Source: a virus (taxonomy: Duplodnaviria > Heunggongvirae > Uroviricota > Caudoviricetes). From it: a DNA stretch of 10,047 nucleotides. Positions within the stretch are counted from its first letter, which is position 1. Each line of letters begins with the position of its first letter. Shown piece after piece: positions 1 to 10,047 of this stretch. The position numbers were made by a program, and so were the translations under genes. Location of the stretch: the IMG/VR virus record IMGVR_UViG_2706794662_000010. One strand, 5' to 3'. The notes beneath the pieces are model-generated. The model searched no databases and had not been told where the DNA came from. It saw nothing but the letters and a program-made list of their open reading frames with translations.

Positions 1-311
1 GCACCGCCGTTGCCGCGAATAGACTCGCCACCCCAAGAAATATTAATGGGGTTCCCTTTGACGGGACGCAGGACATAAACATCACTTCTGGTATAACACA
101 GCAGGATGCGGATTCCCGATATATCCAGGATATCAGGCTGGGAGCAGAGAACAGGCAGGTAATGTACGGTGGGGCATATTACTCTGCGTACGGTAATGTT
201 ATGGCAGGCCTGCAGATTGACAGTAAAGTTGATGCTTCAAACGATTTTATAGCATTCAGACCCCTGCAAAAATTAGTCGGAGGTACATGGATTACGGTAT
301 CTCAGTTATAA
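1..311 (+). CDS. Tail fibre protein, C-terminal (variable) part; 5' end lies upstream of the window
   Basis: Open frame 3..311 (stop TAA 309-311) with no start in window. Translation ends ...YGGAYYSAYGNVMAGLQIDSKVDASNDFIAFRPLQKLVGGTWITVSQL. It sits directly upstream of a tail-fibre assembly gene, and its C-terminal motif (RPLQ.L..G.W.T) recurs in the inverted cassette at 916-1058. Confidence 0.6.
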   Translation, partial: TAVAANRLATPRNINGVPFDGTQDINITSGITQQDADSRYIQDIRLGAENRQVMYGGAYYSAYGNVMAGLQIDSKVDASNDFIAFRPLQKLVGGTWITVSQL

Positions 312-362
312 ATAGTCAGTAAATAATATATTTTAAAACAGATTTATTTCCAGGAGGATTTT

Positions 363-884
363 ATGGAACTAAAAAATATAACCCGTTATTATCCTGAAAA
401 TATGCCATATGGTAATAATGTTCAGTATTTCCAGAGTGAAGATGGTAAGGATTTCTACGAATCCCTGCCATTATTCACCAAAAAATATAAACTTTGCATA
501 ACACCTGACAGCGGCGTTATCTGCTCAATATCACAGGACGCCTCGGCGCTGTATCCTGCGGGGTTTTCTGTGGTTGAGGTCGATGAACTCCCTGAAGGCA
601 CGGATATTTCAGGAAACTGGAAGTTTGATAATGGCATAATCTCCCGTATTCCGGTTAACTACGCAAGAAAACTGGAAGCAATGCGCCAGTCATATCTTAA
701 TCAGGCATATGAAAAAATTAATGACTGGAGAACGGAGCTACAACTGGGCACCATCAGCGATGAAGACAGAGCAGCACTTACCCAATGGATGGCATACATC
801 AGTCAGGTGAAGAAAATGGAACTACCCGCCATTAAAACAGAAGCTGAATTTAACGCCATTAAATGGCCTGAGCAGCCACAGTAA
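363..884 (+). CDS. tfa: Tail fibre assembly chaperone (Tfa / Mu U-like)
   Basis: 173-aa ORF with AGGAGG RBS at 351-356, 6 nt before the ATG. C-terminal region (...DEDRAALTQWMAYISQVKKMELPAIKTEAEFNAIKWPEQPQ) resembles the conserved C-terminus of phage tail-fibre assembly proteins, and it lies immediately 3' of a fibre gene. Confidence 0.75.
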   Translation: MELKNITRYYPENMPYGNNVQYFQSEDGKDFYESLPLFTKKYKLCITPDSGVICSISQDASALYPAGFSVVEVDELPEGTDISGNWKFDNGIISRIPVNYARKLEAMRQSYLNQAYEKINDWRTELQLGTISDEDRAALTQWMAYISQVKKMELPAIKTEAEFNAIKWPEQPQ

Positions 885-887
885 TAA

Positions 888-907
888 AGAAGGCCGGAAG
901 GCCTTCT
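888..907. terminator. Perfect hairpin AGAAGGCC-GGAA-GGCCTTCT between convergent genes; likely bidirectional terminator
   Basis: 8-bp GC-rich stem with 4-nt loop, 3 nt after the tfa stop and 9 nt before the stop of the minus-strand fibre cassette; flanked by A/T-rich sequence on both sides. Confidence 0.5.
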
Positions 908-915
908 GAATATCA

Positions 916-1058
916 TTATATACTTGCAGCCGTCACCCATGCTCCATTTAACAGATACTGCAACGGCCGGTAATACACGCCGCCGACGTTATCTGCCGTA
1001 TTCTTACCGACATCCTGTACTTTAATTCCGGTAAGAACATTGCCGCCCCCCAGATTCA
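916..1058 (-). CDS. Alternative tail-fibre C-terminal cassette (S'-like), inverted relative to the upstream fibre gene; 5' part runs into the N-run
   Basis: Minus-strand frame ending at stop 916-918 encodes ...NLGGGNVLTGIKVQDVGKNTADNVGGVYYRPLQYLLNGAWVTAASI. This shares the terminal motif YRPLQyLlnGaWvT with the plus-strand fibre end (FRPLQKLVGGTWIT). Maximum size is about 118 codons before the invertase start region. Confidence 0.55.
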
Positions 1059-1326
1059 NNNNNNNNNNNNNNNNNNNNNNNNNNNNNNNNNNNNNNNNNN
1101 NNNNNNNNNNNNNNNNNNNNNNNNNNNNNNNNNNNNNNNNNNNNNNNNNNNNNNNNNNNNNNNNNNNNNNNNNNNNNNNNNNNNNNNNNNNNNNNNNNNN
1201 NNNNNNNNNNNNNNNNNNNNNNNNNNNNNNNNNNNNNNNNNNNNNNNNNNNNNNNNNNNNNNNNNNNNNNNNNNNNNNNNNNNNNNNNNNNNNNNNNNNN
1301 NNNNNNNNNNNNNNNNNNNNNNNNNN
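1059..1326. other. Run of 268 N (masked or unsequenced bases)
   Basis: Directly visible in the sequence. It covers the 5' part of the inverted fibre cassette, the expected invertase promoter and crossover site, and the invertase N-terminus. Confidence 1.
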
Positions 1327-1850
1327 TACAAAGAAATGCGCTGGAATGTGCAGGATGTGAGCTGTTTTTCGAAGACAGAATAAGCGGTAAGACAAGGGAG
1401 CGTCCCGGACTTAAACGCGCATTAAAGCGACTCCGGCCAGGGGATACCCTGCTGGTCTGGAAACTGGATCGCCTTGGACGCAGTATGCAGCACCTTGTCC
1501 TTTTAACAGAAGAACTCCGGCAACGCGGCGTTAACTTCCGCAGCATTACGGACAATATTGATACATCCACTCCCATGGGACGTTTCTTTTTCCATATAAT
1601 GGGCGCGCTGGCGGAAATGGAGCGGGAACTCATTATTGAACGTACACGCGCGGGTCTTGCTGCTGCCCGTGCTCAGGGGCGTCATGGCGGCAGACCTCAG
1701 AAACTGACAGAGAAAGAGCGGGAGCAAATCGCCCGTTTGCTGGCTAATGGCGAGTCCCGTAAACAAATCGCACTGATATTTGATATTGGCCTTTCCACCC
1801 TTTATCGTTATTTTCCTGCCTCACCAGCTCCGTCACCAAAAGTACCGTGA
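1327..1850 (+). CDS. Serine DNA invertase, Gin/Pin/Cin/Hin family (visible C-terminal ~173 codons; start masked, estimated near 1278)
   Basis: Frame beginning at 1329 reads QRNALECAGCELFFEDRISGKTRERPGLKRALKRLRPGDTLLVWKLDRLGRSMQHLVLLTEELRQRGVNFRSITDNIDTSTPMGRFFFHIMGALAEMERELIIERTRAGLAAARAQGRHGGRPQKLTEKEREQIARLLANGESRKQIALIFDIGLSTLYRYF..., stop 1848-1850. Shows the resolvase/invertase core (DRLGRS, MGRFFFH, GALAEMEREL) and a C-terminal HTH; near-colinear with Gin/Pin as recalled. Confidence 0.9.
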
Positions 1851-1935
1851 CGCTTTTTTGAATTTCCGCAAAACACATATTTTTCAGCGGTCGCTATTCT
1901 GACTCTGTTTAATTCAGAAACAGGCAGAAAAGACG

Positions 1936-3990
1936 ATGTCAGACTCCAAGTGGAAAATGCTCTCCGCCATGCCCGGAGAGTTTTCAGTCAAGGTTGCCGG
2001 TGGCACGGTGGCATTTATTGAAAGCCCTTTCCGCCCTTCGGGTAATAAAGGGGGGATCACCTTCGCAGACTGCGTGATCCGCTTCAGCACGAAAGAGCCA
2101 TTATGGGTAATGCCGGTATCCGGTAATCCCAGTGCAGAAATCACCAGTTCAGGCGTGACTGGCATCATTCCAATCACATCTGACGTGGCCGGAACGCTCA
2201 CGCCCTCCGACTGGAATGCACCGGATAACGCCGGGCCTTCCGGTAGCACGAATGGCAGCAGTTCAGAGCCGGAATATTACTTTGTTGTCATTCTCGCGGG
2301 TCAGTCAAATGGCATGGCCTACGGCGAGGGGCTGCCGTTACCGGATTCGTTTGACCGCCCGGACCCACGCATTAAGCAACTGGCACGCCGCAGTACGGTA
2401 ACGCCCAACGGTACGTCGTGTACATACAACGACATCATTCCGGCAGACCACTGCCTGCATGATGTTCAGGATATGAGCGGGATAAACCACCCGAAAGCTG
2501 ATCTGGCAAAAGGCCAGTACGGGACTGTCGGTCAGGGGTTGCATATTGCCAAAAAACTGCTTCCCTATATCCCACAGAATGCCGGGATACTTCTGGTGCC
2601 CTGTTGTCGTGGCGGGTCAGCATTCACCACTGGAGCCGACGGCTCATTCAGTGAGGCCAGCGGTGCTTCCGCTGATTCTTCACGCTGGGGGGCCGGTAAA
2701 CCTCTGTATCAGGACCTGGTAAGCCGCACCAAAGTCGCGCTGGCGAAAAACCCGAAAAACAAACTTCTGGCTGTGGTCTGGATGCAGGGAGAGGCAGACC
2801 TTGCCTCAGGAAGCCAGCAGCATAATAGTTTATTCACGGCCATGGTTCAGCAGTTCAGAACTGACCTGGCTCCGCTTGCTGCGCAGTGCGTGAGTGGAAA
2901 TGCCACCACGGTGCCGTGGATTTGCGGTGATACCACGTATTACTGGAAAAACGCTGGCACCGATAAATATGAGGCAGTATACGGTGGCTACAAAGGCAAG
3001 GAAGCACAGAAAATTTTCTTTGTACCGTTCCTGACGGATGAGAATGGACAGAGCACGCCAACGAATGCTCCGGCGGAAGACCCGGATATTGTGGCTGTCG
3101 GGTATTACGGTGCAGCATCCCGAACCCAGGGCAGTTTTGTTTCGACACAGCGTGACAGCCATTTCAGCTCATGGGCACGCAGGGGCGTCATTTCAGACCG
3201 TCTGGCCTCAGCTATTATGCTCCATGCAGGGCGCACGGCTGAACTGATGCGCGGGCAGACCGTGACACCACCGGATGAGAAGCCGTCACCTGATACACCA
3301 TCAAAACCGTCCACGCCACCCGCAGACACCACGACGATGAGTACGCTATTTGCTTACCGGGCATCTGAGTCTGAAGGACGGTTGACACCACAGGGTTGGG
3401 CTGCCGGAGGTGGCAAGGCTCAAATCGTGGATGATGCCGGAGCCAGCGGGGGTAAGGCAATGAAACTGACCAAGGAAACAGGAAGAGCCCCCTGGTACCT
3501 TGAGCATGATGCTGGTAATGGTGCGGACCTGCTGGGTAAAGGTGGTCTTGTCAGTTGTCGTTTTAAACTCGATGGCGCGCTTACGGCTAATCAGTACGCA
3601 CTGGCGCTGTACTGGCCGGTTTCTGCCCTGCCGCAAGGGGTTACTCTGGAAGGAAATGCCGGTCATAACCTGCTGGCATCGTTCTACGTACAGAGCGATG
3701 CCACAGACCTTAACGTGATGTATCACAAAGGAAACACGGCGCAGAACACGAAGCTGGGGTCATTCGGCGCATTTAATAACGAATGGCATACGCTGGGCTT
3801 CCGTTTTGCCGGTAACAACAGTATTGAGGTGACGCCGGTCATTGATGGTAAGGACGGGACACCATTCATGCTGTCGCAGTCTCCGGTCGGCACGTTTACG
3901 GCAGACAAGTTGCGCGTGACCGATATCACTAAAAATGCGACTTACCCGGTACTGATTGACAGTATCGTGGTGGAAGTGAATAACGCGTAA
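1936..3990 (+). CDS. SASA/SGNH-family carbohydrate O-acetylesterase with Pro/Thr linker and C-terminal lectin-like domain (prophage NanS-p-like sialate O-acetylesterase candidate)
   Basis: 684-aa uninterrupted ORF. Contains the GQSN motif (codons 2299-2310, candidate catalytic Ser at 2305-2307) and a downstream WMQGEAD block typical of the SASA/DUF303 esterase family. A TPPDEKPSPDTPSKPSTPPADTTT linker lies at about 3262-3335, followed by a ~215-aa beta-rich domain. No signal peptide. Weak RBS; ATG at 1957 is an alternative start. Confidence 0.65.
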   Translation: MSDSKWKMLSAMPGEFSVKVAGGTVAFIESPFRPSGNKGGITFADCVIRFSTKEPLWVMPVSGNPSAEITSSGVTGIIPITSDVAGTLTPSDWNAPDNAGPSGSTNGSSSEPEYYFVVILAGQSNGMAYGEGLPLPDSFDRPDPRIKQLARRSTVTPNGTSCTYNDIIPADHCLHDVQDMSGINHPKADLAKGQYGTVGQGLHIAKKLLPYIPQNAGILLVPCCRGGSAFTTGADGSFSEASGASADSSRWGAGKPLYQDLVSRTKVALAKNPKNKLLAVVWMQGEADLASGSQQHNSLFTAMVQQFRTDLAPLAAQCVSGNATTVPWICGDTTYYWKNAGTDKYEAVYGGYKGKEAQKIFFVPFLTDENGQSTPTNAPAEDPDIVAVGYYGAASRTQGSFVSTQRDSHFSSWARRGVISDRLASAIMLHAGRTAELMRGQTVTPPDEKPSPDTPSKPSTPPADTTTMSTLFAYRASESEGRLTPQGWAAGGGKAQIVDDAGASGGKAMKLTKETGRAPWYLEHDAGNGADLLGKGGLVSCRFKLDGALTANQYALALYWPVSALPQGVTLEGNAGHNLLASFYVQSDATDLNVMYHKGNTAQNTKLGSFGAFNNEWHTLGFRFAGNNSIEVTPVIDGKDGTPFMLSQSPVGTFTADKLRVTDITKNATYPVLIDSIVVEVNNA

Positions 3991-4005
3991 GCAGGATAAA
4001 AAAAT

Positions 4006-4038
4006 GCCGCCGGTAAGGGAAAACAAGAAACCGGCGGC
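4006..4038. terminator. Hairpin GCCGCCGGT-(15 nt)-ACCGGCGGC flanked by A-tracts; possible terminator, orientation ambiguous
   Basis: 9-bp GC stem 16 nt after the esterase stop. The plus strand has A-runs on both sides, so the minus strand has U-tracts; it would be more efficient for minus-strand transcripts. Confidence 0.35.
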
Positions 4039-4134
4039 AAAAAGATCGTTATATCCAAAGCAAAAAATGCAGTGCACCTTTTTACCTAACAGATATTACC
4101 GGTGTCAACACCATGTCAATAATTGGGAGGGATA

Positions 4135-4317
4135 ATGACATTTTTACAGCTTATTTTATTGTATTTCTGCACGGCAGTATGTGCGTTATATCTGGTGAGT
4201 GGTGGTTATAAGGCCATCAGAAATTATGTTCGCCGCAAAATTGAGGACGCAGCAGCTGAAAAACTCAGTAAAACAGCGCAGGTAACTCCGCTCCCAAAAG
4301 ACCCGACCCAGCCCTGA
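4135..4317 (+). CDS. Small membrane protein (one predicted N-terminal TM helix, charged C-terminal tail), unknown function
   Basis: ATG at 4135 preceded by GGGAGG (4125-4130). MTFLQLILLYFCTAVCALYLVSGGYKAIRNYVRRK... has a hydrophobic N-terminus followed by a basic stretch. The track ORF from TTG 4123 has no RBS. Confidence 0.5.
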   Translation: MTFLQLILLYFCTAVCALYLVSGGYKAIRNYVRRKIEDAAAEKLSKTAQVTPLPKDPTQP

Positions 4318-4352
4318 TTGCAGGGCTTTATTCCCGCATAAGGAGGATATAC

Positions 4353-4607
4353 ATGCCAGAAATTAAAGGCACCGTCACTGAAGACCTGGTAAAACAGGCA
4401 CTGTATTCCGGTGAAGTAAATAAGTTGCTGAAAGCGCAGGTCCGCAAGGATTTTGAGGCACAAATCGACACTTACGTTGATGAAGTGCTGGCAAAACTTA
4501 TTGGGCCAGCAGTTGCGGCCAGTGATGCTGATAATGAGCCGAAAACCGACGCGCAGCCAGAGCAACCAGACCCGGCTCAGCCCGGAACTGACAGTACCAT
4601 GATGTAA
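4353..4607 (+). CDS. Small acidic protein (84 aa), unknown function
   Basis: Strong RBS AGGAGG (4341-4346) 6 nt before the ATG. About 16 acidic versus 8 basic residues, with a Pro/Gln/Asp-rich C-terminus. Followed by a hairpin at 4613-4640. Confidence 0.6.
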   Translation: MPEIKGTVTEDLVKQALYSGEVNKLLKAQVRKDFEAQIDTYVDEVLAKLIGPAVAASDADNEPKTDAQPEQPDPAQPGTDSTMM

Positions 4608-4612
4608 CAATA

Positions 4613-4640
4613 CAAACCGGTGGTGTCCTCTGCCGGTTTG
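4613..4640. terminator. Hairpin CAAACCGG-(12 nt)-CCGGTTTG downstream of the small acidic ORF; weak candidate terminator
   Basis: 8-bp stem 6 nt after the stop codon at 4605-4607; no clear U-tract. Confidence 0.3.
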
Positions 4641-4774
4641 ACACTAATGAAAACATCTTTGCCGCTATCCAGCCATATGTAATCGCTGGATAGTATTTCG
4701 TATTCAGAAATATAGCTGCTTATGGAGCAGTCAATCCTGCTTCCCCATCCGGGCAGGCAAATGAACCGGTATCA

Positions 4775-5068
4775 TTAGTCCGATTCACGCTTTTGTAGAA
4801 TCGTTCCCAGAATGCTATACAGCTCATTAGCCTGTTGCTCCATCATTGAGACGGAGGCTATACGGTGCAAAGTGATTTCAGGAGGTGGCACACCTCCATC
4901 TTCTTGCTGTGGAGGAAAAACATAAGATTTAATAAAAAAGTTGAAGCATATGAACTCTCCCGCACTCGAACTGTATTTGCAGGCATCTGAATAATCGGAA
5001 AAATAATCATTATAGATTTCCGCATTTTCAATCATTTTTCGATTTCTCGTCGTTACATGATTGTCCAT
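4775..5068 (-). CDS. Hypothetical protein (97 aa), divergently transcribed from com-mom
   Basis: Minus-strand ORF with AAGAGG RBS 5 nt upstream of the ATG (complement of 5074-5079). No recognisable family. Upstream is a 250-bp AT-rich intergenic region shared with the com promoter region. Confidence 0.5.
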   Translation of the reverse strand: MDNHVTTRNRKMIENAEIYNDYFSDYSDACKYSSSAGEFICFNFFIKSYVFPPQQEDGGVPPPEITLHRIASVSMMEQQANELYSILGTILQKRESD

Positions 5069-5256
5069 AGCAGCCTCTTACGCTGGCAATTAACCAATTG
5101 ACTTCTATAAATTAGTTGATTTGTTTGCTTTGCGGTATTCAAATGTACAATCATTCAGCACTTATGCGTTACAGCACCGTTTAAAATTAGTGATCAAACT
5201 CATAAATTTTCGCTAATGACATTTCGTGTTATTTGTTGTATCAATTAAATAAATCA

Positions 5257-5281
5257 AATCGATCGTTTTTGTCGATCGATT
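5257..5281. promoter_or_regulatory. Palindrome AATCGATCG-TTTTTGT-CGATCGATT carrying two GATC (Dam) sites upstream of com; candidate methylation-sensitive operator
   Basis: Perfect 9-bp inverted repeat with 7-nt spacer; GATC at 5261-5264 and 5274-5277, each inside a CGATCG hexamer; 44 bp upstream of the com start. Mu mom transcription is known to be controlled through clustered Dam sites upstream of com-mom. Confidence 0.4.
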
Positions 5282-5324
5282 GAGTGATAAAGATATCAAC
5301 AACAAAGCAGGAGGTTATGCGGCC

Positions 5325-5525
5325 ATGTATCGAAACATACGGTGCCGACATTGTAACAAGCTACTGGCACGAGCCAGCTTCAGTTATCTGGAAGTTAAAT
5401 GTCCGCGCTGTAAAACCCTCAATCAAATCACATCTCAGAGCGCCACAGAGCACCCCACATACACAAGGAAATCCTGTCGTGGGGAACAGAAAGCAAGTTA
5501 CATCCCGTATCATCAGCACGCCTGA
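5325..5525 (+). CDS. com: Com-like zinc-finger translational activator of mom
   Basis: ATG 5325 with AGGAGG (5309-5314) upstream. [35 protein letters not shown]... matches the Mu Com pattern IRCxxCNKLL...CPRCK (CxxC...CxxC finger) as recalled. Small (66 aa) and overlaps the next ORF in another frame, as in Mu. Confidence 0.8.
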
Positions 5526-6216
5526 ACTTATTCACTATAACGACAATATCGTCGGTTATGGCTCCCGTGAGTTACGGGTTGAGACAATAAGTTGCTGGCT
5601 GGCCCGGCTGGTCGTCGTCAATAAACATTACAGCCATCGTTTCGTAAATAATTCCTACCTTCATCTGGGCATATTTTCAGAACGGGAGCTGGTTGGCGTA
5701 ATGCAATGGGGTTATGCCCTTAATCCAAACAATGGTGCACGCGTCGTAACTGGCACGCAGAACCGCGAATATATGGAGCTTAACCGGTTATGGCTGCATG
5801 ACTGTATGCCGAGAAACTCCGAATCAAGGGCAATCAGTTACGCGCTCAAACTAATCAGACAACTTTATCCGCAGGTGCAGTGGGTTCAGTCGTTTGCAGA
5901 TGAGCGTTGTGGCTGTCTTGGTGTCGTGTACCAGGCAAGCAATTTTGATTATGTAGGCAGTCATGAAACAACATTCTATGAACTTGATGGCGAGTGGTAT
6001 CACGAGATTTGCAAGAATGCAATCAAACGAGGAGGACAGCGAGGTGAACATCTGCGGACTAATATCGACAGAGCCAGTGTTCATAAATTCCGTCAGTTTC
6101 GTTACATCCGGTTTCTGGACAAGAGAGCCAGAAAACGCCTTAACACAAAGCTATTCAAAGTCCAGCCTTACCCAAAACCACAAACAGTTAAAACTGGTTT
6201 GAAAGAGAGTGAATGA
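5479..6216 (+). CDS. mom: Mom-like DNA-modification protein (anti-restriction adenine modification); start codon uncertain
   Basis: Long ORF in the +1 frame relative to com, overlapping the com 3' end. Candidate GTG start at 5479 with AAGGA 9 nt upstream, giving about 245 aa. Assignment rests on the com coupling and the Mu-like gene order invertase-com-mom; the body was not matched to Mom from memory. Confidence 0.6.
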
Positions 6217-6252
6217 ACGCTTAAAAACTCATTCTAAAACTCAAAAGAAAAG

Positions 6253-6292
6253 CGCCGATTTAGTATCAAATAAGTTGCGTATCGGCGTTTTT
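6253..6292 (+). terminator. Candidate terminator after mom: CGCCGAT-(21 nt)-ATCGGCG followed by TTTTT
   Basis: 7-bp inverted repeat 6253-6259 / 6281-6287 followed by T5 (6288-6292); the loop is unusually long. Confidence 0.35.
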
Positions 6293-6295
6293 CAG

Positions 6296-6327
6296 CGGTA
6301 TCAAATGAAATGCAAATCGGTATCAAA
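6296..6327. repeat. Two exact direct copies of CGGTATCAAA 22 bp apart, plus a third GTATCAAA at 6263-6270, at the module boundary
   Basis: Exact 10-mers at 6296-6305 and 6318-6327, between the mom stop and the point where H homology ends. Possible transposase or recombinase binding iterons. Confidence 0.5.
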
Positions 6328-7046
6328 AAAATCGCCGCGCTATACGCTGCCAGACCCAGACGGGCATTTTCCCGGTCATCCCATGCGCCCTGAAGGTTGG
6401 CCCGGAAAGAGGAGGTTTTACCGCGGCGCTGGCTCCGACTCTGGTACCACTGCCATTTTTTATCCGCCTCATCAAATGCCTTCTGCGCACTGGCGAGCAT
6501 ATCCGCTGAGGATTCCGGACGACCGATATCCAGAATGGCATCCCACATCGATTTGAATGCCTTCCCTGTTTTATCCGCCCAGGTCTCCAGTGTTCCCATG
6601 TTTTCTTTCAGGCGACGGGTCTGCTCATCAAAGCCTTTCGTGGCGATATCGTTCGCCGCCTGCAATGCCCCGGCCTCGTCTCCGGAACGCTGCAGCTGTG
6701 CAACATACGCAATCTGCTCTGCCGTCACGTTACGGAACTGGCGCGCCATCGCCATCAGTCCCGACGTCGGGTCAGTGGTCAGCTTCCCGAAGGCTTCAGC
6801 GACTTTATCCACCTCCACACCGGATGCAGACGCAAAACGCGCGACACTCTGGTTGATGGCATCAAACTGTTCACCACCACGCACACCGGCATTCACCAGG
6901 GCTGCCAGTGACTCTCTCGCCTGGTTAAACGTCAGCCCTGCTGCCTGCCCGGCTCTTGAGAGAGTCAGCATACGATCGGCAGTCAGTCCGGACTGATTAC
7001 CGGAAAGAACCAGGGTTTTATTAAACGCTGAAAGCGTGGAATCTCC

Positions 7047-7319
7047 NNNNNNNNNNNNNNNNNNNNNNNNNNNNNNNNNNNNNNNNNNNNNNNNNNNNNN
7101 NNNNNNNNNNNNNNNNNNNNNNNNNNNNNNNNNNNNNNNNNNNNNNNNNNNNNNNNNNNNNNNNNNNNNNNNNNNNNNNNNNNNNNNNNNNNNNNNNNNN
7201 NNNNNNNNNNNNNNNNNNNNNNNNNNNNNNNNNNNNNNNNNNNNNNNNNNNNNNNNNNNNNNNNNNNNNNNNNNNNNNNNNNNNNNNNNNNNNNNNNNNN
7301 NNNNNNNNNNNNNNNNNNN
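7047..7319. other. Run of 273 N (masked or unsequenced bases)
   Basis: Directly visible; hides the T stop and the H start. Confidence 1.
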
Positions 7320-7717
7320 TCATCCACCATGACATCCGCCACATCCGCAGACGATAAAATATCGCGCCCTCCGTCCCCACCGAACCGGACGCCTCCGGCA
7401 AGTCCTGCCGCTTTCTGCATCAGCATTTTGTCCTCATCCGGCCTCTCCACCTGCTCTTCCTCATGCCGGGGGACAAGCAGACTGAAATCAGAGGGATGCA
7501 TATCCGGATCGCAAAAAAACAGGCTGAGTACAGCGTACGTCAGCCCGGAAAAATGCATATCCAGCTGGGTATCCTGAAAATAATGCGTGCGGTAAAAACG
7601 GCGCCAGTCGGCATATTCGGTGGATGTCATCCCGGCAAGCATGGCGCGCCAGTCGGGTCTCCCCATCTCACGCGCCAGTCTGAGGGCAAAGTTCAGCTCG
7701 CCGTCGAAGACTTTCCC
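7320..7717 (-). CDS. T: Tail assembly chaperone T region, expressed as G-T fusion by -1 frameshift; 3' end masked
   Basis: Frame -1 relative to G, from the slippery site downward: GKVFDGELNFALRLAREMGRPDWRAMLAGMTSTEYADWRRFYRTHYFQDTQLDMHFSGLTYAVLSLFFCDPDMHPSDF...MLMQKAAGLAGGVRFG..., lambda gpT-like as recalled. The track ORF tail at 6983-7046 is an off-frame reading of H, not T. Confidence 0.8.
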
Positions 7718-8124
7718 GCAGAAAAATCATCATCAGTCAGCGTGTTATTTTTCGCCACTTCAGTAATATCAGTATCCGGACGAACAGCTTCGATCATCCC
7801 GGACAGGCACAACACCACGTCTTCCGCCCGGGCAATGGCATCGGCAGGCCAGGTGGTGAGCACTTCCTGCTCTATCTTCATCACGGCCTCATTCATTGAC
7901 GGTGACTGCGTTTTCTGTGGATGGTTATGCCACAGGGACATCGCCACCAGAAACGCGCCGGTTCTGACGAGATCTTCCACGCTTACCTGCAGGTTGCCGC
8001 TGGATTCTGCCTGTTCTGCACGCCGTTTCAGGAGGGCAAGATGCTCGATACGCTGCAGCGCAGACAATTCGGAAAGCGTGACAGACACACCGTTATATTC
8101 AAATTGTTCTGTTTTCAGAAACAT
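7693..8124 (-). CDS. G: Tail assembly chaperone G
   Basis: 143-aa ORF MFLKTEQFEYNGVSVTLSELSALQRIEHLALLKRRAEQAES...AMSLWHNHPQKTQ..., near-colinear with lambda gpG as recalled; sits between V and T. Confidence 0.9.
   Translation of the reverse strand: MFLKTEQFEYNGVSVTLSELSALQRIEHLALLKRRAEQAESSGNLQVSVEDLVRTGAFLVAMSLWHNHPQKTQSPSMNEAVMKIEQEVLTTWPADAIARAEDVVLCLSGMIEAVRPDTDITEVAKNNTLTDDDFSAGKSSTAS
7711..7717 (-). promoter_or_regulatory. Programmed -1 ribosomal frameshift slippery heptamer G GGA AAG (G-T fusion)
   Basis: Minus-strand GGGAAAG, in-frame as G|GGA|AAG in the G frame, 16-22 nt upstream of the G stop (7693-7695). Same motif and position as the lambda G-T frameshift site. Confidence 0.75.
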
Positions 8125-8137
8125 GTATTACCTCCGT

Positions 8138-8890
8138 TTACCCTGCAGCGCCCGCTTCAGTAACGGTGACTTCAGCCACTGCGGCGAACTGACCATTTCC
8201 GCTCACCACAGGGATCTGCACCTTACCTGTCGCCACGCCGTTTACCGTAATTGTCATATCTTTCACACTAATGGTGGCTTTCGACGGATCGGCGGAAACC
8301 GCTCTGAACGTCTTGTCGGTTGCACTTTCCGGCTCAAAAGAAACCGTCAGGGTGGTTGTTTTCCCTTTTGCCACCGTACCGGATGTCGGCGTCACCTTAA
8401 TCGCACTGACCGGCGTAATTTTGCTGCGTTCTTCCGCTACAGAAGGTTTACCCACGTTAGTGACTTTCACCGTGCGGGTGATCACTTCTTTCGCCGTCAC
8501 GGCCTTACCGATACTGCTGACCCAGCCACGAAACACATCCACCGTGCCATTCGGAAAACGGATTTTATAGGCCCGGACATCGCCGCTTTCAAACCAGCCT
8601 ATAAGCCCTTTCTGGCCTTCCTCTCCCGGTTTCCAGGCCAGCGTAAAACTGGTATCACCTGCAGATTTCTGCCCCTGCCCGGTCGCGCTCCAGTCCGCGT
8701 CTTCATCATCCAGGTAGTTATCATCATAGGATTCAGCCGTCATCTCGCCCGGCGTCAGATCCTTCACCTTAGCCAGTCGCTGCCAGTCATCGTCTGACAA
8801 CGGGTTTGCATAAGCATCAGCCTTGCCGTTGTAAACCCACAGAGTGGTACCGGCACCTTTTACCGGCTCCAGGGGATTTGGTGTTGCCAT
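8138..8890 (-). CDS. V: Major tail tube protein V with C-terminal Ig-like domain
   Basis: 250-aa ORF ...[58 protein letters not shown]...[42 protein letters not shown]..., lambda gpV-like as recalled. Confidence 0.92.
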
Positions 8891-8897
8891 ATCGTCC

Positions 8898-9293
8898 TCA
8901 CATCTCGTATGTAATGGAATAAGTCAGATCCGCAGAGCTCCATAACGCCATATCGTCATCACGACGATACTCATAGCCCTGCGTAACCATCGTGGTAATC
9001 AGTCCTGCCAGTGCAGGGATCGCAGTCATCGCCGGATAAATCCGGCTTTCCATCCACTGATCGAGCTCCGAATCAGGTACCTGTGCCGGTAAAAACACCT
9101 CAATATGCAGTGTGGCCCGCCAGGTATCTGCATCCAGCTCTTCACCGGTATACTCTGCATCCGTCAGATAAACCGCGATCGCAGGAAAATCCTCTTCGTC
9201 AAAAACAACGGGGCGACCATCAAACAGCGTCGCCCCGTGTTCATGCTGCTCGAGTGCATCCAGCACTGCGGCACGAATGTCAGTGTGTTTCAT
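8898..9293 (-). CDS. U: Tail terminator protein U
   Basis: 131-aa [57 protein letters not shown]...[13 protein letters not shown], lambda gpU-like; 4-nt start/stop overlap with Z. Confidence 0.92.
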
Positions 9294-9865
9294 CGTTTTA
9301 TCGCAATCCTCAGTTGTTGTTTCAGCGCGTATGCCAGTTCTTTAGGCAGGCGTTCACGCCGGATACGGTCAACATTCTCATCAAATGCCTGTTTCAGTGG
9401 GGCCGCCATCGGGATTTTCACCACCTGAATGGGAAGGCGATTACGCTTTTTCCTTCCCTTGTCGTCATTGCCCTCCTCATATCTGGCCTGGGGAAGACGT
9501 TGCATAACATGCCAGCGCCCATTATTTAATCGCTGGATAAATGCCCGCTGATAACGATGCTGACCGGCTTTGAGTATGCTGTTCGGACGACGCCCCAGCA
9601 TTCTGATCCCCAGCTTAATCACAGGGAGATCACCGCGGTTAACGATAATTCTGGCATTCGGATTTCTGACCGTCGCCCGTTTCAGTCTGGACCGTTCCTT
9701 TACCAGTTTCCGTCTCACCCTGGTTTCCCGGGCAACCTGTGACGAAGACTGATTAATCGCCGTTGTGGCCACGCGGTTAATGGTCATTGCAGAAGCAGCC
9801 GGAATGGCGTTTTTACGAACCCGGTTCAGATTGTCAATCGCCTGATCAAGCCCTTTTATCGCCAT
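9290..9865 (-). CDS. Z: Tail completion protein Z
   Basis: 191-aa ORF MAIKGLDQAIDNLNRV...RETRVRRKLVKERSRLKRATV...GRWHVMQRL...VVKIPMAAPL...[25 protein letters not shown], lambda gpZ-like. Confidence 0.92.
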   Translation of the reverse strand: MAIKGLDQAIDNLNRVRKNAIPAASAMTINRVATTAINQSSSQVARETRVRRKLVKERSRLKRATVRNPNARIIVNRGDLPVIKLGIRMLGRRPNSILKAGQHRYQRAFIQRLNNGRWHVMQRLPQARYEEGNDDKGRKKRNRLPIQVVKIPMAAPLKQAFDENVDRIRRERLPKELAYALKQQLRIAIKR

Positions 9866-9879
9866 AATTCACCCTGCGT

Positions 9880-10047
9880 TTATCGTCGCCGGTTAACTGC
9901 GGGTGGTTGCCCACGGTTGAGCCAGAGATAACAGCTGCCCCCGTCATCCGGAGATGTCAGCGCCAGTGATATAAGACGGTAATTCGCCATTTGGATTGTC
10001 CGCTCCACCCAACATGTTGTTTCCTTAAGGTTCTCACACCAGAAAGG
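9880..10047 (-). CDS. FII: Head-tail joining protein FII, C-terminal 55 codons (5' end beyond window)
   Basis: Minus-strand frame ending at stop (complement of 9880-9882) reads ...CWVERTIQMANYRLISLALTSPDDGGSCYLWLNRGQPPAVNRRR. The terminal SPDDGGSC.LWL.RG.PPAVNRRR matches the gpFII C-terminus as recalled; upstream similarity is weaker, with a possible short insertion. Confidence 0.6.
   Translation of the reverse strand, partial: PFWCENLKETTCWVERTIQMANYRLISLALTSPDDGGSCYLWLNRGQPPAVNRRR

What the first reader, a model, noticed from the sequence alone, without database searches (positions are those of the whole stretch)
1..1850. G-segment-like tail-fibre switching locus: two opposed fibre C-terminal cassettes next to a Gin/Pin-family invertase
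The plus-strand fibre end (3-311) and the minus-strand cassette (916-1058 and beyond) encode different C-terminal domains that share a terminal motif (FRPLQKLVGGTWITV versus YRPLQYLLNGAWVTA). They are arranged head-to-head around a tfa gene and are followed by a serine invertase. This is the architecture of Mu G, P1 C and e14 P invertible segments, where inversion swaps the receptor-binding tip and so the host range. Each variable cassette is only about 100-120 codons.
Basis: partly seen in the sequence, partly recalled or inferred. Interest (0 to 1): 0.5.

Follow-up and report, generated by a model that had tools for sequence, protein, structure and literature searches.

The report
Mini invertible tail-fibre switch, Mu-like prophage
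This is the host-range switch of a Mu-like prophage of E. coli, a 1.3 kb DNA segment that a Gin-type enzyme flips to swap the tip of the tail fibre; it is a well-known kind of system in a compact form that carries one fibre chaperone gene instead of two.

Summary
Window 1-1850 is the right-hand part of a G-segment-type invertible locus of an Sp18-like Mu-like prophage. It holds the end of the fibre gene (3-311), one tail-fibre-assembly gene (363-884), a silent opposed fibre cassette (916-1058 and on into the mask) and a Gin-type serine invertase (1327-1850).

The crossover sites are not visible in the window. In E. coli genomes 100% identical to the visible DNA, a 26-bp gix-like site lies 38-63 bp upstream of window base 1. 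Its inverted partner lies inside the masked run. Both keep the TC core of Mu gix.

Both orientations occur in public complete genomes: 4 as in the window, 14 flipped. The flipped form is an exact inversion, with 0 mismatches in 1760 nt. It gives an intact 293-aa fibre built from the minus-strand cassette.

The fibre, chaperone and invertase match the solved Mu S, U and Gin proteins.

The differences from Mu are the size (1.3 kb against 3.1 kb), a fibre lacking about 240 central residues, and a single tfa that flips with the segment. How tfa is expressed in the flipped state is unresolved.

This is a known kind of system and of modest interest.

The parts
3..311 (+). 3' part of the expressed variable cassette of the tail fibre gene (codons 195-296 of a 296-aa Mu S homologue, tip type T1), stop at 309-311. 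The gene start, the constant part and the left gix-like site lie upstream of the window; the site would be at -62 to -37.
   Evidence: 100% match to L001 9003-9311. PDB 5yvq_A, Mu tail fibre S: 7e-51, with the tip aligned to Mu S 435-502.
312..362 (+). AT-rich non-coding spacer upstream of tfa, with the ribosome-binding site AGGAGG. It is a candidate location for a tfa promoter, but this is not shown.
   Evidence: Sequence. A spacer of 51-120 nt is present in every lineage of this clade, against 2 nt between S and U in Mu. Only weak promoter-like matches were found.
363..884 (+). The single tail-fibre-assembly (chaperone) gene of the segment, 173 aa, a homologue of Mu U.
   Evidence: Pfam Caudo_TAP 4.8e-19. 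PDB 5yvq_B 4e-16. It is the only tfa between the crossover sites in all loci of this clade. dN/dS is 0.11-0.23.
888..907 (.). GC-rich hairpin (AGAAGGCC-TTCC-GGCCTTCT) between the convergent tfa and the silent cassette; probably a transcription stop for both directions.
   Evidence: Terminator-like hit at L001 9888-9907. The same hairpin is found in L034.
916..1058 (-). 3' part of the silent alternative fibre cassette (tip type T2, 116 codons in all), stop at 916-918. It continues into the masked run.
   Evidence: Translation. It forms the C-terminus of the intact 293-aa fibre in flipped genomes. PDB 9cuy_c short tail fibre 1e-10, and weak matches to the Mu S and S' tips.
1059..1326 (.). Masked run of 268 N. 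In identical relatives it corresponds to 336 nt: the 5' two thirds of the silent cassette, the right gix-like site (TTCCCGTAAACCGAGGTTTTCAGGAA), a 65-nt leader, and gin codons 1-16 including Ser9.
   Evidence: L001 10059-10394.
1327..1850 (+). Gin-type serine DNA invertase, codons 17-190 of 190, stop at 1848-1850. It carries the catalytic-domain motif KLDRLGRS, the wild-type Met114 and a C-terminal helix-turn-helix.
   Evidence: Pfam Resolvase 1.6e-51 plus HTH_7 4.9e-15. PDB 4m6f and 3uj3, Mu Gin: 3e-88 over residues 1-184. The roles of Ser9 and Met114 are from PMC3575834.

Best explanation
Window 1-1850 is most of a miniature G segment of an Sp18-like Mu-like prophage.

The segment is about 1317 bp and is bounded by two inverted 26-bp gix-like sites. 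The left site sits in the fibre gene at the codons for DNVGLRE, just upstream of the window. The right site sits 65 bp upstream of the invertase gene, inside the mask.

The adjacent Gin-type serine recombinase pairs the two sites, cuts at the central TC dinucleotide and rotates the segment by 180 degrees. Fis bound to an enhancer in the 5' end of the invertase gene probably helps. After inversion, the constant 177 N-terminal codons of the fibre gene are joined to the other cassette.

In the orientation seen in the window, the phage would make a 296-aa fibre with tip T1. In the flipped orientation it would make a 293-aa fibre with tip T2. The unused cassette has no start codon and is preceded by an in-frame stop, so it stays silent. 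A lysogen population would thus release particles with two receptor specificities.

What is shown: the sites, the exact inversion between public genomes, the two intact fibre genes, and the homology to Mu S, U and Gin. What is inferred: the catalysis, the Fis dependence and the change of host range.

Unlike Mu, the segment has one chaperone gene, which flips with the segment. I infer, with a probability of about 0.55, that this one Tfa serves both tips. It would be transcribed independently of orientation, from a promoter inside the segment upstream of tfa.
For: **Sites.** The inverted repeat in L001 has arms of 86 nt at 90% complementarity, followed by a second 50-nt pair. The 26-bp sites have 4 and 5 mismatches to Mu gix and the same TC core. 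They sit at the same place in the fibre protein as in Mu, and at a similar distance from gin.

**Inversion.** FORC_069 equals NCCP 13983 with an exact inversion: 0 mismatches in 1760 nt, provided the cut lies in a 20-nt interval that starts at the TC core. Among the 18 complete genomes at 99% identity or more, 4 have the window orientation and 14 are flipped. NCCP 13983, FORC_029 and FORC_069 have chromosomes of nearly equal length and differ in orientation.

**Fibres.** The two fibres are identical over residues 1-184 and differ in the tip.

**Homology.** The proteins match Mu S, U and Gin.

**Clade.** Every locus of this clade in which both sites were found has a 1.3-1.4 kb segment with one tfa. 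Both orientations occur, including two prophage copies in opposite states in one genome, L045 and L046. Silent cassettes are intact open reading frames in every such locus except the two decayed copies L005 and L018.

**Shared Tfa.** tfa is intact with dN/dS 0.11-0.23 in 'locked' deletion variants, where it is permanently convergent with the fibre gene. A 51-120 nt spacer precedes tfa in all lineages, against 2 nt in Mu.
Against: - Neither crossover site can be read in the window itself. One is upstream of base 1 and one is masked.
- No experiment or read-level data show inversion within one culture.
- The crossover interval (20 nt) is also compatible with a homologous exchange inside the repeat.
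- The test for a Fis enhancer was inconclusive.
- No convincing promoter for tfa was found. Expression of the chaperone in the flipped state is therefore unexplained.
- The low dN/dS in locked variants could partly reflect alleles imported by recombination.
Confidence: 0.88

Rival explanations
1. The switch toggles between a fibre made with its chaperone and a fibre made without it. In the window orientation tfa is co-transcribed with the fibre gene. In the flipped orientation tfa is antisense and silent. Tip T2 is then either made without Tfa, or misfolds and gives non-infective particles. Because Mu Tfa stays on the virion, the presence or absence of Tfa would itself change receptor recognition.
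For: There is one tfa, and it is always on the strand of one cassette class (T1, T4, T5, T6) and never behind T2 or T3. No promoter was found for tfa. A hairpin separates tfa from the T2 cassette. Mu Tfa stays bound to the fibre tip in the virion (PMC9608196).
Against: The flipped state is the commoner one in assemblies. 'Locked' variants that express T2 or T3 keep an intact tfa under purifying selection. T2 belongs to the same tip family as the Tfa-dependent Mu S and S'.
Confidence: 0.15
2. The two orientations arise by general homologous recombination between the 86-149 nt inverted repeats of the two cassettes, and not by the invertase, which would be a passive neighbour.
For: The repeats are long enough for RecA-dependent exchange. 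The crossover could only be mapped to 20 nt in one lineage, and not at all in L045/L046, where the arms are identical over 135 nt.
Against: The mapped interval starts exactly at the gix core and covers only about a quarter of the 86-nt arm. The 26-bp sites are conserved with Mu, although the flanking coding sequence is only about 50% identical at protein level. gin is intact and 74-100% identical to Mu Gin or L001 Gin in all loci with two sites except decayed copies. Variants without gin also lack the second cassette.
Confidence: 0.04
3. The locus is a decaying remnant of a Mu-type G segment that lost U' and much of S, with no present function.
For: It is smaller than Mu G and lacks U'. Some copies are clearly decayed: L005 has a frameshifted gin and truncated cassettes, and L018 a split gin.
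Against: The same compact design is kept in lineages whose tfa proteins are only 61% identical and whose tips are of six types, with intact expressed and silent cassettes. A Pantoea prophage has a comparable 1.57 kb segment. The window copy is 100% identical to copies found in both orientations.
Confidence: 0.04

Closest known systems
Invertible G segment of phage Mu with Gin and its gix sites (also D108, SfMu and Mu-type E. coli prophages such as FDAARGOS_1059)
   Same: - The gene order is the same: baseplate genes, fibre S, invertible segment, gin, then com and mom.
- The crossover site lies at the same place in the fibre protein.
- The 26-bp sites match in 21-22 of 26 positions and share the TC core.
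- Gin aligns over residues 1-184 at 3e-88, about 74% identical by tblastn.
- The constant part of the fibre is about 47-50% identical, and tfa is homologous to U.

   Different: - The segment is 1.3 kb, not 3.06 kb.
- The fibre has 296 or 293 aa, not 504, and lacks roughly Mu S residues 192-434.
- There is one tfa instead of the convergent pair U and U'.
- A 51-nt spacer precedes tfa, against 2 nt in Mu.
- Three extra genes (DUF6645/SASA, DUF1378, DUF826) lie between gin and com.

Sp18-type Mu-like prophages of E. coli O157:H7 and Mu-like insertions in Stx-converting phages (LC727881, LC727895)
   Same: These belong to the same clade. They have the same single-tfa mini segment, gin 78% identical, and a fibre 76% identical overall with the constant part 98% identical. 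They are also found inserted in the tape-measure gene of a lambdoid prophage.
   Different: The tip pair differs (T3/T4, not T1/T2), tfa is only 61% identical, and the insertion point differs. In the papers I could search, the invertible segment of this prophage type is not described.
Other tail-fibre inversion systems: P1 Cin with the C segment, e14 Pin with the P segment, P2-like prophage switches, and carotovoricin Er with the Ein invertase
   Same: In each, a small serine invertase next to a fibre gene swaps C-terminal cassettes by inversion between short inverted sites. Coexisting orientations have been measured in E. coli cultures (PMC4272514). Tailocin fibre inversion is cited in PMC13195805. 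A 1739-bp inversion of two tail genes around a single yfdK gene has been reported in an O157 prophage (PMC8190617). From my own knowledge, not checked here, yfdK is tfa-like; if so, that is a precedent for one chaperone gene between two cassettes.
   Different: The phage backbones and fibre families differ. P1 and e14 carry two tfa genes (my own knowledge, not tested here).

Membership tests
Gin/Hin/Pin/Cin DNA invertases (small serine recombinases) | N-terminal resolvase-type catalytic domain with the nucleophilic Ser9, and a C-terminal helix-turn-helix | tested here: met
   Pfam Resolvase 1.6e-51 and HTH_7 4.9e-15. The protein aligns to Mu Gin 1-184 at 3e-88, with Ser9 in MLIGYIRVSTNDQ. In the window only codons 17-190 are visible. 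Ser9 is read from genomes 100% identical in the visible part.
Gin/Hin/Pin/Cin DNA invertases (small serine recombinases) | Two inverted 26-bp crossover sites with an identical 2-bp core flanking the segment | tested here: met
   L001 8938-8963 and 10255-10280, core TC in both, 4 and 5 mismatches to Mu gix. Neither site is visible in the window: the left is upstream of base 1 and the right is masked.
Gin/Hin/Pin/Cin DNA invertases (small serine recombinases) | Recombinational enhancer with two Fis sites in the 5' part of the invertase gene | tested here: inconclusive
   Candidate Fis-like sites lie at gin nt 94-108 and 140-154, at the same positions as candidates in Mu. L004 lacks clean matches. 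Synonymous-site conservation is only mildly raised over nt 1-105. Met114, the residue whose change makes Gin Fis-independent, is wild type.
Gin/Hin/Pin/Cin DNA invertases (small serine recombinases) | Both orientations of the segment occur | tested here: met
   4 complete genomes are in the window orientation and 14 are flipped, all at 99% identity or more. The inversion is exact. Both states are also seen in IMG/VR contigs. Coexistence within one culture was not tested.
Mu G-segment-type fibre switch | A constant N-terminal fibre part outside the segment, joined to either of two C-terminal cassettes inside it | tested here: met
   Alignment A1: the two fibres are identical over residues 1-184, the junction is at DNVGLRETVN, and the tips diverge. 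The flipped gene is annotated as an intact 293-aa CDS.
Mu G-segment-type fibre switch | Each cassette is followed by its own assembly gene (S-U and S'-U') | tested here: not met
   There is only one tfa between the sites in L001 and in all loci of this clade. Mu-type loci have two.
Mu G-segment-type fibre switch | The unused cassette has no promoter or start of its own | tested here: met
   Read on the minus strand of the L001 sequence, an in-frame TAA lies just outside the right site and there is no ATG, GTG or TTG before the site. The translation starts after that stop. No promoter-like match points into the cassette from the gin side.
Mu G-segment-type fibre switch | The two orientations give different host ranges | not testable with these tools
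   This needs phage locked in each orientation and adsorption or plating tests.

The most novel reading that the evidence does not exclude
In this clade the inversion flips the only chaperone gene together with the cassettes, so the switch would change two things at once: the fibre tip, and whether Tfa is made. One class of tips (T2 and T3, with GGVYYRP) is never followed by tfa. These tips would be made without Tfa, and the virions would lack the Tfa cap that in Mu stays on the fibre. The alternative is that tfa has become an orientation-independent gene with its own late promoter, a solution not described for G-type segments.
Probability: 0.2. Interest if true: 0.45.

Novelty: new member of a known kind. 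Interest (0 to 1): 0.25.

Why it matters
The locus confirms that Sp18-like Mu-like prophages of E. coli, including pathogenic lineages, carry a working-looking host-range switch. It also shows that closely related genome assemblies differ only by the state of this switch. This is useful to know when small inversions are scored as variation in outbreak genomics.

The compact single-chaperone design raises one concrete, testable question: how does one Tfa serve two alternative fibre tips when its gene is inverted with them? The mechanism itself has been textbook knowledge since the 1980s, so the general interest is modest.

Tried and rejected
- **Source contig.** I searched for it with the prophage/flank junction as an exact pattern. 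There was no match in genome contigs or viral contigs, so the bases upstream of the window could not be read from the source itself.
- **Scan of representative genomes with the fibre N-terminus.** It gave only one locus, in Pantoea.
- **A 68-nt deletion in the window genome** was considered to explain 268 N against 336 nt. I rejected it because the second mask is also shorter than its relative (273 against 470 nt).
- **Fis enhancer.** Tested through synonymous-site conservation and Fis-like patterns. The result was inconclusive.
- **tfa promoter.** Consensus scans gave nothing above chance. A comparison with the Mu mom late promoter gave no usable motif.
- **Crossover mapping in further lineages.** It failed. 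In L045/L046 the repeat arms are identical over 135 nt, and the other pairs were too diverged.
- **Contigs ending at the left site.** I considered these as evidence of mixed orientation. I rejected this because any inverted repeat longer than the assembler's word size breaks short-read assemblies.
- **PGAP 'hypothetical proteins'.** The two annotated at L001 9916-10098 and 10136-10333 are probably artefacts of the silent cassette. The 65-aa one (10136-10333) has no Pfam hit; the 60-aa one was not scanned.
- **Nguyen et al. 2001 on carotovoricin** could not be read.
Full report
**What the window holds**

Window 1-2000 matches complete E. coli chromosomes at 99.9-100% identity outside the masked run. 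In strain NCCP 13983 (locus L001; window base 1 = L001 9001) the region lies at the right end of a Mu-like prophage. The gene order there is:
- tail sheath, tube, tape measure and baseplate genes;
- a 296-aa fibre gene (L001 8421-9311);
- a tail-fibre-assembly gene (9363-9884);
- a short minus-strand ORF;
- a recombinase (10346-10918);
- a DUF6645 gene, DUF1378 and DUF826;
- com and mom.

The window therefore starts inside the fibre gene, at codon 195.

The proteins were tested against solved structures.
- The fibre matches Mu tail fibre S (5yvq_A, 7e-51). Residues 1-198 align with Mu S 1-191 and the tip 229-294 aligns with Mu S 435-502. About 240 central residues of Mu S are therefore absent.
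- The tfa product matches Mu U (5yvq_B, 4e-16).
- The recombinase matches Mu Gin over residues 1-184 (4m6f and 3uj3, about 3e-88).
- Pfam agrees for tfa and the recombinase.

**Crossover sites**

In L001 an inverted repeat of 86 nt (90% complementary), followed by a second pair of 50 nt, links the fibre gene (8943-9091) with the region just upstream of the recombinase (10127-10275).

At the outer end of each arm lies a 26-bp site:
- left: TTATCGATAACG TC GGTTTACGGGAA;
- right, read on the other strand: TTCCTGAAAACC TC GGTTTACGGGAA.

The Mu sites, read from the Mu genome record, are TTATCCAAAACC TC GGTTTACAGGAA on both sides. The prophage sites differ from the Mu site at 4 and 5 positions and keep the central TC.

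The left site encodes DNVGLRE. This is the same place in the protein as FIQNLGLQE in Mu S. The right site ends 65 nt before the recombinase start, against 54 nt in Mu.

In window terms, the left site lies 38-63 nt upstream of base 1 and the right site lies within the N run.

**The masks**

The 268 N at 1059-1326 correspond to 336 nt in L001. The 273 N at 7047-7319 correspond to 470 nt in a relative (L003) whose best match to window 6345-9954 is 99.5% identical. The masks therefore do not keep length, and the 68-nt difference is not evidence of a deletion.

The first mask hides four things: the 5' two thirds of the minus-strand cassette, the right site, the leader, and gin codons 1-16 with Ser9.

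**Both orientations exist**

Eighteen complete genomes match at 99% identity or more. In four of them window 1-1058 and 1327-2000 lie on the same strand, as in the window. In fourteen they lie on opposite strands and 177 nt apart (coordinates compared).

In FORC_069 (L002) the flipped state carries an intact 293-aa fibre gene made of the constant part plus the minus-strand cassette. The plus-strand cassette of the window is there an N-terminally truncated pseudogene next to the recombinase.

The two fibres are identical over residues 1-184 and diverge after about residue 203.

Building the flipped sequence from L001 reproduces FORC_069 with 0 mismatches in 1760 nt, provided the cut lies between L001 8949 and 8968. 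That is a 20-nt interval which begins at the TC core.

NCCP 13983, FORC_029 and FORC_069 have chromosomes of 5,189,943, 5,189,944 and 5,189,917 bp. The first differs from the other two in orientation. This points to recent switching. It is not proof of switching within one culture.

**How this differs from Mu**

I scanned IMG/VR with an alignment of the constant fibre part and then ran a script that locates sites, tfa and gin. Two designs emerged.
- Mu-type loci have about 3.0 kb between the sites and two convergent tfa genes. These include Mu itself and the E. coli prophage whose inversion was confirmed with long reads by Milman et al. (PMC9881135).
- The clade of the window has 1.3-1.4 kb between the sites and a single tfa. 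Its constant fibre part is 64-100% identical to the query.

Both orientations occur in this clade, including two prophage copies in opposite states in one genome (L045 and L046). A Pantoea prophage has a comparable 1.57 kb segment with a 27-nt inverted repeat, one tfa and a gin 60% identical.

Six tip types occur in the clade, in different pairs. The window has T1 and T2; the O157 Sp18-like prophages have T3 and T4. tfa always follows T1, T4, T5 or T6, and never T2 or T3.

**The chaperone problem**

In the flipped state tfa is antisense to the late tail operon, and a hairpin separates it from the expressed cassette.

Seven 'locked' variants have lost the second cassette, the right site and gin through what appears to be one shared deletion. 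They express T2 or T3 with tfa permanently convergent. Their tfa genes are intact, with dN/dS 0.11-0.23 at dS 0.11-0.43. This argues that Tfa is still used in that arrangement.

In every lineage tfa is preceded by a non-coding spacer of 51-120 nt, against 2 nt in Mu.

I therefore favour an orientation-independent tfa that serves both tips. However, no convincing promoter was found. The alternative, in which the flipped state lacks Tfa, remains open.

T2 is related to the tip of a solved short tail fibre (9cuy_c, 1e-10) and weakly to the Mu S and S' tips. It is therefore of the same tip family as the Tfa-dependent fibres. According to PMC9608196, Mu Tfa binds the distal fibre and stays in the virion.

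**Other tests**

- The silent cassette is preceded by an in-frame TAA outside the site and has no start codon before the site (read from the sequence; translation).
- The test for a Fis enhancer was inconclusive. Met114 of Gin is wild type, which in Mu Gin goes with dependence on Fis (PMC3575834).
- Decayed copies exist. In L005 gin is frameshifted and the cassettes are truncated; in L018 gin is split. The visible part of the window copy is intact.

**Literature**

G-segment inversion and its effect on host range are classical (summarised in PMC4406740). Coexisting orientations of prophage fibre switches have been measured in E. coli (PMC4272514). A 1739-bp inversion of two tail genes around a single yfdK gene was seen in an O157 outbreak (PMC8190617). 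From my own knowledge, yfdK is tfa-like. Tailocin fibre inversion is cited in PMC13195805.

I found no paper that describes the segment of Sp18-like prophages. My search covers open-access text only.

**Verdict**

The locus is a new member of a well-known kind. Its compact single-chaperone design is the only point of some interest.

Noticed in passing
window 1059-1326 and 7047-7319: The N runs do not keep the length of what they hide. 268 N stand for 336 nt, and 273 N stand for 470 nt, in near-identical E. coli genomes. ORFs listed through the masks are artefacts, and coordinates after a mask are shifted.
   Followed up: yes
window about 6344/6345: The Mu-like prophage ends here. From 6345 on, the window carries lambdoid tail genes on the minus strand: tape measure, T, G, major tail protein, U and Z. 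The tape-measure gene is cut at about codon 375 of 857, so the Mu-like phage transposed into a lambdoid prophage. O157:H7 Z1815 and two Stx-converting phages carry similar insertions at other points.
   Followed up: partly
window 1936-3990 (+): A 684-aa protein with an SGNH/SASA sialate-O-acetylesterase-like domain (residues 117-312) and a C-terminal DUF6645 domain. It lies between gin and com/mom, where Mu has no gene. It is followed by DUF1378 and DUF826 genes. It may be a cargo or surface-modifying gene.
   Followed up: no
L010-L013, L026, L027, L034 (IMG/VR): 'Locked' relatives in which one deletion removed the second cassette, the right site and gin. The fibre gene and an intact tfa are left convergent, with a constant 305 nt between tfa and the DUF6645 gene.
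   Followed up: partly
L045 and L046 (IMGVR_UViG_2617271340): Two copies of the Sp18-like prophage in one genome carry the segment in opposite orientations. Their inverted repeat arms are identical over 135 nt.
   Followed up: partly
L041, L042 and L044, upstream of tfa: The 120-nt spacer between the expressed cassette and tfa holds a fossil of a further fibre C-terminus (YPLQVFINGSWRTAGSA*). This suggests that cassettes were replaced by insertion in front of older ones.
   Followed up: no
L016, L020, L031, L035-L040, L043 (IMG/VR): About ten contigs of this clade end at, or within about 150 nt of, the left crossover site. This is expected for short-read assemblies at an inverted repeat, so it is not by itself evidence of mixed orientation.
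   Followed up: no
L001 9916-10098 (-) and 10136-10333 (+): RefSeq annotates two small 'hypothetical proteins' here. The first is an internal ATG fragment of the silent cassette. The second runs antisense across the cassette and the right site. Both are probably annotation artefacts.
   Followed up: partly

What the first reader, a model, noticed from the sequence alone, without database searches (positions are those of the whole stretch)
363..1058. Asymmetric invertible segment: only one tfa for two fibre cassettes
In Mu, P1 and e14 each alternative fibre tip is followed by its own assembly chaperone (U/U', tfa/tfa'). Here tfa (363-884) is followed after a 31-bp spacer and bidirectional hairpin directly by the stop of the opposed cassette, with no second chaperone. 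After inversion the alternative tip would be expressed with tfa in antisense. Either the alternative tip folds without a chaperone, uses a chaperone encoded elsewhere, or the segment is a degenerate, locked switch.
Basis: inference. Interest (0 to 1): 0.45.

Follow-up and report, generated by a model that had tools for sequence, protein, structure and literature searches.

The report
One-chaperone invertible tail-fibre switch
This is the host-range switch of a Mu-like prophage of E. coli: a working 1.3-kb invertible segment with two alternative tail-fibre tips but only one fibre-assembly chaperone gene, a layout that is conserved across its relatives rather than a sign of decay.

Summary
Window 1-1058 lies inside the Gin-invertible segment of an Sp18-like, Mu-like prophage. 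It holds fibre tip A (1-311, +), a single tfa (363-884, +), a hairpin (888-907) and the opposed tip B (916->1058, -).

- **Crossover sites:** one site and the start of gin are hidden under an N-run. The other site lies about 40-60 bp left of the window.
- **Geometry:** unmasked, near-identical genomes show a 1316-bp segment between two 26-bp gix sites. There is no room for a second tfa.
- **Not locked:** the same lysogen lineage (inserted in elfC) occurs in both orientations. Most genomes carry the orientation in which tfa is antisense.
- **Conserved:** about 35 related loci, including a lineage at only 62% Tfa identity, all have exactly one tfa.
- **Natural experiment:** a gin-deleted lineage is fixed with tip B expressed and tfa convergent. 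It has lysogenised several strains at different sites and keeps tfa intact.

Both tips belong to the Mu S distal-domain family, which binds Tfa in Mu, and Tfa alleles reassort freely with tip alleles. My best reading (about 0.5) is one generalist Tfa made independently of orientation. The main rival (about 0.3) is that tip B needs no chaperone. How tfa is expressed in the antisense orientation is unproven. I rate this a new variant of a known kind, of moderate interest.

The parts
1..311 (+). 3' end of the tail-fibre gene: tip A, the last 102 codons plus the stop. This is the expressed cassette in this window (orientation A). The gene start, the constant N-terminal part and the left crossover site (about -62 to -37) lie off the left edge of the window.
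   Evidence: It is 100% identical to L002:4001-4311, the end of a 296-aa fibre ORF. The N-terminal 190 aa of that ORF match Mu S (PDB 5yvq_A, E 1e-45). A profile of the tips hits the Mu S C-terminus 436-503 at E 1e-16.
312..362 (+). AT-rich (78%) spacer between the tip A stop and the tfa start. It carries an AGGAGG ribosome-binding site. It is a candidate, unproven, site for an orientation-independent tfa promoter.
   Evidence: The spacer is 51-121 nt in every one-tfa lineage but 2 nt in Mu (S-U and S'-U'). A -10-like TATATT ends 30 nt before the ATG, with a poor -35. The standard scan finds no sigma-70 site above chance.
363..884 (+). tfa, the only tail-fibre assembly gene in the invertible segment (173 aa).
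   Evidence: Matches Pfam Caudo_TAP at 4.8e-19, PHROG 136 'tail fiber assembly protein' at 5e-56 and Mu U (PDB 5yvq_B) at 4e-16. It is intact in all 21 loci checked.
888..907 (.). G+C-rich hairpin (AGAAGGCC-GGAA-GGCCTTCT) between the convergent tfa and tip B. It is terminator-like. The scan calls it only on the - strand, that is, for the tip B transcript.
   Evidence: dG -14.8 kcal/mol and z = -4.5 on the + strand; -14.5 kcal/mol and z = -3.3 on the - strand. The terminator scan hits the equivalent site on the - strand only.
916..1058 (-). 3' end of tip B, the silent alternative fibre tip (last 47 codons plus the stop). It continues under the N-run for about 200 nt to the gin-proximal crossover site.
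   Evidence: In inverted genomes it is the in-frame end of a 293-aa fibre (L001:12916-13797). It belongs to the same distal-domain family as tip A and as the Mu S and S' tips.
1059..1326 (.). N-run. It hides the rest of tip B, the gin-proximal gix site (TTCCCGTAAACCGAGGTTTTCAGGAA), the gix-gin intergenic region and the first 49 nt of gin. The run is 268 N, but the matching stretch in near-identical genomes is 336 nt.
   Evidence: the gix pattern is found at L002:5254-5279 and at the equivalent place in 8 other loci.
1327..1850 (+). gin-like serine DNA invertase, codons 17-190 plus the stop. The start codon would be at about 1278, under the N-run.
   Evidence: The full 190-aa ORF is seen at L002:5345-5917. 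It matches Pfam Resolvase at 1.6e-51 and HTH_7 at 4.9e-15, and is 74% identical to Mu Gin over 184 aa.

Best explanation
The region is the G-segment equivalent of an Sp18-like, Mu-like transposable prophage. A Gin-type serine invertase flips a 1.3-kb segment between two 26-bp gix sites, one of which lies inside the tail-fibre gene. The constant 180-aa N-terminal part of the fibre is thereby joined to tip A or to tip B. The window is in orientation A, with tip A and tfa in sense.

The segment holds a single tfa between the two convergent tips, and this is a conserved design rather than a decayed Mu-type segment.

Shown:
- the anatomy;
- that the switch flips in nature;
- that the tfa-antisense orientation (B) is the commoner one in lysogens;
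- that phages fixed in orientation B spread and keep tfa.

Inferred: the one Tfa is a generalist chaperone for both tips, which are both Mu S-type distal domains. It would be made in either orientation from its own, probably activator-dependent, promoter in the unusually long AT-rich spacer upstream of tfa. The central hairpin would stop the convergent transcripts.
For: **Anatomy and activity**
- gix sites, the in-frame 296-aa (A) and 293-aa (B) fibres, and an intact gin.
- Both orientations occur in one lysogen lineage inserted in elfC.
- Of 20 complete E. coli genomes with the full segment, about 17 are B, 2 are A, and one copy is A with a frameshifted gin.

**Conservation**
- All loci of this clade with enough sequence have exactly one tfa in the order const-[tipA> tfa> <tipB]-gin: 16 in B, 6 in A, 10 locked.
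- This includes the O157 lineage, at 76% fibre and 62% Tfa identity.
- A Citrobacter braakii Mu-like prophage has three crossover sites and three tips but one tfa.

**The orphan tip works with tfa antisense**
- A lineage lacking gin and most of tip A is fixed with tip B expressed and tfa convergent. All 10 such loci share one identical deletion junction.
- That lineage sits at different chromosomal sites in different strains, with all annotated structural genes intact in JE86-ST02.
- Its tfa is intact in all 10 loci (7 alleles), with dN/dS 0.10-0.23 between the diverged alleles (three alleles differ by only 1-2 changes).

**Generalist Tfa**
- Both tips match the Mu S and S' distal domain, which binds TfaMu in 5YVQ (PMC9608196).
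- In P2-, P1- and Mu-type phages the tip B-type domain lies in tail-fibre genes of phages that also encode a Tfa. In C. braakii a B-type tip is the tfa-linked one.
- Tfa alleles T1, T1' and T2 are found with every combination of tip A alleles (winA, O157A, SCUA) and tip B alleles (B1, B2).
- The fibre-binding N-domain of Tfa is more conserved than its C-domain (dN 0.19 against 0.45). The same holds for Mu U against U' (72% N-domain identity although the S and S' tips are 35% identical).

**Own cistron**
- The spacer before tfa is 51-121 nt and AT-rich with its own Shine-Dalgarno site, against 2 nt in Mu.
Against: - No promoter upstream of tfa rises above chance in consensus scans. Expression in orientation B is therefore purely inferred.
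- The region around tfa is mosaic. The low dN/dS in locked loci may partly have been inherited by recombination from invertible relatives, where tfa serves tip A.
- No binding or structural test of Tfa with tip B was possible here.
- Fibres that work without their chaperone are known (Alteromonas phage A5, PMC10579305).
- The orientation counts come from partly clonal genomes.
Confidence: 0.5

Rival explanations
1. Tip B folds and trimerises without any Tfa. The single Tfa serves only tip A, and may also stay on A-type virions as a co-adhesin. The two states would then differ in tip and in the presence of Tfa. Retention of tfa in locked-B phages would be inherited conservation, not current use.
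For: - tfa is antisense to the fibre operon in orientation B, behind a hairpin, and no promoter is detectable.
- Orientation B is the commoner state and is viable.
- The tfa region is mosaic, so dN/dS in locked loci is not a clean test.
- There is precedent for a fibre that functions without its chaperone, and for TfaMu staying bound and contacting LPS (PMC10579305).
Against: - Tip B belongs to the same distal-domain family as the Mu S and S' tips and tip A. In P2-, P1- and Mu-type phages that domain lies in fibre genes of phages that also encode a Tfa, and in C. braakii a B-type tip is the tfa-linked one.
- All 10 locked-B loci (7 alleles) keep an intact tfa although tip A is gone.
- Tfa alleles do not co-vary with tip A alleles.
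Confidence: 0.3
2. Tip B is chaperoned in trans by Tfa proteins of other prophages in the same cell. E. coli genomes usually carry several.
For: The window's own host carries a lambdoid prophage next to this one. Cross-complementation between Tfa proteins of different phages is known from the older literature; this rests on my own knowledge and was not checked here.
Against: - The layout is conserved in many strain backgrounds and in Citrobacter. A phage that relied on a helper would lose orientation B infectivity in hosts that lack one.
- It does not explain why the phage's own tfa is retained in locked-B phages.
Confidence: 0.07
3. The asymmetry is decay. Either the switch is locked, or orientation B is a non-infectious off state left after loss of a second tfa.
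For: Individual copies are damaged: gin is frameshifted and tail genes are deleted in one TOE17 copy, L029 is a truncated remnant, and tip B has a 1-bp frameshift in 2 of 16 loci.
Against: - Both orientations occur in one lysogen lineage.
- gin and the gix sites are intact in most loci.
- The one-tfa layout is shared by lineages as far apart as 62% Tfa identity.
- B-locked phages have lysogenised different strains at different sites with intact structural genes.
- There is no tfa remnant between tfa and tip B: the gap is 31 nt.
Confidence: 0.05

Closest known systems
Phage Mu G segment with Gin (S-U / U'-S')
   Same: - A serine invertase 74% identical to Gin.
- 26-bp gix-type sites, with the crossover inside the fibre gene.
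- A constant fibre N-terminus homologous to Mu S 1-191.
- Tips of the Mu S/S' distal-domain family and a Tfa of the U family.
- com-mom downstream, and a transposable prophage with a different flank in every genome.
   Different: - The segment is 1.3 kb, not 3 kb.
- The fibre is 293-296 aa, not 504 aa, and lacks Mu's central part.
- There is one tfa instead of U and U'.
- The spacer before tfa is 51-121 nt instead of 2 nt.
- An esterase-type gene (DUF6645/SASA) and two small genes lie between gin and com.
Sp18 of E. coli O157:H7 Sakai (Mu-like prophage)
   Same: The O157 Mu-like prophage sampled here (L007, which I take to be Sp18-like) has the same layout at 76% fibre and 62% Tfa identity. 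[quoted passage not shown]
   Different: The published description that I could read does not mention the single tfa or how the second tip is assembled. The window's element carries different tip and Tfa alleles.
e14 P segment with Pin, and P1 C segment with Cin
   Same: Invertase-driven exchange of the fibre C-terminus. e14 carries stfP/tfaP and stfE/tfaE (PMC12529663).
   Different: In those systems each tip has its own tfa. The statement about the P1 layout rests on my own knowledge.
Citrobacter braakii Mu-like prophage (L008/L054)
   Same: One tfa inside a Gin-invertible fibre region. The currently expressed tip has no tfa in sense.
   Different: - Three crossover sites and three tips.
- A longer fibre (472 aa) and a 229-aa Tfa with a different C-terminal part.
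- A second, fixed collagen-like fibre with its own tfa-like gene downstream of gin.
Chaperone-independent fibre of Alteromonas phage A5
   Same: It is precedent that a fibre with an associated chaperone gene can be functional without it (PMC10579305).
   Different: An unrelated fibre and chaperone family, with no DNA inversion.

Membership tests
Gin/Cin/Pin-type invertible tail-fibre segment | Adjacent small serine invertase with a resolvase catalytic domain and a C-terminal HTH | tested here: met
   Resolvase at 1.6e-51 and HTH_7 at 4.9e-15; 74% identical to Mu Gin. In the window the first 16 codons are masked.
Gin/Cin/Pin-type invertible tail-fibre segment | Two inverted 26-bp crossover sites with matching central dinucleotides that bracket the variable genes | tested here: met
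   Sites at L002:3938-3963 and 5254-5279, and at L001:11938-11963 and 13255-13280, with core GA/TC. They are not visible in the window itself: one is off the left edge and one is under the N-run.
Gin/Cin/Pin-type invertible tail-fibre segment | Crossover inside the fibre ORF, so that both orientations give an in-frame fibre with a common N-terminus | tested here: met
   A 296-aa fibre in orientation A (L002) and a 293-aa fibre in orientation B (L001), sharing the first ~180 residues and staying near-identical to about residue 200.
Gin/Cin/Pin-type invertible tail-fibre segment | Both orientations occur in natural populations | tested here: met
   The same elfC insertion is found in orientation A and in orientation B. 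Across related loci, 16 are B and 6 are A.
Gin/Cin/Pin-type invertible tail-fibre segment | Each alternative tip is followed by its own assembly gene (U/U', tfaP/tfaE) | tested here: not met
   There is exactly one tfa-like sequence in the segment and in 25-40 kb of the prophage, and 31 nt between the tfa stop and the tip B stop.
Gin/Cin/Pin-type invertible tail-fibre segment | Fis-dependent recombinational enhancer in the 5' part of the invertase gene | not tested
   Not examined. That part of gin is partly masked in the window.
Tfa / Caudo_TAP tail-fibre assembly proteins (Mu U, P2 G) | Sequence membership above the curated threshold, with similarity to a solved member | tested here: met
   PF02413 at 69.2 bits against a cut-off of 22.1; PDB 5yvq_B at 4e-16; PHROG 136.
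Tfa / Caudo_TAP tail-fibre assembly proteins (Mu U, P2 G) | Required for folding of, and binds to, the cognate fibre tip | not testable with these tools
   This needs co-expression and binding experiments or multimer modelling. There is only indirect comparative evidence.
Mu S-type tail fibre | N-terminal baseplate-attachment region homologous to Mu S | tested here: met
   Residues 1-198 against Mu S 1-191, E 1e-45.
Mu S-type tail fibre | C-terminal distal (Tfa-binding, receptor-binding) domain homologous to Mu S/S' | tested here: met
   A profile of six tips hits Mu S 436-503 at 1.2e-16 and the S/S' chimera (PDB 8ju3) at 4e-6. The SCU-171 tip A is 55% identical to the Mu S tip.
Mu-like transposable prophage | Random insertion (different flanks in different genomes) and a com-mom module at the right end | tested here: met
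   The match ends at window ~6344 with a different neighbouring gene in each genome. Mom matches at 1.3e-77, and com is annotated.

The most novel reading that the evidence does not exclude
A 'one chaperone, several tips' cassette. The single Tfa has its own orientation-independent promoter and recognises the conserved C-terminal strand of Mu S-type distal domains. Tips could then be exchanged, by inversion (two tips here, three in C. braakii) or by recombination, without co-exchanging the chaperone. This would mean Tfa specificity is much broader than the paired U/U' and tfaP/tfaE arrangements suggest.
Probability: 0.45. Interest if true: 0.55.

Novelty: new variant of a known kind. Interest (0 to 1): 0.4.

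Why it matters
Tail-fibre tips and their Tfa chaperones are usually treated as matched pairs. This affects host-range prediction and the engineering of phages and tailocins, where tip and chaperone are normally swapped together.

A natural, widespread switch in which two (or three) tips share one tfa points to one of two conclusions. The gin-deleted lineage, which spreads with tfa convergent to the only remaining tip, points the same way. Either Mu-type Tfa proteins are generalists with their own expression signal, or some Mu S-type tips fold unaided. Either result would simplify fibre engineering, and it can be tested directly with existing lysogens.

This is a refinement of a well-known mechanism, not a new one.

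Tried and rejected
- **Hidden second tfa:** rejected. 916-1058 is the in-frame end of a 293-aa fibre. A tblastn panel of six Tfa proteins finds only one hit per prophage.
- **Locked or degenerate switch:** rejected.
- **Sigma-70 promoter upstream of tfa:** consensus scans gave nothing above chance. A laxer scan found -10-like hexamers 20-35 nt before the ATG in each lineage, but AT-rich DNA yields these easily.
- **Shared regulatory box:** the 9-mer TATGCGTTA occurs exactly twice in 40 kb of L013, upstream of com and upstream of tfa. It is absent from the window's own tfa spacer, so I did not use it as evidence.
- **dN/dS in locked lineages as a clean test:** weakened, because the region is mosaic.
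- **Phage collection:** no nucleotide match. Protein searches found only the O157 Mu-like insert as a close relative.
- **One genome per species:** the scan gave only 4 loci.
- **Literature:** I found no description of a one-tfa invertible segment. The North & Davidson 2021 paper was not held.
- **Multimer structure prediction of tip plus Tfa:** not attempted. The tool folds single window-encoded chains only.

Full report
**What is in the window.** ORF listing and sequence show the following features.
- 1-311 (+): the end of an ORF.
- 363-884 (+): a 173-aa ORF that matches Pfam Caudo_TAP (4.8e-19), PHROG 136 'tail fiber assembly protein' and Mu U in PDB 5YVQ (4e-16).
- 888-907: an 8-bp G+C hairpin (dG -14.8 kcal/mol, z -4.5).
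- 916 upward (-): an ORF whose stop is 31 nt from the tfa stop.
- 1059-1326: a run of N.
- 1327-1850 (+): the body of a serine invertase.

It stops at 1058 only because of the mask.

**Unmasking with near-identical genomes.** The 1058 bp occur at 99-100% identity in 20 complete E. coli genomes, and the invertase side in the same genomes.

In FORC_043 (L002) the arrangement is that of the window. A 296-aa fibre ends in tip A and is followed by tfa, then by the opposed tip, a 26-bp site TTCCCGTAAACCGAGGTTTTCAGGAA, and a 190-aa gin.

In NCCP15648 (L001) the same 1058 bp are inverted relative to gin. The opposed tip is now the in-frame end of a 293-aa fibre, and tip A plus tfa are the silent cassette.

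The two gix-type sites are inverted, share the core dinucleotide and lie 1316 bp apart. In window coordinates one is about 40-60 bp off the left edge and the other is under the N-run. The N-runs do not preserve length: 268 N for 336 nt, and 273 N for about 470 nt. Between the sites there is room only for tip A (about 119 codons), tfa and tip B (about 116 codons). A panel of six Tfa proteins finds one hit per prophage in 25-40 kb.

**What element this is.** Upstream genes in the homologues are Mu-type baseplate, tail and head genes. Downstream of gin come a DUF6645/SASA esterase-like gene, DUF1378, DUF826, and com and mom. Similarity to other genomes ends at window ~6344, and the neighbouring gene differs in every genome: elfC, citF, flgL, cheB, a P2 capsid gene and others. 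That is the signature of a transposable, Mu-like phage. In the window it sits inside the tape-measure gene of a lambdoid prophage. The fibre's first 190 residues match Mu S (E 1e-45). [quoted passage not shown]

**The switch is active.** NCCP 13983 (orientation A) and FORC_069 and NCCP15648 (orientation B) carry the prophage at the same elfC insertion with identical neighbouring proteins. Comparing strands gives about 17 B and 2 A. One further A copy (TOE17) has a frameshifted gin and a tail deletion. Among related loci from viral contigs and genomes I count 16 B and 6 A. These genomes are partly clonal, so I read the bias only as showing that the tfa-antisense state is common and viable.

**The asymmetry is conserved.** Every locus of this clade with enough sequence has the order constant part - [tip A > tfa > < tip B] - gin - DUF6645, with exactly one tfa. 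This includes the O157 lineage, whose fibre is 76% and whose Tfa is 62% identical to the window's. A Citrobacter braakii Mu-like prophage has three crossover sites and three tips but one tfa. Mu itself and two more distant loci (L045, L046) have two.

**A natural experiment.** Seven complete genomes and seven viral contigs carry a variant in which gin (all but its last ~70 nt), the adjacent gix site and most of tip A are deleted. tfa is left convergent with the fibre gene that ends in tip B.
- All ten loci examined share the identical junction.
- They sit at different chromosomal sites in different strains.
- In JE86-ST02 all annotated structural genes are intact.

So a phage fixed in orientation B has repeatedly produced infectious particles. 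Its tfa is intact in all ten loci (seven alleles), with dN/dS 0.10-0.23 between the diverged alleles, significantly below neutrality. The caveat is that the region is mosaic. Tip B alleles B1 and B2 have been exchanged, with breakpoints in the 3' half of tfa. Part of that signal may therefore have been inherited from invertible relatives.

**Are the tips Tfa clients?** Tips A and B, and their alleles in other lineages, align over a common distal domain (RLG...G.V.TG...YYRP.Q...NG.W.T). A profile of six tips hits the C-terminus of Mu S (436-503, E 1e-16), the S/S' chimera 8JU3 (4e-6) and another solved short tail fibre. One tip A allele is 55% identical to the Mu S tip. In Mu this region binds the N-domain of Tfa (North et al. 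2019, as summarised in PMC9608196). TfaMu stays bound and may contact LPS (PMC10579305). In P2-, P1- and Mu-type phages the tip B-type domain lies in tail-fibre genes of phages that also encode a Tfa. In C. braakii a B-type tip is the tfa-linked one. Being the orphan is therefore a matter of position, not of tip type.

**Tfa looks like a generalist.** Tfa alleles T1, T1' and T2 occur with all combinations of three tip A alleles and the tip B alleles, so there is no co-variation with either tip. The fibre-binding N-domain is more conserved than the C-domain (dN 0.19 against 0.45 between lineages). The same is true of Mu U against U' (72% N-domain identity although the S and S' tips are 35% identical).

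**The open step.** In orientation B tfa is antisense to the late fibre transcript, behind the hairpin. For the shared-Tfa model it needs its own promoter.
- Consensus scans find none above chance.
- Suggestive only: tfa is preceded by a 51-121-nt AT-rich spacer with its own ribosome-binding site in every one-tfa lineage, against 2 nt in Mu. Each spacer has a -10-like hexamer 20-35 nt before the ATG with a poor -35, as expected for activator-dependent late promoters.
- In locked loci, TGGACA-17-CATATT spans the deletion junction.
- A 9-mer shared by the com and tfa upstream regions in one lineage is absent from the window's spacer, so I set it aside.

**Verdict.**
- 'Locked or degenerate' is refuted.
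- 'Chaperone elsewhere' is unsupported within the prophage.
- 'Chaperone-independent tip' remains a rival, at about 0.3.
- My best explanation, at about 0.5, is one generalist Tfa expressed independently of orientation.

The anatomy, activity and conservation I hold at about 0.9. This is a new variant of the Mu G-segment kind. I found no paper that describes the one-tfa layout, but the searchable library lacks most of the older inversion literature.

Noticed in passing
window 1059-1326 and 7047-7319: The N-runs are shorter than the sequence they replace: 268 N for 336 nt in near-identical genomes, and 273 N for about 470 nt in lambdoid homologues. Coordinates across a mask cannot be taken as true distances.
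   Followed up: yes
window ~6344: This is the right end of the Mu-like prophage (…AAAAAATCGCCGCGCTA). It is inserted in the tape-measure gene of a lambdoid prophage whose tail genes run on the minus strand from 10047 down to about 6345. Every other genome has the Mu-like end next to a different gene. No complete E. coli genome in the collection has this particular junction.
   Followed up: partly
window 1936-3990 (+), 4123-4317, 4353-4607: A 684-aa DUF6645 protein with a SASA carbohydrate-esterase domain, then DUF1378 and DUF826, sits between gin and com-mom, where Mu has nothing. In the C. braakii relative this position holds a collagen-like fibre and a second tfa-like gene (L008:10934-12486). 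The esterase may therefore be an accessory receptor-modifying or tail protein.
   Followed up: partly
L004, L005, L013, L014-L016, L021, L037, L038, L042: A gin-deleted lineage with one identical deletion junction (GGCCAATA|YGATAACCGCATATTACC) is fixed with tip B expressed and tfa convergent. It is found at several insertion sites with either the B1 or the B2 tip allele.
   Followed up: yes
L008:7819-7852, ~9841-9857, 10190-10223: The Citrobacter braakii Mu-like prophage has three crossover-site repeats and a third, Mu S'-like tip fragment (9890-10054, minus strand). It is a multiple-inversion fibre region with a single tfa.
   Followed up: partly
window 1046-1051: A C6 homopolymer in tip B is C5 in 2 of 16 loci: L002, where tip B is silent, and L018, where it is expressed. 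That frameshifts the tip. It could be sequencing error or slippage.
   Followed up: partly
L003 (TOE17, NZ_CP069093 1467589-1476646): One copy of the prophage in this strain is in orientation A, with a frameshifted gin and an internal deletion of tail genes. The segment and invertase queries each match several places in this genome, which may mean more than one copy; this was not checked.
   Followed up: no
window 5163-5171; L013:16743-16751 and 20221-20229: The 9-mer TATGCGTTA, preceded by TCAGCA, lies upstream of com. In the T1' lineages it also lies upstream of tfa, in sense with each gene. These are the only two copies in 40 kb, against 0.27 expected. It may be a shared regulatory box, or chance.
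   Followed up: partly
window 4775-5068 (-): A 97-aa ORF on the opposite strand to all neighbouring prophage genes, between DUF826 and com. It has no Pfam or PHROG match. It is annotated as a hypothetical protein, or as a partial one, in homologues.
   Followed up: no

Follow-up and report, generated by a model that had tools for sequence, protein, structure and literature searches.

A predicted NanS-p sialate O-acetylesterase and its two usual partner genes between gin and com-mom in a Mu-like prophage lineage of Escherichia coli

Introduction

Why should a Mu-like prophage carry 3.4 kb of DNA between its invertase gene gin and com, where in phage Mu only 94 bp separate the end of gin from com? 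The insertion is found in the window, the whole 10,047-nucleotide stretch of viral DNA analysed here (IMG/VR record IMGVR_UViG_2706794662_000010), and holds four genes relative to Mu, as a preliminary description had it. That description saw in them an uncharacterised accessory system at a variable phage-end hotspot, possibly concerned with defence or anti-defence, and could assign no family to three of the four products.

Research on Shiga-toxin E. coli treats NanS-p esterases as factors in fitness and virulence, and very recently they were reported as capsid decoration proteins. These enzymes remove O-acetyl groups from sialic acids (PMC10462455 and references there), and in Stx and lambdoid phages they have two standard companions, DUF1378 and DUF826 (PMC10462455; also this analysis). 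We find that the gin-com interval is mostly this known phage module, the NanS-p sialic-acid esterase and its two usual small partners, and that the only truly uncharacterised part of the block is the occupant of a short slot downstream of the trio. Very probably the trio is a fixed late module of an E. coli Mu-like lineage, with a new N-terminal domain on the esterase, a putative C-type promoter of its own and a variable slot behind it.

Results

Features of the gin-com interval and right end

1855-1900, plus strand: putative Mu-type (C-dependent) late promoter of the esterase operon (dyad, spacer and -10-like hexamer)
1936-3990, plus strand: nanS-p, predicted 684-aa phage-type sialate 9-O-acetylesterase, Mu-lineage variant (Pfam, PHROG and PDB matches)
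1936-2220, plus strand: lineage-specific N-terminal domain, about aa 1-95, in the place of DUF1737 of lambdoid NanS-p
2263-3219, plus strand: NanS-like SGNH/SASA catalytic domain, aa 110-428 (end-to-end alignment with NanS/YjhS, PDB 3pt5)
3340-3984, plus strand: C-terminal lectin-like jelly-roll domain (DUF6645), aa 469-683 (PDB 6yp6 match)
4005-4039, no strand assigned: 10-bp GC-rich hairpin between the esterase gene and DUF1378 (folding energy)
4135-4317, plus strand: DUF1378, 60-aa basic protein, pI 9.3 (Pfam PF07125, PHROG 494)
4353-4607, plus strand: DUF826, 84-aa acidic protein, pI 4.2 (Pfam PF05696, PHROG 311)
4613-4640, no strand assigned: hairpin directly after DUF826, at the left edge of the variable slot (folding energy)
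4641-5215, no strand assigned: variable cargo slot, 575 bp, between the trio and the mom control region (three sequence classes)
4775-5068, minus strand: orphan gene, 97 aa, acidic (ORF; relatives in E. coli and Shigella only)
5216-5324, plus strand: conserved mom regulatory region, including the com ribosome-binding site (conserved in 233 genomes)
5325-5525, plus strand: com (Pfam Zn_ribbon_Com; RefSeq annotation)
5479-6216, plus strand: mom (Pfam Mom; RefSeq annotation)

The esterase and its N-terminal domain

The 684-aa protein is, judged from its sequence, a NanS-p sialate O-acetylesterase. It carries Pfam SASA and DUF6645 (226 bits for the latter), falls into PHROG 143 (E 1.7e-296) and is 92% identical to a lambdoid NanS-p over residues 96-684. 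The earlier description of an esterase-lectin protein is borne out by matches to the solved structures of NanS (PDB 3pt5, E 1.8e-117) and of the NanS-p C-terminal domain (PDB 6yp6, E 7e-98). The catalytic blocks are kept, GQSN with Ser124, QGE at 284-286 and DSH with His409, and the four aromatics proposed as the sugar-binding site of vb_24B_21, Y510, Y515, Y540 and F611 (PMC10462455), map in our own alignment to Y554, Y559, Y584 and F654, all four conserved. Genes annotated as "DUF6645 domain-containing" should be called sialate O-acetylesterases.

All lambdoid relatives begin with PF08410 (DUF1737). In its place, and ahead of a linker rich in Ser, Gly and Pro, the window's protein has a domain of about 95 aa. 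This N-terminal domain gives no Pfam match at E<=10, PF08410 included, nothing credible among the PHROGs (lowest E 0.018) or in the PDB (lowest E 9.5), and a probability of 0.3% when aligned with DUF1737 by hhalign. Nor does it resemble any other ORF of a complete prophage, structural proteins among them. The domain occurs at 34 IMG/VR loci, chimeras excepted always in the gin/com-mom context wherever the contig reaches that far, and a short-pattern scan of limited sensitivity over representative genomes of 185,579 species left it unconfirmed there. It comes in two types, about 59% identical with many invariant residues in common, and is swapped exactly when the phage type changes; its AlphaFold model (pLDDT 35) is unusable. 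By these comparisons the domain has no kinship with DUF1737 and occurs at Mu-like loci only. What is new here is a lineage-specific domain of about 95 aa in place of DUF1737, the capsid-binding domain of phi24B NanS-p: in phi24B gp84, DUF1737 serves to decorate the capsid, and the phi24B esterase has been found on fresh virions (bioRxiv 10.64898/2026.04.10.717836). By analogy, its position matching that of DUF1737, the new domain may bind the virion.

A late-promoter-like element upstream of nanS-p

Upstream of nanS-p lie an imperfect 18-bp dyad, TTTTTGAATTTCCGCAAA (1855-1872), a 22-nt spacer and a -10-like hexamer, TATTCT (1895-1900). Dyad, spacing and hexamer recur upstream of the lysozyme and protease-I genes of the complete prophage L014. 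Within 40.3 kb the pattern matches three times where 0.07 matches would be expected, each time between genes and on the coding strand. This enrichment is optimistic, because the pattern was drawn up after the fact from these very sequences. The element is present in every Mu-type locus and in no lambdoid locus, and the diverged O157 type retains both motif and spacing (TTACTGAATTAACGCAAA-N22-TATGAT). The implied dyad centre of -43.5, with a -10 hexamer and no -35 hexamer, equals the published geometry of Mu C sites, which are centred at -43.5 (PMC2582627), and complete prophages of the lineage carry a gene of the Mor/C family. The nanS-p unit appears to have a putative promoter of its own, built like the C-dependent late promoters of this phage.

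Both the promoter and the N-terminal domain bear on whether the esterase is purely a lysogenic-conversion (moron) enzyme for the sialic-acid nutrition of the host, its N-terminal domain unconnected with the virion. Published work presents NanS-p as a means to grow on Neu5,9Ac2 and on the sialic acids of mucin (PMC10462455), many carriers of the esterase are gut pathogens, and no similarity between the N-terminal domain and structural proteins could be detected. We nevertheless think this reading doubtful, if possible, because what precedes nanS-p is a late-promoter-like element and no constitutive promoter that we could recognise; because in our own reading of its N-terminal sequence, made with no prediction tool, the esterase has no signal peptide, so that release would need lysis; because the phi24B counterpart sits on the capsid (bioRxiv 10.64898/2026.04.10.717836); and because the N-terminal domain is exchanged exactly with phage type, as expected of a particle-specific adaptor.

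Fixation of the trio

Among 5,426 complete E. coli genomes, com-mom copies occupy 285 places in 233 genomes. The Mu-type esterase N-terminus also occupies 285 places, 39 of the window type and 246 of the O157 type, and it is from these equal counts, adjacency being unchecked, that the trio is judged to accompany every com-mom copy. Since the counts agree and synteny holds in all loci examined (at least 45), the trio appears to be fixed within the lineage sharing this com-mom sequence, in surveys dominated by E. coli and Shigella sequences and their close relatives. Many carriers of the Mu-type esterase are gut pathogens. Conservation and synteny among relatives therefore hold for the trio, and the idea of a variable hotspot survives for the 575-bp slot (4641-5215) only.

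The variable slot and the com-mom region

The block had been thought to extend to 5324, yet its final 109 bp (5216-5324) are part of com-mom and not of the cargo. This mom regulatory region can be aligned in every Mu-like variant and is similar to the GATC cluster that precedes com in Mu. It contains a palindrome, AATCGATCG-N7-CGATCGATT (5257-5281), with two GATC sites, at 5261 and 5274; a further GATC, at 5192, falls within the slot, just upstream of the region. Homology among insertions ends at about 6345, the Mu-type right end. The GC check suggested earlier does reveal a shift across the block, from 0.55 in the esterase gene through 0.45 in DUF1378 and 0.50 in DUF826 to 0.40 in the orphan slot and 0.34 in 5216-5324.

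Three unrelated sequence classes fill the slot in 38 loci, 21 of the O157 type, 15 of the window type and two of the M18 type. O157-type slots are 460-930 bp long and often frameshifted; window-type slots measure 717-725 bp from the DUF826 stop to the com start, and their sequence is found in just 18 of the 5,426 genomes.

The divergent 97-aa orphan of the preliminary description is present as a minus-strand ORF, for which RefSeq calls a shorter, 86-aa form (4775-5035, from the ATG at 5035). Is it a gene, or a chance ORF in AT-rich spacer DNA? It has no match in Pfam, PHROG, PADLOC, NCBIfam or the PDB, and a search of 5.8 billion clustered sequences and 1.84 billion representatives found relatives in E. 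coli and Shigella only. The AlphaFold model is unusable (pLDDT 50), promoter and terminator matches are no commoner than in shuffled sequence, and the start codon is ambiguous, the first 11 codons showing only non-synonymous changes. Against a chance ORF, a variant that is only 79% identical still has an uninterrupted frame of 97-100 codons, with a dN/dS of 0.40 and changes clustered at the termini; a good AAGAGG ribosome-binding site lies 5 nt before the ATG; and the ORF is always in the same slot and in the same orientation. We consider a chance origin unlikely.

The small partner genes and the hairpins

The two small plus-strand products, said to belong to no recognisable family, score far above the Pfam cut-off of 25, DUF1378 with 109.1 bits (PF07125) and DUF826 with 58.7 bits (PF05696). 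The supposed 61-aa membrane protein does have an ORF and a single N-terminal hydrophobic helix (Kyte-Doolittle maximum 2.27 at residues 3-21), but it is 60 aa long from its ATG, which follows a GGGAGGG ribosome-binding site; the mechanical ORF runs from a TTG at 4123 and gives 64 aa. The 84-aa acidic protein is present as described; in alignment its N-terminal half, about 50 aa, is conserved, and its tail is rich in Pro and Glu. We take DUF1378 to span the membrane once and DUF826 to be soluble. That each gene has its own ribosome-binding site is true of DUF1378, DUF826 and the 97-aa start, where the sites are good, and less so of the esterase gene, where it is weak.

Hairpins were reported earlier, and two stable ones are indeed there. 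The first occupies 4005-4039 and folds with -20 kcal/mol (z -4.4 for the plus strand, -4.5 for the minus strand). Only on the minus strand does a U-run come after it, and it lies inside a stretch about 92% identical in DNA to lambdoid prophages. The second, at 4613-4640, has -16.7 kcal/mol and z -3.3, and homology among Mu-like prophages stops just past it.

DUF1378 homologues were found in 309 phage records, mostly Stx phages. In 80 loci seeded on DUF1378 there are only two contexts, lambdoid holin-lysozyme or Mu-like com-mom, with DUF826 downstream in 71 of 71 and the esterase upstream in 68 of 70; the two loci that lack a full esterase show esterase fragments. DUF1378 and DUF826 lie directly upstream of the holin gene in lambdoid phages, and DUF1378 is a small membrane protein, so they could be lambdoid lysis-cassette accessories, for instance holin modulators, dragged along with the esterase gene. 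This is decidedly improbable given their association with the esterase and their state in the Mu-like lineage, where in all loci they are intact, in frame and far from lysis genes while diverging down to 57-74% identity. The constancy of the pair may stem from linkage rather than function.

A defence or anti-defence island beside the anti-restriction gene mom is very improbable: the block adjoins mom at the phage end, its 575-bp slot is truly variable and AT-rich with unannotated small genes in opposite orientation, and the orphan has no homologues outside this locus, but about 2.7 kb of it, from the esterase start to the DUF826 stop, is the NanS-p trio, invariant in the lineage and with a main enzyme that acts on host glycans, so that such a reading could fit the slot occupant only, and a PADLOC model search of the four proteins and two alternative slot occupants gave no credible defence match. 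The sole PADLOC match, of DUF826 to PbeC (E 0.0076, 12.9 bits), is regarded as noise.

Discussion

If the trio is a fixed late module, the late activator would switch it on during lytic growth, and the esterase would be made alongside the virion proteins. Its N-terminal domain would then anchor it to the Mu-type particle, or else it would just be freed at lysis, and in mucus it could strip 9-O-acetyl groups from sialic acids, aiding the phage or surviving lysogens in the gut. The slot between the hairpin and the mom control region would carry interchangeable small genes, here a minus-strand ORFan. A bolder version, which we put forward tentatively, would make NanS-p a plug-in virion enzyme with a 95-aa or so adaptor to the Mu-type myovirus head or tail, DUF1378 and DUF826 its obligate helpers in assembly, processing or release, the trio a fifth late unit of the C-dependent regulon, and the slot a hotspot for lysogen-expressed genes.

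The enzyme body and its two partners have passed together, as a unit, to a transposable phage type that is unrelated, and only the N-terminal domain and the promoter changed in the move. This is a natural experiment on the role of each part, on the particle to which each domain attaches and on whether DUF1378 and DUF826 act for the esterase or in lysis. The shared nanS-p gene body is also a recombination substrate between Mu-like and lambdoid prophages in one chromosome.

The closest known systems are the NanS-p enzymes of Stx and lambdoid phages (933W L0105, phi24B vb_24B_21/gp84; PDB 6yp6), which have the same SGNH and lectin-like domains, up to 92% identical over aa 96-684, the same Ser/Pro-rich interdomain linkers and the same downstream DUF1378 and DUF826. 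They differ in their N-terminus, DUF1737 rather than the unrelated domain of about 95 aa; in location, the lambdoid trio lying between Q/stx and the holin gene, whereas that of the window lies between gin and com in a transposable Mu-like myovirus prophage, the gin ... com-mom context being that of all Mu-type loci; and in control, pR'/Q in lambdoid phages and a Mu-type late-promoter-like element here. The chromosomal NanS (YjhS) of E. coli (PDB 3pt5) is homologous in its catalytic domain (E 1.8e-117) and shares the variants of the SGNH blocks, but is a single-domain protein of the sialic-acid regulon, with no N-terminal adaptor, lectin domain or DUF1378/DUF826 partners. Phage Mu itself shares with the window the flanking genes of its right end, the order gin-com-mom, a similar GATC-rich control region upstream of com, and a mom protein 78% identical to the window's. 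[quoted passage not shown] Where Mu has 94 bp between gin and com, the lineage of the window has 3.4 kb, four genes and, it seems, one more late promoter.

Organization of the gin-com interval

What occupies the interval 1851-5324, between the invertase gene gin and com-mom, which spans 3.4 kb here and 94 bp in phage Mu? The preliminary description placed four ORFs there, an insertion relative to Mu that is borne out by our analysis, and read them as an uncharacterised accessory block, an interpretation that holds only in part. The greater share of the block is a known module, with names already given to it in the literature and in Pfam, and forms a fixed component of a phage lineage; the accessory reading survives for a small variable slot with an ORFan. 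[quoted passage not shown] No paper linking nanS-p with Mu-like prophages was found in the literature searched. The window is E. coli DNA, with 100% identity over 1400-6300 to 13 complete genomes, and the right end of the Mu-like prophage is arranged as follows.

Features of the prophage right end, in gene order
First: tail-fibre assembly gene
Next: G-segment remnant, partly N-masked
1485-1850: gin
1855-1872: dyad TTTTTGAATTTCCGCAAA, five bases after the gin stop
1895-1900: -10-like hexamer TATTCT, 22 nt after TTTTTGAATTTCCGCAAA
1936-3990, plus strand: nanS-p esterase gene
4005-4039: stable hairpin
4135-4317, plus strand: DUF1378 gene
4353-4607, plus strand: DUF826 gene
4613-4640: stable hairpin
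4641-5215: variable slot
4775-5068, minus strand: orphan ORF
5216-5324: mom control region
5325-5525: com
5479-6216: mom
About 6345: right end of the Mu-like element

Both hairpins of the block noticed earlier are present, and the shift in GC content is real: the large gene has 0.55, the orphan region 0.40 and the stretch immediately before com 0.34. Two runs of N, 1059-1326 (268 bases) and 7047-7319 (273 bases), hide part of the G-segment with the gin N-terminus and part of a lambdoid tail-assembly region, respectively; gin is seen only as a 121-aa C-terminal fragment because the first run masks its N-terminus.

The right end of the element was placed where homology among independent insertions stops, and lambdoid tail genes on the minus strand lie past it. 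Within window 6217-7040, the end (...CGCCGCGCTATAC) abuts a fragment of a lambdoid tape-measure gene on the minus strand, with the G/T region, a Big2-domain tube protein, U and Z beyond, so that the Mu-like phage appears to have transposed into a tail gene of a lambdoid prophage. Of 5,426 complete E. coli genomes, none shares the window's junction, and the Mu end alone adjoins many different host genes. A complete copy of about 38.5 kb in E. coli M18 (NZ_CP010219.1, 3403700-3444000) sits inside the type I restriction endonuclease gene hsdR, splits it into two pseudogene halves, and is without gin. The copy between citD and citE in E. coli TOE17 (NZ_CP069093.1) is 100% identical to the window and is without head genes and most tail genes; in its late region, small late genes after the lysis cassette are followed directly by baseplate genes. 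The TOE17 genome contains three copies of the esterase region.

A sialate O-acetylesterase and its two partner genes

By its alignments, the 684-aa protein is a sialate O-acetylesterase of the NanS-p type. The solved structure of the NanS/YjhS esterase (3pt5, E 1.8e-117) matches residues 110-428 end to end, and that of a phage NanS-p C-terminal domain (6yp6, E 7e-98) matches residues 469-683. The SGNH blocks are present (GQSN with Ser124, QGE at 284, DSH with His409), and in our own alignment to the residues of PMC10462455 all four aromatics of the proposed carbohydrate site are kept (Y554, Y559, Y584 and F654). Residues 96-684 are 92% identical to NanS-p of an ordinary lambdoid prophage, where nanS-p is flanked on one side by the Q antiterminator and tRNA genes and on the other by a holin. 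The best 120 matches to the full-length protein are window-type Mu variants only.

Three of the four proteins had been thought to lack a family, but two of them are clear members of Pfam families by sequence: the membrane protein, which exists as described except that it is 60 aa rather than 61 aa long, belongs to DUF1378, and the 84-aa protein belongs to DUF826. In Stx phages the order is stxAB, SASA esterase, DUF1378, DUF826, holin and lysozyme, and DUF1378/DUF826 small genes have been mentioned between nanS-p and S (PMC10462455). To this we add the strictness of the linkage. When an IMG/VR search was seeded on DUF1378 and the neighbours of the best 80 loci were typed, an esterase lay immediately upstream of DUF1378 in 68 loci out of the 70 whose upstream DNA was long enough, the other two having esterase fragments, and DUF826 lay downstream in all 71 of 71. 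Only two contexts were found among these best 80 loci: DUF1737-esterase-DUF1378-DUF826-holin-lysozyme, and Mu-type N-terminus-esterase-DUF1378-DUF826-com-mom. In the second, both small genes are intact although the lysis genes are 20 kb away, which is suggestive of a role in the service of the esterase rather than of the holin, in a sample made up largely of E. coli phages closely related to the query. Neither small protein matches the PDB. A tblastn search of a phage collection with DUF826 returned only two records, both with an inserted Mu-like phage, a scarcity probably due to the poor sensitivity of the search towards a protein this short and of low complexity; when several DUF826 variants served as queries in local searches, it turned up in all lambdoid loci. 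On the plus strand, the hairpin downstream of nanS-p, within a segment shared with lambdoid prophages, has A7 before it and A5 after it, and so resembles an intrinsic terminator solely for transcription of the minus strand.

Fixation of the trio in the Mu-like lineage

Is the trio of nanS-p, DUF1378 and DUF826 variable cargo? Four other Mu-like prophages at unrelated chromosomal sites carry gin, esterase, DUF1378, DUF826, a variable piece, com and mom, and the same order recurs, wherever the contig extends far enough, in 34 loci from IMG/VR and several from genomes. The totals over complete genomes agree.

Census of 5,426 complete E. coli genomes
com-mom of the lineage: 285 places, 233 genomes
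Mu-type N-terminus, window type: 39 places, 28 genomes
Mu-type N-terminus, O157 type: 246 places, 205 genomes
The two N-terminus types summed: 285 places, 233 genomes

Judged by these totals, the trio appears to accompany the com-mom copies; the equality is hard to explain otherwise. Equal counts and constant order argue that the trio is fixed in the lineage and is not variable cargo, so that the gene-content comparison proposed in the preliminary description goes largely against its view for three of the four genes. Nor does any defence-system model credibly match a protein of the block.

The N-terminal domain and allele exchange

PF08410 (DUF1737) is found on every lambdoid relative from the homologue search and on none of the 22 Mu-type clusters, in which a domain of about 95 aa opens the esterase and a Ser/Gly/Pro-rich linker comes next. 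Two types of this domain occur; they share about 59% identity and many invariant residues. It has no Pfam match, nothing credible in PHROGs (best E 0.018) or the PDB (best E 9.5), and no profile similarity to DUF1737 (hhalign probability 0.3%); a first homologue search returned fragments only, and no relatives were confirmed in representative genomes of 185,579 species. Its single-sequence AlphaFold model has a pLDDT of 35. In phi24B, the DUF1737 of the NanS-p gp84 is a capsid decoration domain, forming a hexamer on central hexons, and the full-length esterase is on fresh virions and is cleaved off later (2026 preprint, bioRxiv 10.64898/2026.04.10.717836). By analogy with DUF1737, the Mu-type domain, which changes exactly with phage type, fits a particle-specific adaptor. 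As a candidate anchor shared with a tail fibre or baseplate protein it was rejected, having no similarity to any other ORF of the complete prophage.

Behind the N-terminal domain the gene is mosaic. Members of the Mu-like lineage share 94-100% identity in com and mom, whereas their esterase bodies are 52-100% identical to that of the window (L003, L006, L013 and L037-L048 compared with window 2251-3987), and the window's body is 92-93% identical to the lambdoid allele against 68% to the O157 Mu-type allele. These identities suggest repeated exchange of alleles with lambdoid prophages, in which the esterase body evidently recombines while the N-terminal domain and promoter remain on the Mu-like backbone. 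One genome carries reciprocal Mu-like/lambdoid chimeras with the crossover inside nanS-p (L112 and L055, IMG/VR contigs 2617270962_000005 and _000007): one product joins the Mu-type N-terminus to lambdoid DUF1378-DUF826-holin-lysozyme, and the other joins DUF1737 to Mu-type DUF1378-DUF826-com-mom. The shared esterase gene is a recombination substrate between prophages of one chromosome. Another locus, L099, is also a Mu-like/lambdoid chimera.

The variable slot and the mom control region

Homology among five aligned Mu-like variants breaks just after the DUF826 hairpin (about 4640) and resumes at 5216, some 109 bp before com. Taken from the DUF826 stop codon up to the com start, the intervening DNA of 38 loci falls into three unrelated classes: O157-type, which is mosaic and often carries frameshifts (21 loci, 460-930 bp); window-type (15 loci, 717-725 bp), with slot DNA present in 18 of the 5,426 genomes; and M18-type (2 loci of one genome), with a 175-aa zinc-ribbon membrane protein. 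No occupant of any class has a known function. A 175-aa occupant at L004 (5184-5711, minus strand) combines a zinc ribbon at its N-terminus with a single hydrophobic helix and a C-terminal domain whose matches are all to PHROGs of unknown function, and the slot ORFs of L013 and L037 represent another occupant, a 154-167-aa protein (PHROG 26524) with frameshifts in many O157 genomes.

The 97-aa orphan of the window-type slot is probably a real gene by its coding pattern: against a 79% identical variant the frame is open for 97-100 codons, with a dN/dS of 0.40. A start at 5068 has a good ribosome-binding site, and an alternative start at 5035, the RefSeq call, gives 86 aa; since constraint is not apparent in the first 11 codons, translation may in fact begin at Met12. 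Homologues among 5.8 billion clustered proteins and 1.84 billion representatives are confined to E. coli and Shigella, and the orphan is always in the slot in the same orientation. It has no PDB match, and its AlphaFold model, built with 7 close relatives, has a pLDDT of 50, too low for a fold comparison. Morons expressed from a prophage typically show such an opposite orientation, low GC and replaceability.

The segment 5216-5324, kept in all 233 genomes, belongs to com-mom and resembles the GATC cluster upstream of com in Mu. A perfect 9-bp inverted repeat (AATCGATCG-N7-CGATCGATT) with two GATC sites lies within it at 5257-5281, about 45 bp ahead of the com start codon; a third GATC lies just upstream at 5192, in the slot. 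The repeat is nearer to com than the cluster is in Mu, and could be a Dam/OxyR site, a site for the activator of the lineage's mom promoter, or both at once.

A late-promoter-like element upstream of the trio

How might the trio be expressed in a Mu-like phage? A generic scan for sigma-70 promoters and terminators gave no more sites than in shuffled sequence. For the dyad downstream of gin, the pattern TTNNTGNNNTNNCGCAAA, defined after the sequences were seen, occurs three times in the 40.3 kb of the complete M18 prophage against 0.07 expected. All three copies are intergenic and on the coding strand, one each ahead of the genes for lysozyme, protease-I and NanS-p, and exactly 22 nt after each is a -10-like hexamer (TTACGC, TTATGC and TATTCT, respectively); the two intragenic copies of the 9-mer core have neither the left half-site nor the hexamer. 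In the diverged O157-type upstream region, motif and spacing are kept (TTACTGAATTAACGCAAA-N22-TATGAT) with a different spacer sequence, and the element is found in every Mu-type locus and in no lambdoid locus. With the hexamer set at -12 to -7, the 18-bp imperfect dyad lies at -52 to -35, centred at -43.5. Geometry, spacing and conservation lead us to infer that the Mu-like phage transcribes the trio as a late unit, from a putative C-dependent promoter.

Mu late promoters have -10 hexamers, no -35 hexamers, and a C-protein site of matching geometry (PMC2582627), and Mu Plys and PI contain a TCCCGCA(C/A) core related to the element of this lineage. In lambdoid phages the same trio is controlled by Q as a late unit, whereas in the Mu-like lineage it is preceded by the late-promoter-like element.

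What the first reader, a model, noticed from the sequence alone, without database searches (positions are those of the whole stretch)
1936..3990. SASA/SGNH esterase fused to a lectin-like domain, encoded next to tail-fibre genes
The GQSN and WMQGEAD motifs place the N-terminal half in the sialate O-acetylesterase (SASA/DUF303) family. The architecture of esterase, Pro/Thr linker and beta-rich C-terminal domain resembles prophage NanS-p proteins of enterohaemorrhagic E. coli, which let the host use O-acetylated sialic acids. Its position beside the fibre-switching locus rather than the lysis region also allows a receptor-related role, such as de-O-acetylation of O-antigen or capsule as receptor modification or superinfection exclusion. 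There is no signal peptide, so release would require lysis or another export route.
Basis: partly seen in the sequence, partly recalled or inferred. Interest (0 to 1): 0.55.

Follow-up and report, generated by a model that had tools for sequence, protein, structure and literature searches.

The report
Mu-like prophage NanS-p esterase variant
This gene encodes a prophage sialic-acid O-acetylesterase of the known NanS-p kind, but it is carried by a Mu-like prophage and its usual capsid-binding N-terminal domain is replaced by a different, uncharacterised small beta-domain.

Summary
The ORF is real: 1936..3990 (+), 684 aa. Residues 110-428 match the crystal structure of E. coli NanS/YjhS (3PT5, E 2e-117). 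Residues 469-683 match the lectin-like C-terminal domain of phage NanS-p (6YP6, E 7e-98). The catalytic residues Gln123-Ser124 and His409 are kept, as are four sugar-site aromatics.

- The gene sits in the right-end accessory slot of a Mu-like prophage, in the order gin, esterase, DUF1378, DUF826, com/mom. The element ends near 6344, inside a lambdoid tape-measure gene.
- DUF1378 and DUF826 follow it, as they do in Stx phages.
- Residues 1-110 are not DUF1737. They form an 80-aa beta-domain plus a flexible linker with no family match.

This N-module separates completely by phage backbone: 34 of 34 Mu-type loci carry it and 49 of 49 lambdoid loci carry DUF1737. The esterase and lectin parts are mosaic between the two classes, reaching 92-94% protein identity. 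DNA homology starts exactly at codon 111, and the module's dN/dS is 0.03-0.04.

A 2026 preprint shows DUF1737 anchors NanS-p to the phi24B capsid. The module may therefore be a Mu-specific virion anchor, which is inferred and untested. Verdict: a new variant of a known kind.

The parts
1936..3990 (+). Complete gene for a 684-aa NanS-p-type sialate O-acetylesterase (stop codon 3988-3990)
1936..2175 (+). N-terminal module, aa 1-80. Compact all-beta domain with no family assignment. It replaces DUF1737 of lambdoid NanS-p.
   Evidence: No Pfam or PHROG hit. AF2 domain model pLDDT 73-89. Only weak cupin-like fold matches. dN/dS 0.03-0.04. Found only in Mu-type loci.
2176..2265 (+). Flexible Gly/Ser/Pro/Asn-rich linker, aa 81-110, ending at the module junction
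   Evidence: pLDDT below 50 for aa 83-111. Composition. DNA homology to lambdoid alleles begins at 2266.
2266..3225 (+). SASA / SGNH type-II esterase domain, aa 111-430
   Evidence: 3PT5 NanS E 2e-117 over aa 110-428. PF03629.
2302..2307 (+). Codons for Gln123 (oxyanion hole) and Ser124 (nucleophile) in the GQSN block
   Evidence: Aligned to the AGQSN block of NanS. Roles of Gln18/Ser19 taken from PMC9063846.
3160..3162 (+). Codon for His409 (general base) in the RDSH block
   Evidence: Aligned to RSSH of NanS. Block IV RSSH/RASH in NanS-p (PMC10462455).
3226..3339 (+). Pro/Ser/Thr-rich interdomain linker, aa 431-468
   Evidence: Highest dN/dS of the protein (0.52). Length-variable in alignment A1.
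3340..3987 (+). C-terminal lectin-like jelly-roll domain (DUF6645), aa 469-684, with aromatics Y554, Y559, Y584, F654
   Evidence: 6YP6 E 7e-98. PF20350. Residues checked and mapped by me from the alignment to Y510/Y515/Y540/F611 of vb_24B_21 (PMC10462455).
4135..4317 (+). DUF1378 small membrane protein (one TM helix), a conserved companion of the esterase
   Evidence: PF07125 E 1e-31. RefSeq start. KD19 2.27. Present downstream in Mu-type and lambdoid loci. dN/dS 0.14-0.32.
4353..4607 (+). DUF826 small protein, second conserved companion
   Evidence: PF05696 E 6e-16.. dN/dS 0.08-0.22.
363..884 (+). Context: tail-fibre assembly protein inside the invertible segment of the Mu-like prophage
   Evidence: PF02413, phrog_136. 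Orientation differs between genomes.
1485..1850 (+). Context: visible C-terminal part of the Gin/Pin-type DNA invertase. The full gene is about 1278-1850, and its 5' end is N-masked.
   Evidence: PF00239 + PF02796, phrog_125. RefSeq 573-nt recombinase. N-run 1059-1326.
5325..6216 (+). Context: com (5325-5525) and mom (5479-6216), the right-end DNA-modification operon of the Mu-like prophage
   Evidence: PF25680 Mom E 1e-77. RefSeq 'Com family' and 'Mom family' features.
6340..6346 (.). Approximate right end of the Mu-like element. Beyond it lies a truncated lambdoid tape-measure gene.
   Evidence: Matches in many genomes with different flanks all stop at 6344-6346. Sequence. TMP fragment.

Best explanation
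The gene encodes a Mu-like-prophage version of NanS-p, a cytoplasmically made, lysis-released sialate O-acetylesterase.

Esterase domain (aa 111-430). It is an SGNH type-II fold. It removes O-acetyl groups from Neu5,9Ac2 and related O-acetylated sialic acids, using Ser124 as nucleophile, His409 as base and Gln123 in the oxyanion hole. This is a dyad with no catalytic Asp, as in NanS.

C-terminal domain (aa 469-684). A Pro/Thr linker joins the esterase to a lectin-like jelly-roll domain that targets glycans.

Cassette. The gene travels as a three-gene cassette (esterase, DUF1378, DUF826). The cassette sits in the non-essential right-end slot of a family of E. coli/Shigella Mu-like phages, between the G-segment invertase and com/mom.

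N-terminus. Residues 1-80 form a small beta-domain tied by a 30-residue flexible linker. This domain is specific to the Mu-like backbone and takes the place of the DUF1737 domain of lambdoid NanS-p.

Shown here: homology of both domains to solved structures, conservation of the catalytic and sugar-site residues, the context, the sharp module junction, the complete partition by phage type, and purifying selection.

Inferred: substrate and activity (from 70% identity to NanS and 84-91% identity to lambdoid alleles of an experimentally active family), release by lysis, and any role of the N-module.
For: -: 3PT5 NanS E 2e-117 (aa 110-428). 6YP6 NanS-p C-terminal domain E 7e-98 (aa 469-683).
- PF03629 and PF20350.
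- Q123, S124, H409, Y554, Y559, Y584 and F654 are present.
- DUF1737-type NanS-p proteins are 84-91% identical over aa ~110-684.
- 349 phage records match, mostly Stx phages, and are annotated yjhS / 9-O-acetyl-N-acetylneuraminic acid deacetylase.
- PMC8065619: seven to ten EDL933 alleles and five O104:H4 alleles of nanS-p were shown to encode active esterases.
- the context is always tfa/invertase upstream and DUF1378-DUF826-com-mom downstream, in Mu-type elements that include 35-40 kb contigs.
- DNA homology to lambdoid loci runs from 2266 to at most 4270.
- dN/dS is well below 1 for every part.
- no signal peptide or TM segment.
Against: - No enzymatic assay exists for any allele with this N-terminus, so activity and substrate are extrapolated.
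- The copy in the window belongs to a prophage whose completeness cannot be judged from 10 kb. Several genomes hold deleted derivatives of the element.
- No sigma-70-like promoter stands out upstream, so how and when the gene is expressed in a Mu-like phage is unknown.
- The full-length AF2 model was poor (pLDDT 39). The fold of the two large domains therefore rests on sequence homology to crystal structures, not on a model of this protein.
Confidence: 0.85

Rival explanations
1. The N-terminal module is a virion anchor. Like DUF1737 on the phi24B capsid, it would tether the esterase-lectin unit through the flexible linker to the Mu-type particle (capsid hexons or another surface site). Virions would then carry a mucin/sialoglycan-binding, de-O-acetylating decoration, possibly shed later by linker cleavage. 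This extends the best explanation and does not replace it.
For: - bioRxiv 10.64898/2026.04.10.717836: phi24B gp84 (NanS-p) is an abundant virion protein, and its DUF1737 domain binds capsid hexons.
- the N-terminal domain type partitions 34/34 against 49/49 with phage backbone.
- the rest of the protein recombines freely between the two classes, with a junction at codon 111.
- the module has the lowest dN/dS of the protein (0.03-0.04).
- it is conserved at 61% identity in a second lineage and 29-30% in a third, always fused to the esterase.
- a folded 80-aa domain followed by a 30-aa disordered linker is the architecture expected of a tether.
Against: - The partition could arise from linkage alone. 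The module is the non-homologous 5' edge of the cassette, so recombination cannot move it.
- Fold searches give no match to known decoration or adaptor proteins.
- There is no paralogue among the Mu-like phage's own proteins.
- No virion proteomics exists for these phages.
- The fold is unlike DUF1737 (alpha helix plus three strands).
- The phi24B result is a preprint and concerns a T=9 podovirus capsid.
Confidence: 0.3
2. The enzyme acts on the bacterial surface rather than on host mucin. It would de-O-acetylate O-antigen, K1 polysialic-acid capsule or another receptor, to aid adsorption or to block superinfection.
For: - The gene lies next to the fibre/invertase locus.
- The homologue is virion-associated in phi24B.
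- The review PMC8065619 raises O-antigen de-O-acetylation as an open possibility for NanS-p.
- O-acetylated polysialic acid exists in E. coli K1 (PMC8319020, Table 1).
Against: - The adjacency is explained by the Mu genome plan, in which accessory genes sit between gin and the right end.
- The esterase and lectin domains are 84-94% identical to, and mosaic with, lambdoid alleles of a family shown to act on Neu5,9Ac2 and mucin (PMC8065619). A different substrate is therefore unlikely.
- The N-module has no homology to fibre, spike or baseplate proteins.
- The esterase core is 70% identical to the catabolic NanS.
Confidence: 0.1
3. The N-terminal module has a role that does not involve anchoring, for example oligomerisation, an extra glycan-binding site, or regulation or retention of the enzyme before lysis.
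For: - It is under strong purifying selection.
Against: - All fold matches are below significance (best Foldseek E 0.03-0.07).
- This reading does not explain why the domain type tracks phage backbone so strictly.
Confidence: 0.25
4. The gene is a decaying passenger in a defective prophage, with no current function.
For: Several genomes carry rearranged or deleted copies of the Mu-like element with many pseudogenes. The window's element abuts a broken lambdoid prophage.
Against: - The ORF is intact and identical in 22 complete genomes.
- dN/dS is 0.03-0.17.
- The same cassette is present in 35-40 kb Mu-like contigs and in a 40-kb phage annotated with target-site duplications.
Confidence: 0.03

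Closest known systems
NanS-p of lambdoid/Stx prophages (933W L0105/z1466; phi24B vb_24B_21 = gp84; PDB 6YP6 for the C-terminal domain)
   Same: - The SASA esterase core has the GQSN and R-x-S-H blocks.
- A Pro/Thr linker joins it to a DUF6645 lectin-like jelly-roll domain with the four aromatic residues.
- There is no signal peptide.
- DUF1378 and DUF826 lie immediately downstream.
- The closest lambdoid alleles are 84-91% identical over aa ~110-684.
   Different: - The N-terminal domain is not DUF1737. It is an unrelated ~80-aa beta-domain plus a longer linker, so the protein is 678-691 aa against 643-657 aa.
- The gene is in a transposable Mu-like phage between gin and com/mom, not between stx/Q and the holin of a lambdoid phage.
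Chromosomal NanS (YjhS) of E. coli, PDB 3PT5
   Same: About 70% identical over the whole esterase fold. The Gln-Ser nucleophile block and the catalytic His are conserved (PMC9063846).
   Different: NanS is a single-domain 326-337-aa enzyme of the nan regulon. It has neither the lectin domain nor an N-terminal module.
Phage Mu right-end organisation (G segment, gin, com, mom)
   Same: An invertible tail-fibre segment with tfa, a Gin-type invertase, then Com and Mom at the right end. A Mu-type transposase, Gam, Mor, lysis and baseplate genes are present in fuller copies.
   Different: From my own knowledge of phage Mu, gin is followed directly by com/mom. Here a ~3.3-kb cassette (esterase, DUF1378, DUF826, plus an unknown antisense ORF in some lineages) is inserted between them. 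In one lineage mom is replaced by a C5-cytosine methyltransferase.
Capsid decoration proteins that present glycan-binding domains (phi24B gp84 DUF1737; T4 Hoc)
   Same: The architecture is a small N-terminal domain, a flexible linker, and outward-facing carbohydrate-active domains.
   Different: There is no evidence that this N-module binds a capsid. Its fold is unlike DUF1737, and no structural match to Hoc-like or other decoration proteins was found.

Membership tests
NanS-p (prophage sialate O-acetylesterase) | SASA/SGNH esterase domain homologous to E. coli NanS | tested here: met
   3PT5 E 2e-117, aa 110-428. PF03629 E 1.5e-13, above the gathering score.
NanS-p (prophage sialate O-acetylesterase) | Catalytic Ser in GQSN and His in R-x-S-H (a Ser-His dyad with Gln in the oxyanion hole and no Asp) | tested here: met
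   Q123, S124 and H409 are present and aligned to the NanS blocks. Residue roles from PMC9063846 and PMC10462455.
NanS-p (prophage sialate O-acetylesterase) | C-terminal lectin-like jelly-roll domain with conserved aromatic sugar-site residues | tested here: met
   6YP6 E 7e-98. PF20350 E 7e-68. Y554, Y559, Y584 and F654 are conserved.
NanS-p (prophage sialate O-acetylesterase) | N-terminal DUF1737 (PF08410) domain | tested here: not met
   No PF08410 hit at E up to 10. The alignment shows an unrelated N-terminus up to aa ~105-110. The protein is therefore filed as a variant, not a canonical member.
NanS-p (prophage sialate O-acetylesterase) | Located in the late region of a lambdoid prophage, downstream of Q/stx and upstream of the holin, with DUF1378 and DUF826 in between | tested here: not met
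   The context is Mu-like (invertase upstream, com/mom downstream) in 34/34 loci. The DUF1378/DUF826 companions are nevertheless present.
NanS-p (prophage sialate O-acetylesterase) | Esterase activity on Neu5,9Ac2 / O-acetylated mucin sialic acids | not testable with these tools
   This needs a recombinant-protein assay. Activity is documented only for DUF1737-type alleles (PMC8065619).
SGNH hydrolase superfamily | Conserved blocks carrying the nucleophile Ser, an oxyanion Gly, and the His base | tested here: met
   The alignment to NanS covers the whole fold at about 70% identity. The NanS subfamily deviates from the canonical pattern by lacking the Asp (PMC9063846).
Mu-like transposable prophage (context of the gene) | G-type invertible fibre segment with invertase, and a com/mom-type operon at the right end | tested here: met
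   Pfam Resolvase + HTH_7, Caudo_TAP and Mom. The Com annotation. The segment is seen in both orientations among genomes.
Mu-like transposable prophage (context of the gene) | Mu-type transposase A/B, Gam, Mor and Mu-type baseplate genes in the same element, with insertion at varied sites and short target duplications | tested here: met
   L003 has a Mu transposase C-terminal domain protein, an AAA ATPase, Gam and Mor, and is inserted in bglJ. L004 has Gp45/46/47/48. LC727881 is annotated with a 4-bp duplication. The element has different flanks in different genomes. The left part of the element is outside the window.
Virion-borne receptor-deacetylating tail spike/fibre esterases | N-terminal adaptor homologous to tail, fibre or baseplate proteins of the same phage | tested here: not met
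   HMM and BLASTP searches with the N-module against all ORFs of a complete Mu-like phage gave no hit better than E ~0.05 apart from the esterase itself.
Capsid decoration protein (phi24B gp84-like) | N-terminal domain that binds capsid hexons | not testable with these tools
   There is no multimer modelling or virion proteomics here. The fold is unlike DUF1737.

The most novel reading that the evidence does not exclude
NanS-p-type esterases are modular virion decorations whose N-terminal domain is exchanged to fit the particle of the carrier phage. DUF1737 would fit phi24B-type capsids, and the ~80-aa beta-module described here would fit Mu-type particles. E. coli Mu-like phages would then display a sialoglycan-binding, de-O-acetylating enzyme on their surface. 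That would link a transposable phage to mucus adherence or mucin foraging. The co-inherited DUF1378 and DUF826 proteins would be part of the same functional unit, not of the lysis cassette.
Probability: 0.3. Interest if true: 0.65.

Novelty: new variant of a known kind. Interest (0 to 1): 0.42.

Why it matters
NanS-p enzymes let pathogenic E. coli use O-acetylated sialic acids from gut mucin, and they have been treated as a trait of lambdoid and Stx prophages.

This finding shows that the same esterase-lectin unit, with its two small companion genes, is also a stable cargo of Mu-like transposable phages. A second lineage alone has more than 1,000 database members.

Only the N-terminal domain differs, and it differs in strict step with the phage backbone. 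A 2026 preprint has just reassigned the lambdoid N-terminal domain (DUF1737) as a capsid anchor. The swap therefore gives a direct, cheap test of whether these enzymes are generally virion-displayed, and a candidate new capsid- or particle-binding domain for Mu-type phages.

Practically, annotation pipelines now call the protein only 'DUF6645 domain-containing protein', which hides a likely mucin-foraging function.

Tried and rejected
1. Full-length AF2 with a 14-sequence alignment gave mean pLDDT 39 and is unusable. I relied on sequence matches to the crystal structures instead.
2. The word-indexed protein search with the N-module alone returned only fragments of the same protein. The exhaustive HMMER search found one remote relative, which is itself an esterase fusion in a Mu-like phage.
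4. A scan of species-representative genomes with a three-lineage N-module alignment found no further carriers, only esterase-core hits in Proteus faecis and a Bacillota MAG.
5. A search for a paralogue of the N-module among all ORFs of a complete 40-kb Mu-like phage was negative. I therefore rejected the idea that it is borrowed from a fibre or spike N-terminus.
6. The promoter/terminator scan found no more sites than the shuffles and nothing convincing upstream of the gene. The gin-esterase spacer is conserved only within lineages, so the expression signal is unresolved.
7. PADLOC and NCBIfam gave nothing for the esterase or the small neighbouring ORFs.
8. The primary NanS and NanS-p papers (Rangarajan 2011, Saile 2016, Feuerbaum 2018) are not held in the library. 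Catalytic-residue and activity statements are cited second-hand from PMC9063846 and PMC8065619.
9. A third N-terminal class was considered and rejected. All 'other' N-termini among 243 homologues are truncated partials or DUF1737 spelling variants.
Full report
**1. Observation**

The window holds an ATG-initiated ORF at 1936..3990 on the + strand, encoding 684 aa. RefSeq annotates the identical gene as WP_001284083.1, 'DUF6645 domain-containing protein'.
- GQSN lies at aa 122-125, so Ser124 is nt 2305-2307.
- WMQGEAD lies at aa 282-288.
- An RDSH block lies at aa 406-409.

Pfam places SASA (PF03629) at aa 117-312 (E 1.5e-13) and DUF6645 (PF20350) at aa 533-650 (E 7e-68). The one correction is that the esterase is the central part of the protein and is preceded by a separate 110-aa region.

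**2. What the two large domains are**

Two matches against the PDB settle this:
- Residues 110-428 align end to end with E. coli O157 NanS/YjhS (3PT5, E 2e-117, about 70% identity).
- Residues 469-683 align with the crystallised C-terminal domain of phage NanS-p (6YP6, E 7e-98, about 75% identity).

NanS works with a Ser19/His301 dyad with Gln18 in the oxyanion hole, and it lacks the catalytic Asp (PMC9063846, citing Rangarajan 2011). The corresponding Gln123, Ser124 and His409 are present here.

The four aromatic residues proposed as the sugar site of the phi24B domain are Y510, Y515, Y540 and F611 (PMC10462455). I mapped them through the alignment to Y554, Y559, Y584 and F654, and all four are conserved.

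The two domains are joined by a Pro/Ser/Thr-rich linker at aa 431-468. No signal peptide or TM segment is evident from hydropathy.

In the phage collection, 349 records match, mostly Stx-converting phages. Their features are annotated yjhS / 9-O-acetyl-N-acetylneuraminic acid deacetylase. Multiple nanS-p alleles of EDL933 and O104:H4 have been shown to encode active esterases that support growth on Neu5,9Ac2 and deacetylate mucin glycans (PMC8065619).

**3. Context**

The neighbours are not lambdoid. Upstream lie:
- a tail-fibre assembly gene (363-884);
- a Gin/Pin-type invertase (visible part 1485-1850; its 5' end falls in an N-masked run 1059-1326).

Downstream lie:
- DUF1378 (4135-4317);
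- DUF826 (4353-4607);
- an unknown antisense ORF;
- com (5325-5525) and mom (5479-6216).

In fuller copies the same element carries a Mu-type transposase, an AAA ATPase, Gam, Mor, lysis genes and Mu-type baseplate genes. In LC727881 a 40-kb copy is annotated as an 'inserted bacteriophage Mu-like phage' with a target duplication.

Matches in many E. coli genomes with different flanks all end at window 6344-6346. That marks the element's right end. Beyond it lies a truncated lambdoid tape-measure gene followed by lambda-type tail genes.

So the position 'beside the fibre-switching locus' simply reflects the Mu genome plan, in which accessory genes sit between gin and the right end. DUF1378 and DUF826 are the same genes that lie between nanS-p and the holin in Stx phages (PMC10462455).

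**4. The unusual part: residues 1-110**

Lambdoid NanS-p has an N-terminal DUF1737 domain (PMC10462455). Here there is no PF08410 hit and no Pfam or PHROG family at all.

*Two classes of homologue.* The homologues fall into two groups:
- 656-691-aa proteins with our N-terminus;
- 640-655-aa proteins with DUF1737.

The two groups are 84-91% identical from about aa 110 to the end. No third class exists among the 243 retrieved sequences.

*A sharp junction.* At the DNA level, homology to all matching lambdoid loci begins at exactly 2266 (codon 111, the first residue of the esterase fold). It ends by 4270, inside DUF1378.

*A complete partition by phage type.* I tabulated 83 loci.
- All 34 loci with our module have tfa and/or the invertase upstream. 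Where the contig reaches, they have DUF1378, DUF826 and com plus mom (or an alternative modification gene) downstream.
- All 49 DUF1737 loci lack the invertase, com and mom.
- The esterase and lectin parts nevertheless reach 92-94% identity across the two classes.

*Selection.* The module is conserved at 61% identity in a second, very common lineage (P0127/P0128, more than 1,000 members). It is conserved at 29-30% identity in a third lineage, P0126, again fused to the esterase and downstream of an invertase in a Mu-type tail cluster. Its dN/dS is 0.03-0.04 where synonymous sites are unsaturated. That is lower than the esterase at 0.09-0.14 and the lectin domain at 0.13-0.17. It is therefore a functional domain and not fusion debris.

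*Fold.* A domain-only AF2 model gives a compact all-beta domain for aa 1-80 (pLDDT 73-89) followed by a disordered Gly/Ser/Pro linker at aa 83-111. Fold searches return only sub-threshold similarities to small cupin/jelly-roll barrels:
- Foldseek E of at least 0.03.

The module contains no His, so it is not a metal cupin. It has no paralogue among the other proteins of a complete Mu-like phage. No further carriers turned up in species-representative genomes.

**5. Mechanism**

The best-supported reading is a lysis-released sialate O-acetylesterase with a glycan-targeting lectin domain. In other words, it is NanS-p function carried by a Mu-like prophage. I put confidence in this at about 0.85. 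Activity and substrate are inferred from homology.

What the N-module does is open. A 2026 preprint shows that phi24B gp84 (NanS-p) is an abundant virion protein. Its DUF1737 domain binds as hexamers to capsid hexons, and the enzymatic domains are shed by later cleavage.

Three features make a Mu-particle anchor the most attractive hypothesis: the strict co-variation of N-terminal domain type with phage backbone, the tether-like architecture, and the strong constraint. I put that probability at about 0.3. The partition could also follow from linkage alone, because the module is the non-homologous 5' edge of the cassette, and there is no structural or proteomic support. Oligomerisation or an extra glycan-binding role is a comparable alternative.

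The catalytic and lectin domains are interchangeable with lambdoid alleles of a family proven to act on sialates, and nothing links the protein to the fibre apparatus beyond adjacency.

**6. Comparison and novelty**

The protein meets the NanS-p features for the esterase, the catalytic residues, the lectin domain and the DUF1378/DUF826 companions. It fails two: the DUF1737 domain and the lambdoid late-region location. It is best filed as a new variant of a known kind.

In the searchable literature I found no paper combining Mu-like phages with NanS-p and none mentioning DUF6645. The proteins are in databases under generic names.

Interest is moderate at 0.42. The enzyme itself is ordinary. The backbone-specific N-terminal swap and the three-gene cassette conserved across two unrelated phage types make a recently raised question directly testable, namely whether NanS-p enzymes are virion decorations.

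Noticed in passing
window 6234-6971 (- strand) and about 6344: The Mu-like prophage ends near 6344, inside a lambdoid tape-measure gene, which is left as a fragment. Lambda-type tail genes follow on the - strand: a 227-aa ORF (6983-7666) in the position of the tail-assembly chaperone genes (not scanned against any family), and the major tail protein V with a Big_2 domain (8138-8890). This is a transposable phage inserted into another prophage. No complete E. coli genome in the collection shares this junction.
   Followed up: partly
window 363-1326, compared with L001, L003, L013, L018, L022 and L033: The tail-fibre assembly gene is on the + strand in the window and in some genomes, and on the - strand in others, relative to the fixed invertase and esterase. 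The G-like invertible segment is thus caught in both orientations across isolates.
   Followed up: partly
window 1059-1326 and 7047-7319: There are two runs of N, of 268 and 273 bases. The first hides the 5' end of the invertase gene and the adjacent part of the invertible segment. The second hides the middle of the 227-aa lambdoid ORF at 6983-7666 (-).
   Followed up: no
window 4135-4607; L002 11184-11647; type-B loci L035-L083: DUF1378 (one TM helix) and DUF826 accompany the esterase in both lambdoid and Mu-like phages. They are under purifying selection inside Mu-like phages (dN/dS 0.08-0.32), where no lysis cassette is adjacent. This suggests they belong functionally with the esterase and not with the holin region.
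   Followed up: partly
window 4775-5068 (- strand; RefSeq start gives 4775-5035): A low-GC (about 38%) antisense ORF of 86-97 aa lies between DUF826 and com. It has no Pfam, PHROG, NCBIfam or PADLOC match and has promoter-like sites just upstream (5089-5003, - strand). It is present in only some lineages of the cassette and absent from the LC727881-type lineage. It is a likely independent moron of unknown function.
   Followed up: partly
L002 12221-13472 (LC727881 Mu-like phage): In this Mu-like lineage the gene after com is not mom. It is a 350-aa ORF that I identified by eye, from its GTPCQ motif, as a C5-cytosine DNA methyltransferase. That would be a swap of the DNA-modification module under what looks like the same Com-type control.
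   Followed up: no
window 4006-4038: A 9-bp GC-rich hairpin (GCCGCCGGT...ACCGGCGGC, 15-nt loop) sits 16 nt after the esterase stop codon. It is flanked by an A-run upstream, so it reads as an intrinsic terminator on the minus strand rather than for the esterase transcript. The scan tool missed it because of the long loop.
   Followed up: no
E. coli genomes (for example DLI.5a, JE86-ST05, TOE17, AST198): Several strains carry two or three copies of the N-module-bearing esterase gene at different chromosomal sites, often within deleted or rearranged Mu-like elements. This is as expected for a transposing phage and shows that the cassette survives prophage decay.
   Followed up: partly
window 2245-2265 (aa 104-110) and L002 esterase aa 106-112: The N-module linker ends in Ser-rich motifs right at the junction: GSSSEP in the window and ASSSPS in the second lineage. 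The phi24B preprint proposes SSP-containing motifs as autoprocessing sites in the linkers of gp84. Whether this linker is cleaved is unknown.
   Followed up: no

Follow-up and report, generated by a model that had tools for sequence, protein, structure and literature searches.

The segment at positions 5325–6216 of the window (the whole 10,047-nt stretch of DNA that was analysed) is an ordinary, intact com-mom operon of the phage Mu type, encoding an anti-restriction DNA-modifying enzyme and its translational activator. Our full explanation, in which we have high confidence, is that this operon, gated both in translation and in transcription, sits at the right end of a transposable Mu-like prophage. 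The module is an already known system and the prophage lineage that carries it is already annotated in RefSeq: the RefSeq/PGAP annotation of E. coli AF39 contains the same two CDS with identical boundaries, and the same com and mom genes are annotated across hundreds of E. coli genomes, under the names "tRNA(Gly)-dependent adenine aminoacyltransferase Mom" and "Com family". The locus consequently has little value as a discovery, since RefSeq already contains identical proteins under the names Mom and Com. By alignment, the promoter layout appears to be the sole departure from Mu that we would single out for the module.

The com and mom genes and their products

The com-mom operon of Mu is a textbook operon, the chemistry of which was solved in 2026. 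Mu Mom transfers glycine from Gly-tRNA(Gly) to the N6 of adenine in double-stranded DNA, and the glycine adduct rearranges to N6-carbamoylmethyl-adenine, which shields phage DNA from many restriction enzymes. The following genes and signal were identified in the window.

5309..5314, + strand: com ribosome-binding site AGGAGG, 10 nt before the ATG, read from the sequence
5325..5525, + strand: com, ATG to TGA, 66 aa, zinc-ribbon protein, RefSeq WP_014334043.1
5479..6216, + strand: mom, GTG start, TGA end at 6216, 245 aa, RefSeq WP_000528246.1

An earlier, sequence-only reading of this DNA had proposed a Mu-type com-mom module with an out-of-frame overlap and an upstream palindrome, and its positions for com, mom and the palindrome were all confirmed to the base. 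The mom frame is +1 relative to com and the genes overlap by 47 nt, with which RefSeq agrees; from 5317 to 5560 the GTG at 5479 is the only ATG, GTG or TTG that the mom frame contains. The gene order, GUG start and +1 overlap (50 nt) are the same in Mu (AF083977, Mu_52/Mu_53; PDB 8BV8).

When the ORF downstream of com was compared with the Mom and GNAT families it proved to be a full-length Mom, and its product is predicted to be a GNAT-fold, tRNA(Gly)-dependent adenine N6 modification enzyme with an anti-restriction role. The protein matched Pfam Mom (PF25680) at 6.5e-78 (261.5 bits versus a cut-off of 27.1) over profile positions 1–202 of 202, as well as PHROG 1384 at 2.9e-83. The PDB sequence search returned 8BV8, the Mu Mom structure, at 8.8e-123. 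Alignment to Mu Mom was full length with 78% identity, and the failure of the sequence-only reading to match the body of Mom did not stem from the sequence itself. In Mu Mom, R111, S124, D149 and R151 are required, as are W48, H58, Y59, Y159 and W181, and mutation of each of these nine residues reduced or abolished activity (PMC13219725). All nine (9/9) are kept at the aligned positions. The Mom-specific HTH-like insertion (Mu residues ~175–209) aligned with no gap and 27 of its 35 residues identical.

It had also been suggested that this might be a divergent Mom with altered chemistry. We give almost no credence to a different donor or product. The 22% of residues that are unlike Mu Mom and a C-terminal extension of 12 residues could be read that way, but the catalytic and structural residues tested in Mu and the essential insertion are all conserved, and the retention of every key catalytic residue leaves a divergent chemistry unsupported. 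Furthermore, the single gap in the full-length alignment spans 2 residues close to the N-terminus, within a part that Mu Mom can do without (PMC13219725). The activity and toxicity of Mom here are assigned on the strength of its homology to the Mu enzyme.

The product of com is the predicted translational activator of mom. It matched Pfam Zn_ribbon_Com (PF10122) at 7.5e-13 (48.2 bits versus a cut-off of 22.9) and the PHROG annotated as "gpCom control of modification". Its identity to Mu Com is just 44%, with C7, C10, C26 and C29 aligned with the cysteines of the likewise ribbon-type Mu protein. A PDB sequence search with Com gave no match. The NCBIfam searches identified no model for Mom and just a sub-threshold zinc-finger domain for Com, so the RefSeq names evidently derive from other evidence. 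Of 92 related loci that include this region (one locus cut at a contig end, L016, was left out), 86 have a com-type CxxC...CxxC zinc-ribbon ORF upstream of mom, and in 85 of these 86 the ORF ends inside mom, the exception being L014. Com might in principle have been a stand-alone regulator of some other gene; here it is physically coupled to mom. Both genes are under strong purifying selection within the lineage, with a dN/dS of 0.04–0.09 overall (com, <= 0.04; mom, 0.06–0.09).

The right end of the prophage and its insertion

Three features follow mom and extend across the boundary of the element.

6247..6293, + strand: terminator-like inverted repeat after mom, GAAAAGCGCCGAT ... ATCGGCGTTTTTC, with 13-nt arms that are 92% complementary, then a T run
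6263..6344, + strand: right end (attR) of the Mu-like prophage, from repeats and the break in homology; last element base 6344
6345..6971, - strand: N-terminal part of a lambdoid tape-measure gene (H), from Pfam TMP_2 and PHROG tape-measure matches

The terminator function of the first of these is putative because its 21-nt loop is long. The assignment of the right end was based on several observations. There are three direct repeats of GTATCAAA at 6263, 6298 and 6320 (spacing 35 and 22), which presumably are transposase-binding sites, and in another copy of the same prophage (L003) the sequence TTTGATACC is found 17 nt from both the left tip and the right tip. Matches to 812 E. coli records end at 6344–6347, beyond which the flanking genes are unrelated and differ in each genome, and the junction at 6344 was supported by a three-way alignment. 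A search for a 5-bp target-site duplication in the two flanks of L003 matched only 4 bp (TACA). As in Mu, com-mom is the last operon before the phage right end, whereas the transposase-binding repeats (TTTGATAC) differ from those of Mu and the terminal dinucleotide is TA here versus CA in Mu.

In phage PhiR5_1 gene H is intact and continues across the point of the junction. On this alignment, the Mu-like transposable prophage interrupts a lambdoid prophage in the middle of its tape-measure gene, and the locus thereby documents a Mu-like phage that has transposed into, and inactivated, that gene. The sequence-only reading had missed that the module marks where a transposable prophage ends on its right side, and that this prophage is nested in another one.

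E. coli AF39 carries an entire Mu-like prophage of 39 kb whose right arm is the same as here. Members of this E. coli lineage (AF39, NZ_OZ547136.1; described as "inserted Mu-like phage" in Stx phage records, LC727895) are 99.8–99.9% identical in DNA to the window over 5100–6344, with identical Com and Mom, cargo and gene order, and differ in insertion site only, which here is the lambdoid tape-measure gene. A search of 5,426 complete E. coli genomes found no copy of the junction between Mu-like and tape-measure sequence. The lineage itself was identified in 807 of these 5,426 genomes, and the many different sites at which it is inserted imply that it has transposed recently.

Predicted hairpins at the com-mom junction

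Two adjoining hairpins are predicted in the mRNA at the junction of com and mom.

5440..5453, + strand: putative Com-binding hairpin in the mRNA; stem GCGC/GCAC, hexaloop CACAGA, C-A mismatch 5441/5452
5453..5484, + strand: putative translation-inhibition hairpin; CCCCAC (5453–5458) pairs with GUGGGG (5479–5484)

The inhibition hairpin holds the mom ribosome-binding site AAGGA (5465–5469) in its loop and the GUG start in its 3' arm. It folds at -12.6 kcal/mol (z = -2.0), versus -9.5 for the Mu equivalent. This fold, which places the hairpin 5453–5484 over the GUG, supports the earlier proposal that the mom start is masked until Com binds. The shorter hairpin folds alone at -1.7 kcal/mol. The sequence of its loop and flanking bases, GAG-CG-CC-ACA-GAG-CA-CC, agrees with the Com SELEX motif NGAGNNCC(N)2-3GAGNNCC (PMC6483171), with the CC(N)2-3GAG portion at 5443–5450 next to the start-sequestering hairpin.

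Comparison of 20 distinct Mu-like junctions showed that 97% of cells were paired in the two-hairpin layout, and that register shifts reduced this to 23–58%. Covariation was detected at 4 of 4 stem pairs of the Com hairpin, and none of 500 shuffles matched the observed score. The arms of the inhibition hairpin were invariant in the 20 sequences, with a loop of 11 to 20 nt; as the arms never vary, this hairpin is without covariation support, and their conservation could stem in part from the double coding constraint. The whole-window Rfam search (E <= 1) produced 0 matches, the com-mom RNA elements not being a curated family.

The arrangement closely resembles that of Mu, in which a Com hairpin with a C-N-N-N-G-A hexaloop also adjoins a CCCAC/GUGGG inhibitory hairpin. 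The differences are that the inhibitory hairpin here has a 6-bp stem and a loop of 20 nt versus 11 in Mu, and that the Com stem contains the C-A mismatch at 5441/5452, because of which it should be weaker in this lineage than in Mu. In the related locus L021 this position of the stem is a U-A pair. With its weaker Com stem and longer inhibitory loop the locus would make a natural second example for the study of the Com/hairpin mechanism.

While the layout of the translational gate is supported by sequence and covariation, we infer its function, including the binding of Com to the mRNA hairpin, from homology with Mu. We propose that the mom ribosome-binding site and GUG would be locked in the stable hairpin at 5453–5484, and that Com, translated from the same mRNA, would bind the adjoining short hairpin at 5440–5453 (loop CC-ACA-GAG) and thereby open the inhibitory one. 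Mom synthesis would then occur only once Com has accumulated. Mom is toxic in Mu (PMC3378877), which would explain why its synthesis is gated at two levels.

Dam sites and the promoter region of com

The second gate is predicted to act on transcription, and would involve the following features.

5240..5276, unstranded: OxyR-like tetramer site, two half-sites 22 bp apart, consensus score 13/20
5257..5281, unstranded: inverted repeat with two Dam sites, arms AATCGATCG (5257–5265) and CGATCGATT (5273–5281), 7-nt spacer
5288..5294, + strand: candidate -10 TAAAGAT, inferred; Mu has TAAGAT

The palindrome has 9-bp arms with 100% complementarity, and its GATC sites at 5261–5264 and 5274–5277 each lie within CGATCG, 13 bp apart from start to start. 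By alignment, the element AATCGATC-N9-GATCGATT occurs in the same place upstream of com here and in Mu. The sequence-only reading had found the palindrome reminiscent of the Dam control of Mu mom, a resemblance that we would now put more strongly, in that the alignment identifies it as homologous to GATC sites 2 and 3 of Mu mom. A GATC-N9-GATC upstream of com recurs in most enterobacterial Mu-like phages, with the arms of the palindrome conserved and the spacer diverged. It is because of this homology to Mu and Mu-like phages that we consider the palindrome to be real, the chance test not being decisive: a shuffled window contains on average 0.5 perfect inverted repeats of 9 nt with a loop <= 10 nt, and GATC-N9-GATC was present in 13% of shuffles. 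GATC is depleted across the window (23 found versus 37 expected). A third GATC at 5192–5195, 69 nt upstream, is in sequence that only some members of this lineage have and does not belong to the site.

The palindrome and the bases upstream of it also score as an OxyR site. With the consensus ATAGnTnnnAnCTAT-N7-ATAGnTnnnAnCTAT, scored out of 20, the value of 13 was the top score in the window and was reached by 2 of 9,398 positions (top 0.02%). In the same register Mu scored 13/20 and agn43 14/20. The site overlaps a remnant of the 3' end of Mu gin (ATCAATTAA, 5240–5248), and 3.4 kb of cargo genes lie between gin and com here, whereas the two are adjacent in Mu. The likeness to the agn43 (flu) switch is in the core, ATCGATCG-N7-CGATCGAT, which has two GATC sites 13 bp apart and is identical at 21 of 27 positions to agn43 GATC-II/III. 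The agn43 switch differs in having three GATC sites, which are downstream of its transcription start, and in controlling an outer-membrane protein; phase variation is a property of agn43, to which the site here is likened by sequence alone. The GATC spacing in the OxyR half-sites of gtr is 13 bp, as here (PMC2909390), and Mu mom is under Dam/OxyR, C, Fis and Com control (PMC3378877, PMC4461284). Homology therefore makes a Dam/OxyR gate on com-mom transcription, with OxyR binding, the expected arrangement. The palindrome at 5257–5281 together with its upstream bases would form an OxyR site with two Dam targets, to which OxyR would bind and repress when the site is unmethylated, and from which Dam methylation would exclude it.

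Downstream of the Dam sites the layout differs from that of Mu. Alignment showed that ~29 bp containing Mu's C box (TTAT-N6-ATAA), -35 element and T-tract (the T6 spacer) are absent here, with the result that the Dam/OxyR site abuts the presumed -10: only 11 nt lie between its second GATC and the candidate -10, and the distance of the palindrome from the -10 is 11 nt versus 40 nt in Mu. The distance from the candidate -10 to the com ATG is comparable (30 nt versus 28 nt in Mu). This -10 is not conserved in the 96% sublineage; in the relatives L042–L044 a good -10 (TATACT or TATAGT) stands equally far from the two GATC sites. Between the Dam sites and the candidate -10 there is no Mu C-activator box (TTAT-N6-ATAA / ATAACC), and no resident-type late-promoter box CCGCAAAnCCnGCCCC, the consensus for which was built from two or three promoters only, was found near com within 3 mismatches. 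The late activator of this prophage lineage is a Mor/C family protein of the WP_000852372.1 type, for which there is no recognisable box near com. A sigma-70 consensus scan of 4600–6400 identified no promoter on the + strand, its matches being on the minus strand only, upstream of a 97-aa ORF. The earlier suggestion of altered regulation therefore holds as regards this changed layout and not for the reason given, namely two GATC sites rather than Mu's three. Mu GATC1 is indeed absent here, but the two that are retained are the conserved pair.

The loss of the C box, -35 element and T-tract, together with a weak and variable -10 and a carrier prophage that sits within another, disrupted prophage, might suggest that the module is a silent relic, its com-mom unexpressed since the promoter went with the ~29 bp. 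We regard this as highly improbable. Both ORFs are intact and have the low dN/dS given above across sublineages that differ at ~20% of synonymous sites, the RNA control elements are also intact, and the prevalence of the lineage at many insertion sites points to recent transposition.

The same promoter region raises the question of whether com-mom could be independent of the phage late activator, the OxyR/Dam site instead lying over the core promoter as an epigenetic ON/OFF switch with expression in a fraction of lysogens. Activator boxes of the Mu type and of the resident type are both missing, the palindrome is far nearer to the candidate -10 than in Mu, the site closely matches the agn43 switch, and L042–L044 have their good -10 at that same distance. 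Nevertheless, we consider this unlikely. The toxicity of Mom in Mu (PMC3378877) means that selection should oppose unscheduled expression, and the lack of a detectable sigma-70-like promoter fits an activator-dependent promoter with an unrecognised box, the consensus for such boxes resting on so few promoters. The Com gate would in any case limit Mom synthesis. It is very doubtful, in turn, that the lineage's com-mom promoter, lacking a late-activator box, is run by an agn43-like Dam/OxyR switch on the core promoter such that Mom is made in an epigenetically heritable subpopulation of lysogens. If that were true, host DNA would be momylated, and the cell's own restriction and defence interactions would be altered, not those of the progeny phage alone.

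Alternatively, the palindrome may not be an OxyR/Dam site, and may instead be bound by another dimeric regulator, such as the late activator of the lineage, or form an insulating hairpin terminator. Its position relative to the -10 is that of the C box in Mu, and a minus-strand scan flags a terminator-like stem followed by a T-rich tail. This alternative seems quite unlikely to us, as the palindrome does not resemble the boxes of the resident promoters Plys and PI, and the same arms are found in Mu, whose C box is distinct from them and lies downstream. In addition, the conservation of the arms with divergence of the spacer, and a GATC-N9-GATC spacing that also occurs in the proven OxyR/Dam sites of agn43 and gtr, favour the Dam/OxyR gate. 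As a terminator the palindrome was rejected: it was flagged on the minus strand only, no minus-strand gene reads into it, and no T run follows it on the + strand.

With a Dam/OxyR site in place of the C box, the region is a natural promoter variant that could show how dispensable the multilayer control of Mu is. The search for the resident late-promoter box near com also met a single CCGCAAA 7-mer (minus strand, 5129–5135), which was judged to be a chance or unrelated occurrence.

The com and mom genes and their products

The sequence-only reading had proposed a Mu-type com-mom module in which com overlaps, out of frame, a second open reading frame starting at GTG 5479. Both this observation and the main interpretation were right.

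Coding sequences of the module
5325-5525, + strand: com, ATG start, 66 aa, with AGGAGG at 5309-5314 ahead of the ATG
5479-6216, + strand: mom, from GTG to stop, +1 frame relative to com

In the mom frame, GTG 5479 is the sole ATG, GTG or TTG between 5317 and 5560 and hence the sole candidate start, which gives a 245-aa product and a 47-nt overlap with com. The same pair of coding sequences, with identical boundaries, is annotated by RefSeq in Escherichia coli AF39. The system is Mu com-mom, in a common and previously annotated lineage.

The 66-aa protein is identified as a Com zinc ribbon by its match to Pfam PF10122 (48.2 bits, cut-off 22.9), its PHROG match ("gpCom control of modification") and 44% identity to Mu Com with all four cysteines aligned. 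RefSeq names Com (WP_014334043.1; L001, 9226-9426) a "DNA-binding transcriptional regulator", whereas the experimental literature describes an RNA-binding translational activator. The 245-aa protein is likewise identified as full-length Mom, with 78% identity to Mu Mom, full-length similarity to PF25680 (261.5 bits) and matches to PHROG 1384 (2.9e-83) and the solved Mu Mom structure 8BV8 (8.8e-123).

A 2026 study reported that Mu Mom uses Gly-tRNA(Gly) as the donor to place glycine on the N6 of adenine in double-stranded DNA, that the adduct rearranges to N6-carbamoylmethyl-adenine, that mutation of listed residues reduces or abolishes activity and that an HTH-like insertion is essential (PMC13219725). 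The residue numbering of that study begins 10 codons 5' of the GUG, and this offset was applied in our comparison. All nine key residues (W48, H58, Y59, R111, S124, D149, R151, Y159 and W181 of Mu Mom) are kept in the window Mom, and the HTH-like insertion aligns without gaps. Because of this conservation there is no sign in the sequence of altered chemistry, and the earlier suggestion of a chemically divergent Mom was not sustained. Within the lineage, dN/dS was at most 0.04 for com and 0.06-0.09 for mom, values which indicate that both genes are maintained by selection.

Predicted RNA hairpins at the com/mom junction

The target of Com in Mu is a short hairpin adjoining a "translation inhibition structure" whose stem includes the mom GUG, and SELEX gave a Com motif of CC(N)2-3GAG in a loop, with the bipartite form NGAGNNCC(N)2-3GAGNNCC (PMC6483171). 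Positions 5437-5456 of the window (A-GAG-CG-CC-ACA-GAG-CA-CC-CC) agree with the bipartite motif, and folding predicted the start-sequestering stem-loop that the sequence-only reading had anticipated.

Predicted hairpins
5440-5453: putative Com hairpin, stem GCGC/GCAC, hexaloop CACAGA
5453-5458 with 5479-5484: inhibitory hairpin directly after it, CCCCAC paired with GUGGGG, -12.6 kcal/mol (-9.5 kcal/mol for the Mu equivalent)

The mom ribosome-binding site AAGGA (5465-5469) is predicted to lie, partly paired, in the loop of the inhibitory hairpin. Covariation was assessed in 20 distinct junctions with the two-hairpin layout, drawn from 92 related loci (genomes and viral contigs). When the two-helix structure was kept fixed, 97% of cells were paired (n = 20 junctions), and register shifts lowered pairing to 23-58%. 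The Com hairpin had both-sided changes at all four pairs (AUGC/GCAU, GCAC/GUGC, GCGU/ACGC and GUGC/GCAC), and the observed covariation was reached in none of 500 shuffles. The inhibitory stem is invariant in the 20 junctions, with a loop of 11 to 20 nt; this invariance is compatible with function, which covariation cannot prove. In the window lineage, the second pair of the Com hairpin is a C-A mismatch. A single C-to-U substitution at the position of window 5441 makes it a U-A pair in L021, a relative with 99% identity.

The Dam-site palindrome and the promoter region

The palindrome noted earlier upstream of com, with its two GATC sites (at 5261 and 5274), was confirmed: the arms AATCGATCG (5257-5265) and CGATCGATT (5273-5281) are perfectly complementary and separated by 7 nt. 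Its occurrence is not statistically striking in itself, as shuffled windows contained a mean of 0.5 such repeats each and GATC-N9-GATC occurred in 13% of shuffles; its significance comes from homology. In Mu, three GATC sites lie upstream of Pmom, and OxyR binds the unmethylated sites and represses transcription (PMC3378877, PMC4461284). By alignment the palindrome corresponds to Mu GATC2 and GATC3, with the same arms as the Mu AATCGATC-N9-GATCGATT but a diverged spacer, whereas Mu GATC1 has no counterpart in the window. Beside it, at 5240-5248, ATCAATTAA is what remains of the 3'-terminal codons of Mu gin. The GATC-N9-GATC spacing upstream of com is common to most enterobacterial Mu-like phages, and GATC pairs inside OxyR half-sites of the Salmonella gtr switch share it (PMC2909390). 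GATC-II/III of the E. coli agn43 switch, read from K-12, are identical to the palindrome core at 21 of 27 positions. The OxyR tetramer consensus used for scoring, reportedly from Toledano et al., was matched in one common register at 13 of 20 positions by window 5240-5276, 13 of 20 by Mu and 14 by agn43; only two of 9,398 window positions scored as high as 13. Based on the Mu homology, the recurrent GATC spacing, the gtr spacing, the agn43 identity and the consensus score, the element is best read as a putative OxyR/Dam site.

The promoter is where the window truly departs from Mu. In Mu, the box for the late activator C lies between the GATC sites and a poor -35 element (PMC3378877, PMC4461284), and the 40 nt from GATC3 to the -10 TAAGAT contain the C box, the -35 element and a T6 tract. 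In the window the interval between the second GATC and the candidate -10 AAAGAT (5289-5294) is only 11 nt, although the -10 lies at a similar distance from the com ATG (30 nt, and 28 nt in Mu). Conservation of AAAGAT does not extend to the 96% sublineage, and the more remote relatives L042-L044 carry a good TATACT or TATAGT at its position. No sigma-70-like promoter on the + strand passed the scan.

L003, a complete prophage from this lineage, was examined for an alternative activator box. It encodes one Mor/C-family protein, and the promoters of its lysis and head genes have in common CCGCAAAnCCnGCCCC, with TTAYGCTG about 14 nt further on, a candidate box unlike the Mu C box (cATAAyCCC).

Candidate late-promoter box in L003 (minus strand)
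20552-20567, 28739-28754 and 29236-29251: copies ahead of lysis genes, head genes and, with two mismatches, the Mor-family activator gene

The fourth match obtained when two mismatches were allowed (34233-34248) is inside a coding region, and no box of this type was found upstream of com in the window. The earlier proposal of altered regulation holds only for promoter architecture (11 rather than 40 nt, with the Mu C box, -35 and T6 stretch absent), which is the sole departure from the Mu model. In the Mu-like viral contigs L073, L078, L084 and L085 (about 2430-2510), a Com-less variant of the module has mom with an ATG start and three GATC sites directly upstream.

The prophage right end, insertion site and cargo

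Megablast of the module DNA matched 812 records, representing 807 of 5,426 complete E. coli genomes. All matches end at 6344-6347, and the neighboring gene varies (cheB, citF, a P2 capsid gene, diguanylate cyclases), a pattern that we read as marking the end of a transposable phage. The final 82 nt of the element contain three GTATCAAA repeats, and in L003 the same TTTGATACC is present at the left tip, 17 nt in from the end. The last two bases of the right end are TA (6343-6344), compared with CA in Mu, and the left end begins with TG. Only 4 bp (TACA) are duplicated at the L003 flanks, not a clean 5-bp target duplication.

Because a minus-strand lambdoid tape-measure gene occupies the window from 6345 on, and the intact gene H of phage PhiR5_1 continues straight across the junction point, the module is assigned to a Mu-like prophage transposed into another prophage. 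Such a mid-gene insertion would necessarily inactivate gene H. The exact junction was absent from the 5,426 complete E. coli genomes.

Layout of the window
1-6344: Mu-like right arm
363-1850: invertible tail-fiber segment resembling the Mu G segment
363-884, + strand: tail-fiber assembly gene
916-1395, minus strand: tail-fiber and assembly remnants
about 1278-1850: Gin-type serine invertase, C-terminus unlike Mu Gin
1936-3990: cargo, SASA-type carbohydrate esterase with DUF6645, 684 aa
4123-4317: cargo, DUF1378
4353-4607: cargo, DUF826
4775-5068, minus strand: cargo, 97-aa ORF with two sigma-70-like minus-strand promoters
6345-10047: lambdoid prophage, tail genes on the minus strand
about 1056-1331 and about 7036-7332: masked N runs, in the invertase/tail-fiber and lambdoid tail-chaperone/tape-measure regions, respectively

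In Mu the invertase gene and com are adjacent, whereas 3.4 kb of cargo (1936-5068) lies between them in the window. Elsewhere, these cargo families are typically seen in the late regions of lambdoid and Stx phages. In L027, of the 96% sublineage, a different divergent ORF (1768-2232, minus strand; 154 aa, Cys-rich) lies directly upstream of com, and this position is therefore a variable cargo site. Two O157:H7 strains carry a similar phage in a tape-measure gene, at a different position.

What the first reader, a model, noticed from the sequence alone, without database searches (positions are those of the whole stretch)
6217..6360. Module junction: truncated lambda-like tape-measure gene abuts the end of the com-mom module, with iterated CGGTATCAAA motifs
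On the minus strand an H-like frame is colinear with lambda gpH down to ...WDDRENARLGLAA (codon at about 6345-6347), then reads 36 unrelated codons to a stop at 6234. The C-terminal half of H and all distal tail genes (M, L, K, I, J) that should follow are missing, and the next gene is mom on the opposite strand. The about 125 bp between the mom stop (6216) and the end of H homology holds two exact CGGTATCAAA copies 22 bp apart (6296-6305, 6318-6327), a third GTATCAAA (6263-6270) and a GCGTTTTTC element (complement GAAAAACGC, resembling the CGAAAA core of MuA binding sites at Mu ends). Because invertase followed by com-mom is the gene order at the right end of phage Mu, the simplest hypothesis is that this is the attR-like terminus of a Mu-like transposable prophage that inserted into gene H of a resident lambdoid prophage. 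A deletion or inversion scar is the alternative. Either way the lambdoid tail module is inactivated, although FII-Z-U-V-G-T look intact, which suggests a recent event.
Basis: partly seen in the sequence, partly recalled or inferred. Interest (0 to 1): 0.7.

Follow-up and report, generated by a model that had tools for sequence, protein, structure and literature searches.

The report
Mu-like prophage end inside lambdoid tail gene
The junction is the right-hand end of a well-known transposable (Mu-like, Sp18-type) prophage that jumped into the tape-measure gene of an older, already decayed lambda-like prophage, which is an ordinary, previously documented event.

Summary
Homology to lambdoid tape-measure gene H starts at window 6345. 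Everything to its left (1-6344) is the right arm of an Sp18-type Mu-like prophage.

- In 233 of 5,426 complete E. coli genomes this arm ends at exactly the same base (…GCGCTATA) next to unrelated genes.
- Complete relatives carry repressor, Ner-like, MuA-like and MuB-like genes through to gin, com and mom.
- The "CGGTATCAAA" iterations are the family's end repeats. TTTGATAC(C/T) lies 18, 40 and 75 bp from the right terminus and 18, 113 and 165 bp from the left. These are presumably transposase-binding sites, arranged like Mu R1-R3 and L1-L3.
- An "empty site" exists: CP044151.1 carries the same decayed lambdoid prophage (100% and 99.93% identical flanks) with an intact 857-aa H followed by M, L, K, I and J.

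Two of its details do not fit this family. The termini are T(G/A)…TA, not TG…CA. The flanking duplication is 4 bp in 7 of 7 complete copies, not 5 bp.

I could not find the other end of this particular copy, so a simple insertion is inferred rather than shown. Sp18-like phages inside prophages, including tape-measure genes, are already published. Low interest; already known.

The parts
1..6344 (+). Right arm of an Sp18-type Mu-like transposable prophage. It holds the tail-fibre invertible segment, gin-like invertase (partly masked), a SASA/DUF6645 esterase, DUF1378, DUF826, com and mom.
   Evidence: 99.96-100% identical to L006, L008, L009 and L012-L014, with segment 1-1058 inverted. Pfam assignments. 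Gene context of ten relatives.
5325..5525 (+). com (66 aa zinc-ribbon translational activator of mom)
   Evidence: PF10122 Zn_ribbon_Com, E=1.3e-12. Coordinates transferred from the annotated L002 gene.
5479..6216 (+). mom (245 aa, GTG start)
   Evidence: PF25680 Mom, E=6.5e-78. 78% identical to phage Mu Mom.
6217..6344 (.). Non-coding right end (attR) of the Mu-like element, 128 bp from the mom stop to the terminus
   Evidence: Identical in L002 and the window. Every match from 235 E. coli records stops at 6344. Twelve right junctions share ...GCGCTATA and then diverge. Mu has 115 bp between the mom stop and its right end.
6319..6327 (-). End repeat R1 (TTTGATACC), 18 nt from the terminus
   Evidence: The left end has the same motif 18 nt from its terminus.
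6297..6305 (-). End repeat R2 (TTTGATACC), 40 nt from the terminus and 22 bp from R1
6262..6270 (-). End repeat R3 (TTTGATACT), 75 nt from the terminus
   Evidence: Conserved in the 83%-identical relative LC727881.
6247..6293 (+). 13-bp inverted repeat (GAAAAGCGCCGAT / ATCGGCGTTTTTC) enclosing R3. It may be a terminator-like hairpin after mom.
   Evidence: RNA fold -23.2 kcal/mol, z=-3.6. The simple terminator scan does not call it because the loop is 21 nt.
6343..6344 (+). Terminal dinucleotide TA-3' of the element
   Evidence: The A at 6344 is invariant in 12 right junctions. The intact H has C at that position.
6345..6348 (.). CGCT, the predicted right-hand copy of the 4-bp target duplication
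   Evidence: Inferred from 7 of 7 complete relatives that have exact 4-bp duplications. Not verifiable for this copy.
6234..6344 (-). 36 codons plus a stop, read from H into the Mu end (fusion tail of the truncated H')
6345..7046 (-). Codons 142-375 of lambdoid tape-measure gene H (the 5' part continues under the N-mask)
   Evidence: 100% identical to L029 and 99.86% to L004. PF06791 TMP_2. The C-terminal domain PF09718 present in intact relatives is absent.
7320..9954 (-). Remaining lambdoid tail module: T (5' part), G, V, U, Z and the 3' stub of FII
   Evidence: Window 7320-10047, which contains this stretch, is 99.93% identical to L029.
9955..10047 (.). Terminal 93 bp of an IS21-family element (TGTCAG...) that truncates FII. 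It is not part of the Mu junction but bears on 'intact tail module'.
   Evidence: Homology to ordinary lambdoid prophages stops at 9954. L029 continues into istA/istB.

Best explanation
Window 6344/6345 is a transposase-made joint. An Sp18-type Mu-like temperate phage integrated by DDE transposition into codon 375/376 of gene H (tape measure) of a resident, already degraded lambdoid prophage.

Inferred mechanism, by analogy with Mu:
- A MuA-like transposase binds the three TTTGATAC(C/T) repeats at each end (R1-R3 here at 6319-6327, 6297-6305 and 6262-6270).
- It pairs the ends and nicks at the 3' terminal TA (right) and CA or TA (left).
- With a MuB-like ATPase that delivers the target, it joins the ends to staggered positions in H.
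- Gap repair leaves a short duplication, which is 4 bp in this family and is predicted to be CGCT here.

Consequences: H is cut to 375 residues plus a 36-residue nonsense tail. The distal tail genes M-L-K-I-J are displaced by the length of the phage (about 37-40 kb) or lost.

What is shown: the exact breakpoint, the canonical terminus, the end-repeat architecture, the family's transposition genes in relatives, and the empty site.
What is inferred: transposase binding to the repeats, the 4-bp duplication for this copy, and that the rest of H lies at the other end.
For: - The breakpoint is at 6345 on the H side.
- The element side ends at 6344 in every one of 235 matching E. coli records. These lie next to unrelated genes such as citF, flgL, fimD, bcsA and xdhA.
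- The complete copy L002 carries repressor, Ner-like, transposase (Pfam Mu DNA-binding and Mu-transpos_C; 23% identical and colinear with MuA), MuB-like ATPase, Gam, Mor, Mu-type head and tail genes, com and mom.
- The end repeats are symmetric: 18, 40 and 75 nt from the right terminus and 18, 113 and 165 nt from the left. The motif is enriched 20-fold in the window. The last 60 bp are the same in a relative that is otherwise 83% identical, and homology runs back to about 95 bp from the terminus.
- Seven of seven complete copies have exact 4-bp flanking duplications. GenBank record LC727881 annotates the same.
- L029 is the empty site. It has the same prophage, including the IS21 truncation, with an intact 857-aa H followed by M, L, K, I and J.
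- Independent precedents exist. O157 strain Z1815 has the same phage type 750 bp further down H, with the H remainder and M-J beyond the left end. Strain 2015C-3108 has a left end in another tape-measure gene. LC727881 and LC727895 are Stx phages carrying inserted Mu-like phages.
- Literature: Sp18 is packaged and not circularised, like Mu (PMC2669165). Its integration sites differ between strains (PMC7430833). Six of 10 Sp18-like phages in CC119 sit inside mobile elements (PMC10132054).
Against: - The window holds only the right arm. The left end, the transposase genes and the 3' part of H of this copy were not seen.
- The junction sequence and the predicted left junction are absent from genome contigs, viral contigs, metagenome contigs and complete E. 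coli genomes.
- The predicted H' and H-remainder proteins are absent from the protein collection.
- The termini and duplication length differ from Mu.
- Transposase binding to the repeats is untested.
Confidence: 0.9

Rival explanations
1. The joint was made by the same transposase, but as part of an intramolecular replicative transposition or a later recombination between two Mu-like copies. That would be a Mu-mediated inversion or deletion. In that case the 3' part of H and M-J are not directly beyond this copy's left end. They would be inverted or elsewhere next to a second copy, or deleted.
For: Several genomes carry 2-4 copies whose left and right ends do not pair up locally. Examples are TOE17 and JE86-ST05, whose right ends lie at citF and whose left ends lie elsewhere. 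Internally deleted copies also exist (L008 and L014; DLI.5a). The distal tail genes are not in the window.
Against: In 7 of 7 copies examined at both ends the insertion is simple, with a 4-bp duplication. The analogous H insertion in Z1815 is simple.
Confidence: 0.12
2. A deletion or illegitimate-recombination scar unrelated to transposition happened to fuse com-mom DNA to H.
For: Only that the distal tail genes are missing from the window. The host prophage also shows other decay, namely the IS21 element at 9955.
Against: The break on the Mu side coincides to the base with the terminus used in hundreds of independent insertions. A random deletion endpoint would hit that base with a probability of about 1 in 10^4.
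Confidence: 0.01
3. An assembly chimera joined two unrelated contigs at 6344/6345.
For: The source could not be found. The window ends inside an IS, which suggests a draft assembly.
Against: The two sides share no repeat at the joint that could mislead an assembler. The joint lies exactly at a biological terminus. The same kind of joint is seen in closed genomes.
Confidence: 0.02

Closest known systems
Prophage Sp18 of E. coli O157:H7 Sakai and its relatives (Sp18-type Mu-like transposable prophages of E. coli and Shigella)
   Same: - Same gene order and end sequences. The right end is 95% identical in O157 strains and 99.9-100% identical in other E. coli and in the copy on record HE616528.1 (L010).
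- Variable integration sites.
- The invertible tail-fibre segment differs from Mu's (PMC2669165).
- Carries the SASA/DUF6645 esterase, DUF1378 and DUF826 genes between gin and com.
   Different: Nothing of substance. This copy sits at a site (H codon 375/376) not present in the 5,426 complete E. coli genomes searched. Its G segment is in the opposite orientation to ten reference copies.
Bacteriophage Mu right end (attR: gin-com-mom, R1-R3 MuA sites)
   Same: - Gene order is gin ... com-mom, followed by a roughly 115-130 bp non-coding end.
- Mom is 78% identical.
- There are three end repeats per end. R1 and R2 are 22 bp apart, and L1 is far from L2 and L3 (the Mu architecture is from established knowledge).
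- MuA-like and MuB-like genes are present in complete relatives.
   Different: - The transposase is only 23% identical to MuA.
- The end repeats are TTTGATAC(C/T), not the Mu consensus. There is no significant nucleotide similarity to the Mu ends, except a 9-mer GAAAAACGC at a different position.
- The termini are T(G/A)...TA instead of TG...CA.
- The flanking duplication is 4 bp instead of 5 bp.
- About 3.3 kb of extra genes lie between gin and com.
Documented Mu-like phage insertions inside lambdoid or Stx prophages (LC727881, LC727895; O157 strains Z1815 and Z1816; strain 2015C-3108; CC119 STEC study PMC10132054)
   Same: An Sp18-like phage is inserted in a resident prophage, in three cases in a tape-measure gene. 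A 4-bp duplication is annotated by the depositors.
   Different: The position within H, or the tape-measure allele, differs. Those cases are in closed sequences where both ends are visible.

Membership tests
Mu-like transposable prophage, right end (Sp18 type) | Right-end gene order invertase ... com, mom followed by a short non-coding terminus | tested here: met
   Pfam Resolvase/HTH_7, Zn_ribbon_Com and Mom. Mom is 78% identical to Mu Mom. There are 128 bp from the mom stop to the terminus, against 115 bp in Mu.
Mu-like transposable prophage, right end (Sp18 type) | The same exact terminus is found next to many unrelated target sequences, which is the signature of transposition | tested here: met
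   All 235 matching records end at window 6344. Twelve junctions read ...GCGCTATA and then diverge.
Mu-like transposable prophage, right end (Sp18 type) | The element encodes a MuA-type DDE transposase and a MuB-type ATPase | tested here: met
   Met in complete relatives whose right arm is 99.7-100% identical (L002): PF02316 plus PF09299, colinear with MuA at E=2e-14, and PF09077 Phage-MuB_C. For this copy these genes lie outside the window.
Mu-like transposable prophage, right end (Sp18 type) | Multiple transposase-binding repeats in inverted orientation at both ends | tested here: met
   TTTGATAC(C/T) lies 18, 40 and 75 nt from the right terminus and 18, 113 and 165 nt from the left. The motif is enriched in the window. 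Protein binding itself is not testable here.
Mu-like transposable prophage, right end (Sp18 type) | 5'-TG...CA-3' termini (Mu sensu stricto) | tested here: not met
   The right terminus is ...TA-3' in all copies. The left is 5'-TG or 5'-TA. This is a feature of Mu itself, not of the Sp18 type.
Mu-like transposable prophage, right end (Sp18 type) | 5-bp target-site duplication (Mu sensu stricto) | tested here: not met
   Seven of seven complete relatives have an exact 4-bp duplication: GACG, CCAG, ACTG, TACG, TAGA, TGTG and CATC. No 5-bp reading fits them all. LC727881 annotates 4 bp.
Mu-like transposable prophage, right end (Sp18 type) | Left end of this copy with the H remainder and a matching duplication | not testable with these tools
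   The source genome was not found. The patterns are absent from all three collections and the predicted proteins are absent from the protein collection.
Lambda gpH-type tail tape-measure protein | Colinear with full-length H and carries the TMP_2 N-terminal domain, downstream of G and T | tested here: met
   PF06791. Codons 142-375 are 100% identical to the 857-aa H of L029. G lies upstream, with T's 5' part before the mask.
Lambda gpH-type tail tape-measure protein | Complete protein with the C-terminal domain (PF09718), followed by M, L, K, I and J | tested here: not met
   The frame leaves H after codon 375 and stops 36 codons later. All ten ordinary relatives have an 828-859 aa H followed by M, L and further distal tail genes.

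The most novel reading that the evidence does not exclude
Sp18-type Mu-like phages may hit resident prophage DNA, especially long tail genes such as the tape measure, more often than chance. That would let them act as disablers of competing prophages. Related to this, their divergent transposase would use a 4-bp rather than Mu's 5-bp stagger with TA-3' ends, which appears not to have been studied biochemically. The evidence here is only suggestive. It consists of three independent tape-measure insertions plus this one, and 6 of 10 copies in mobile elements in one published lineage. AT-rich-target bias or simple tolerance of insertions in dispensable DNA explains it equally well.
Probability: 0.12. 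Interest if true: 0.4.

Novelty: already known. Interest (0 to 1): 0.12.

Why it matters
It mostly matters for annotation. The roughly 10 kb window is two nested prophages, not one odd module junction, and the truncated H is collateral damage of a transposable phage. It illustrates how Mu-like phages break up resident prophages. It also gives a precise definition of the Sp18-type end: the terminus ...GCGCTATA, three TTTGATACC repeats and a 4-bp duplication. Prophage-boundary callers could use that definition. No new biology is implied.

Tried and rejected
- I searched for the exact right junction (ATCGCCGCGCTATACGCTGCCAGACC) and the predicted left junction (GCAGCGTTGCCGCTNNTAACCAGGTG) in genome contigs, viral contigs and metagenome contigs. 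All gave 0 hits.
- I reconstructed the fusion protein H' (411 aa) and the expected H-remainder ORF (476 aa) from two near-identical H alleles. An exact look-up found neither in the collection.
- Contig look-ups with the 684-aa esterase and with G returned only other insertion sites or ordinary intact prophages. They did yield the empty-site relative L029.
- Three accessions guessed for left ends were not in the E. coli collection. DLI.5a turned out to have a shortened copy.
- Aligning the ends to the Mu ends gave no significant similarity beyond one 9-mer, so the idea that GCGTTTTTC is a MuA-core homologue was dropped.
- I considered a real 197-bp deletion in T/H under the N-mask. This cannot be decided. 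The first N-mask is also 67 nt shorter than the stretch in relatives that are 100% identical on both sides of it, so the masks are probably not length-preserving.
- Literature searches for a published statement of the 4-bp duplication found nothing.

Full report
**1. The observation**

Reading the window directly confirms every coordinate in the finding.
- mom ends with TGA at 6214-6216.
- CGGTATCAAA lies at 6296-6305 and 6318-6327. GTATCAAA lies at 6263-6270. GCGTTTTTC lies at 6285-6293.
- On the minus strand the tape-measure frame reads ...WDDRENARLGLAA and then 36 unrelated codons to a stop at 6234-6236.

BLAST of 5900-7040 against 5,426 complete E. coli genomes and 50,697 phage records places the start of H homology at query base 446, which is window 6345, in thousands of records. 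Comparison with intact H genes confirms this. The intact sequence reads ...GCAGCGTTGC|CGCTGCCAGACC..., whereas the window reads ...GCGCTATA|CGCTGCCAGACC.... The break is after codon 375 of an 857-codon H. The motif TTTGATACY occurs three times in the window, all within 6262-6327, against 0.15 expected. None of 200 shuffles reached three.

**2. The left side of the joint**

Window 4700-6344 matches 235 E. coli records (233 genomes), and every match ends at window 6344. The genes beyond that end differ from genome to genome: citF, a diguanylate cyclase, flgL, fimD/papC, yfcC, bcsA, xdhA, elyC and a phage tail-tip gene, among others. Twelve right junctions extracted from fetched loci all read ...ATCGCCGCGCTATA and then diverge at once.

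A complete copy in strain S1-CAM-01-A (L002) splits bcsA. It runs from a repressor and a Ner-like gene, through a 695-aa transposase, an AAA ATPase, Gam, Mor, lysis genes and Mu-type head and tail genes, to an invertible tail-fibre region, a SASA/DUF6645 esterase, DUF1378, DUF826, com and mom.
- The transposase carries the Pfam Mu DNA-binding domain and Mu-transpos_C. It is colinear with MuA at 23% identity.
- The ATPase has the MuB C-terminal domain.
- The window's Mom is 78% identical to Mu Mom, and its Com has the Com zinc ribbon.
- The left-end probe also hits Sakai prophage Sp18, which is annotated as a Mu-like phage.

The window's first 6,344 bases are 99.96-100% identical to ten copies retrieved through the esterase protein, each at a different chromosomal site. 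One of these copies lies on record HE616528.1 (L010). So 1-6344 is the right arm of an Sp18-type Mu-like prophage, and 6344 is its canonical last base.

**3. The iterated motif**

I read both ends of L002 inward from their termini. TTTGATAC(C/T) lies at nucleotides 18, 40 and 75 from the right terminus and at 18, 113 and 165 from the left. The right end of L002 is identical to the window's. The identical distance of the first repeat from each terminus, the 22-bp R1-R2 spacing, and the wide L1-L2 gap mirror the layout of MuA sites R1-R3 and L1-L3 in Mu. The Mu layout is established knowledge and was not tested here.

In a relative whose interior is only about 83% identical (LC727881), the last 60 bp are the same as in the window. 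All three repeats are retained there, and homology runs back to about 95 bp from the terminus. Binding itself is inferred.

The ends show no significant nucleotide similarity to the Mu ends. The only shared string is the 9-mer GAAAAACGC, which lies 13-21 nt from the Mu terminus and 52-60 nt from this one. It does not recur at the left end. In the window that 9-mer is the 3' arm of a 13-bp inverted repeat (6247-6259 and 6281-6293) that encloses R3. The repeat folds at -23.2 kcal/mol with z = -3.6. It may be a terminator-like hairpin after mom, but the simple terminator scan does not call it.

**4. Termini and duplication**

I examined seven complete copies at both ends: S1-CAM-01-A, Z1815, L008, HH35, 23CRST047, CI5 and LC727881.
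- Each begins 5'-T(G/A)TAACCAGGTGAATCATTTGATACC and ends ...CGCCGCGCTATA-3'.
- Each is flanked by an exact 4-bp repeat: GACG, CCAG, ACTG, TACG, TAGA, TGTG and CATC.
- No 5-bp reading fits them all.
- The depositors of LC727881 independently annotate 4-bp "duplication due to insertion of Mu" on both sides.

For the window this predicts that CGCT (6345-6348) is the right-hand copy.

**5. The right side and the empty site**

A contig look-up with the window's G protein returned ten lambdoid prophages. All have G, T and an H of 828-859 aa followed by M, L and further distal tail genes.

One of them, L029 (CP044151.1), is 100% identical to window 6345-7046 and 99.93% identical to 7320-10047. It is the only one that matches the window's last 93 bases. 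Those bases begin TGTCAG and run in L029 into IS21-family istA/istB genes. In both sequences, therefore, an IS21-family element truncates FII at 9954/9955, and the head genes are gone.

L029 is thus the same decayed prophage with an uninterrupted H. It serves as the empty site for this insertion. It follows that the Mu insertion was not what first disabled this lambdoid prophage, and that "FII ... look intact" is incorrect.

**6. Precedents**

- In O157 strains Z1815 and Z1816 the same phage type sits in the H gene of a lambdoid prophage, 750 bp further downstream. The 3' part of H followed by M, L, K, I, J and lom lies directly beyond the Mu-like left end.
- Strain 2015C-3108 has a Mu-like left end abutting another tape-measure gene.
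- Two Stx-phage records carry an annotated inserted Mu-like phage.
- The literature describes Sp18 as apparently intact, packaged and not circularised, like Mu (PMC2669165).
- Mu-like prophages occupy different sites in related O157 strains (PMC7430833).
- In CC119 STEC, 6 of 10 Sp18-like phages are inserted in mobile elements, and several Stx phages are interrupted by them (PMC10132054).

**7. What could not be shown**

The window ends inside the tail-fibre region, so this copy's early genes, its left end and the H remainder are unseen.
- The exact junction and the predicted left junction are absent from the genome, viral and metagenome collections.
- No complete E. coli genome has the insertion at this site.
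- The predicted fusion protein and remainder protein are not in the protein collection.

Hence "simple insertion" is an inference, based on 7 of 7 relatives. About 10-15% remains for a Mu-mediated rearrangement in which the rest of H lies next to another copy or was lost. Genomes with several copies and unpaired ends do exist. A non-transpositional deletion scar is effectively excluded, because the break coincides with the canonical terminus.

The two N-runs (1059-1326 and 7047-7319) are 67 and 197 nt shorter than the homologous stretches in relatives that are 99.8-100% identical on the flanks. The integrity of gin, the crossover site and the T/H overlap therefore cannot be judged.

**8. Verdict**

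This is a nested prophage: an Sp18-type Mu-like phage in gene H of a decayed lambdoid prophage. The phenomenon and the phage family are already described, so novelty is "already known" and interest is low. The only mildly unusual points are two. One is the family's 4-bp duplication and TA-3' termini, which GenBank depositors recognise but which I did not find discussed in the papers searched. The other is a possible bias of these phages toward prophage DNA.

Noticed in passing
window 9955-10047 (and L029 about 2343-4170): The last 93 bases of the window are the end of an IS21-family element (TGTCAGCGCCAG...). It truncates lambdoid gene FII. In the near-identical relative CP044151.1 it continues into istA/istB, and further IS genes replace the head module. 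The window may end at a contig break in an IS.
   Followed up: partly
L002, L001/L003, L008, L016-L021, L036/L037 (ends of Sp18-type prophages); predicted at window 6345-6348: This Mu-like family leaves an exact 4-bp flanking duplication in 7 of 7 copies and has T(G/A)...TA termini, unlike Mu's 5 bp and TG...CA. GenBank record LC727881 annotates the 4 bp. I found no paper that discusses it.
   Followed up: yes
window 1-1058 (boundary hidden under N-run 1059-1326): The tail-fibre segment (Sv C-terminus 162-311 and tail-fibre assembly gene 363-884 on +; alternative Sv' on - from 916) is inverted relative to ten near-identical copies (L005-L014). It has the same orientation as four E. coli genomes. 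Strains FORC_043 and FORC_069 both have the right end next to FimD/PapC but differ in orientation. Only one assembly gene is present for the two alternative fibre ends.
   Followed up: partly
window 1059-1326 and 7047-7319: Both N-runs are shorter than the homologous stretches in relatives that are 99.8-100% identical on the flanks, by 67 nt and 197 nt. The masks are therefore probably not length-preserving. If they are length-preserving, there are real deletions in gin or the crossover site and in the T/H overlap.
   Followed up: partly
window 1936-4607: Between gin and com the phage carries genes typical of the late region of Stx and lambdoid phages. These are a 684-aa SASA/DUF6645 esterase (its SASA and DUF6645 domains also occur in a 617-aa DUF1737-SASA-DUF6645 protein at the start of L029), DUF1378 and DUF826. 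The exact esterase sequence is listed in 4,464 blocks of the assembly collection.
   Followed up: partly
window 4640-5229: The stretch holding the minus-strand 97-aa ORF (4775-5068) is a variable cassette. It has no megablast match in L005, L007 or L001, although the flanks match at 94-99%.
   Followed up: no
L007 14112-15913: In one relative (CP061272.1) an IS21-family element has inserted into the com-mom region of the Mu-like prophage itself.
   Followed up: no
L035 (NZ_CP027307.1 3497351-3500437); row H159: There are further independent cases of Mu-like ends abutting prophage structural genes. One is another tape-measure gene, and one is next to a phage portal gene in O26 strain RM10386.
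   Followed up: partly
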